Below, in pieces: positions 1 to 64,000 of a stretch of DNA of 64,000 bases. Below the pieces are notes generated by a model. That model saw only the letters and a list, made by a program, of their open reading frames with translations, was not told where the DNA came from and ran no database searches. The translations under genes and the position numbers were made by a program. Numbering within the stretch: position 1 is the first letter of the stretch; every line of letters begins with the position of its first letter. The stretch spans positions 15,748,001 through 15,812,000 of the forward strand of contig OZ320321.1 of NCBI GenBank assembly GCA_976226885.1. The letters are read 5' to 3'. This DNA is from Iphione sp. A-MEVVRFRX5 (taxonomy: Eukaryota).

Positions 1-143
1 AAGATGAGGGAAATCATTGCTCCCATTTATCAAAACATTTTCCCCTTAATATTTTAGGAACTTTATATTTGATTTATTTATCAAAGGTTTCTTCTTTTTA
101 ACTAATTTTCAAAAAGGTTTATTGCATGATTATGTGACACACA

Positions 144-180
144 AGTAGTGTATAGTGAGCAACCCTAAGACACAGGTTTG
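144..180 (+). repeat. Left terminal inverted repeat (37 bp)
   Basis: agtagtgtatagtgagcaaccctaagacacaggtttg matches the reverse complement of 21794-21830 at 34/37 positions. Confidence 0.93.
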
Positions 181-270
181 TAAGTCACATGACTGGTCAC
201 ATGACCGCTCTGACTGGTCACATGTCCGATCAGATGACCGGAAGTCACGTGATTAGTCATGTGACTAGAA
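181..270. promoter_or_regulatory. Left subterminal array of GTCAC(A/G)TGAC E-box-like palindromes with a CCGGAAGT ETS-like site
   Basis: At least five GTCACATG/GTCACGTG-type motifs; TGACCGGAAGTCACGTGA (235-252) recurs inverted at the right end (21767-21784). The regulatory role is inferred. Confidence 0.55.
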
Positions 271-339
271 ATTATCTGGATGACTAACCTTTGTCCATGC
301 ACGACTAGAAATTATCTGGATGACTAACCTTTGTCCATG
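263..339. repeat. 37-bp direct repeat, 40-bp period, in the left non-coding end
   Basis: gactagaaattatctggatgactaacctttgtccatg at 263-299 and 303-339; shorter ACCTTTG echoes continue to about 465. Confidence 0.9.
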
Positions 340-921
340 TGCGATGTACTTAGAACTGCAAAGTAACCTTTGTCCATAAGTGCTGTACCTGTCCCGCTTA
401 CGTAGCTGCTAATACATGTTTGCGTTGTACTTGGACACTGCGCTGGCGTTTGACCTTTGTCCTTGTGCACTGTAGAAACTTGTCTTGGTTACTTGACTGT
501 ACTTGTCTTCTTGAGGTGACCTTTAACTTTGTAAATAAATGTATTCTTGGTAGTAATCATTGTTAATTATGTTATGTCCGTGTCCTTATTATTATCATGT
601 ATCGAATAGGATAGAGTTCATACTACTGTTTCCTTTGACTGTAAGGCACGTATTGTTGGCTCATGAGTACATACGATAAAGCTATGCGTGATGTTACATA
701 ATGTCACGATGGGAGGATATAGAGGGAGTATACCCGAACAAAGGAAGAGATATCATACAATAATATAGTTTATCTTAGATTAAGTCACGAACAATGAGAG
801 AGGCGTATCCAATTGTTGTTGATAATTATATATAAGCAAGTAAATTTGATGGAGATGAGGTCATTGCTACTTTTTCGAACGTTTTGTGAGGAATTCATTG
901 CTATCTAACCTAATAGATGAT

Positions 922-2030
922 ATGGAAGTCATATCAGAGAACGTTTCTGTGCAGGTTGTGGGAGACTTTGTGAATATTGAAAGAAAGCGCGGAGATTCAA
1001 CAGTAAGGAAGATAAAAATATCTAAACAACTTTTCATTACTGCTGATGAAAAATGGGAGAGTCTACTAGAAGGAGATCAAGTGAAGATAACGGTGAACCA
1101 CAAGATATGGGTAATTACACTCCAACCTTACAATGGTCGTGAGTATATCTGCTTTGGACGTGAAGCAAGGAATGGAGAAAAATTACTGTAAGTATAATAT
1201 ATATTTAATTGCGTATAGACTATATTACTATATGTGGTTAATATTTTGGATTTCATTACTCATTAACATATTTTAATGAATATATTTTTTTCAGTCATGC
1301 ATCATTCAATCTTACGGAAGATGAATGTGTGGACGTAATTGAACGAGTAAGGAATGGGGAGAAAGCATCTGAGGCAGCTACAAGTGATGATAGTGACCAG
1401 TCGTCTTCTATTCTTCAAAGTAAAGAGGATGGGCCATCTCCCCGGAAGAGGAGGAGGAGGAAGAAGTCCAGTGAGCCAAAACCACCTAAAGCTGTTAAAT
1501 ATCAGAGATACTCATTTCAGTTGATATCCTGTGTTGATAAAAGTACTGTAAATAGTGAACGCTCATTTATAAATCGAGAATTTTGTGTGACAGAGGGGAC
1601 AAAACTTCAAGGACTTGATGATATGCTTGAGTTCCCTACTGAGAAAGATTTAACTATTGAAGTTAAAGAAATCATAGAGAAGGTTTATGCCTATATGCTC
1701 CAATTTGAATATAGATTAAAGATCAAGGAGTGGTGTAAAGGATGTGAGACAAATGAGAACAATGAATTAGCTCACATTCCTGGATGTGTGCAAGTTCCAG
1801 AAGAAGTGGACAAAAGAGCCCTGCACGCAGCTCACGTTAGAATATCTGTAATGCGTTTAGCAAGTAAAATTATGTACAAAATTTATGCAGGTAATCAGGA
1901 AATTGTCGACAAGAAGATTCCCATAAGTGATTCTATGTGTAGTAAAATTATTTGTGAAGGTGAGAAAAAAGCGGAGGCTGCATTGGTTATGGAGTTTGAA
2001 CAAGATTATGATATGATAGAAAAGATGTAG
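922..2030 (+). CDS. Spliced two-exon Maverick gene: PC4/whirly-like ssDNA-binding domain(s), basic NLS-like stretch, and CxxC-x9-H-x3-C putative Zn site
   Basis: Exon 922-1187, GTAAGT...TTTTTTTCAG intron 1188-1294, exon 1295-2030. The phase-2 junction joins ORFs 886 and 1329 in frame (..PYNGREYICFGREARNGEKLL-HASFNLTEDEC..), resembling the PC4 motif V..F.G..YI.IR...G..KGISLT.EQW. CKGCETNENNELAHIPGC lies near the C-terminus. The fold assignment is by eye. Confidence 0.7.
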
Positions 2031-3196
2031 AGCATTGTATAAAATGATTTAGAACAATGTAGTTTGAACAAGATTTATTATATAGTCACTATTATCATCC
2101 ATATACTCTTGATTTAGTTCAACCAATACAACTACATAATCATGTTATAGTTTCTGAGGTAAACACCATCATTTGTTTACTCGAAGTTGGATTCATTTAT
2201 ATATATTGTAGATTAATCACTATAACGTCCTGTTTAAGAGTATACTAGGTTAATGCTAATCTAACATGTATTAAACATATACTATTGGATACGAGTATTC
2301 TGCAAATAAAGATATCTATACTACTAACGTACATATGAGGTGAAAAAGTTATACCCTTACGAAGGCAACTTATGCTGATTGTTACCTTATAACCTATACT
2401 TGTTATACTATAACAGTGAGGTAGGTATTGGTGTAAACATAATAAGTCATTAAGTGTTATATTCAAATAGACTTACCGATATATTGCTTTACTAAGGTTG
2501 ATGTATGATAGATGTAGGGTAATATCACTATTTGCGTTCTATATCCTTGTAGTAGAAGTAGTAATAGTAGTAGTAATAGCATAATGTGTAAAACTAAAGT
2601 GCGGTAGGTAGGTAACGTTAGCACACGATGACTTGACAAGTTCTAATGTAAAAAATCAATCAGATAATCATTGTACTATCATTACACAACTATTTTTCTG
2701 GTCCAACGTCCGTAACTCTTATCAGATCATATCTAATCATACATATCATTACTCAGTCGAATGACCAAAGTCTGATCACATTTACTATAGAGTTATACAA
2801 TCTTGATTCATATATTATCTGAATAAACAAACTAATGAATCACTGTGTTGTTCTTGAATATAGCTACATATATCAGTACGCTAAGGTTTATGAATGAACA
2901 AAAACAATAATATTTGAACCCAATCACTACTACTTATATATGGTTAAGCATTGAAATTACTCGTTGTTCTTAGTAAAGTAATATCAGAACACTTCAGCTA
3001 TAGGAATATATTGTCATATACGTATATGTCCGTTTTATCTGGATATCGTCCAATATATAGCAGATACGTCTCGAGGGGGATATATATATACATACAAAAT
3101 ATCCCTATATGCTATTGTGCATATGTGAACTTAATGGTGTAAGTTCGAACTAATTGTCCATCACAAATAAAAGTTCTGGTGGTTATAGTAGCTCAC

Positions 3197-3313
3197 GTAT
3201 GGTAGGTTTCCTCACAACAGATGTAATATTTGGAATGAGTCGTTCAGAGCCTGGTGGAATGCAGCAGCGCATGTCATCGTTTTTTACTGAAGAGATTTTC
3301 TTTTTTCTTTTAG
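3197..3313 (-). CDS. Probable internal exon (39 codons, phase 1-1), likely downstream part of the large minus-strand gene across the gap
   Basis: TATTTCAG acceptor and GTGAGC donor; open frame KRKKKISSVKNDDMRCCIPPGSERLIPNITSVVRKPTI; length 117 nt. Confidence 0.45.
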
Positions 3314-3448
3314 CTGAAATATATAATGTATAGTCAGTTAGTAGTGCAGTGTAATTAGCTCATTTATAGCAAGTATTTGGAGTATATATATATATATATA
3401 CATATCAATTGAGCAAACTAGATAATATATATGATGTTTATACTCAAG

Positions 3449-3676
3449 NNNNNNNNNNNNNNNNNNNNNNNNNNNNNNNNNNNNNNNNNNNNNNNNNNNN
3501 NNNNNNNNNNNNNNNNNNNNNNNNNNNNNNNNNNNNNNNNNNNNNNNNNNNNNNNNNNNNNNNNNNNNNNNNNNNNNNNNNNNNNNNNNNNNNNNNNNNN
3601 NNNNNNNNNNNNNNNNNNNNNNNNNNNNNNNNNNNNNNNNNNNNNNNNNNNNNNNNNNNNNNNNNNNNNNNNNNNN
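3449..3676. other. Assembly gap (N run)
   Basis: Run of n. Confidence 1.
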
Positions 3677-6183
3677 GAAGTGAACGTCTCGGGGGGCAAC
3701 CGCTTACTCGCCCATGGTGAAGATGGTGGATGGGATTTGTGGGAGGATCAAGCAGTGCGGTGTCAGATGAAGTAGAGGATAAGCTGTCTCGCCTCGGACG
3801 ACGGGAAGTGGGCGTAGAAGGCGTCGATTTGGAAGTTGGAATATCATCCTGGAGTGATTGACGCCTTGGTCGTAACTGATAAGGACAGAGAGTTGCAGTA
3901 TCCGAGACTGTAGATGAAATACTAGATCGTCTTTTACCACGGGCAGTTTTCAATGATGGGGTAGATGATGATGAGGAAGATGCTCCTTCCTGTATAGGGC
4001 AGTTTTTATGGTGTAAATGTTTGTGGGGAGTAGAAGTAGATCTCTCATTGCTAGGCCAAGTTTCATCTGATGGTACGTCATCGTAAAAATCTGTGGTAAC
4101 TGTTAAAGGTGGTACTTTTTTCATGACTTCTCTGATGCGCTCAATAATTGACTTTTCCATAACTGGCATTGGGGTTGGAAAAGTATTTGGTGTAGCACTT
4201 TCACTTTCATACGTGATGTCATCATATGAATCTTCATCCATGTCCTTGGGTGGTGTCCCTAGAACTGCTCTCATTTCTTTAATAACTGAAGATGAAATAG
4301 GTGGTGGTGGAATAGGGAATGTATCTCTTGGAAAAGAATTAGTTGCACTCCTCGTTGAAGTAAATTCATCCCTGTTAGGTGTATCTTTAAAAAATAGCGG
4401 TGGCACTTCCATGTTTTCAGTAGTTGTTGCTTTGCTTTCATTATCATATTTAAACATGGAGGTGGAACACTGAGCAGAGGATGAAGTAGTAGTAGTAGCT
4501 GTAGTTTCAGATTTTGGTGAAGGCGTATCAATAAAATTAGATACTGGAAGACCACCTTGTGACGGTGAATCAACTGGAGAATCTGGTGGTGATAAAGTCG
4601 ATGGTGAGCAATGGGTGAGGGTATCCTCGTTAATGCTAGTTTTGGGCTTCTTCGACGGAGTGGCTCCCGCTGTTGAACATCCAGAAGATATCTCAGCTAA
4701 CAGGGTGTGAGAGCTAGATGAAGTGGAGTCAGTAGAGGTTGAAATTGCATTGGTGGGAGGAGGTTCAGGGGTTATTTCTGTTACCGGGTTATGGGAATCA
4801 GATGTGGTGGTTTCCATATCCTCGTGTACAGATTCATGAGATGATTCTGGAGCTGGAGAACGAGGATTAGTAGGTTCTGTGTTACTGAGTGGAAATTCGG
4901 AGAATAGTTCTGTATCTATAGGTTGAATATCGGTCTCAGATGCTATTCTTGACAACAACTCCATCAAGGGAACTATAGTAGTCTCATCGTTGGAAGTGAC
5001 ATCAGTTTCTCTGAGGGTTGAGCGTAATTTTGATAATACATCTGAACTTGCGTTGTGAGATGAACTATCAGTAGCTGTTATTTCAGAATTGGAATAGTGT
5101 GCTCTGGTGGATGATGATGATGATGCTTCATTCTCGCTATCCATAGTTGCGGTGCGGGGTGTTGACGAGGAAGGGGTGGCTGATGGTGGTGGTGGTGGTG
5201 GTGGTGGTGGTGCTGTTGGACGCAGTGAGGTTAATGCTGAGCATGATGGTTTTACTTCAACTGGAGTAGAGCAGTGAAGTGGTCTGGCAGGTGCTGTTTC
5301 TTTTCTAATCTTTTTAGATAATGCAGCTGAGGCAGTCAATGATGTCTTTCCTTGCATACTTAAATCCACATCAGAGGGGAGCGGGTGGCTTGGGTGACAA
5401 AGGTCTGGTCGAAGTGCCCGCCTGGAGTTTGGTCTATAGACGAGCGAGTCACTGCTGGAGAAGGGTGCTGTTGCGGAAATATGAGAAATAGGGCTGGAAG
5501 AGGAGGAGGTAGAAGAGTTAAGAGTGGTAGAATTTGAAAATGGGGGGTCAATATAACTAGCACTAGTCAACCCACCTGGATTGGACATTAAATCAGAGAA
5601 TGGTGGTGGAATACCACACTTTTGATGGGATTCTTTATTAGATACGGTTTCGAATATTAGAGAACGTGGCAATAGGTGAGGAGGGCGGCCTTTTGGTGTT
5701 TGGGGTACAAATGGTGCTTTAATTTTCGGGGGAAAATCGACATCGTCACTTTCACAAGTACAATTTATTTTTTTACTTTTGGAGATTGGTGATGAACTTT
5801 TATGGTGGGGTTTCATAACCATGACAGTATCTGAAAAGTGGACACTAGGGCATTCATTTTTTGGGGTACGAGTAGGAGAGAACATAGAAGTGGTTTTAGA
5901 TGTATGACCATTTGAAATAGCGTTGGGGTGGGAAATAGTATTCAGCGGGATAGATTCAAATTCTGAAGAAGTATCAGATTTTAGGGACAAGGAAGCAACA
6001 GCACAAGAAGCAGTAGCAGTAGCAGCAATTGGGATGCGTGGCAGTGGTAAATTAACAATGGTAGCATCAGCAACATCATCAGCAGTAGCATTGGAGGAGG
6101 AGGAGACACTCACAGAAGCGTTGGGTGAGGGCGATGATGATATTGATGATGAAGTCAAAGCGGGGCCATCAAATCCAGTACGG
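3677..6183 (-). CDS. Large Ser/Thr/Pro-rich disordered coding exon (>835 codons, runs into the gap); probable exon 2 of the LRR-TM gene at 6641-7399
   Basis: Uninterrupted ORF whose first Met is about 120 codons in; polypyrimidine-CCTTATAG acceptor at 6184; poly-Pro and repeated RRxS motifs (KRRSSISSTVSDTA, RPRRQSL, RPRRDSLSSTSSDTA). Confidence 0.8.
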
Positions 6184-6640
6184 CTATAAGGGGATACATA
6201 GAGGAAATAAAGAGTGGGGGGAGATTTTAGTATCAGTTTATTAATAGTCAATATAAATAATCAATTAATTAGCCAAATAATTGTGTTGCGGTAACGTCCA
6301 CAACAAATATGTACTGTGAGAAAACACATATCTAGGAAATTGGCCCCTTGGAAATTCCAGAGCGAAAATTTGGTAGGACGAGTTTTACTAGGTAAGGGAT
6401 TTTGACCTTATAATAATATATAATTCTGGCTAGTTTAATTCATGAGACTTAGGTGAGAAGGAAAACACATTTTTACATGTTTTATCTATTCTTAATTGAG
6501 GTCCCTATACCATGGTCAGTTTTTATTTTGAGGGGAGCCCCCAGGTGTTTCTTTAATACAAATTGGTTATAATGTTTAGCAGTTTGTCTTAATTGTTTTT
6601 TTAAATACACCTAATATAGTAGATTAATAATAATTAATAC

Positions 6641-7399
6641 TTACGCTTGGTCCGGAATTGGGGGAGGAGAAGGTGTGTCAGCACGGTAGAATGTGGTGTC
6701 ATTGTTTCTCTCGGAAAGTAGCCATCGAGTATAAATTTTATAGCGCATACAAGGATACGCAATGGATGCACTAACAAGTAGCAATAAGATGGTGCCAGTT
6801 ATTATAAACATAGCCAAGTCTGAAGACGGGAGTGAGGCTGAAGAGCGTGCAACTTCGTCGTTACCTCCACTGTTGGATAAAGTGTGGGTTAAAGGGGTGG
6901 AATCCGCCAAATGTCCATGTTTGGTTACTATCATAATAGTCCGAGTGATTTTAATTCCTCTACTTTCCGAATTGAATGATCCGCGGGAGGATTGAGTTGG
7001 GCTCTGCTCACTGACAGTCGTATGTTCCAAAGACAGTTGTTCATTAATGACACTATCTGGGGGAGTAGAGTCTGTGCTTACGAATGAAATCTTGAACATT
7101 TCTACTCCATTAAGACTTATAGCTTCAGCTTGCAATAAGTCTGGGAAGACACGCTGGAGTTGTTGACGTAAAGATGCTTCATTATCCACTATGTAGGGAG
7201 CGTTCAGGTACAAGTAATAGTATCCCGGATAAGTGCGACGTAGTGAAAAAAAATAGCTAGTTGCTAGTGAGTTGCAATGTATGTTGTTTTTCAAACATAT
7301 GCATCGTCTGCACAGTTGAGTATGGCATGATACTGGTTGGGTTGATATCATCAAAAACAAGACAATTCCAATGAATATCCAACCTTTAAAGCGTAACAT
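6641..7399 (-). CDS. Type I membrane protein A: signal peptide, LRRNT-like CxxCxC-x6-C cap, degenerate LRR, Ser/Thr stalk, TM helix
   Basis: MLRFKGWIFIGIVLFLMIS.. (signal); CRRCICLKNNIHC; YYYLYLNAPYI; TM LAMFIITGTILLLLVSASIAYPCM. The stop codon lies inside a GTAAGT donor (6644-6639) that is in phase with the acceptor at 6184. Confidence 0.8.
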   Translation of the reverse strand: MLRFKGWIFIGIVLFLMISTQPVSCHTQLCRRCICLKNNIHCNSLATSYFFSLRRTYPGYYYLYLNAPYIVDNEASLRQQLQRVFPDLLQAEAISLNGVEMFKISFVSTDSTPPDSVINEQLSLEHTTVSEQSPTQSSRGSFNSESRGIKITRTIMIVTKHGHLADSTPLTHTLSNSGGNDEVARSSASLPSSDLAMFIITGTILLLLVSASIAYPCMRYKIYTRWLLSERNNDTTFYRADTPSPPPIPDQA

Positions 7400-7939
7400 T
7401 GTGAGCGTCGTTCTTCCGGATGAAGTTCAAAATGAAACCGGGTAACACAGGCACGTGTTGTTTCGCATAAAAAAGACAGCTCTAATAACCGCGTAACAAT
7501 CCAAGATACCTATGAGAACTTGTATCTGGATTAATTAATCGATGAAAAAGTCAGGGAGTATCGAGTGACCAAGTCCGAGAATAATCCGAAAATCCAGTTA
7601 GCAGTATCAACATAAGCGGATATACTCGCAAGTAACAAGCTCCATCCAATAGCAGACGGTCGTGTCACTAGGATCACTATCACGCAACTGTCCCAGAAAG
7701 AGAGAGAGTAACGAGTTTTCAGGGTAATTTAAGAGTCTGTGTCGGGAAAGATGAGAAGAGGAAGGGGGTGGGGTAATGATAAGATCGGGCAATAAATAAA
7801 TTAATCCCACCAGTCCCTAGATAAAAGAGATGCCGCGAAGTAATCCTATCTCAAATAGGGAGAGAGGGGATAGTTGAAGCACATTACTACACAGGTTGGG
7901 AAGTGAACCAGTCGTAAAAGTGAAGGACTCTAAGGCAGG

Positions 7940-8753
7940 ATGGAAACGAGAATTATTACAATACTACTTCTGTTAGTTACTTTGGATTCACTCAACACCA
8001 TGGGAGAGATCTTTAGATGTCCAATCAGGTGTGGAAGATGTCAACCTCCTCTGATGAGATGTCGAGGGGATATTGACCCATTTACTGTGAGATTTGCTCC
8101 TGATGAGCTCATGGAAAGGACTAGACTGGGGTGGCTGTCGGATACAAGAAGTAAGAGAAGAAATCTTTCAAACATTTAAGAACGTAAAATTTATTGATAT
8201 TAGACATCAAGGAGTTGTTCTTAAATGTGAGACATTGTCACGAGTGCCATCTCATGTAAGAATTTTTTCAGATTGTAAAAGCTTATCAACAGAAAGTCCC
8301 ACTCCATTATTGACTACCATTTCTTCTCACTCGAAGCACCCGACCATACTATCTTCCATTCGCGCTATAACTACATTGATTGAGTCGACTGTCACCCAAA
8401 GAAAATTTGTCACTACGAAATCTTCTTTATCATCTCAGACAACGATTAATAATCCATCCCCAGATGGACAATTGACGTCTCTTCCTCCTTCAAAGTGCAG
8501 TAGTTGTACAAGTAGTGAAAATAACTTTTTATCAACAATTAAGATTGATTTACCATCTACTTCAACCAAAGGGAGCGTGGATAAGACAAACGGAGAGAAC
8601 AAAGGCATGGGGAAAAGTAAAGTTAGCTCAAATGAGAGCAATAAAGGATTTGGGATACCAGTACTAGCAGGGGCAGTTTCAGTGGCTGTATGCTCCGTGA
8701 TAGCGCTAGGTGTAACATGTTGGTACTGCATTACTAAATGCAAACAGTTTTGA
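7940..8753 (+). pseudogene. Type I membrane protein B: signal peptide, LRRNT, LRR, Ser/Thr stalk, TM; split by a +1 frameshift near 8118
   Basis: ORF 7940-8179 (signal peptide, CPIRCGRCQPPLMRC) and ORF 8094-8753 (LDWGGCRIQEVREEIFQTFKNVKFIDIRHQ, stalk, TM VLAGAVSVAVCSVIALGVTCWYC) fuse into 270 aa if one G is removed from GAAAGGA. Confidence 0.75.
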
Positions 8754-9409
8754 ATGTGGAAAATAGAAGAAAATGAGAGGAAAAAAAGAAGGAGAAGGAG
8801 AAGGAATTTACATCGTCATCAGGATAATTCATCATGTGAGGTAAGTATACATCATTATAATATATGTAATATATGTATTAACTCCTTCGTCTTTTCCTCA
8901 ATCCTTCCTCCCAATTGGCTGTTATTGCAAACTTGTATATTTATAATATATATATATGTTCACGTTACATATATTCCATTTATATGTTATAATGAGTCTA
9001 CATATATATACCTATTAATTATTTTAGGAAGACTTTTCATCAACGCCAAGAGACAACGCAAGGAACAGAAGAAATGTAAGTATAGATATATACTCAATAT
9101 TTATTCATAATATTATTATTAATGTTCATATATATCCACATCAGTACAATGCATATAGTTATAAGTAAGAGAGAGCACTAGTTTATTTAATATATATCAG
9201 TATATTCAACACACAGTAACAATACAATATTATGGATATAGAGAGCTCACTTTTAATTCAATACATATCATATCTAACGAGTGTCATAATTATCATGATA
9301 TATATAATGCATAATATAATTTTCTTTCCCCCGCTTCACCACCACTATAACTATTGGTCAGCTGATTGTAATGGAAGACATGGCAATGGGAGAACATGTA
9401 AGTATGTAA
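8754..9409 (+). CDS. Three small phase-0 exons (8754-8840, 9028-9075, 9362-9409): Arg-rich tail of protein B beyond an in-frame TGA, or a separate micro-gene
   Basis: GTAAGT donors at 8841 and 9076; TTTTAG and GGTCAG acceptors; reads MWKIEENERKKRRRRRRNLHRHQDNSSCE-EDFSSTPRDNARNRRN-LIVMEDMAMGEHVSM*; ends 5 bp from the convergent protease stop. Confidence 0.5.
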
Positions 9410-9414
9410 AGTTA

Positions 9415-9908
9415 TTAAAAATACTTATAATTCATTACAACAGCACGGTCATTAGCTCCCAAATTTGAATCAAATGACAAAATAAAATCGTTAAATGATT
9501 CCCCTCTCATCCTTGCATGAATGTAAGCAAGGCAATAGTGTCCACATACAGGTTTGTCACCTTGTATCCTAGTGACAGAATAAGTGTAACTGGGAGAATT
9601 AGCGACCAAAAAATCACGAATGCGCGCACGATGATTTTCAGGCGGCATCCCTAATGAATCAAAAACTCCCCAGGTAAACGATCTCCATTCGCTTTCAGAG
9701 GTGGGAGTAGTATGACAATCCAGTGTAGTCCCGCACAGTTCAAACAATCAGTATTAACAACAAACACATATGGCGATTCCTTTGGAGGGGGAAGCGGGGT
9801 TGATGGTAAAACCTCAAATGATTCAACCCATGGCGTATCCGTGAATTCAGCTAAACGTCTTTGTATATCATTGCTTGATAGTGGAGAATCAAGTGGTGAC
9901 GGTGACAT
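9415..9908 (-). pseudogene. PRO: Adenain-like cysteine maturation protease, 1-nt deletion frameshift at 9661-9665
   Basis: N-half VNTD...GLHW (catalytic His); C-half FDSLG...Q...CGHYC (Asp, Gln, Cys). Adding one T to the T5 run restores GEFFDSLG and a 164-aa ORF. Confidence 0.92.
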
Positions 9909-11274
9909 TACGTGCTAAGTCAATGTTCATAAGAGCTGGAAATGCCCCAAATATCACAGCAACACACGACTCTGGAAGTCCAGAAGCAAACTTGACTGTC
10001 AAACGAGTATTTCCTTTTCGAAGAGGGGACAACAGCTCTCGCTCTCGACACTTGTCTAAATCAAAGAGAAAGAGTGTATATCCATTGACATAGTCATCCT
10101 CTGTGATGTCTGGCAATTGTCGTTGATTCCATGTGGGGAACGAATCAAATAATGCAACATATGGTGTTGCTATTTTCCTAGTACCAAAATCAGGTTGAAA
10201 AGGACGACCAGGTTTTGACTCACCATCAACTTCGAATGCAATATAGTTGGCGTTAAAATGACGAAAATAATAAGGATTCTTCTGAGGGTGGCCAGAGTAA
10301 GCAGATGCTTCAACTAATCCCATTACAATTCTAAGAGGAACACGGTCTTGAAAAATATTTTCAACCACAAACTCGAAACTATTTGAAGAAAGTGTAAATG
10401 AACGGTAATCACTCCTTATGAAAGGGTATAAGGCTGGTGATTTTTCTAATTGAGTGCGATGACGTAGAATAAGTCCTTCATGAATACGAGCAAATGTAAC
10501 AAGTAAAACAGCACGCACCAATTTCAAGTGATAAGTCCTAGATGTACGAGTAGGAGGGGCAGGGGTAGGAGGAGAAGTGCCCCCTTCTTTGTCTCCACCT
10601 TCACCAGCAGTAGTTGCACCCGAAGTTGACAAAGGAGGGTACATGAGACGAAAAACATCTGTTGCTGGATACAGTTTGACATTAATGGGGACACCGTTGA
10701 GAATGGGTCTCTGCTGATCACTAATTCCGGAAAAGAGACGAGTCATCAATCGTGCCACTCCTCCACCAGCAGTTTTAGCAGAACGCTTTCCTACTGCGGA
10801 ATTCCGTATAGGGTCATCCATAAACAAATTGTCGTCTTTAGCAAAACCACAAATTTTCATCCACCCCATCTCATCAGACAGTCCAGCATGTAGTAGGGTA
10901 TCAAACATTACTTTATATGGATATAGACCTCCGACACCGGTATTCATGACGGTATGCTGAAGCGATAACTCCATGCGCTGAAACATAGTTGATGCTCCCA
11001 TATTGATGAAGCCCACTTTATCCACCGATCCAATTGGTGTTTTATCCTCTTTTAAAATTTGTAAATCAACCCGCATACGAGTCTTGTGTAGTATAATATA
11101 ATCAAGTGAATCATTGGGTATATTGAATTCCACAACACTATCTCCTGTCACATCCCCGATGGGAAGAAACTCTTTAACATAGAATTCTCTAATACCACTC
11201 TGAGTAGGTGGAACTTGAAACAAGTCGAGGTCAAGCCCGAATCCATCATCAGAATCTTGAAGGACGTGTGTCAT
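9889..11274 (-). CDS. MCP: Major capsid protein (double jelly-roll, Polinton PY/hexon)
   Basis: 461 aa; LDLF..PPTQ..I, VEFNIP...DYI.L, NPY.F.HF, F..DG...P, GYTLF.FDL motifs typical of Polinton MCP; located between the protease and core genes. Confidence 0.93.
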   Translation of the reverse strand: MTHVLQDSDDGFGLDLDLFQVPPTQSGIREFYVKEFLPIGDVTGDSVVEFNIPNDSLDYIILHKTRMRVDLQILKEDKTPIGSVDKVGFINMGASTMFQRMELSLQHTVMNTGVGGLYPYKVMFDTLLHAGLSDEMGWMKICGFAKDDNLFMDDPIRNSAVGKRSAKTAGGGVARLMTRLFSGISDQQRPILNGVPINVKLYPATDVFRLMYPPLSTSGATTAGEGGDKEGGTSPPTPAPPTRTSRTYHLKLVRAVLLVTFARIHEGLILRHRTQLEKSPALYPFIRSDYRSFTLSSNSFEFVVENIFQDRVPLRIVMGLVEASAYSGHPQKNPYYFRHFNANYIAFEVDGESKPGRPFQPDFGTRKIATPYVALFDSFPTWNQRQLPDITEDDYVNGYTLFLFDLDKCRERELLSPLRKGNTRLTVKFASGLPESCVAVIFGAFPALMNIDLARNVTVTT

Positions 11275-11279
11275 ATTTA

Positions 11280-11666
11280 CTAATAGCGCCGAAACTTTCG
11301 TGGCTTTGTAGTTGTTTTCCTCACTGTCTTTTTCTTCTTTGTCTTCTTATTATTTTCTTTCTTCTTCTGTTTTGTAGTGTTGTTTTTTTTCCTCCTTTTT
11401 ATTGGGCGAGCGTTTGAGGTCGACGCTGACTTTGATGGACGTTTCCGAATAGTGGGGGCTCTGCGAACTCCACTACTAATACTAATGGTGGCATTGGGTG
11501 ATGGAGATGGAGACACGTTTTTAGTGAGGTTGGCCTTGGCTCGTTCCACTGATTGCTCAGTAGGTGTCACTAGTTTCAAGGGAGGACCACGTCCCACATA
11601 GTGAGAACGTTTACGCGCTGTGTGAGTAAAAGCATCTGTGCGAGGAACGTAAGGCACGTAGTTCAT
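11280..11666 (-). CDS. Small highly basic protein, putative virion core/DNA-condensing protein
   Basis: 128 aa, Lys/Arg-rich C-half; VTPTEQSVERAK motif; sits between mCP and MCP. Function is inferred. Confidence 0.7.
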   Translation of the reverse strand: MNYVPYVPRTDAFTHTARKRSHYVGRGPPLKLVTPTEQSVERAKANLTKNVSPSPSPNATISISSGVRRAPTIRKRPSKSASTSNARPIKRRKKNNTTKQKKKENNKKTKKKKTVRKTTTKPRKFRRY

Positions 11667-12106
11667 CCCAACCTAGATCGTGAACTTGATGGTCTCAAAT
11701 GAAGCACAACACGTCTGATATGTGGAGTCTCTTCTTCGTTACTGGCGGAGATAATGGAGCTGTTATCATCAGACAGAGCGACGCAGTAGACCCTAAAGCA
11801 TTTAATCCGACTTGTTCCTACTGGCATATACCAGGGATTTTTAAATTCCACAGAAGACAGACAAATCACTTGTAACACTGGTCGTAATTCATTAGCAAGC
11901 ATATAGTTGCCTTCAACCAAATCAGAACAAAGGACAACATCGCGGTTATTTCGTAGGCGAGTAGAAAAATATGCCTCCACCACAGCACATTCCCACTCAC
12001 CAACTAAATCAATTGGGCGTCCAAGTTCAACCACAAAATCATTAGGTGTGTTGTTTGGATGAGTGGCCTTACTCATTAAAGGTGTAGCAAGTAGATAGAC
12101 ATCCAT
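11663..12106 (-). CDS. mCP: Minor capsid protein (penton, single jelly-roll, PX), short form
   Basis: HPNNTPNDFVVELGRPIDLVGEWECAVVE, VLCSDLVE, LRPVL, F.NPWYMPV motifs of Polinton mCP. Confidence 0.88.
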   Translation of the reverse strand: MDVYLLATPLMSKATHPNNTPNDFVVELGRPIDLVGEWECAVVEAYFSTRLRNNRDVVLCSDLVEGNYMLANELRPVLQVICLSSVEFKNPWYMPVGTSRIKCFRVYCVALSDDNSSIISASNEEETPHIRRVVLHLRPSSSRSRLG

Positions 12107-12113
12107 CTCTCAG

Positions 12114-13232
12114 TCAGTTAGAGGGTGTACCAATTTTTTGCAACTCGTCTGCGCTAATCCATGAGTCATAGTGAACAGGCCACCCAAGCCAACGTACAAC
12201 ATATCCACTGATACCGCCCAGCTTTTTCTTGCGTAATACCTTCTCAATTTTGTACTGAGTTTTATCATTCACATGAACCTTAATTAACTCCTCTTCGTAA
12301 AATCGTCCATCTATTTCCTCATTATTCCAGGATTTAATACTATACTGTGCCACACCATGTCGTCGTGTACGCCCAATAATAACAAAAAGTTCATGTGTCC
12401 ATTGTTCGTCATAAGCTCGAGTAAAAGGTTGTCGAAAACGAGCCAAACGAACCACATCACCCACTTCAAAACGATAGGGTTTGTAAGTACTGCTGCTATT
12501 TTTGGTGTGAGAATATTGTCTATTCCACAGTTCAACTTTGTCTATATCATCTGAAGTGGCCAAGGCAGGAGTTGTTCCAATTGATCGATGATGACGATGG
12601 TTATAAGCATCAGTAAAAGAACTTAGTTGATCAACCCAAACATGCGTCTGATGGTGATACATGTGGCGCATTAAACGTGTTTTAAGTGTTTTAATAAATC
12701 TCTCAGCGTAATTGGCTTTAACTTCATTCCTAGTAACAACATGTTTAACATCCATCTGTTTTAAATAACGTTCCATCCATCGATTGTTAAATTCGCTTCC
12801 ACCATCTGTTCTTAACACCCGACACACATGTCCATCTTCTTCATTCTCCATCACCGATCGAAGGGCAGTTAGAGTTTCTTTGGCTTTTAAACTCTTTAAA
12901 GGTCTGCTCCATGCGTAACGAGTGAAGATATCAATAACAACTAAGAAATGTCCTATACCATTGTTTGAAGAACGCCAAGCAGTCATGTTAGCAGTATCTG
13001 CATCGAATTGATCAAATTTATCTGAGACCACAACCCGTGGTCGCTTCACAGTTCGAGTGGTGTGAGATGGAGCAAATAGGGTGTAAGTCTCTTGACCATG
13101 TAACCATTCTTTAATCTGTTGTAAGGTGTATGGTCGTCCTGCCATCCTAGTATGATGGTACAACTCTCTAGCACCTCCAAATGCAGCAGGATGATGGGGA
13201 TCATAATAAATTTTACTCAAATACTTGTCCAT
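12114..13232 (-). CDS. INT: Retroviral-like (rve, DDE) integrase with C-terminal chromodomain
   Basis: DADTA..., LVVIDIFTRYAW, LRTDGGSEF, ANYAERFIKTLK, YNHRHHRSIGTTP; chromodomain YKIEKVL...VRWLGW..YDSWI. Confidence 0.97.
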   Translation of the reverse strand: MDKYLSKIYYDPHHPAAFGGARELYHHTRMAGRPYTLQQIKEWLHGQETYTLFAPSHTTRTVKRPRVVVSDKFDQFDADTANMTAWRSSNNGIGHFLVVIDIFTRYAWSRPLKSLKAKETLTALRSVMENEEDGHVCRVLRTDGGSEFNNRWMERYLKQMDVKHVVTRNEVKANYAERFIKTLKTRLMRHMYHHQTHVWVDQLSSFTDAYNHRHHRSIGTTPALATSDDIDKVELWNRQYSHTKNSSSTYKPYRFEVGDVVRLARFRQPFTRAYDEQWTHELFVIIGRTRRHGVAQYSIKSWNNEEIDGRFYEEELIKVHVNDKTQYKIEKVLRKKKLGGISGYVVRWLGWPVHYDSWISADELQKIGTPSN

Positions 13233-13600
13233 CCCTCAGTCCAATCAAGTTTCCGTTTTTCTCTCCCTCTCTCTCCAATCGGTATGCCGGGTGGTGGTGG
13301 TGGTGGTGGTGGTGGTGGTGGTGGTGGTGGTGGTGAGATTTGATCCACTTCTTGAGAAGGACGTTGTACCCGCCCTTGCCGCTTCCGCTTCACATTAATG
13401 GTTTTCCGCACCACCTTTCCCCCACCCCGCTGTTGTTGTCCTGACGGTGGAGGGATTGCTTTAATATCACCTCCATACTGTCCCACTTTTATGACCTCTG
13501 ACAGTGGTGTTATTTTTTCTTCTTCCACAAACGTGGGTTTAAAAGAACGTTGTATCAATGACTGATATCGCTCATGCGGTATACAGACTAATTTCCTCAT
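13217..13600 (-). CDS. Small Maverick ORF with poly-Pro tract, unknown function
   Basis: 127 aa; MRKLVCIPHERYQSL N-terminus; overlaps both neighbours; poly-Pro encoded by a (GGT)n run at about 13290-13335. Confidence 0.65.
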   Translation of the reverse strand: MRKLVCIPHERYQSLIQRSFKPTFVEEEKITPLSEVIKVGQYGGDIKAIPPPSGQQQRGGGKVVRKTINVKRKRQGRVQRPSQEVDQISPPPPPPPPPPPPPPPGIPIGERGREKRKLDWTEGWTSI

Positions 13601-14094
13601 GATGGTGTAATCAGATTATCATCATCATCACATCCATCCCCTTCTTCTCTTTCGTCTTCTTCTTCTTCTTCTTCTTCTTCTTTGTCCTCCTCTTCTTCAC
13701 TCACTTTCTCTTTTGGAGATGATAATAGTGGAGGAGTATATATTGGTGAATCTTCCGTCAACCTCCACAACTCGAGCTCAACTGATCTAAATAAATGAAG
13801 TAGTTGCCGATAATATCTGCTAACAAGCGCCGCCCTAGATCTATATGATAACTTGCGATTTGCTAGTTTTGAGAGTAGCCCCCGTCGCTTCTCAGCATAC
13901 TTTTTTACTTCTTCTTTTACTGGCAACAGCAATATATTATGAACAATCTCTGCAAGCGCTTCTATCTGTCCTGGTGTTGCTGTATCAAATAATGCTTCAA
14001 CTTGCTTGCGACTAGGGCTAGCCAAGATGAGACGAATAAAATTGGAATGTTTCTTTAATAAGAAACTTGTCATTCTATTTTTTGTACCAAACAA
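13597..14094 (-). CDS. Small helical Maverick protein with acidic tail, unknown function
   Basis: 165 aa; ATPGQIEALAEIVHNILL..LLSKLA motif of the kind I recall next to Polinton ATPases; start/stop overlaps with flanking genes. Confidence 0.7.
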   Translation of the reverse strand: MFGTKNRMTSFLLKKHSNFIRLILASPSRKQVEALFDTATPGQIEALAEIVHNILLLPVKEEVKKYAEKRRGLLSKLANRKLSYRSRAALVSRYYRQLLHLFRSVELELWRLTEDSPIYTPPLLSSPKEKVSEEEEDKEEEEEEEEDEREEGDGCDDDDNLITPS

Positions 14095-14707
14095 GCGGCT
14101 GTTCTTCTCCCGGAAAGATGTGACTAATCAACTTTACATCCGTGAAGTTGTGAGGATGTAAATCTATCACTAGATATCCATATGGCTCTTTAGTTGCATC
14201 TTCGTAAGCTGCCTTTACTTCCACCATTCCAAGTTGACTACTGAGTCGACTGATTTGGTGAACGTCCCGCGGATTCCTAAATAGTACCAGGTATTGCGAA
14301 TTCAGAGCAATGGACTTTGCACATTTGCCTTGACAGAATGGATTCTGAATAAGATTAATAACTGTTATACGATCTTGGTGTGATCCTCGAGTGAATAAAT
14401 CCCGAACTTTTTCATTCTGCACAACGTCGTCCATTAAATCATCTATTATCAGTAATGTACCTTTAGGATGTTTTACATTGTCCACATTGACTCCTTCACG
14501 AAATTCGACTTCCCCCATCAACTCTTCAAAAATAGATTGCCACACACCATAGCAATAAATTATCCTTTCCGGAATAGGAGGTTGAAACATCTGTTGTCTG
14601 TTTTTTATGAGACGTCTGACAAAATATGTTTTTCCGGAAGACATAGCCCCGCTCACCATGATTGTTGATGGAGTAGCGAACGTATATTCCGGTATCTCAA
14701 TCTCCAT
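14075..14707 (-). CDS. ATP: A32/FtsK-like DNA packaging ATPase
   Basis: Walker A GAMSSGKT, Walker B LLIIDDLM, RGSH, LIQN, R..ALNSQYLVLFRNPRD. Confidence 0.96.
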   Translation of the reverse strand: MEIEIPEYTFATPSTIMVSGAMSSGKTYFVRRLIKNRQQMFQPPIPERIIYCYGVWQSIFEELMGEVEFREGVNVDNVKHPKGTLLIIDDLMDDVVQNEKVRDLFTRGSHQDRITVINLIQNPFCQGKCAKSIALNSQYLVLFRNPRDVHQISRLSSQLGMVEVKAAYEDATKEPYGYLVIDLHPHNFTDVKLISHIFPGEEQPLVWYKK

Positions 14708-14756
14708 TTTTTAGTAAGTCCATGTAAGTGAACAAGTAGACGTGAAGATATTACCA

Positions 14757-14798
14757 GAGAGGAGAGAGAGAGAGAGTGAGAGAGAGAGAGAGAGAGAG
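14757..14798. repeat. (GA)n microsatellite between pPolB and ATPase
   Basis: Visible GA run. Confidence 0.9.
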
Positions 14799-14812
14799 CA
14801 ATTATCTCCTTT

Positions 14813-17800
14813 CTAATCCATCTCACATCTGATATCATCCCATATCTCTCCTAATCTATTTCTCCCCCGGAACTCTTCTGGTGATGATATCATCACCATT
14901 GACTCATCCATCCCAACCCCCCAATACTTGTCTTTATTAGCATATACAATGAGGTTGGTATGATTTAAGGCTGATGTCACAATATTCCCAAGTGCTCTTG
15001 CTTTTATTCGACTAACTTCTTTCATCACGTTGAAACGGACGCTGTCTCTCCATTCCTTTTCTTTCTTTATCATATTGGCATACATTGTGTATTCTGTCCT
15101 ATTCGTAGTTGATTTAATTGCTCGTCCTATTTCTTCTTCTTTGTGGTACTCCGCCATCCGATAAAGGAAGAGATGCTCTGCGGACACAAACCTGTCCCCC
15201 ATGTCACATTGGTAAAGAGGACTCAGAACATGCCAGGGATGACTGAATATGTAATAATCCCCCACTCCATTCTCCCATGGACACAGTGTTAATTGGAGTG
15301 GTGATGTGTGTACCCCATCATCATGAACTCTTCTTTTTGCATAAAAGTATGTGAACCCTTCTCGAGCCAATTCATATGTACACACCGTTCCCATCCATAC
15401 CCTAAAGCCAACATTCCGTCCTCCCTTACTTTGACGAGTCTGTAGTACACTTTCATATGTGTCTATCGGATCCACAACATAAGCTTTTGACACCCCCTTA
15501 CAACTCATTTTTATGGTAGTAGGGGATGTTTCTCTACTAGTCAGAACATAAGTCTTACTAGTCAAAGCAATGATTTTATCACCCTTGGCTTCTTCTTTCA
15601 TTATGCCGGGCACGCGTCGATCAAAACTGTTATGATGTGAACAACATTCTCTCATGAACCAACAAGGGTGTTTATTGTCATCACAGTTATCCATGATATC
15701 TTCTCGATATTTTCGTCGTCCTTCTTCCGTCATAGCCCCAACAATTGAAGTACTAGCCAATGCTATATAAGCACTGTCTGTGTCCATTGTCACATACTCA
15801 AATTGTGATCGTTCCATCAGCTTATCAATGCAATCATAATAAAATGATAGCATGACCATCTTGGCATACTGAAGGATCGAAAACCCCACGTAGACAGGCA
15901 TATCTAATGTTATACGGTTTTTGGCCATTTCCACTTCATACATCCCATTAAGCTCCGTCATAGCTCTGAATCGAGGAGAATTCACCGCTGCTGCTGTTTG
16001 GTTTGGGGTTGTAAAGTACTTCACCGCATGCTGCTTTTCTTTTTGCATGATAATGCCTCCGTACGCAGAATTCTCGATCAACTTCATTGTATCACCAATA
16101 ATAGCCATATCTGGATCACAGTCTCCTCTTCTTCTCGCCTCTGTTACATCATCAACGAACGACTTGAAACATTCCCTAGGAATGAACTCAATTACTTGAT
16201 GAACTTTGGTGACGACAAGACCATGTTCTAGGTACCATTTCAACAAAGGTGACATTATTAGCGTTTTTCTCGCACTCATTCCTCCAATCAATAATCTTCT
16301 CGGTCTCTTGGAAAGGTGTTGTTCTGTTACATATTGCCTCATATGTTCTCCAATATCCTCAAAGTTGACGGTAGTATTTCCAAATAGAGGACACATCTCC
16401 CCGAAGTATGCTGAAGGAGTTACACTACGTTCTTTTCCTTTTGGCCAGCTATTTGGAACATGTATATCTACTTCTAGCGCACCAAAGAACAAATCAGCAC
16501 ATACTCCTTCTAAGATCTTTTCTTCTGTCACTTTCCCCCTATGTATCCTGCTAAAAGTCAGAGTAAATTGTTCTGCATGATTTCTTAGTTTACTATTTAC
16601 TACAAGCATGGAAGAGAATTTACATTCTTCCATCGCCACTAAAGTATAGCCTTGCTGCTCAATGAACTTCTTCCTAATTGCTGTACGTATTTCTCGTCTC
16701 TTTCGCTCTTTTTCATTTGTCTTCCCCTTCATACATTCATGCCCATGAAAGTAACATCCGTTAAATTCAAATACCAACTTCAGCGGCAATGCAATACCAT
16801 CTACTCGATATGGTCCAATCCAAACTTCACCCTCATACCTGTTATGAGCGTGAGCAATATGGATGCCTCGTGCTTTCGCTTCCCACTCCATCCAAATCAC
16901 ACTTGTGGTACCCAATGGAATTTTCTCTCTCTTGAAGCCAGTCTGAACCCTACGTCTAACATATGTACCTGTCGCATGTTTCTTCCCAATACAGCTCAGG
17001 TACAATGAATTAGCGTCAAGTCCCAGAATTGACTGACATTTATTTGGGGAATCTCTGATGAATGTCACATCTTTTTCATGAGCCCTTGTGAAAACAATAG
17101 CTGGTCCTCCGACTATATTCTTCCTAAATATCTGATATATATCTTCTTCCGATGCTCCAAATGTTGGAAATCTAGCACCATTGCTCAAAGCAGATTGAAA
17201 TAATAATCTTCTCGCAACACCAGGGGCAGAAACAGCTATTTTAAAAACGTCCATACCCCTATCAAAATAAAATTGTTGCAGTCGAATCACTCCTTCTACA
17301 AAGGGCCCAACATCCAATTTATTATAATATATTAAAAGATCCCGTAATGTCTGCATTCCTTCTCTCTCCCACGTTTTCTCCAAATCTTCGTATTCTTCTC
17401 TAGAAATATTGGTTCCCCTTAATGAGGAGTAAAATGCTTCATGATCCGGTAATTGTGATTCTGATAATCTTTCAGGTCCATCTAGGTATTCGTAACAGAA
17501 AACACCCTTTCCAACTTCTACGCCATACGCCTTTAGAAACTTGGCGTAAGAAACACCCGGAGTTAAATACTGTGCCACATCCAGAAACTTCAGCTCTCCA
17601 TTGTCAACTGATATATATGTGTTATTTCTTTTAATGACGAAGAGTTCATTTTTTTCTTTTTTTAGTCGGCTGAGCAAGACCCCCTTCATTACATTCATGT
17701 CATACTTTCCTGAATTGAACCCCAAAACAGGTAAAGTATTGACATACTGCATGAACCTTTCTGTTACTCTTTTCAGACGCTTCATCATTTGTGTATGTGG

Positions 17801-27732: not shown

Positions 27733-30700
27733 AGAGAGAGAGGAAGGAAGGAAGATCAATTTTATCAGGAGTTCCACCTCTCTAGCTAAGAGTTCCACCT
27801 CTCTAACCTCTCTCACAAAACTTCCTTGCTACGGGCCTGTATATGAACATGTGTGGTTTATTTGTTAAAATTATTCTGTGTACACTATATATGGGGAGAG
27901 AAAATAAGCATAAATCATCGACTTGTTGGACTGGTATATTTACCCGCAGGTATACTCTTTATTTTGGTTTACGTATGACCAAGTTAACACCTTATCGAAA
28001 TACGTGAATTTATTATATTTTTCCATGATCGTGCATAGGTACGGGCATAAATTCGATCATTTTCAAATTGCAAACCATACATATATAGATTGTACCTATT
28101 TTGAATACAGTTTGATAATTTATGTCTGCTAAAGCTTTGTCAGACTGCGTATGTTTTGTTAATGTAAATGGAGTGCTTAGAGTTTCTAAGAAGAACATGT
28201 ATTTTCGTGTGTTGAAGGCTGAAATGTGTTGTACCCGTGTATCTGTGTAGCATGTTTTAGGCCTATGAAGCACTTTGGAAAGTTCACACCGTATTAATCC
28301 CCTAGACCAATGAAATACTCTCCATGTAAGCATGCTTGCTATCTCCATTTCTGTTCATTAGCAGAGTTCCTTACTAAAACAGTCCACAGACATGGATACA
28401 CGTCTGTGGAAAACGGGACATTGTCCCGTTTCAAAAATATGCTACAGGGAGATACGGGAACATACTACATGGGTACATGGGTACACTCCTGGTGTCATCC
28501 TATGTGCCCCCCAAAACATGCACTGACATGCTACACGGAGACACGGCTGCATGAAAATTCAACCGAATAGAGGATTCCCTACTGTACTAAAGTTACTAAG
28601 CCATGTCTTGTTCCATGCTATTAGAGAGAAGCCCGGTGTGTAATGAACCAGAGACTTGTTTAATGCCATTTTATCACATAAAAGAAGGCCACACCGTCTG
28701 AGAATCCATTCCAGTTTGTACTGTATGAAATCCAACCTTCCTTTCTAGGCCTTCTTCGAGAGAGCCAAGGGACAGTTTGGTGCACTGACGTGCGAGCTCA
28801 ATGGAAGCTGCAGCCTAGACCCGCGCAGCAGGGACTACTGCTGCTACTGTCGCTTTCAGCGTTGTCTGGATCTTCGTCTTGCAATGACAGGTTTGCATGA
28901 TAACCTATGGGAGCAGCTCCTCAAATGTGTGTTGTTTCAGTCAAATTCTACCTAGAATATAGGAGAGTGCTCTCATGCATCTTATCCCAGATAATAGTAC
29001 CTGTAGATGTAACACAGAAGTAATACGCGTGTATATAATTGATTAAAAGTAACAGACTCGTAAAGCAATCTTTTATGGATTTTTTTAACTGGATACATTT
29101 TGTATCAACTGTACTGTACGAATTTCTTCTCATTGATCCCACAGATGGCAAGGAAACGACAAGGTCCGAAGGATATTCCTCCAATAATGATGGCCAAACT
29201 TTCACCAATGAATACCTATACGAAGCACGTCATGAAACTAACGCCCATGTTTCAACAGCGTGCGCTCTGTGTCCATCCAAGTGTACTTTTCAAACCCACG
29301 AACAGGACTTTCATTGGGACAATGCATCTCTGCCTCTCCCTGAAATGGGAATAAGACAGAATTCGGTGAGCGGTACGCTGAGACAGACTGCAGCAAGTAC
29401 AGCTGGTCCTTCTGCTCGTCCTGCAGCTGCGGTCCCACCACAGCAGACACGTTTTCGAGCACCCATTCTGCAGACATTCCAGGATACCCCGCACGGCCCA
29501 TGCAGAACAATTATTGAGCCTGAAGTTGAACCGGAGTCATCTGTTTTCGATGTGCAACAGGAAGGCCGGGAAGATCATGCAATCCCGTCTGTTACAATCT
29601 CCGGGAACCATCGGTCAGTATCGCATGAAACCAACGGAAATCACCGACATTTCTCAAAGCCAACCTGGACATCGTCGGGCGAGGCCGCAGACGAAGAAGA
29701 CAGAACTCCTCTCCCCCGGTGTCTTCAAGCGGACCAGATGTCGGCCGAAAGGGAGGCAGCAGCTGAGGAGGAGGAGAGTAGTGGGGGCCTACCCCCAGGA
29801 GCCCCTGACGGGAAGGACATGTCCCCTGCGGATCTTGCAGAGGACGATTGGTGGTTGGCTGTGGCCACCGAAGGAAGGGAGGAGATATCTGGTGGCTGCG
29901 ACGGCCTTGTTTCTGTGATCATCGCCTTCAACCCTTTCCTGAACGCCGACAGGCCTCGTAGATTAACAGATTTTCTGCCCAACGTAAGTTAACCTCTGAT
30001 AAAGCAGGCCTGGAAGGGGGTGTAGTGTGGTGTGGGGATATATGGTGGTTGTGACAGCCTTGTTTCAGTGATCATCGCCTTTAACCCTTTCCTGAATGCC
30101 AACAGCCCTCACAGATTAATGGACTTACTGCCCAATATGAGTTAACCTCTGATAAAGCAGGCCTGGAAGGGGGGGGGTGGTGAGGGGTGGTGATCACTTT
30201 TGTCCGAGTTTTTCCAAGATTATAAAAATTGTTTGGCCTTTGTCTGGATAATATCAACATACTCCTCTATAACGTGTTTTGAAAAAGAATCATAATAATA
30301 TAGTCCCCAAACAAATTTAACACATGAACTTAAAAACCAGCCCTACCCTCCCCCCTTTCCTCTGTGTCTGAGGCCTAAAGTTACGGGTCTGTGCAGTGAT
30401 CCTCAACAATATTGGAAGTTACAAATATGCAGCTTTTAACAGATGTTGATTCAAGAGTGTTATCGCTCGCTTCCATTGCATTACAGATTATACGAACATA
30501 TGTGTACAATGGGACGAAATAAAAAGGCACTTGGCACTCCCTCATGATGTCTATACTAAAACCTTACACCCCCCGTATGTGTATAGTGAACGTCACTTCG
30601 CTAATGCAGCAAGTTATATGGAACTACAGAAGAGCCTCGCTTAGGAGACCAGGCTTGGGACTGGCTGATTTTGGTCTCTACTGAGAGGTGACCTCCTTTG

Positions 30701-33700
30701 TGAAGCACTGGTATTCTATAATCACAACTAATTCTCCAATGGTAATAAAATGATCCCAAATGATAATAAATGGTAAATAGCTCTGGGGATATGGTCAGTA
30801 GCATCTGCAGCAGTGCTCCTAACCTCTCCCAGCCTGTCCCTCACACCTCCTCCAAGGTATTAAGACCATGGCCGTGTCTCTCTTAACCATGGACACCCTC
30901 CTCCAGGATGTGTATGGTCTCCTCTGTGGAGCAATATGGTGTGTTTGGGACTGGAAAACTTTTCTTGCTTGAAATGGTCTCCCCTGTGAGGTGGTCTCCT
31001 TTGTGAGGTTTTTACTTATAGGAAATATACAGAAAAGTGGTCGGGTCTGACCAATTTTGGTCTCTCCCCGGGTTTGGTCTCCCCTGTGAAATGGTTTTTA
31101 ACCAAGTCTCCACTGTAATAGAGGAAGGGTGGGTAATTTGGACCCCCTAAGAAAACATGCTCTAAAATCAAAATGTCTAAGCCACTGTACAAAAACTTTG
31201 CTTATTTTGAAGCAATAGGGGCTGCAGCATATTTCAACAAACTGGGGAAATTTAAGTTAGATTAGTCTTCGAGTAAAATGCAATTGAAAAGTTTTTATTA
31301 CTGGTACAGTTCACCGAACAGGGAGGGTAAATTGGACGAGGTGCCATAGTCTGAACAGTCAGGTGTAAAATTAATCTAAGTCCTAGAATTGTATGTCCCA
31401 TGAACAACAGCATGGCTTTGAAAGGTTTTGGTCACTATTAGTTGTAATGCCAATTGACTTTGTGACTTTTACCATCAAAATATGTACAACAGAATGGGAC
31501 CTGCATTCCTTGGGTATTAGATTCCTTTCATAGCTGTTACTGCAACTTTATAAACTGTGTGTACATGTATATTTAAAATGTTTCACCAAACATTTTAAAA
31601 TCTGGAAAAATTCATTTGACAAGATAACCTCTCAGGCCTAAAAAGCTCCTTGCACTAGTGACAGGAGCTTTGTTGATGACCTTCTTGAATACTCGGGCAA
31701 ATTACCACACATCTATACCAGTTATCTTGTCATTAAAAGTCCAAAATATGTTAAAACCAAAAGTAAATAAAATAAAAACCAATAAATGTTTCTCTATTTA
31801 TTTTTAAAATGATGCCTTTCATTTCAATAAAAAATACTTACAGTAGAAAAGGGTACATCATGGAGTTCCATAAACTTGCACTACATTTACTGTCTTAGTC
31901 CAAAATAGATTGTCTTCATATGATAGCTCCATGTTGAGATCAAATACGGATACCACAAGGTTTCTCCAAAACCTGCTTAACAGATAAAAGAAAAGGTAAT
32001 AGTTGTGTAGGTAGATTGGACTGAGTCAGGTAGTTTGACCAGTGGTCCAATATACCCTTCCTATAGTGGTCCAATTTACCCACACACGAATCCCCAGGAA
32101 AAATGTTTTCTGCTCATTTTTGTATAGATGACAGAGACTAAACTTGATGTTAGTATTGCTTCTGAATGAGACCGTATTGATATAAAGTTATGATAGGGGT
32201 CTATGTACTTTCTGCTCGCAACTATATTGCCAAATATAATTGGTAAAATTAGATCAGTGAGACATAAAACCAATAATGTGTCTCAGCTTGGCACATGTCT
32301 TTTTGAAGCCACCATATTTTAGTTCTGAGACATTGTGTAGTTATATCACTTGTTGTTGGATGGTGCTCATATTCCTTCCTTGCCTGAAAATCAGCGATCT
32401 TGATGTGGTCCAATTTGCCCACTGGTCTAAATTACCCACCTTTCCCCTACATTACTATTCCTCCCATAAATCCAGCCACTTCAATATTCCAGCCAAATTG
32501 GGATCAAACCACTGCAGACCGGACTAGTGAGGTTGCACTGTAATGTAATCATTTCTACCACCATTCACGATGCCTTTCCTTCGCGTTTAAATCATGCATG
32601 ATTTCTCAGTCATTGAACAGAATCAACACTGTCCTCTCGCACCCGGCGCTACACACCTTTCCATCACTCCTGGAATATGCATACATATACATATATGTAT
32701 AAGCACAGGACAATGAAACCTCAGTAATCCAGGCAGCAATGGTTCCTTCCTGATATGTAATGTATAACAGATATTCAGTTCCATCTCAGTGGCTGTACTC
32801 GTGAATTGACCCGATTAGGTCAGGTGGCCGCATAATGAGGGTTCACCATGCAAGTATGCAATATACAGTGGAACCTCTCTACTATGGACAGCAAAGGGAC
32901 TGACCAAAAGGTCTCTATAAAGAGGGGTGTCCGTTATAGCAGGGTATTTAAACATGTTTCTATGGATTTGCTTCTGTTTCCAGCCTGTACATAATATGAG
33001 GTGTCCTTTATAGAGGGTGTCCTTAGTAGAGGGGTTCCACTGTATGGTCCCTAATTTTGGTTATGTCGACATGTGATCTATCCCTGGTGCCACATTTGAC
33101 TGTATACATGTACATGTATTTTGATTACTTTGTGTATTCCTTTAAAACAACGGTTATATATAGGTTCTCGACTTGAGTTCAGACACGCTGGAGGAGTCGC
33201 CCTTGCACAACCTAACGCTCTTCATCAGACTGGGACTGCAGCTTCCAGGTCTGGCCACCTTGTTTATAGTATCGTTACACCTTGAAACAAAGTGATTTCC
33301 TCAACCGAGCCTTCATGACAGGCTCATGACACGTTGAGAAATTGTTTGTCGTTCTTTTCTGAAGTTTCTAATGCATGCGTTTGGTCAATGCTGAAATGAC
33401 CTACGTACTGACGATAGAATATTATAAACCGAAAAAATACACAAGATTCATCATGACATAAAAGAAGGTATAACGAAGTAAAATCAAAGATTAAGTCTTC
33501 CGGATCCATGCACCATTAGACGTGTACCATTACCTCTTGAAGATAACTGTTCATTGTGCCGTCAAAATCTCACCTATGCTGTTTCTATTGTATCCTTGAT
33601 ATTTATAATAATCTATTCAGCATTGTCAAACCAGTTGTTTGGTTGTCTTCAAATAGGCCTACTAGTTATTCCCTGAAGGGTTTAATCTATTGGACTATAA

Positions 33701-35854
33701 CTTCAAAACGCTTCACCCTGAAATCTGGCCTGGACATACCATCATCTGTACATGCTTCTCTAATTCTACAAAAAGGGACTTAATTTCCATGTGCATAATG
33801 GTCAATTCTACCAATTCTTCTACGAGTCACGGAGAATACACTGTAGAAAAAATGTATCTAAATGAGAAATATACTGTAGCCTTAAAAATGCATAGTTTTA
33901 TTCAAGAAACAACAGGAAATGTGTAATTTTAAAAAGGCTAGTAACTTTGCAGGATGAGTGAGGAAAATAAAATATGTATTTTTCCTAAATTTCTCAGCCA
34001 GCATTCTTTGGAACAGTATTAAATATACATCAATAGAAAGATTTGGGGTAGCGCATATCCGAAATACTGAACAAAGTGTTGAAAATGATGAACAAAAAAG
34101 TGTTTAAAATTACCATAATGACCCTGTTTTGTCAAACTTAAGTAAAGTTGTGTATTCTACAACACTGGTTCAAAAATTGGTGGAATTACAATGTATTTTT
34201 GTGCTGCCACTGACTCCTTTTTTTAATGGTGACATGTCATAATGAAGGTAATATGGATTCCCTGGAAGTCTCATAATAATATTGGGTGATATATACATTG
34301 TATACCGGTACCCACAACTTGAACACATTTAGCCTGAGACCCTTCTCCTTCTCCTCCTCCTCCGCCTTCGGAGAATACTCTTGCAGACGTGGATCTGATC
34401 CACCCTGACGACCTGTACACTGTCATCCGCTCCGGCTGTGCTGAAGCGCACATCCTGGCCGCTATGGCTGCTGGCGGTGGTCACCAACAGCTGGAGGCTT
34501 CCTCCAGTACCGTGGGAAACTTCACGGCATCCAGCCATGGCACTGACTACCACTCGGACCAATGCGAGAAGAGGAAACCGTTGAAGGCTCTGGCAGCGCT
34601 CCACCGGGACGTCTCCTCTCTCCAGGCCGATTTGACGGAGATCGGTTTCTTAATAGCGTTCTGCTTCTTAACGCCAGGTTTGATCATTGATATGACCACT
34701 AAACATAACGTCTGGCTTGTCAAATCAAGCAAGGTAACATCTACCCACCTCAGTGCAGGTTCATGTTCTGACCACAGTTCGATAAATTAAAGAATTTAAC
34801 TCTTATGATTCCTTTATTATGTTTGTAACTTATGTGTATATCCTCTATTTTGTCCATTTGGTTGGTTTTGATAGACACAAAACACTATCCTTATGATATT
34901 TCTGTGATAAAAAAATCTGAACCGACTACATGACTGCCGTCCTTTTTTCATAAAATCAAATACAGAACAATCACCTCAGTTATCCAGTAGAAAGAGTTTA
35001 TCTACCATGTTGTGGTCACCTCACCAAAACATGTTTTGGGTAATGTATCACCGCCAATCATGTTAGGTTTTTCATGCAAGTTGCAAGTGAGAGAAAACAT
35101 CATAGATATAGGGATGAGGTATGATGGCATTGGGGATTTCTTTGGTAGAAATGTCTTCAAATTCAACCATAAATGTAAATTATTTTTTACACCAAAATTT
35201 CTTGAAAGTGGACAATAACTATATAAATTATGTGCTTTCAGGGGACATTTTTTTAAAAAGTGGATCATACCTGTGTAAGCTGTGCATTTCTTATGCCAAT
35301 AATGTGCACTGTTTCAATTCTTCTTACAGACAGACCAAACCTACGCCATCCAGACAAAATAAAGCATCTTACAGCCAAGTATATCACCACTTTAGGGACT
35401 TATCTCTCAGGTAAACCCGTGGTGATTATTTATAACTGCCTTACTAAGGGTGACCCCTGTATGATAGTTGGGATATCAAAACAAAGATAAAACAACGTAG
35501 AATTCTTCTATTCCTGTCAACTTAGACCTAACTTAGGCCTAATATATTTTGCTGTGGTCCGGTTTTAAATTATTGTTATGTAACTGGTCGAATATATGCG
35601 GGATGGTTTTTGTTAAATCTTGGACGGATGATGTCCACATTTTCAGTAATTAATAAAATATAAAGATACGCATCATTCTTCTAACAGACACCCACGCAGA
35701 CTCATCGTACCGCATGAGGGCGCTGCTATCGCTGGTGCCTTCGATCCACGGCATCGGACGACTGTTTCATTTGGTAACCAGCCAAACGGAGGTCCCTCTC
35801 TCCAATTGTCCGTGGGTGGCCAGCTTGACACAAGCAGCGGGCGATCCAGACTAG
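27275..35854 (+). CDS. Divergent nuclear receptor (NR1-type, NR1J/HR96-like), 7 coding exons, about 567 aa
   Basis: Exons 27275-27373, 28749-28890, 29145-29983, 33164-33248, 34387-34677, 35330-35410, 35688-35854 are all phase-compatible (total 1704 nt). DBD CSVCGRKADGFTCDVYVCEECK|AFFER..LTCELNGSC..CCYCRFQRCL; LBD FIRLGLQLP|DVDLIHPDDLYTVIRSGCAE..LTEIGFLIAFCFLTP|DRPNL. The start codon is uncertain because an acceptor precedes it at 27269. Confidence 0.9.
27448..27839 (+). mobile_element. CAGGCCCGTAGCC-TIR MITE, copy 1 (hAT-like), in nuclear receptor intron
   Basis: TIRs aggcccgtagc/gctacgggcctg; GGGGGTATCG-TC-CGATACCCCC hairpin; CCACCTCTCTA repeats; (GA)n; tatat on both flanks. Confidence 0.8.
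29885..30175 (+). repeat. 153-bp tandem duplication spanning the nuclear receptor exon 3 donor
   Basis: The second copy has GTAAGT changed to ATGAGT at 30137. Confidence 0.9.
30627..31115. mobile_element. TA-flanked CAG...CTG MITE with GGTCTCCCCTG repeats
   Basis: ta|cagaagagcctcgcttaggagacc ... accaagtctccactg|ta; related to 44254-44437 and 52551-52730. Confidence 0.6.
32866..33042. mobile_element. Tc1/mariner(pogo)-type MITE
   Basis: ta|cagtggaacctctctacta ... tagtagaggggttccactg|ta. Confidence 0.85.
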
Positions 35855-37659
35855 AACACGCATGCACCAAGTAGCCACACCGATGCTGTTCAGTAACAAG
35901 ACACGGTGTACTCTCACAACCTCATAATGTTTATGTTGAATATCCATGCACCCATGTCTCTGCGTAATGTGTCCATGTGTTTTATTTGCTTGGGTTATTT
36001 GGGGGGTTGGGGTGGGGGGAGAATATAGATTAACACCAGGAGTGTACTCATGCACATGTGGAACATCTCCTGTGTCTCTGTGTAATGTGCTGTTTTTTAA
36101 TCCACCGATATGTATCCATGTGTTCTTTTCCTGTTGGGGGGGGGAGGAGGGAGAGGAAGTATAGTGATCTACATATACAAACATGCTACACATATGGTAT
36201 TTTAGTGGTTTGTGGGATTAATTCTGTGGGATTACTCAACCTCCCAGGGGACCAATTGGGCCTTGTTACCACTTTCCTGGGCTGGTTGCATTGTGTTCTA
36301 TCCTAGAACCTTCAACCTAATTTCTTACATGGACATTGACGAGGTTACTCTTTACCCAGTATCTTTTCATGTGAGGCTTCTTAATGTCATTTATACTTTA
36401 ACATCGGATGGTCCTTTTGGGGGTTGGGGGTGGAGGAATGGACCTTGTCACATATTGGCATTGGCATGGGAGGTCTGACTTTCTCCTAGGTTTCTTGGCT
36501 TGTGTGCCCTTGGAATCAGGCTGAGAATGTGTGGTATAGCTGACAGCTTCTGTGACCTGTTCCCCCCCCCCCCTGCATTAGTACCATCTGCTACTTCTAA
36601 CTGACATCCCATAGGGCTGTCGTTTCTTCTTAGATTTTTACTAACAGTGTCACTGCCTACCACAGGGGAGAAGGGAACTTGTATTTAGTCAGGCTAGGGT
36701 AGTCTTTCACATGTCTGATTCCTTACCAGTGCATCTGTGCACTACAATTACTATGTCACATTTTGGACTTAAGACAGACTTATGTTTTGAGGGTGTCAAC
36801 TGGACCTGTCCCATATGCATATCAGAGACGGGTCATGCTGTGCTTTAAGCAACATTGGGTTAACACTGACTTGTATGGTGGTACAGTACTTAAGTGCTCT
36901 TATAATGACTTTGTTCCTGTGATAAGTGTTAGTGCCAACAAGTCTGCAAGATACTGTTTACACTTATATAACCTCAGACACTCATGTACAATCACTGACC
37001 TAGCACCTTTCAGAAAGCAGACTGTATATTACTGAGAATGTACATGTATATTACCGTGCTTCTTGTGATGCATGTTTACCTCTATCATTATCTATACAAT
37101 GCTGGTCAATCTTTCTTTATCTATATTATACTTGCACTTCTTTTTAATTGCTACACTAGTTTTTCCCTTCACTGCCATGAAAACCTCAAGATACATTGTC
37201 TGGGACTGGTCAATATAACTACATGTATTCAATTCAGCATGAGCAAACCTTTCCCAGCCCTCGATGGGCCTAGATCACACTAGATGGATGCATCAAAATT
37301 CAACCTAAGGACAGTGACAAACTCAGATTAGGTTTTATATCAACTCCAACACATCCCGCTGATTAACAAAGGAGATTTTATCATCCCACATTAAGAAATT
37401 AATATTTTAACTGATTTTCTGGCATGTTTCCAAGTTTGTTTTTTTTTGGGGGGGGGGGCGTAAATCGTCCTTGATGGTCGAACATCAACTCACAGTGTAC
37501 TTATATGTTCATGTAATACCCATTTTTAATCACTAATAACTTACGAGTTCAAAAAAATCTCGGGGTCTGCAACATTTTCTTATACTTTCACGAATTGCCG
37601 GGTGTCTTAATTTGTGTATACATGTATGTTTATACACACACATACACATATATACATAT

Positions 37660-37913
37660 TGTTGTAGTTTTGGGGAGTTTGAGTCACAGAGGGGTTGAGT
37701 CGGGATTTAGCAGAGGGATGTTTGGGCGGAGGGACTTTTTACCAGAGCGATGAGGGAGGGATTCGTGGAGGGGTTTAAAATCTATATACAAAGGTAAATC
37801 TGTTTTTGTGGAGCTTCGAGTCCAGTTCCTGTACTACCGTCATTCTTGGATATTCTTCAATAAATTTCTAAACTTGACCTGCTCTGGAGTTTATTCAATG
37901 GCAAAAGCTAACA
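37660..37913 (+). mobile_element. Solo LTR (254 bp), Ty3/gypsy-like
   Basis: TGTTG...TAACA ends; 4-bp ATAT on both sides; TATA-like TATATACAAA near 37783; AATAAA near 37859; embedded in a (TA/CA)n tract. Confidence 0.65.
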
Positions 37914-38925
37914 ATATACATGTATGTACACATGTACAAGTCAATTAACACTACACTATTCTCACCAGGGCATAGAATGACAATCTGTACGTCTTTGGGC
38001 AGAATTCAACGCCAAAGCAGTAAGTCACGTATTATTCCTCGAAACTAGATGATTATCATTCCAATGCATTGTAAGACATACTAAGAAAACGTAATAACAG
38101 TCATACATTTCTATCCGATTACAGATTTATATTTATGGGTTATTTATGTATGGATGAATCATGCCAACAATTCAATCGCAATGAAAAGCCATGAAGTCAG
38201 GATAATTTTTTGAGTAGAAAAATATCTTTATTCCTGAAAATGACTAGAAAATGCCTCCAGTATGATAAACTCCCCAAGCGCCGTGCTAAATCTTGGTGAC
38301 TTGACGTGTGTGGTTAGTCTCTTATCTATCAGTGTTATCAAGTATTGCTAGTTTCTCCCGATGAATACCATTACCTAAAAAAACTGTAGAGTGTACCAAG
38401 CCCCCCCCCCCCCTGGCCCCAGCGAAGTCTGTCGTGTAGTTTTCCATTCAAACATCACCGTGAGGGGAAAAAATTGGGGGGCGTCGGTGGTGGTCTCATG
38501 TGTCTGAGAAACGAGAATAAGTGGCTCGTCGCTAATATTACAGGGATGATAAAATGATTCACCATGATCACCAAATGATTCACCACCGTCATGGAATGAT
38601 GAAATGAAATGAAATAACGGGTGGTTTATTATCAGCTGTATATGAGACTGAATGAAGTGAACTGAACGCATCAAAGGGAATCATCAACGACACATGTTAG
38701 CTGCACCTGGAATTCAAAAAGAAAAAAAAAGGATTTACATGAGAACCTTGTAAAATAAATGGAGAATTACACATTTAGGTTGTAGGATGATTGTGGAATA
38801 CCAAAAAAATGGAACTACATGAGAATTATCTCAAATACAGGAGAACTGACACCTTTAGGTTGAAGAAAGACTAACGACAACCAAAACGCATTTGACGTGA
38901 ATTGAAACAAATTAATAACAGTTAG

Positions 38926-39183
38926 GTCATACACCATGATAATGAGTTTTATTTTCCTCTTGAGGTTTTCTCTACCAACTCTGCTCATCTTTATCACACT
39001 GCAAGCAACATTCGGAAGGCTGAAGAGTTGTACCGTGTTTGTGCATGTGACCTAATACACCATGATAATGGGTTTTATTTTCCTCTTGAGGTTTTCTCTA
39101 CCAACTCTGCTCGTCTTTATCACACTGCAAGCAACATTCGGAAGGCTGAAGAAGTTGTGCCGCGTTCGTGCATGTGACCTACA
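38926..39183. repeat. Tandem duplication, about 123-bp unit x2
   Basis: atacaccatgataatg..gcatgtgacc repeated nearly identically. Confidence 0.9.
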
Positions 39184-39739
39184 CCCACAGCTGTTCTGTA
39201 TTTATGTGGATATACAAGAACATATACAGACATGTTTTATTGTACACCTGCCGTACAGTGTAGCTCTTTATCTTACTTACATATCTCAAGAAAGGGAATA
39301 TATGGCTGATTGCAAGAGCTTAAACACCCTGCGTTGTCTGCGTGGGTTAAATTTCTCAAACCTGTTGGAAGAGAGGTGGTTTTCGTGAATTCTGTGTAAG
39401 TTAACTAAACCCTCTAGGGTAGGAGGTTTAAGCCACCGTTAACTTAGCCACCGGTTTAAATTGAAGACAGTGCCCTAGCAGTCTGCCAATAGACAGCAAA
39501 AAAAACTCCACGGAAATAAGGAATTTTAAAAATTTGTCCTGGAAATGAAAAGTTGGGCTGAACACATTAACATTTTACATTACCTTAATGAGATAAAGAG
39601 TGAACACACGGATTAATACCGTAACTGAAGTGAAAATAAAACAAATACTACTAGTATACAATGTAATGCGTGTGAAAACAAAGGGCCGTACCGGCAAAAT
39701 CAAAAGAGCCAAGTGTCCAAACGAAATCAAGAAGTGTAA

Positions 39740-40035
39740 TTAGTTAACAGAGCATGAGACTTCTGAAGAGCGAATACCCAAGAACAAGCTGGTCTTGACG
39801 GTGAATATGTCTACGGTTTACAGAAGTCATCTCTGGGTTCGCAACCATAAAGATACTTCCACGAAACTTCGGATGTCCTGGCATCCCTATTAGTTAACAG
39901 AGTATGAGACGTCTGAAGTGGGAAGACCGACAACAAGTTGGTCTCGACAGTTAATATGTCTAAGTTTTACAGAAGTCATCTCGGGTTTTGTAAACGTACG
40001 ATACCTCAATGAAATTTGGGATTTGCAGGCATCCG
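39740..40035. repeat. Diverged tandem duplication, about 150-bp unit x2
   Basis: ttagttaacagag..tttacagaagtcatctc..ggcatcc repeated. Confidence 0.8.
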
Positions 40036-41793
40036 GGTAAGGTCAACTTTCCATATGCCTAGGTTTGCTGTTTGTAATTTTGCCTGGAACCACGCGAACA
40101 ATACTGCTGTGAATGGGGACTGTCCCAGTCCAATAAACAAATCCATGTTGTTTTGGTGGGGGGGGGGGGGCGGAACTCACACAAACATGGAAAGTAGGGA
40201 TACAAAGGTAGAAATTTCATGTTTTTTCTTTTTAAATCTTCATACGTGCAGGCATAAATTTATTCCGACGATCCTCTCCACCAGTACATAATTCCGTTCA
40301 CTGTCCTTCTCCTGTGTAACCCACAGATACAGAAATTACAATTTACCTCGAAGAACAGCACACCGCTGCAATACAATGTATATTGGTGGTGTGTTTTTTT
40401 TTCCCAGAACTACCTTCCACACTGTACTAAAAATGTAACTGGAACAGAAAAAAAGCACCACAAGGCACAGACATGTCCTACATGCTTACTTATATCAAAC
40501 CAGGATACATATATATATGGATATCGATTCAAAGAGAACACCGCAAACGATTGCAAATATGTATTACGTGTCGAATACGCGGAGGGACCAATATCGTTCG
40601 GCTGATGAGCCCCCAGAATTAACTTGATTGTTCGGGCTCCAACTGCATGTACCTCCTTTATTTCTTCGTCTATCAGCCGTGTGTGAAAACACCAACCGAA
40701 ATCTTGTGCTCGAGACATGTAAACTTTTAATAGCTGTTTTTATTAAACCGTGTGTGTGAAAGAGAGGAGGGACTTCTTCCATCGCGTTCGTCGTACCACC
40801 CAGCCCACCCCCCTCCCGTTTCCGCTGTTCCTTTTTTTCTTGGTAAGAAACATTATTAAAGGGGAATCAATTATACTGCCTACTGCGTGCTTTTAACATC
40901 CTCAACAAAACCTAGAAACAGTCGCAATTCAAAAGCAATAATGACTAAAGAGGATGGTCTCGTATTTTGAATAACTACCGTCCCTGAAAGTGTTCTGGTG
41001 ATGGCATCTGAATATGCCACGTGAAATTCTTGTCACCAACAACCCCCGCTCCCGCAAGAACCCATCCCCCATCCTTAACCCTGCACCTCGAGATGCACAC
41101 GAGTCTGTGAGAAAGAAACCCTTTCTATTTATAGGTCCTTAACTGTTCCACTGCTATGCTGCCTAGTTCAGAAAAAAAACGCGGTTCAGCCATATATATA
41201 TACATATATATATATATACATATATGACCTACTTATAAACTCCGTGTGAAGAGTTGCTCATTTATATAGTCTCTGGAGTTACACCACTGTCAGTCGTTTT
41301 GATCCTCATCCTCATCTTTGTACACTATTTTTTTCTCCCATGTCGTCCTTGACTCGACGTCCACTATCATACTTATCACAATGTCAGGATGGCAGTCAGA
41401 ACTCGGCACCGAAGGGGTGCCCCCCCGGGGCGAACATCTACAGCACGCCTTTGAATGCTACTAAGAGTTGCGGTCTCCCAGAGGAGTCCAACATTCCTGG
41501 GTCTGTCTTTGGCCTTCCAGGGCCAGGCTGGTCATACTCTTAAGGTTGAGAGGGAACTCTGAACGTATCCCCTGCACACTTCCAGCCTTCTGCACTGCCC
41601 CCCCTAAGGATGGGAGGGTGGGGGTGTCAAACAAGGGTGCTTCTGTTGTGAATGCTTGGACCCAGGAGCAGGCCTCATCGCCCTCTTCATGCGCCACCTC
41701 GTGGCGGGGGTTACCTGAAGACTGACTGCTGCTTGTCCAGCTCCACCTCCTTCTTTCTGGTCGCCCTCTCCATGTGCCACCTGGTGGCGGGGG

Positions 41794-57011: not shown

Positions 57012-57941
57012 ACAACCACTAGGCGCATTTTTCAAAGCGCCCGTTGCAACCCAATCATTTCAGCACTGAATCGGTATGTAGCAAAAAAAAGTTGTCACAT
57101 TTTGTAATGCCTATTTTGTAACACCTTTTTGGCGAAATGCGCCAGGTTGCCCAGCACTGAGGTATGGAAGCATATCCATTGCTTACCACCAGTTCGTAGA
57201 AACACCGTAGACAAATTCATATATGGCAAAATGGGCCTTATTAACCCCAGTCCACAGCTGTCAGTTTTTGTCTGTGTGAATACTGATCGTCTTCGACCAA
57301 AACCCATCAATACAATACACAAAACCACTCTACACATTAGTACGTTGTCTAAACTAAACAATGTCTGCGAAACTGAGAGCTAGACAAAAATTGCATGACA
57401 CAATCAAGACTTCTGCTTACTCCTAAAGTGGAGGCCTCACAGATATGTTTATGTCAAGGCCTCCAGTATCTCAGTTTTATTACATGCACTGCCTTGGTTT
57501 TGGAAATACGATGCTTTTGTAGTTTTGAACTGACGGTAGAAGCGTTGATTTCAAGTAAGAAGAGTGTAATACACATGACACAGAGATTCTCTGGATTTGA
57601 CTAACAGCGCAGATTCACGATTTAAGATGCTGTGCATTACGGAACTCAGTTTCACTGCTGTATTTATAAGACTTGAAGCGATAACCGCTATTTATCAAGC
57701 ACCGTGCATACTGCTGTGTACTACAGCCTAGAACAGGGAGTCGAGTGCGACTACGGTTCGTAGCACATGTACTTGGTCATTAAAAATTACACTGAGAATT
57801 AACGATAACGGGCGGGAGATCCGTCTGTAATTATAATCAGCTACGTAAATTGCAGACTATTCTTTCTTGGTATCATTAAGGAATGCTAAATAATATGATT
57901 TCCATCAACAGTTTATAGATTCCTACCTCTTCGTCCGCCAT
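41794..57941 (-). CDS. Large low-complexity (SR/RE/Ser/His-rich) putative nuclear protein, about 1539 aa, with N-terminal LxALRxAxL helices, xxRLG motifs and a C-terminal CCDC9-like coiled coil
   Basis: Exons 57927-57941, 54762-54812, 53454-53564, 48686-49082, 44965-48048, 43170-44012, 41794-41912 are all GT-AG and phase-compatible (4620 nt). Starts MADEE-EEDLAALRNAVLASMK; ends DELDQRIRQIKQRNAAIERRKREVELDKQQSVFR*. Extra exons could lie in the two gaps. Confidence 0.8.
44254..44437. mobile_element. TA-flanked MITE (same family as 30627-31115)
   Basis: ta|cagtcaactcctgcttaggagacc ... ggtctttaagtgagagtccaccg|ta. Confidence 0.65.
51003..51179. mobile_element. Tc1/mariner(pogo)-type MITE
   Basis: ta|cagtggaaactctat ... 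atagagtttccactg TIRs. Confidence 0.75.
51258..51640. repeat. Tandem repeat, about 120-135 bp unit x3
   Basis: ctgacactct..cacaataactcttgatgt..gcatactaggaca..cagtattccta repeated three times. Confidence 0.9.
52551..52730. mobile_element. CAGT...ACTG MITE (GAGACC repeats)
   Basis: cagtcaacgctcagttaaagacc ... ggtctcctaagtgagagtctactg|ta. Confidence 0.6.
53113..53323. other. Assembly gap (N run)
   Basis: Run of n. Confidence 1.
53899..54079. other. Assembly gap (N run)
   Basis: Run of n. Confidence 1.
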
Positions 57942-58010
57942 TGTGTACCTTCAAAACGCATGCGCGGTATCATGGGGATTTCCGTTTGAAAATGCCGCAA
58001 AATGTCTCCT
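57935..58010 (-). promoter_or_regulatory. Housekeeping-type promoter/start region of the large minus-strand gene
   Basis: ATGGCGG (YY1-like) start context; GCGCATGCG (NRF1-like) at 57957-57965; locally CpG-containing. Confidence 0.55.
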
Positions 58011-58209
58011 TTGTTTTTGTTTCCACACTTTACCACTAGATGGAAGGGCTGATTACACAAATCTTTTCTCTTTCTTTTGTGACGAAAGACAGTAATCATA
58101 TTGTCTCAGGTGACATCTTCTCTTTGTTGTTTCTCAGTAACTTATTGACAAAATCATCAAGCACCGGGAAACAGATTTATATACTTGTTTATCAGCAATG
58201 GAATGACTG

Positions 58210-58302
58210 CAGGCCCGTAGCCAGGAAGTCTTGTGGGGGGTATCTCAAATTAGAGAGGTGGAACTCTTAGCTAGAGAGGTGGAACTCCTGATCAAATAGG
58301 TC

Positions 58303-58368
<66 letters not shown>

Positions 58369-58458
58369 TCTTTGTCATGATACAATATTGGCTATATAGG
58401 CCTAGAGAGGTGAAACTCCTGTTTAGAGAGGTCTTCCTTCCTCTCTCTCTCTGCCCTG

Positions 58459-58542
<84 letters not shown>

Positions 58543-58634
58543 CCCTTGGCTATATAGGCCTAGAGAGGTGGAACTCCTGGCTCTTTTGGGGGGTATCGGA
58601 CGATACCCCCGATACCCCCTTGGCTACGGGCCTG
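58210..58634 (-). mobile_element. CAGGCCCGTAGCC-TIR MITE, copy 2 (inverted relative to copy 1)
   Basis: 13-bp TIRs; (CT)n tracts; TAGAGAGGTGG repeats; flanks gactg/ggctg. Confidence 0.85.
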
Positions 58635-60104
58635 GGCTGGGACCATCTAAAAAACAACAAAATGAAACAGTACTACCTGAGGCCAGCACTATTGAAATCT
58701 TGTCCATGGCTCTGTACGGTACTGTATGTGCTTTTAGAAGAACTACAGGCTCCAAGTTAGGCGCTGTTCACATGTATCATGACGAAAGATCCGTCCCCGT
58801 CTCTGGATGTGCACCCCCCCCCCTGCAGAGATCATTAGTTTATTACCTTCATATGGTCATCAGATGTATTTTACTATGGGATCCTATGGAATCTGCATGT
58901 GGACATGGATGAAACCCATCCCAGATGGGTTGACACGCACATGCAGACGCAGAAAAATCCATGTACATGTCAACAGTGCCAATAGTCAAGCAGGGCTGCA
59001 AAAATATCTGGCCCCTTGTGCAGAAGTCGAATGGAAAAATCATGAAACATATGTGAACAGGGCCTTAAACAAGTTTATCAGAACGATCTGTGGTACCCAA
59101 CCACCAAGTGGTCTATCATTTTCTGCCACAAAGACAACTAATGGACCCGTCGAATTTTGAGTTACTACGAGACATATTTTACTCTTTCTGAAGGGGTGTG
59201 GCCTATTGCCATAGTAACTAGGGCTCTGCGCATGGGCAGTGAGAGTCCCACCTCCGCAAATATTGCCACATGGCTTAGCTGACATATTAGAACAAAGAGG
59301 GTGATCTTTCTCTGGTCACCATGACAAAACTATACAAGGTAGGAAGAAATGGTTTGGCATATACATAGATTAGATATTAAAGATTATTCGCTCTAATTTT
59401 TTGACATTTCTGTGCAGAGATAAGAGAACTGGAACTAGTCAAAGTGACACATTTTACATAGGATTTGGTAGAGACTGTAAACCCTTGCCGAGGTCTAGCG
59501 TATATAGGTCATATTCACTCCTGCCCTCTGGTGTTAATTTTTCTTATTCGACGGGTCTATTGACTCAAATGGTCTTGTCATAGTGGCTGTGTTATAGTAT
59601 TATTTCCCATTGGGTAGCATTGTGCAATCATTCAGATAATGTTATGTGATAGATTTAGATAATATGGTGGTTTTGGGATAGTTATATTTTTGGTCACAAT
59701 TGTTACAATAGTATGGAAAGTGAATACCAATTATAGTGTACAAATATAAGGATTTAAGTGCTGCTTGTGTAGTTTAACACCTGAGTCATATTTCATATAT
59801 CTGGCTGACATATTAACATGAGCAGCAAAAAGGTTATTTTAGTAGGCAAACTGACATAATACAGCACAAAGAGTTAAGTATTGTTAGGAAGCTGTTGAGT
59901 GTTGTTTGTATTGTAACGTGTTGATCGTCGTCAGGCCGGATGGCCACCGCGAAATAAAGAACTTCCACACAGAATATGCGTTGTTGCTCTCACTTCCAAG
60001 TCCGGATGAGAACTGTCTTTATTCAGGAAATCAGTGCCCTTATATACAGAGTCTGGCTCTAAAATTAGCCATGATACAGTCTTAAAAATAGTAACACCCT
60101 CCCC

Positions 60105-60365
60105 CAGAGATCTTTCTGGAGGGGTGCTTCTAGAACCTTCTACAGCACATACTACCTTTCTCTATAGGATCCTTCTGGAAAGATCCTTTCCAGAACCTTC
60201 CATAGCACATACTACCTTGGATCCTTCTAGAGAGATCCTTTCTAGAACCTTCCGAGCTATGCTCAGTACACACGTACTCCCTTCTAGGGGAGCTTCTAGA
60301 ATGTTCTTCCCACCCCACGCCACCGGTGGCTATTTCGGAGAACTATCCTCCGAGAACCCTTTCGA
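60105..60365. repeat. Short degenerate tandem repeats (CCTTCTAGA/GAACCTTC units)
   Basis: Repeated ccttct-aga motifs and a duplicated agcacatactacctt. Confidence 0.65.
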
Positions 60366-61293
60366 AAAAACACACTCAATGCGCATTTTGTACATACCAA
60401 ACACCGAAACGCTACAGTATGAAAACATCTGGAGAGGTTGTTAATTGTAGGACTATGACCTATGTGCTAAGTCAATTAAAAATCGACCCGACACTGACCA
60501 GGTCAGACTCTAGAGGTTAAGATACAGCCCTAGGTTATAACTTCTTATTATATAATTATCACGGTGGTTTCTCCTTATCAGATTACTCCCACGACTGCAC
60601 TTGTATGTCTACTACAGCATAAAGATCAGCTAACAGGAAATGGAGTCGTCCTGAGTTGTATTTTGTTACAGCCTGATCAGATATTTTTGCCTGAAGAAGA
60701 AAATCATGGAATCATGTGCTAAAGTATTTTCTTCCATTTTCTACAAATGACACCAGAATAATTATGGATTTTTTCTAAATTTTTCCTGATTCATGACATT
60801 CATTATGTTAAATGATATCATATGTGCATTAACGGTAGATATATGTAGATACATGTAATATATAATACATGTATGTTATATACATGTAATAGTATTGTAG
60901 AAGTGATTGGGTCCCCACCACCTCCCAAGCAGTGTCGGGAAACGACACTAGGTGGCTCCCCAGCCTTGCTTCTTAGGAGTACCATTCCTCCACCTAGTGG
61001 TGGTTTCCCGTACTTTTTCCCATGCTACAAATAAAAGATTGCGGGCTCGGGGTGGGTGGGGTGGGGGTAAGCTCTCCTTTTTGAGTGCTACATACGTTAT
61101 AGAGTTGGATCCTTATCTCTAAGTACATGTACATGTATGTCGTTAGCAGGCATAACAATATAAAGGTACATGCAAGAAGTCTTGTCCACCCGGGCTTGTC
61201 CAGTGTCTCTTTCCCCAAGAATAACATGTTTGGGCTCAGATTGTCTTGCACTAAGGGAAATCTACCAAAGATGACGCAGCAATTGATAATCAT

Positions 61294-61454
61294 CAGGCCC
61301 GTAGTCAGGACATTTTCTGGGGGGTATCGGAGGATACCCCCAATAACACAAGAGGTGGAACTAATTTTTTTTTATCCATATGAGGGTCTACAGTGATCAA
61401 TCTCTCTGGGGGGTATCGTCCGATACCCCCGATACCCCCTTGGCTACGGGCCTG
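61294..61454 (-). mobile_element. CAGGCCCGTAGCC-TIR MITE, copy 3 (short)
   Basis: TIRs; perfect 5-bp flanking repeat ATCAT. Confidence 0.85.
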
Positions 61455-63449
61455 ATCATGATATTGTCTTCAGCGCAGCTGATGGTGCCATAATGATGCT
61501 ATTGATGCTCAAAATGTGACATTTTGTATCTGAGTATCATTTCAAAACAAAATGTTTCATTTTACTTGGTTTTAAAGAGTTAGCCCGAAAAAGATATCAT
61601 AGGATCGGTAATTACAGGGTATTTTTATTTTTCTATTTGTTCCTAATGTTAATTAATCCTGAGAGCAACGAAAGTAAAAATGTATGTGACAATGTCACTT
61701 CTGGTCCTCAGATTTTACTGAAGCTTATATTAAATGGAAGCCGGTATTCTAAGGGCCACAATTAATGCTGTATTGTATGAGTCTCTACTTTTGTCCATTA
61801 TAATGATATTCAAAAACTAGAAACAAATAAAATGTTCCAGTTGTACAAATAATTGGGTCGATTGGGTTACAAGAAACACATTATATTTTTATTAGACCTT
61901 ATCTCAGTGGTCTCAATGTTAGACATTACTAAAATTTCGTTTATAGTTTCTTATTTTTTAGGAAACATCTTAAAATTAAGTCAGTGCTACAAGTCCCTAG
62001 TGCACAACATTGTTGGAAAGCTCTGAGATTTCTTAGTATTGGGGTCGGTTAGACCACAAGACATTTGCTAAAATCTTCTGTTTCTTGAGGTATCACTTTC
62101 AAAATTGCCTAGTTTCAAGAGTCTATTATATGTAACTAATTTTCTACAAATATCGAAATTCTAAATTTCTTGGTTCCAGGAACGGTTTCCAGCACAGACT
62201 GATTCTAAGAAAACAAATACTCGAAGGAAAAATTTGTTTGCGCACTTAGTAGTACTTCACACAAGGCTTTACTTCATGTATTTCTAACTGTCCACTATAC
62301 AACTTTTAAGAGCATAATTTCTAACCATACATTTCTTATTACCAGTACTGTGTTACAAATCCAGAGTGATAGTTACCTAGCTTTTCTCTCACTGTCTGCG
62401 CCTCCCCCCATCCCTTCTTGTGCCTCGCTGTCTATATCATTGTTTCTATCTATTCTCTGGCCGTTGTTTTTTTTGCTATGAGTATGTGTACTTGCCAGTT
62501 CATTCTGCTGTACCCCTCCCCTAACCTTACTCCAGTGTCCCGTTGTCCCTCTGCTTGAGCCGAGAACTATACAATAGTTTGTGTACATATTCACACCGCG
62601 CCTTGTTTAAACATCACAGAGAAGTAAAAACAGAGAGGTCTACAAGAATTTGGAATTGATTGATGATTGATGAATAGATTATAGATGATGGATGTGCGCA
62701 ACAATCACGCCACAGATGGTGGTTGCAGACGAACGGTAGATGAATGGTGACTGTGTCATTGATGGTGCATGTAGATTAATGGTGTTTCTGTCATTGATGG
62801 TGAATCTATATATTTACATGTACCTAATGGAGAAACGAATGTTGACATATACTACATACTAGAACTTGAATAAGATCCTACATTAAAAAAGCCAGCATTG
62901 CATTAAGATTGATTCAGTAAAGATGCAACAACAGAGGGCACAACACACCAGTAGGTATGATTCTTCAGCCTTTATTCCAGAACTTCTCACAGCACAACAT
63001 CAAGTCAACAGCAGCGAGTCCAATGAGAGTGTCAAAGCAGCTCCCATTTATACTAAGACTTAGCTCAAGCACAGCATACAAACATCACATGATTCTGGCA
63101 AACATCAGTACTTCTAAGGGGTTGAACAATAGTCATCTTGTGATGACGTATCTGGTGATGTCACAGTGCCACACATCCAGGGTACCACCTTAGATTTAGA
63201 TGATAAGAATACTTTGTAAAACACGTTCCTAGACATATTGCAATACCAAGTAACAAGTGTATCACACTGTTTTACCATAGCAGAAATCATGTAGTACTGT
63301 TCACTGGGAACATGAGTACTTTTGAAAAATGTTGTCACCTTGTTAAGTAAGTTGTACAAGGCTTTGCATAATACTTATACCTATACACTCTACATAAACA
63401 TAGCCTTTTTGAGGACATAATTACCAATGGTACATTCTCTATTATATCA

Positions 63450-63607
63450 CAGGCCTGTAGCCAAGAACTGTTGTGGGGGTATCGAATGATACCCCTGATA
63501 CCCCAGAGGTGAAACTCCTAGAGACAATGTCTATACAGGCCTATAGGCATTAGGATTAGTGGGGGGTATCAGATTATACCCATGATACCTCCTTGGCTAC
63601 GGGCCTG
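63450..63607 (-). mobile_element. CAGGCCCGTAGCC-TIR MITE, copy 4 (short, diverged)
   Basis: caggcctgtagcc ... ggctacgggcctg; flanks tatca/taaca. Confidence 0.8.
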
Positions 63608-63870
63608 TAACAACAATGTGTTACAAAGAGACCTGAACTGAGATGGGGATAGTAAAACGATTCGATACCTGTAGTAGATGTTTAAGTGTTTGCAGGACTC
63701 CTATGTTGTAATATATATGTTTTCTATTACAGGTAGTTGCAATTCGGTGAAGTTATGCGAAACAATCCCGAAGTAACCCTGAAGATAGCATATGCAATTT
63801 ATAGTATCGGTTACCGAATTTCATGGTAATCACTTGTCACCAGTTTAAGGCTGGGTTTAAAATATCACAT

Positions 63871-64000
63871 CAAGCCCGTAGCCAATGGGGTATCGGGGGT
63901 ATCGTCCGATACTCCCCGGAAGACTCATTAGTTCCACCCAGAAAATAATAGTGTCCCCTTAAAGAGAAGCTTATTCATAAGAAAATGTCTTAAAATGATT
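63871..64000 (+). mobile_element. CAGGCCCGTAGCC-TIR MITE, copy 5 (left end; rest beyond window or truncated)
   Basis: caagcccgtagcc followed by ggggtatcgggggtatcgtccgatac. Confidence 0.7.

Follow-up and report, generated by a model that had tools for sequence, protein, structure and literature searches.

A putatively spliced membrane-protein gene in Mavericks of Iphione: a predicted long-tailed product and its possible tethering to chromatin

Maverick/Polinton elements of the adintovirus kind are described as carrying a protein-primed DNA polymerase B (pPolB), a chromodomain integrase, an ATPase, capsid-like and protease ORFs, AGTAGT terminal inverted repeats (TIRs) and an accessory region, and vertebrate Maverick elements are reported to be intronless (PMC8097293). 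The accessory genes listed for adintoviruses (PMC8502044) are PLA2X, GasderminX, a cupiennin-like gene, Oncoid and Bcl2/IAP. Precedent for introns and for a product with a signal peptide and a single transmembrane (TM) segment comes from nematode Mavericks, whose MFUS-1 is mainly a gB-like ectodomain with a short tail and whose intron-bearing genes are described as host cargo (10.1101/2022.07.12.499685). In a 64,000-nucleotide window of the Iphione sp. A-MEVVRFRX5 genome, we characterized an element that shares the polymerase, integrase and TIRs named above, has candidate ATPase, capsid-like and protease ORFs and an accessory region, and in addition has three accessory genes that look spliced in subfamily upon subfamily. 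One of these, gene A, encodes a predicted protein with the reverse proportions of MFUS-1 and, unlike the nematode cargo genes, recurs as a constant component of the element.

The element spans 144..21830 of the window (21.7 kb, no strand assigned), is bounded by 53-nt TIRs (144-196 and 21778-21830) with the ends AGTAGT/ACTACT, and has hundreds of relatives across the same genome. CACACA on either flank forms a 6-bp duplication, which in a CA-repeat flank is weak evidence alone. In a Pfam search of the core genes, a retroviral-like integrase was recovered above the cut-off (rve, E 6.7e-9) and protein-primed PolB under it (DNA_pol_B_2, E 1.8e-4); the ATPase ORF gave weak Pox_A32/FtsK matches, and the capsid and protease ORFs gave none. 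The latter two are candidates named by position and characteristic motifs; 16 relatives of the capsid-like ORF, all unnamed, stand at 28-39%. As read from the sequence, PolB, integrase and AGT-repeat TIRs place the element in Maverick/Polinton. Its core genes are long open frames, 52-87% identical between subfamilies versus 25-60% for accessory genes, and gene A was present in all 18 subfamilies examined for core genes. Conserved splice signals in gene A, its neighbor gene B and a gene at 922-2030, where an intron is predicted at 1188-1294, indicate that the element is not intronless.

Gene A and all of its features given below lie on the minus strand. Exon 1 (6645..7399) begins with an ATG at 7399, runs for 755 nt, ends in phase 2 and encodes a putative signal peptide, a small Cys-capped ectodomain, a Ser/Thr stalk, a putative TM helix and the start of the tail. 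The predicted signal peptide (residues 1-25, 7325..7399) coincides with a Kyte-Doolittle hydrophobicity peak and with an N-terminal hydrophobic stretch in 20 of 20 aligned rows; a second peak (residues 195-213) marks the predicted TM helix (6749..6814), which ends in a conserved Pro-Cys followed by basic residues, and exon 2 has no such peak. Hydrophobicity and the positive-inside pattern, both sequence-based, agree with a type I topology. Intron 1 (6184..6644, 461 nt, phase 2), placed by conservation, has its donor GTAAGT at 6644 and an acceptor TAG ending at 6184; among subfamily representatives its length is 143-406 nt. The readable part of exon 2 (3677..6183) encodes a disordered Ser/Thr/Pro-rich tail, with its first Met 100 codons in, and stays open for 835 whole codons before a run of N (3676-3449) in which its end and donor lie.

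The initial annotation had joined an exon-1 membrane ORF, whose stop falls inside a phase-2 GTAAGT donor, to a 935-aa ORF through this same intron, for a product of >1080 aa. Coordinates, phases and the in-phase acceptor are as it described, and the readable product amounts to 252 + 835 = 1087 codons; the figure of 935 counts N codons, and exon 2 is open for the 835 given above. Of 60 copies, 53 have GTRAG across the stop of exon 1, and so do 16 of 18 subfamilies that are only 25-60% identical; the remaining two have a phase-2 GTAGGT or GTATGT in its place. The control counts are 8 of 114 for the stops of long ORFs and 527 of 15131 for stops from neighboring stretches. The top-scoring acceptor is in phase in 56/60 copies. 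In a held-out set of 20 copies from 15 further subfamilies, scored with a permissive donor rule, a phase-2 GT stands 31-51 codons past the TM helix in 18 of the 18 with an intact frame. Most sister copies retain the donor, acceptor and phase whose absence the initial annotation had set against its own model. These observations support gene A as a Maverick gene that is putatively spliced and whose product would be a type I membrane protein ending in a long, disordered cytoplasmic tail.

The same comparison bears on whether exons 1 and 2 are two genes, or exon 2 is fed mainly by another first exon, so that the products would be a short membrane protein and, separately, a nuclear protein that is soluble. 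Chromatin binding by a soluble protein would require no unusual transport, but across the 18 subfamilies neither exon 1 nor the 5' flank has a GTRAG donor whose position or phase is conserved (for which reason an alternative first exon was rejected), donors internal to intron 1 occur in just 4 of 18 introns, and conserved motifs precede the first Met of exon 2, as a FESIPL-type motif does in 12 of the 15 subfamilies possessing it. We regard this arrangement as very improbable. A short-tail isoform from the retained intron, also proposed initially, is not supported as a selected product, since a phase-2 GTAAGT or GTGAGT donor necessarily encodes an in-frame stop. In 8 of 18 held-out copies, with GTATGT or GTACGT donors, the frame continues into unconserved intron; a selected short isoform was rejected.

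The two-exon splice stands, but the initial annotation had overlooked intron 2 and an exon 3 of 9 codons, both of which gene A likely has to judge by its sequence. The start of the terminal RRSx motif lies at 3677..3698 in the window, and sister copies have a phase-0 donor after the final Arg of the motif. Predicted exon 3 (3284..3313) consists of 9 codons, Leu first, then a stop, behind a CAG acceptor and a TACTAAC branch point (3343-3337). Leu comes next after the strongest acceptor of intron 2 in 37 of 43 copies versus 53 of 317 in the background; in the window's own subfamily the exon 3 acceptor ranks second to third, not first, by pyrimidine score. Within the window's clade, the last residue of RRSxR[L/I] would be supplied by this exon.

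The conserved 86-residue ectodomain (7070..7327) carries a CxxCxC...C cap and is modeled confidently (pLDDT 90) as a weakly LRR-like beta/alpha fold. Of the layout first proposed for exon 1, the signal-like and TM peaks stand, but LRRNT/LRR was matched by no profile: 31 gene A ectodomains hit no LRR family, LxxLxLxxN repeats were not detectable by profile, PDB sequences returned no LRR chain at E<=10 and only chance matches, and there was no profile match to gene B. The fold search reached a best Z of 5.0, with ~30 of the top 50 rows LRR by title and these tied with unrelated folds; GPIb-IX chains gave Z 4.9 (rmsd 3.5, 66-67 residues aligned), Foldseek returned nothing at E<=0.001, and the Atlas matches (C21orf62/ECPIP 0.80, decorin 0.76) fell under the lead threshold. 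In its small Cys-capped ectodomain, stalk and predicted single TM, gene A is like the GPIb-beta/GPIX-type mini-LRR membrane proteins, whereas it differs from these and from TLR ectodomains in having no LRR profile match, no TIR and a vastly longer tail. Exon 1 had no homologue beyond its own genome at E<=0.01, nor did the ectodomain profile among longer proteins outside that genome; two repeat proteins matching 31 positions in a profile search of 1.84 billion representatives were rejected as chance. Viral contigs matched neither gene A nor gene B, and in metagenome contigs, scanned with gene B alone, two stretches of 20-23 residues matched it. Relatives may still sit in Maverick gene tables of supplements or in Repbase. 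In agreement with the initial annotation, placement of gene A outside the known Maverick core gene set is supported.

Head-to-head with gene A lies gene B (7940..9397, plus strand; exon 1 ends at 8840, and micro-exons are predicted at 9028-9075 and at 9362-9397), which on its sequence is a clear mini-LRR, of type I membrane topology and apparently spliced like gene A. Its profile matches TLR3 at E 4e-8, its best Atlas matches are all LRR (0.92) and its fold rows are LRR (best Z 6.4, pLDDT 61 model); Pfam was blank on single members. The window copy is broken by an ectodomain frameshift and an early stop (8751-8753).

Type I topology, an LRR-like ectodomain, the poly-Pro and serine clusters of the tail, the match of gene B to TLR3 repeats and the fast divergence of accessory relative to core genes would all suit a surface or endomembrane signaling scaffold, decoy receptor or superinfection-exclusion factor, the roles first suggested. 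On this reading the Arg-Ser motifs would be kinase/14-3-3-type sites with no chromatin role, and adenovirus E3 membrane proteins would be the analogue. The term scaffold is consistent with the conserved motif islands of the tail, but Pfam found no TIR, kinase or other signaling domain in gene A, and this reading leaves unexplained both the three known acidic-patch motif types that recur at the tail end and the Leu/Ile preserved across an intron; decoy and exclusion roles likewise do not account for chromatin-type motifs there. We consider it unlikely.

Motif patterns in the tail derive from the initial 18 subfamilies. In the 20 held-out copies, just two of them hold up, FESIPL (13) and the terminal motif, while RRxLR (3), a helix motif (3), the serine clusters (2) and GYxLR (1) do not. 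FESIPL (5943..5960), the best-kept tail motif, lies upstream of the first exon-2 Met, and we take it to resemble an LIR. A VxF with a hydrophobic pair (5817..5849) is similar to a PP1-docking (RVxF) site; its basic residue is absent in the window copy and present in only 10/18 subfamilies, VxF alone occurring in 13 of 16 tails. RRxLRPD (5400..5423) is conserved within the window's clade, and two RRxS-SS-T-SD(T) serine clusters (3759..3932) surround YQLRPRR (3861-3881), which resembles a foamy-virus chromatin-binding sequence (PMC6021111); the window's own subfamily has a degenerate form of GYNLR. Against a chromatin role, RRxS doubles as an ordinary kinase site, and clusters of basic residues serve as ordinary import signals. 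A reading of SSTP as a Polo-box site was rejected (12/16 tails versus a shuffle mean of 8.8), and the helix motif underlying a WH2/actin-nucleator candidate was not kept in held-out copies.

The terminal motif, RRSxR[LIV] or LRSGR-type, occurs whole or intron-split in 15 of the first 18 and 12 of the 15 held-out subfamilies (27/33), one of the six lacking it being lost to a length filter; among 4800 shuffled tails, R[RH]SxR appeared in 165. The splice signal does not account for the terminal motif, since 7 held-out copies carry it whole within exon 2. With no fewer than 33 diverged subfamilies, this single genome offers a natural mutational scan of such motifs. As in HMGN-like acidic-patch binders, RRSxR[L/I] sits in a disordered region, and tail ends closely match HMGN RRSARL(SA), Dsup RRSSRLTS and Dot5 RRSARIAT. 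KSHV LANA LRSGR and the YNLRPR of foamy-virus Gag GYNLRPR (PMC6021111) match tail ends closely as well. Several subfamilies are identical to known acidic-patch motifs letter by letter across 5-6 residues, a homology limited to the motif, and the tail may bind nucleosomes. HMGN, Dsup, Dot5, LANA and foamy Gag are soluble, with neither signal peptide nor TM, whereas gene A is predicted to be membrane-anchored. Complex prediction of H2A-H2B with a 45-mer, taken from a sister subfamily and not the window copy, gave a weak score of 0.60 versus 0.00 for the best of controls that were not Arg-rich peptides, with 43% of contacts agreeing between runs and a partner pLDDT of at least 43. The prediction mark is reached by 51/78 solved and 2/108 mismatched pairs, and at <=0.60 by 5/78 solved pairs and all 4 passing mismatches; the score may reflect memory of solved peptide-nucleosome structures.

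We give a little less than an even chance to the reading that these features point to, in which the gene A product would be a membrane-to-chromatin tether and phospho-scaffold. The protein would insert in the ER so that its small LRR-like domain faces the lumen or the exterior, and the tail, a long unfolded linker carrying basic import signals, would get to chromatin either via the inner nuclear membrane or when the nuclear envelope reassembles. Phosphorylation of the basophilic/CK1 type, together with a PP1-type site, would switch the tail. The likely purpose of the protein would be to keep host chromatin, or the free or new DNA of the element, next to the membrane and so serve retention, integration or exit, probably with the gene B product as a co-expressed partner. 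Long-linker import of membrane proteins has precedent, and gene A is like the Heh1/Heh2-type inner nuclear membrane proteins in its TM and long disordered linker with basic signals (PMC4695851). Unlike them it is predicted to be type I with a signal peptide and is virus-encoded, and Pfam found no LEM or MSC domain in it. Usual inner-membrane cargo is far smaller than the 880-residue tail, which counts against a tether.

The size of the tail, the short stalked ectodomain and a putative protease of the element's own (intact in 16/18 upstream stretches) would instead fit a Notch-like release, in which shedding and intramembrane or viral-protease cleavage of a membrane-parked precursor free the tail to enter the nucleus as a LANA-like nucleosome tether or chromatin regulator; the terminal motifs fit this reading too. 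No conserved cleavage site was found, the aligned juxtamembrane segment being variable apart from Pro-Cys and an aromatic-basic patch, and we hold such release to be quite unlikely.

Extending the membrane-anchored tether to the whole clade is possible, if on balance rather doubtful: in an animal Maverick clade, a pair of mini-LRR membrane proteins may have evolved into a spliced module resembling that of adenovirus E3. One of the pair would be a membrane-anchored nucleosome tether, a full-length TM protein that would grip the histone acidic patch via HMGN/LANA/foamy-type motifs ending an 880-residue linker and, controlled by kinases and PP1, would join the nuclear envelope to host chromosomes or to the DNA of the element. 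We found no viral protein linking membrane to chromatin in this combination in the literature. Gene A bears on how Mavericks reach, stay in or exit the nucleus and on the roles of their accessory genes, and if the tail binds nucleosomes while anchored, the gene A product would be a viral membrane-to-chromatin tether. ORF-based annotation that assumes intronless genes would split gene A into two unrelated ORFs and lose the micro-exon, and whole classes of spliced Maverick genes may lie hidden.

Gene A, the minus-strand gene under study, sits inside a Maverick/Polinton bounded by 53-nt terminal inverted repeats (144-196 and 21778-21830, with AGTAGT/ACTACT ends and CACACA on each flank). The core frames inside the element, on the minus strand, are pPolB (1603 codons), an ATPase, an integrase with a chromodomain, and capsid-like and protease-like frames, the last two being names that we presume from position and motifs. 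The window copy is defective, with frameshifts in the protease and in gene B, the head-to-head neighbour of gene A; among 18 other upstream stretches, the protease-like gene (~9415-9890, minus strand) is intact in 16. At its N terminus the pPolB frame (14813-19624, minus strand) bears C2H2 zinc fingers, and at its C terminus a NADAR domain that passes the cut-off (E 1.6e-12). Just inside the terminal repeats lie a 40-nt tandem duplicate (262-339) and, near both element ends, repeated GTCACATGAC-like palindromic boxes. On the plus strand at 922-2030, frames of 110 and 262 codons look like a single gene, spliced from a phase-2 donor at 1188 to an acceptor that ends at 1294; the junction was located in 12 subfamily representatives, and 11 of them have GTAAGT there as the donor, again in phase 2. 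The first exon of this gene we take to be weakly PC4-like, and the second holds a Cys/His cluster. Outside the Maverick, a GC-rich region (43057-48229) contains a 1121-codon minus-strand frame, probably a host gene.

The initial annotation had fused a membrane-protein frame to a long downstream frame through a phase-2 intron, and its coordinates proved exact: exon 1 comprises 755 nt, the donor GTAAGT runs from 6644 and the acceptor TAG ends at 6184. Hydrophobic peaks occur at residues 1-25 and 195-213 of exon 1 and nowhere in exon 2, which is open for 835 codons, up to a run of Ns in the window, with its first Met at codon 100. Searching the host assembly (1.18 Gb, 89 contigs) with exon 1 gave at least 204 matches (150 of 591 candidates scored), and 60 copies fetched to span the match list formed 18 subfamilies at 75% identity, which are 25-60% identical to one another. 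A phase-2 GTRAG lies over the exon 1 stop in 53 of these copies and 16 of the subfamilies, compared with 8/114 long-ORF stops and, for stops of all kinds in the flanking stretches, 527/15131; the other two subfamilies have phase-2 GTAGGT or GTATGT. Close to where the downstream frame begins, the YAG richest in pyrimidines is in phase in 56/60 copies, although it is not in every case the acceptor that yields the conserved exon 2 start. The phase is kept across copies whose introns range between 143 and 461 nt. Of the 15 subfamilies with a FESIPL-type motif in frame, 12 have it ahead of the first Met. We consider it very improbable that the two frames are separate genes. The relatives also lie within Mavericks, with a capsid-like gene nearby in 18/18 subfamilies and integrase, ATPase and pPolB within the fetched 12 kb in 17/18.

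Predictions fixed before inspection were applied to 20 further copies, representing 15 new subfamilies and one known; the best match of the new subfamilies to the first set was 30-39% (exon 1) or 53-54% (ectodomain alone). Two copies were frameshifted, and all 18 with an intact frame had a phase-2 GT 31-51 codons past the juxtamembrane motif, under a permissive donor rule and with GTs occurring in other phases as well. The donor overlies the stop in 10/18, whereas in 8/18 (GTATGT/GTACGT donors) the frame continues through sequence that is not conserved. This speaks against the short-tail isoform, proposed earlier to arise by intron retention, as a selected product. FESIPL was kept in 13/20 held-out copies, the 922-2030 gene in 17/20 and the gene B motif in 13/20, and the tails were mainly shorter (about 430-650 codons). 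Judged from sequence, the intron 1 model is almost certainly correct.

A second intron is highly probable on similar grounds. In 14/18 subfamilies RRSxR closes exon 2 and a GT comes directly after it, the GT being there by construction because the search pattern required Val. The strongest acceptor 120-450 nt downstream is followed by a Leu codon in 37/43 such copies, against 53/317 background acceptors; the exceptions are one subfamily with Phe and the window's own, where the acceptor that leads to Leu is second or third in rank yet has a TACTAAC branch point. The predicted exon 3 (3313-3284, minus strand) would bring the product to ~1,097 residues, ~880 of them in the tail, a total that draws on sister copies. 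The intron splits the terminal motif in four held-out copies (then Leu or Ile), and in seven the motif is whole within exon 2 (e.g., RRSARI, RRSSRI), so that selection acts on the peptide rather than on a splice signal.

The initial annotation had also described the ectodomain as leucine-rich. No profile calls it LRR, but the predicted fold of its 86 residues (pLDDT 90) is weakly LRR-like: Foldseek with this model returned zero rows at E<=0.001 (most probable row, LGI1), and a wider fold search gave a best Z of 5.0. GPIb-IX chains scored 4.9 (66-67 aligned at rmsd 3.5), and ~30 of the top 50 hits were LRR proteins, on a par with unrelated folds. The clear mini-LRR of the pair is gene B (7940-9397, plus strand), located 540 bp upstream on the opposite strand, whose profile matches TLR3 (E 4e-8) and whose ectodomain is intact in 55/60 copies. 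Gene B has its own conserved donor and conserved micro-exons of 12-16 codons, one carrying an acidic-hydrophobic motif, and another exon is suggested in some subfamilies.

The gene A tail is 41-52% Ser/Thr/Pro and is conserved in islands, some of whose motifs we presumptively label LIR-like and kinase clusters. A terminal RRSxR[LIV] or LRSGR-type motif, in many subfamilies as a tandem pair, is found in 15/18 first-set and 12/15 held-out subfamilies (R[RH]SxR in 165/4800 shuffled tails), while RRxLR (3/20), the helix motif (3/20), serine clusters (2/20) and GYxLR (1/20) were poorly kept in held-out copies. The terminal motifs match those of nucleosome acidic-patch binders already described: HMGN RRSARLSA and Dsup RRSSR (PMC12487698), Dot5 RRSARIAT (PMC13347269), LANA LRSGR (PMC3945288) and foamy-virus Gag GYNLRPR (PMC6021111). 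A predicted complex of host H2A-H2B with the 45-residue tail end of subfamily L051 scored 0.60 against 0.00 for the best of the controls, which were not Arg-rich; with 43% contact agreement, partner pLDDT >=43 and solved look-alike complexes in existence, it gives weak support to such binding. The VxF motif, with a basic residue in 10/18 subfamilies, resembles the PP1 RVxF site that many viruses exploit (PMC10807198).

We infer the topology of the protein, and likewise its localisation, binding and purpose. The product would be a type I protein inserted in the ER, whose unfolded tail would reach chromatin and grip the acidic patch, so that DNA of the element or chromatin of the host would be held at the envelope; in yeast, there is precedent for membrane proteins being actively imported on long linkers (PMC4695851). 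We hold this membrane-to-chromatin tether tentatively, at somewhat less than even confidence. The product could instead be a surface scaffold or decoy with no chromatin role, which we consider rather unlikely; cleavage and release of the tail is likewise unlikely. The tether remains our preferred reading.

Vertebrate Mavericks are reported as intronless (PMC8097293), unlike gene A, and none of the adintovirus accessory genes listed in PMC8502044 resembles it. Maverick introns are not without precedent: intron-bearing cargo genes, and also a TM fusogen, are described from nematode Mavericks (10.1101/2022.07.12.499685), and introner insertions from dinoflagellate elements (PMC11957031). No similar protein was found in the literature searched, most subscription journals being outside reach, and sequence, profile and viral-contig searches found no homologue outside the host assembly. 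Retroelement-like frames occur in or beside some copies (locus L042, ~5800-10000; L080, downstream; L051, upstream). Within this genome at least 33 diverged subfamilies of this Maverick clade coexist across many contigs, many with multiple near-identical copies, a sign that the clade has diversified over a long time and been active recently in the host. We regard gene A as a new, spliced Maverick accessory family, and the bolder, unproven claim is that its product is a membrane-anchored nucleosome tether.

What the first reader, a model, noticed from the sequence alone, without database searches (positions are those of the whole stretch)
6641..9409. Head-to-head pair of LRRNT-LRR-mucin-TM genes sharing a 540-bp intergenic region
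Seen: a second gene (7940 onward, + strand) has the same layout: signal peptide, CPxxCxxC..C cap, one or two LRRs, Ser/Thr stalk, TM, then an Arg-rich stretch and small phase-0 exons. The two genes diverge from 7400-7939. Established: the short LRR + stalk layout resembles animal surface receptors (GPIb-alpha/VLR-type architecture). Inference: a co-regulated two-subunit surface module, possibly captured from the host and duplicated. With the giant tail, this is the best candidate for an undescribed system in the window.
Basis: partly seen in the sequence, partly recalled or inferred. Interest (0 to 1): 0.75.

Follow-up and report, generated by a model that had tools for sequence, protein, structure and literature searches.

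The report
Maverick surface-protein genes, one broken
A virus-like Maverick transposon in an animal genome carries two back-to-back genes for small cell-surface proteins that look like host receptors; one is broken in this copy, and similar genes occur singly in distant relatives, so this is probably a recurring kind of viral accessory gene rather than a two-part machine.

Summary
The two divergent genes are real and lie in the accessory region of a full-length Maverick/Polinton (144-21830, AGTAGT ends, CACACA target duplication). Both have a signal-peptide-like start, four-cysteine cap, Ser/Thr stalk and transmembrane helix; gene 1 probably splices into a disordered tail of at least 835 aa. 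No similarity between the two genes was detected, so duplication is unsupported. An LRR fold is unproven for either: no Pfam hit, and both gene 1 models were low-confidence. However, 3 of 55 distant Maverick loci carry a signal-peptide plus cysteine-cap gene. One of them (L039) is LRR-like by ESM Atlas features and structure. In what the loci show, these genes occur singly, head-to-head with a core gene. Best reading: Mavericks repeatedly carry fast-evolving, probably mini-LRR type I surface proteins acting as host-receptor mimics or adhesins; here gene 1 is open as far as it can be read and gene 2 is dead in this assembly. A co-regulated two-subunit module is not excluded but has no support. 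New variant of a known kind; interest 0.42.

The parts
138..143 (.). Left 6-bp target-site duplication (CACACA)
   Evidence: same hexamer at 21831-21836
144..205 (+). Left terminal inverted repeat, starts AGTAGT
   Evidence: blastn 81.5% over 65 columns with 21766-21830, E 2e-13
3677..6183 (-). Probable exon 2 of gene 1: cytoplasmic tail of at least 835 aa (S 19%, T 12%, P 13%), running into an N gap at 3449-3676
   Evidence: Open frame; pyrimidine-rich AG acceptor in phase with the exon 1 donor (phase read); no Pfam hit; splicing inferred, no RNA
6184..6644 (-). Probable phase-2 intron of gene 1, 461 bp, 31% GC, GTAAGT donor
6645..7399 (-). Gene 1 exon 1: signal peptide (about aa 1-24), Cys cap aa 30-42, possible degenerate LRR-like units to about aa 105, Ser/Thr stalk, TM about aa 195-213; open
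   Evidence: fold unresolved
7400..7939 (.). 540-bp divergent intergenic region, 43% GC; no TATA[AT]A on either strand; CCAAT at 7646, G-rich box at 7762-7772 and GATAAA at 7820, all on + in the half nearer gene 2
   Evidence: promoter function untested
7940..8179 (+). Gene 2, first frame: signal peptide and Cys cap aa 27-41; frame closes at 8177-8179 (frameshift somewhere in the overlap with the next frame)
8091..8753 (+). Gene 2, second frame: one or two LRR-like units, two further Cys, Ser/Thr stalk, TM about 8646-8720, premature stop 8751-8753
8754..8840 (+). Arg-rich stretch in frame after the stop, ending at a phase-0 GTAAGT donor (8841)
9028..9075 (+). Gene 2 small phase-0 exon (16 codons)
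9362..9409 (+). Gene 2 last small exon (12 codons to the donor at 9398, or to the stop ending at 9409)
9415..9893 (-). Maturation-protease-like gene, frameshifted between about 9660 and 9700
   Evidence: tblastn of 4 relatives' ORFs gives two frames; the label comes from position and a recalled motif, with no Pfam hit
9889..11274 (-). Major-capsid-like gene, 461 aa, open
   Evidence: 16 relatives, best 39%; the label is inferred from size and position, with no family hit
12114..13232 (-). rve integrase with chromodomain, open
   Evidence: Pfam rve 6.6e-9, Chromo 9.1e-6
14075..14707 (-). Packaging-ATPase-like gene, open
   Evidence: weak Pox_A32; 31-45% to ORFs of related loci
14813..19624 (-). 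Protein-primed PolB with zinc fingers and a C-terminal NADAR domain, open
21766..21836 (-). Right terminal inverted repeat (ends ACTACT at 21830) and target-site duplication

Best explanation
These are two unrelated or extremely diverged accessory genes of an animal Maverick/polintovirus. Each encodes a type I membrane protein: a small disulfide-capped head, probably a minimal extracellular LRR module, held off the cell surface by a Ser/Thr (probably O-glycosylated) stalk. Most likely job: when the element is expressed, the protein sits on the host cell surface and mimics or decoys a host LRR receptor or adhesion molecule, and its cytoplasmic part engages host signalling or trafficking (a long disordered Ser/Thr/Pro tail in gene 1, a short basic tail in gene 2). 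In this copy gene 1 is open as far as it can be read and gene 2 is dead. The head-to-head layout is ordinary packing: gene 1 runs with the core genes and gene 2 is the one inverted gene next to the protease. Shown: location, architecture, breaks, lack of similarity, and analogous genes in other Mavericks. Inferred: splicing, LRR fold, surface display and function.
For: The element's ends, target duplication and core genes are in place. Architecture. Among 55 Maverick loci, three carry a signal-peptide plus Cys-cap gene: L039 (found by screen) and L008 and L052 (found by eye; both screens missed them, so 3 is a lower bound). L039's protein has two further relatives at 62% and 37%, with cap, both LRR-like units and the C-terminal cysteines invariant while the stalk drifts. 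The Atlas puts it with LRR proteins by features (0.90) and by structure (TM 0.55-0.65). The L008/L052 head domain is under purifying selection (pN 0.17, pS 0.74 over 96 codons; dS is saturated, so the ratio is rough). The window element, L039 and L008/L052 sit in three separate places on a quick integrase tree (27 rows, 3 changes forced by starred branches). Gene 1 aligns collinearly with L008 across the head (shuffle p 0.015, one of 15 pairs tested). Gene 1's Atlas leads include LRRNT and LRR clusters at 0.76-0.77. Two of the three lesions found in the element fall in gene 2, which is 6.5% of the 15.4 kb of coding DNA counted (p about 0.012, post hoc).
Against: There is no direct evidence of an LRR fold in either window gene. 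Pfam: 0 hits. PDB sequence searches: nothing better than E 0.6. Gene 1's best Atlas hit is 0.81 to ECPIP/C21orf62, and only 4 of its ten best family-bearing hits agree. Pfam also misses L039, so that test is weak. Profiles of the L039 and L008/L052 families do not recognise gene 1 (86 and 217 of 1000 shuffles score as high) or the second gene 2 frame (142 and 285); the first gene 2 frame gives 436 and 14 of 1000. hhalign probabilities are 0.5-2.4%. The p 0.015 alignment does not survive correction for 15 pairs. The Atlas hit for L039 shares only 125 of 256 features, a third of shuffled proteins also get ten concordant hits, and its model has pLDDT 0.53. Gene 1 lacks a C-terminal Cys cap. The L008 and L052 ORFs run off the held DNA, so their TM is unseen. 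That L039's gene lies inside its element is inferred from its 150-bp distance to the ATPase. No function was tested.
Confidence: 0.55

Rival explanations
1. One reading: a co-regulated two-subunit surface complex, like GPIb-alpha with GPIX, driven by a bidirectional promoter, with gene 1 as the signalling subunit and gene 2 as its partner; the breaks are recent or assembly errors.
For: Two proteins of the same rare layout lie 540 bp apart head to head. Gene 2's small exons kept their splice signals and phase. The long core ORFs are open, so the insertion is young and the breaks may be recent or technical; the window has N gaps.
Against: The three related genes occur singly in what is held and face pPolB or the ATPase instead. 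No such pair was flagged beyond the protease in the 8 of 23 protease-bearing loci with at least 1.5 kb there. That test is weak: only 3 loci reach 3 kb and the screen has misses. Gene 2 has two lesions while gene 1 has none seen. The promoter-like motifs found are all on + in the gene 2 half.
Confidence: 0.1
2. The heads are not LRR at all but small Cys-rich domains of another fold (for example ECPIP/C21orf62-like, or new), and the resemblance to LRRNT is only cysteine spacing.
For: Gene 1's top three Atlas hits are ECPIP (0.78-0.81). The single-sequence model is an alpha/beta sheet with a long helix, not a solenoid. Gene 1 has no C-terminal cap, and no LRR family hit was found.
Confidence: 0.22
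3. They are virion envelope or attachment proteins of an enveloped polintovirus, used for entry or budding rather than for changing the host cell.
For: They have type I topology and mucin-like stalks. Nematode Mavericks encode a signal-peptide plus single-TM fusogen, MFUS-1 (10.1101/2022.07.12.499685, passages).
Against: The heads (about 85 aa) are far smaller than MFUS-1 (866 aa in all). A cytoplasmic tail over 800 aa is unusual for a virion protein (own knowledge). The gene is patchy among relatives.
Confidence: 0.08
4. Recently captured host genes carried as neutral cargo and now decaying.
For: They are spliced, host-like genes in the accessory region, as described for nematode Maverick cargo, and gene 2 is broken.
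Against: No true homologue of gene 1 was found: 0 of 302 word-sharing candidates, and the 5 hits among 1.84 billion representatives are repeat-summing artefacts. Its ectodomain and TM are in one exon. The host genome is not held, so a close host copy could not be sought.
Confidence: 0.05

Closest known systems
Maverick/Polinton (polintovirus, adintovirus) accessory regions and cargo genes
   Same: AGTAGT/ACTACT ends, 6-bp target duplication, pPolB, ATPase, integrase, capsid-like and protease-like genes, and an accessory region next to the core (PMC8097293, passages). Intron-bearing cargo is described for nematode Mavericks (10.1101/2022.07.12.499685, passages).
   Different: The accessory genes named in the passages seen are PLA2X, GasderminX, cupiennin-like and Oncoid (PMC8502044), and WASP proteases, KRMA kinases and MFUS-1. 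None is a small Cys-cap, stalk, TM protein. All core genes here are on one strand, unlike the two converging modules of most vertebrate elements.
Platelet GPIX, GPIb-beta and GPIb-alpha (short extracellular LRR type I proteins; features recalled)
   Same: Signal peptide, four-Cys N-cap, very few repeats, single TM, and a Ser/Thr stalk as in GPIb-alpha. The Maverick protein of L039 matches a GPIX-like Atlas cluster at TM 0.63 over 94 residues.
   Different: No sequence similarity was detected for the window genes. Gene 1 has no C-terminal Cys cap and has a tail over 800 aa. No complex was shown.
Lamprey variable lymphocyte receptors (features recalled)
   Same: LRRNT-like cap, few repeats, Thr/Ser-rich stalk.
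   Different: VLRs are assembled somatically from cassettes, and VLRB is GPI-anchored. These genes have a TM and a cytoplasmic tail, and no further copies of either gene were found in the window.
MFUS-1 of nematode Mavericks
   Same: A Maverick-encoded protein with a signal peptide and a single TM.
   Different: MFUS-1 is an 866-aa class III fusogen; these heads are about 85 aa.

Membership tests
Maverick/Polinton element | Terminal inverted repeats with AGTAGT/ACTACT ends and a 6-bp target duplication | tested here: met
   the repeat is short (62 bp) and imperfect (81.5%)
Maverick/Polinton element | pPolB and rve integrase | tested here: met
   Pfam rve above cut-off; DNA_pol_B_2 E 1.7e-4, below cut-off; 36-39% over more than 1300 aa to related loci
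Maverick/Polinton element | Packaging ATPase, major and minor capsid, protease | tested here: inconclusive
   Homologous ORFs in matching order in related loci, but no family hit above cut-off; labels inferred
Extracellular LRR proteins (LRRNT-LRR-LRRCT), gene 1 | Four-Cys N-terminal cap | tested here: inconclusive
   Spacing C-x2-C-x-C-x6-C is present; no Pfam LRRNT hit; Atlas LRRNT cluster 0.77
Extracellular LRR proteins (LRRNT-LRR-LRRCT), gene 1 | LxxLxLxxNxL repeats and solenoid fold | tested here: inconclusive
   Pattern not matched in the head; models pLDDT 52 and 39; fold searches at background
Extracellular LRR proteins (LRRNT-LRR-LRRCT), gene 1 | Cys-containing C-terminal cap | tested here: not met
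   No ectodomain Cys after aa 42
Extracellular LRR proteins (LRRNT-LRR-LRRCT), gene 2 | Four-Cys cap, repeats, C-terminal cap | tested here: inconclusive
   Cap spacing, one short LRR-like match and two later Cys; Pfam 0; no fold of the whole head was obtained
Extracellular LRR proteins, Maverick protein of L039 (P0079-P0081) | Cap, repeats, C-terminal cap, LRR fold | tested here: inconclusive
   Leans to met: invariant motifs, Atlas 0.90 and TM 0.55-0.65; but Pfam 0 LRR hits, no LRR hit in PDB sequences, and the Atlas marks the aligned parts as under its bar
Type I membrane mucin-stalk protein | Signal peptide, Ser/Thr stalk, single TM | tested here: met
   Hydropathy and composition only; no dedicated signal-peptide predictor was run
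GPIb-IX-like hetero-complex | Physical association of the two subunits | not testable with these tools
   Gene 2's head is split by a frameshift and no intact natural copy was found
Duplicated (paralogous) gene pair | Detectable similarity between the two genes | tested here: not met
   Shuffle p 0.35-0.72, no DNA match better than E 0.22; very old homology is not excluded
Variable lymphocyte receptor | Cassette assembly and GPI anchor | tested here: not met
   TM plus cytoplasmic tail; no further copies in the window

The most novel reading that the evidence does not exclude
Invertebrate polintoviruses carry a whole undescribed class of miniature LRR surface receptors, present in at least three separate integrase lineages, and in this lineage two of them form a co-expressed GPIb-IX-like complex whose giant disordered tail rewires host signalling, for example as an immune decoy or as a block to superinfection by another virus. 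The broader half alone (a recurring class of Maverick mini-LRR membrane proteins) I put at about 0.5.
Probability: 0.1. Interest if true: 0.8.

Novelty: new variant of a known kind. Interest (0 to 1): 0.42.

Why it matters
Whether animal Mavericks act as real viruses that deal with host immunity is open. Receptor-like surface proteins kept under purifying selection in several lineages would be direct evidence that they manipulate the host cell surface, as large DNA viruses do, and would give concrete proteins to test. No paper describing such genes turned up in five searches. For this window alone the value is moderate: one gene is broken, the fold is unproven and no close relative was found.

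Tried and rejected
No genome is held for the window, so copy number and host paralogues could not be checked. No sequencing run was listed, which is no evidence either way, and no reads were laid. Six scans of viral contigs (gene 1, the capsid-like protein and four alignments), the first metagenome scan and one prokaryote-genome scan found no relative. tblastn of gene 1, both gene 2 frames and the tail against the 55 loci gave no hit at E<=0.05. The five phmmer hits for gene 1 were rejected as repeat-summing artefacts, at most 18 bits per stretch: a fibronectin-type-III-like repeat protein (label by eye), two prokaryotic ubiquitin-like repeat proteins, a ChaC-like protein and one unassigned duplicated sequence. 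An intron explaining gene 2's frame change was considered: no strong donor with a pyrimidine-rich acceptor fits 8040-8200 by inspection. The records behind L008, L052, L016, L018 and L020 could not be extended. The sigma-70 scan is irrelevant to an animal promoter. The careful integrase tree did not finish, so the quick tree is used; it holds 27 rows, and loci with short or stop-containing integrase matches were left out. The stalk dN/dS was set aside as poorly aligned. Co-folding was not run. Four of five look-ups in earlier scan notes were blank. Supplements of the five papers opened were not read and could list such genes.
Full report
Context. The finding lies inside a full-length Maverick/Polinton of 21.7 kb. 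The element starts AGTAGT at 144 and ends ACTACT at 21830, with CACACA on both sides. Its terminal repeats are short and imperfect (81.5% over 65 columns). The core genes all run on the minus strand: pPolB with zinc fingers and a NADAR domain, ATPase, integrase with chromodomain, minor- and major-capsid-like genes and a protease-like gene. The capsid and protease labels come from position and homology to related loci, not from family hits. The nearest capsid relatives are only 39% and 38% identical, no genome is held and no sequencing run was listed, so this lineage is poorly sampled. The long core ORFs are open and only the protease is frameshifted, so the insertion is probably young and the repeat asymmetry probably not decay (inference).

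Observation. The two start codons, 7399 (-) and 7940 (+), are 540 bp apart. Gene 1 exon 1 encodes 252 aa: a hydrophobic start, a C-x2-C-x-C-x6-C cap, about 60 further residues without cysteine, a stalk of 30-37% Ser/Thr and a TM helix. A GTAAGT donor at 6644 and a pyrimidine-rich acceptor at 6184 are in phase and would join it to an open frame of at least 835 aa rich in Ser, Thr and Pro, which runs into an N gap. This splice is inferred; there are no RNA data. Gene 2 has the same layout but is broken twice, which the finding does not mention. Its ATG frame closes after 79 aa and the rest lies in another frame (8091-8753); an in-frame stop at 8751-8753 cuts off the Arg-rich stretch. No convincing intron explains the frame change (by inspection). 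The downstream small exons look real: three GTAAGT donors in 571 bp against 0.15 expected (p about 5e-4), with both small exons in phase 0. So gene 2 was a working spliced gene whose tail is now cut off, or the assembly is wrong. Two of the three lesions I found fall in gene 2, which is 6.5% of the coding DNA counted (p about 0.012, post hoc). This hints that gene 2 was dispensable.

Are they duplicates? No similarity was detected. Local alignments of gene 1 with either gene 2 frame score within shuffles (p 0.35-0.72), and no DNA match is better than E 0.22. They share a layout, and at most a very old origin.

Are they LRR? Not shown. Pfam gives no LRR or LRRNT hit for gene 1 or the gene 2 frames, nor for gene 2 read through with X at its breaks. 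PDB sequence searches give nothing better than E 0.6. Gene 1's Atlas hits are all under 0.9: ECPIP/C21orf62 at 0.78-0.81, then LRRNT and LRR clusters at 0.76-0.77. Two AlphaFold2 runs on gene 1's head gave pLDDT 52 and 39, and fold searches of the first were at background. Homology searches found no true relative: 0 of 302 candidates, and five artefacts among 1.84 billion representatives. By eye both heads have an LRRNT-like cysteine spacing followed by one or two degenerate hydrophobic repeats (LRR consensus recalled). Gene 1 has no C-terminal cysteine cap.

Related elements. A metagenome scan with a capsid alignment returned 55 Maverick loci at 24-36% identity. None matches the window's two genes by tblastn. 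Three carry a gene of the same kind. L039 has a 246-aa ORF with signal peptide, C-x2-C-x-C cap, two LRR-like units, a cysteine-bearing C-cap, Ser/Thr stalk and TM, 150 bp from the ATPase and divergent from it. It has two relatives at 62% and 37% with an invariant head and a drifting stalk. The Atlas places it with LRR proteins by features (0.90; 10 of 10 family-bearing hits in the clan) and by its own model (TM 0.55-0.65, including a GPIX-like cluster at 0.63). The caveats are a low shared-feature count (125 of 256), model pLDDT 0.53, and no LRR hit in Pfam or PDB sequences. L008 and L052 have a signal-peptide, cysteine-cap, Thr-rich ORF divergent from pPolB that runs off the held DNA. I found these two by eye; both of my screens (649 ORFs, 1272 frames) missed them, so 3 of 55 is a lower bound, and most loci are too short to show accessory regions. 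The L008/L052 head is under purifying selection (pN 0.17, pS 0.74, 96 codons; saturated). Links between these families and the window genes are weak: gene 1 with L008 p 0.015 among 15 pairs, hhalign 0.5-2.4%, and profile scores mostly within shuffles. On a quick integrase tree the window element, L039 and L008/L052 fall in three places; the label is not significantly clustered (85 of 500 shuffles as low).

Is the pair a module? Nothing supports it beyond adjacency. The related genes occur singly in what is held and are also head-to-head, but with core genes. Of 23 loci with a protease match, 8 extend at least 1.5 kb beyond it and none was flagged as holding such a pair; only 3 reach 3 kb, so this is weak. 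In the 540-bp spacer there is no TATA[AT]A on either strand, and the CCAAT, G-rich and GATAAA motifs are on + in the half nearer gene 2. Binding could not be tested because no intact natural gene 2 head was available.

Mechanism. Most likely (0.55) these are independent accessory genes for surface proteins with a small, probably mini-LRR head on a glycosylated stalk, acting as mimics or decoys of host receptors or adhesion molecules when the element is expressed, with gene 1's long disordered tail as a docking site for host signalling proteins. Location, architecture, breaks and the existence of analogous genes are shown. Fold, splicing, display and function are inferred. Rivals: non-LRR head (0.22), two-subunit complex (0.10), virion envelope protein (0.08), decaying recent host capture (0.05).

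Literature. I saw keyword passages only, not whole texts or supplements, of PMC8502044, PMC11071296, PMC11131425, PMC8097293 and 10.1101/2022.07.12.499685. They describe accessory regions, intron-bearing cargo, membrane-active accessory proteins and the MFUS-1 fusogen; none of those passages mentions an LRR membrane protein. Five searches pairing Polinton, Maverick, adintovirus or polintovirus with LRR or membrane terms listed no paper whose title or abstract start describes one; a sixth on viral LRR decoys gave only general reviews. Features of GPIb-IX and VLRs are recalled. One unchecked earlier scan note (e1-7884490) reports an LRR gene in a non-autonomous Polinton of another genome; it is a lead only.

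Verdict. Observation partly confirmed, interpretation partly supported. The element is an ordinary Maverick; the recurring class of receptor-like accessory genes appears undescribed in what I could search; the two-subunit system is unsupported. New variant of a known kind, interest 0.42.

Noticed in passing
window 75-140 and 21893-21957: The two host flanks share a 67-column direct repeat (79%, E 2e-11), so the element inserted into a short tandem or duplicated host repeat containing CA runs.
   Followed up: partly
window 9415-9893 (-): The protease-like gene is frameshifted between about 9660 and 9700, the only broken core gene found.
   Followed up: yes
window 14813-15300 (-): pPolB ends in a NADAR domain (Pfam E 1.6e-12, above cut-off). 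Relatives' pPolB alignments stop before it, and L003 has a separate small ORF with weak similarity.
   Followed up: partly
window 928-1188 and 1295-2030 (+): A probable two-exon gene at the left end (GTAAGT at 1188); no Pfam hit of note. By eye it resembles PC4-like DNA-binding proteins (recalled, untested).
   Followed up: partly
window 19620-20875 (-): Several short AT-flanked exons upstream of pPolB with a GTAAGT donor near 20648, possibly a spliced 5' part of pPolB or a separate gene.
   Followed up: no
window 7762-7772 and 20990-21000: The 11-mer AAGGGGGTGGG occurs only twice in the 64 kb, both times on + inside the element's non-coding regions, and a 13-bp match links the same two regions in opposite orientation; possibly a shared promoter word.
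   Followed up: partly
window 9362-9409 and P0081 C-terminus: Gene 2's last exon and the C-terminus of P0081 both end in a short hydrophobic-MED-x-A-like stretch; not tested and may be chance.
   Followed up: no
L036 1343-1732: A 130-aa signal-peptide plus TM ORF sits between the capsid-like and protease-like genes of another Maverick; no family hit.
   Followed up: partly
window 43057-48229 (-): Two long GC-rich, low-complexity ORFs (297 and 1075 aa) outside the Maverick, with no Pfam hit of note; possibly part of another integrated element.
   Followed up: no
window 3150-3320 (-): A probable further small exon beyond the N gap that could belong to gene 1's tail.
   Followed up: no

Follow-up and report, generated by a model that had tools for sequence, protein, structure and literature searches.

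The protein-primed family B DNA polymerase (pPolB) of a full-length Maverick/Polinton in the genome of Iphione sp. ends in a NADAR (YbiA-fold) domain, and we find this fusion to be real, conserved, widespread and apparently unreported. Judged from its sequence, the domain is probably catalytically inactive in this element and likely without eraser activity. The explanation to which we give about an even chance, from sequence comparisons and a predicted model, is that a NADAR fold lacking the essential catalytic residues serves as an inactive, selected, thumb-docked structural or partner-binding extension of the polymerase and not as an ADP-ribose eraser.

A NADAR domain at the end of a Maverick polymerase

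The window, by which we mean the whole 64,000-nucleotide stretch analysed (positions 15,748,001 to 15,812,000 of contig OZ320321.1), contains a full-length Maverick/Polinton of 21.7 kb at positions 144-21830. Elements of this kind are marked by terminal inverted repeats beginning AGTAGT and by a 6-bp target duplication; here the duplication reads CACACA on both sides, the right copy lying in a low-complexity CA repeat. Besides the termini, pPolB, an rve integrase, capsid, packaging ATPase (a weak match) and protease genes are all present:

144..205, + strand, left terminal inverted repeat, starting AGTAGT, with the 6-bp target duplication upstream at 138-143
9415..9914, - strand, what we take from its motifs to be an adenain-like protease gene, split over two frames in this copy
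9889..11274, - strand, major capsid protein of the double jelly-roll type (top Atlas cluster score 0.98; PF21738 on 30% of cluster members)
11663..12106, - strand, probable minor capsid protein, assigned from size and position
12114..13232, - strand, retroviral-type integrase with chromodomain (rve E 6.6e-9; Chromo E 9e-6)
14075..14707, - strand, A32/FtsK-like packaging ATPase (weak Pfam match, Pox_A32 E 0.04)
14813..19555, - strand, pPolB of 1580 residues in a single stop-free frame (PF03175 weak, E 1.7e-4)
14822..15262, - strand, C-terminal NADAR domain of the polymerase, residues 1432-1578 (PF08719; fold matches to 8BAU and 2B3W; predicted inactive)
15263..15292, - strand, thumb-NADAR junction of about 10 residues, with a Pro kept in 66/69 other fused proteins
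21766..21830, - strand, right terminal inverted repeat, followed by the 6-bp duplication at 21831-21836

Among the close family members listed, the protease frame is split in the window copy only. Two divergent accessory genes inside the element (6641-7399, - strand, and 7934-8753, + strand, the latter possibly starting in an upstream frame) encode membrane-protein-like products with a hydrophobic N-terminus, a Cys-rich cap, a Ser/Thr-rich stalk and a C-terminal hydrophobic segment, and neither product matched Pfam; the same is true of a Ser/Thr/Pro-rich frame of 813 codons at 3444-5885 (-). A further open frame of 1075 codons at 44864-48091 (-), in a GC-rich and strongly skewed stretch, has no Pfam match and is probably repeat-derived.

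Exonuclease and polymerase motifs are present in the 1580-residue frame, whose domain order we take, from its motifs, to be C2H2 fingers, a vOTU-like Cys/His region, Exo I-III, Pol A-C and NADAR; the same motifs presumably make this a group-2 Polinton pPolB. The polymerase domain also carries an inserted PD-(D/E)xK nuclease motif at 16739-16810 (-), which we assume to be Vsr-like.

An earlier note on this DNA, made from the sequence alone, had read NADAR motifs in order in the last ~150 residues of the polymerase and had proposed Pfam and structure searches as checks. All of the motifs lie where it put them (14816-15260, the 3' end of the frame), and both searches agree with it. Pfam NADAR (PF08719) matched residues 1453-1578 of the polymerase with 48.4 bits (E 1.6e-12), and the isolated tail with 54.2 bits, against a curated cut-off of 35.1. 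The AlphaFold model of the tail, built on an alignment that included other NADARs, had a pLDDT of 92.5, and the YbiA fold, a helical core with small sheets, is present in the predicted models. When the tail model was compared with the PDB, 8BAU was the best match (E 3.4e-5, TM 0.76), followed by E. coli YbiA 2B3W (TM 0.67), with no other match at E < 3. A phmmer search of PDB sequences with the single NADAR domain gave no match. In a 961-residue model (residues 620-1580), built on an alignment of fused proteins only, phi29 polymerase was the best PDB match (E 1.6e-9) and 8BAU was found again (E 1.2e-4).

The fusion is repeated in the host genome and kept by selection

Of 1720 candidates in the 1.18-Gb host genome, 150 were scored. 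Each of them matched, with an identity of 51-100%, so that the genome has at least 150 matches. By hand count, about 97 of these 150 fall within stop-free frames 1500 residues or more in length, which rules out a frameshift or an assembly artefact as the source of the fusion. In 20/20 diverse copies that were fetched, NADAR stands directly behind the thumb. Eighteen matches are 97-100% identical, indicating that the Maverick family of the window spread recently. No NADAR was found at 20 loci of other Maverick lineages in the same genome, where Mavericks form at least three deep lineages rich in open polymerase frames, only one of them carrying NADAR.

Synonymous sites proved saturated (pS 0.78) over 21 full-length copies, with a pN of 0.22 for NADAR and 0.13 for the polymerase core; in the three pairs with estimable dS (1.0-1.4), dN/dS is ~0.10-0.16 for NADAR versus 0.03-0.07 for the core. 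These low values against saturated synonymous sites show that the NADAR domain is kept by selection, somewhat looser than that on the polymerase. They also bear on the idea that the domain is a decaying passenger, once useful and now drifting, kept only as truncation is slow. The domain does evolve at roughly twice the rate of the core, and degenerate, shortened and lost versions occur across the clade; however, the dN/dS values, together with more than 50 near-invariant NADAR positions over 16 families, largely refute drift for the host genome, and we regard this explanation as scarcely credible.

The fusion recurs in public data

A survey of pPolB C-termini, also proposed in the earlier note, was made with a thumb + NADAR profile against 1.84 billion representatives, which gave 1840 matches at E <= 0.001. 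Relatives were taken as the best 150 of these and 7 proteins from a further profile search. In 86 of the 157 the thumb is followed by NADAR, and among 21 more, whose tails are longer or match weakly, 17 scored against a fused-NADAR profile (E <= 4e-5; reversed controls E >= 0.99). Thus the fusion recurs, with NADAR carried by 103 of these 157 related proteins, a proportion that is not a frequency among Mavericks since the query profile favours fusions. When 22 of the polymerase proteins were scanned separately with Pfam, 16 gave a NADAR match at E <= 0.001. Some fused relatives lie on contigs of 0.5-3.5 Mb, and JGI automatic names call some fused proteins YbiA-like. In several lineages the domain is down to ~120 residues and, by inspection, its middle helices are missing; several of these short tails are without the KxxGR helix region. 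Tails of this length were still recognised by the profile as remnants of NADAR. Much of the part that binds ADP-ribose has apparently gone from some lineages.

Word-index searches for homologues, with the NADAR domain alone as query, found no relative, and only profile searches reached them, which may be why the fusion has been overlooked so far. A scan of IMG/VR also gave no relative, and a scan of JGI metagenomes gave 7 loci, none of which matched thumb and NADAR together.

The catalytic residues are replaced and part of the pocket is retained

Residues were mapped onto 8BAU via the canonical NADAR of the host genome itself, and were read in 39 copies from this genome (own copies: that of the window, and 38 from a set of 39 further loci) and in 77 other fusions with tails of at least 135 residues, 9 shorter ones being dropped. 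In the window the key positions are:

15176..15178, - strand, Glu1460, equivalent to E43 of 8BAU (E88 of DarG1), retained; Glu in 39/39 own copies and 29/77 other fusions
15155..15157, - strand, Met1467, in place of the essential Lys (K50/K95); Met in 38 and Val in 1 of 39 own copies
14942..14944, - strand, Tyr1538, in place of the essential last-strand acid (E125/D171); Tyr in 38 and Phe in 1 of 39 own copies
14921..14932, - strand, Asp1542-Trp1545 of the DxxWG motif (D130 and W133 equivalents), retained in the residue table

Schuller et al. (PMC11543638; this and the papers below are cited for the available parts of their text) list E43, K50, K75, R79, Y84, D86, W89, R93, E125, D130 and W133 as the contacts of NADAR with ADP-ribose. 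In the DarG1 NADAR, K95A and D171A/N abolished efficient hydrolysis, and E88A, at the position of E43, had a minor effect in vitro and gave no rescue in cells (PMC11543638). In a Streptomyces NADAR even E167D gave a dead enzyme (PMC12945103), and phage AdfN required both Glu and Lys (PMC11257639). The last-strand acid of active YbiA-type NADARs is Glu, with Asp in DarG1 and His in phage NADARs.

Measured against these residues, the earlier note was right that the Lys of QAxK reads Met (Met1467) and that a conserved Glu and Asp are kept; these, however, are the equivalents of E43 and D130 and not the essential last-strand acid, whose replacement by Tyr1538 it had overlooked. The losses extend further. 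The K75 position has Lys in none of the 39 own copies, the R79 position holds Asn, Asp, Glu or Ala, and the Y84 loop is also gone from the window domain. An Arg beside Met1467 is freely variable among the own copies and was ruled out as a stand-in for the missing Lys; likewise, no acid lies near the lost E125 position in 39/39 own copies, ruling out a shifted acid. The full triad is present in 0/39 own copies and 3/77 other fusions, against 22/25 NADARs of a LINE family in the host genome, 80/80 bacterial and 50/50 viral NADARs, the last two proportions being inflated since these controls were retrieved with motifs that include the catalytic residues. As the essential Lys and the last-strand acid are replaced and the pyrophosphate-shielding K75 and R79 are lost, with the dispensable Glu kept, catalysis is predicted to be absent from the window domain.

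The proposal of the earlier note, an eraser of guanine ADP-ribosylation tethered to the replisome and directed against a DNA-modification defence of the host, is therefore not supported for this element, where the essential Lys and acid are replaced in 39/39 copies. The fold and family are correct for such an enzyme, phage NADARs do act in this way against DarT1 (PMC11257639, in its available text), and the relatives P0013 and P0014 are fully intact; against it, none of the own copies examined retains either of the two residues that mutagenesis showed to be essential, and the adjacent Arg is variable. A Scabin/pierisin-type transferase (PF22596) gave no match in the host genome, a search that weighs little as it detected no positive control and introns could hide such a gene, and none of the Maverick ORFs scanned with Pfam was found to encode a DNA ADP-ribosyltransferase. 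We consider an active eraser in this element very improbable.

Other fusions vary more than the own copies. E43 is kept in 29 and absent in 48 of the 77, K50 is kept in 31 (K or R in 34), and position 125 is Glu in 2 and Tyr or Phe in 40 (Tyr 30, Phe 10), with Asn, Val and others elsewhere. The catalytic set is complete in P0013 and P0014 and reads Glu-Lys-His in P0031, and a few relatives, such as the intact-site P0013 and P0014, are predicted to be still active.

Tyr is thus the commonest residue at the catalytic position (38/39 own, 30/77 others), and Tyr nucleophiles occur in other glycosidases. The kept Glu and the new Tyr could accordingly form another catalytic pair in a remodelled enzyme, acting on an N-glycosidic or end-linked substrate of protein-primed replication. 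Phe replaces the Tyr in one own family and in the 10 other fusions, however, with Asn, Val and others in the rest, and the pairing Glu is missing from 48/77, so that we hold such an enzyme to be improbable.

A different use of the site would be as a reader or decoy, in which NADAR would bind, without cutting, a ribose-like ligand or bases carrying ADP-ribose or some other ribosyl group, and would protect the polymerase or signal the lesion to it. The own families are ~50-70% identical, yet E1460, W1502, D1542 and W1545, whose equivalents in 8BAU contact ADP-ribose, show little or no variation (E43, W89 and D130 equivalents in 39/39 own copies, W133 in 38/39), and the newly invariant H1471, R1486 and R1563 surround these kept contacts; the active-looking LINE NADARs of the same genome suggest that a ligand exists in the host. 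Against binding of this kind, the basic pyrophosphate contacts K50, K75 and R79 are lost, with R79 becoming Asp/Glu in 14/39, E43 is found in only 29/77 other fusions, and shortened forms exist. We judge a reader or decoy to be rather unlikely.

A proposed thumb-docked extension of the polymerase

The remaining explanation, an inactive extension of the polymerase, fits the distribution of conserved residues, which across fusions mostly belong to the fold core (L1444, F1456, W1502, G1548, G1564, N1566 and G1569). The 961-residue fused model has a pLDDT > 90 across the junction and a pTM of 0.86. In a toy calculation the pTM ceiling for an uncoupled domain was roughly 0.72-0.85; a value at or above it modestly favours fixed docking of NADAR on the thumb, as far as one global score and a toy calculation go. 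The mean net charge of the domain is -2, a mildly acidic value that makes naked DNA a less likely partner than a protein or another part of the same molecule. Candidate contacts are the duplex as it leaves the thumb, the terminal protein and other viral or host proteins. Nematode SNA-3 domain 1 provides a precedent for a NADAR without YbiA activity residues (PMC9303266, available text).

Three observations count against an inactive extension: the near-invariant E1460, W1502, D1542 and W1545 fit a kept ligand pocket; NADAR-less polymerases are nested in the clade, meaning that not every polymerase needs the module; and K50 is kept in 31/77 other fusions. With these in mind, we propose that an active NADAR, from a subfamily also used by retrotransposon ORF1 proteins, may have been captured once, anciently, at the polymerase C-terminus, where it would have packed onto the thumb and become part of the polymerase surface. 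In most lineages catalysis would then have decayed, the fold remaining of use as a surface with a structural or partner-binding role, and the domain would have been shortened in some lineages and lost completely in others.

A probable single origin of the fusion

A tree of 50 NADAR sequences, 20 of them fused domains (LG+G4, 165 columns), placed the fused NADARs in one group (98/96), and a 127-sequence FastTree agreed; both are to be read with long branches, few columns, narrow outgroup sampling and sequences ascertained by one profile in mind. The pPolB-NADAR fusion thus probably arose once. Among fused NADARs, P0013 and P0014 branch first, weakly (90/73 for the rest), and as these two have intact sites, the fusion may at first have been an active eraser; their early split is not firm, since their polymerase fragments do not pair with each other in the polymerase tree. 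In the latter (FastTree, with low inner support and some short proteins that may be fragments), polymerases without NADAR branch from within the fused ones, a pattern suggestive of repeated loss of the domain.

Fused, LINE-borne and P0119 NADARs group together against canonical YbiA (100/98). A shared one-residue gap first hinted at direct descent from the LINE NADARs of the host genome; this origin is unsupported, as P0012-P0014 are without the gap and, in the trees, the fused domains do not fall within the LINE group. P0119 has 3 NADAR repeats and groups with mobile-element NADARs, and P0049, a large protein of red abalone, has 7.

NADARs elsewhere in the host genome

The host genome holds 4416 NADAR candidates, of which 150 were scored. 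Many belong to a very large LINE family whose ORF1 NADAR has the triad in 22/25 copies, with an endonuclease-reverse transcriptase frame downstream in 8/8 extended loci, 4 of them confirmed by Pfam. This family (L071-L078, e.g. L072:1811-7411) is abundant and diverse and has three frames: an ORF1 with a coiled coil, an RRM-like part and the C-terminal NADAR, a second, SGNH/GDSL-esterase-like frame with weak Pfam support, and the endonuclease-reverse transcriptase. From their motifs, we take the family to be CR1/L2-like and the ORF1 part to be RRM-like. This differs from the available text of PMC12477816, which places NADAR in Tx1 ORF1 and Gypsy Pol only. A single canonical YbiA-type NADAR is encoded in one open frame at L041:1360-2346 (176 bits); it is 50-62% identical to bacterial proteins and is possibly a horizontally acquired host gene.

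Taken more broadly, the clade of Maverick polymerases may go back to a single captured NADAR which was active and removed ADP-ribose that the host had placed on the template at the fork, as P0013 and P0014 would still do. The NADAR candidates of the host genome, which number in the thousands, most of them LINE-borne and, where examined, intact, might then reflect an undescribed nucleic-acid ADP-ribosylation defence against invertebrate mobile elements. We find this possible though doubtful, and a host ADP-ribosylation defence against Mavericks is something we infer.

What the fusion means

With this fusion the replication enzyme of a large clade of Mavericks gains a domain not reported before, and one polymerase offers a natural series from intact enzyme to pseudoenzyme, shortened remnant and loss. 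If the intact members are active, they would give direct evidence of animal hosts ADP-ribosylating Maverick DNA and a testable handle on what eukaryotic NADARs act on; if the structural reading alone is true, this would clearly be an enzyme fold that has become an accessory domain of a polymerase.

Comparison with known systems

The earlier note knew of no described pPolB-NADAR fusion, and we found no description in the literature either, although a mention is possible in supplements, Repbase or subscription papers; an apparent joint mention of NADAR and polinton proved to be an institute's name. The polymerase belongs to the same family as the Polinton/Maverick pPolB with its TP-vOTU-exonuclease-polymerase order (PMC11161782, available text), and the catalytic motifs are present here too. 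Accessory domains on pPolB are already known from the pPolB-helicase fusions of polinton-like viruses (PMC12721341, available text). NADAR is absent from the main text of both papers and of 10.64898/2026.10.13.758929.

With the YbiA-family hydrolases (Phytophthora nicotianae 8BAU, E. coli YbiA 2B3W and DarG1; PMC11543638, PMC11125620) the domain shares the fold, the motif order and E43/W89/D130/W133; it differs in that K50 is Met, E125 is Tyr, K75/R79/Y84 are lost and the domain is fused in frame to a DNA polymerase. NADARs are listed in phages, giant viruses and invertebrate RNA viruses (PMC9503650, available text), and the context of the family is further covered in PMC11125620, PMC9303266 and PMC7824862. 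AdfN (gp30.3) of T4-like phages is likewise a viral NADAR in a DNA virus, but it is a stand-alone, active counter-defence enzyme that needs Glu and Lys, whereas the Maverick domain is fused and without the Lys (PMC11257639). Neither YbiA nor phage NADARs, though active, rescue laboratory E. coli from DarT1 (PMC11125620), which makes such rescue a weak test of activity. Ectocarpus Gypsy Pol and oyster Tx1 ORF1 (PMC12477816), as well as polyproteins of invertebrate RNA viruses (PMC9503650), also have a NADAR beside the replication machinery of a mobile element; any action of these NADARs would be on RNA-based elements, and those on the LINEs of the host genome keep the triad. Nematode SNA-3 is a further case of animal NADARs recruited to a nucleic-acid machine, one of them lacking YbiA activity residues; it is, however, a cellular trans-splicing factor, and two of its NADAR domains need those residues (PMC9303266, in the available text).
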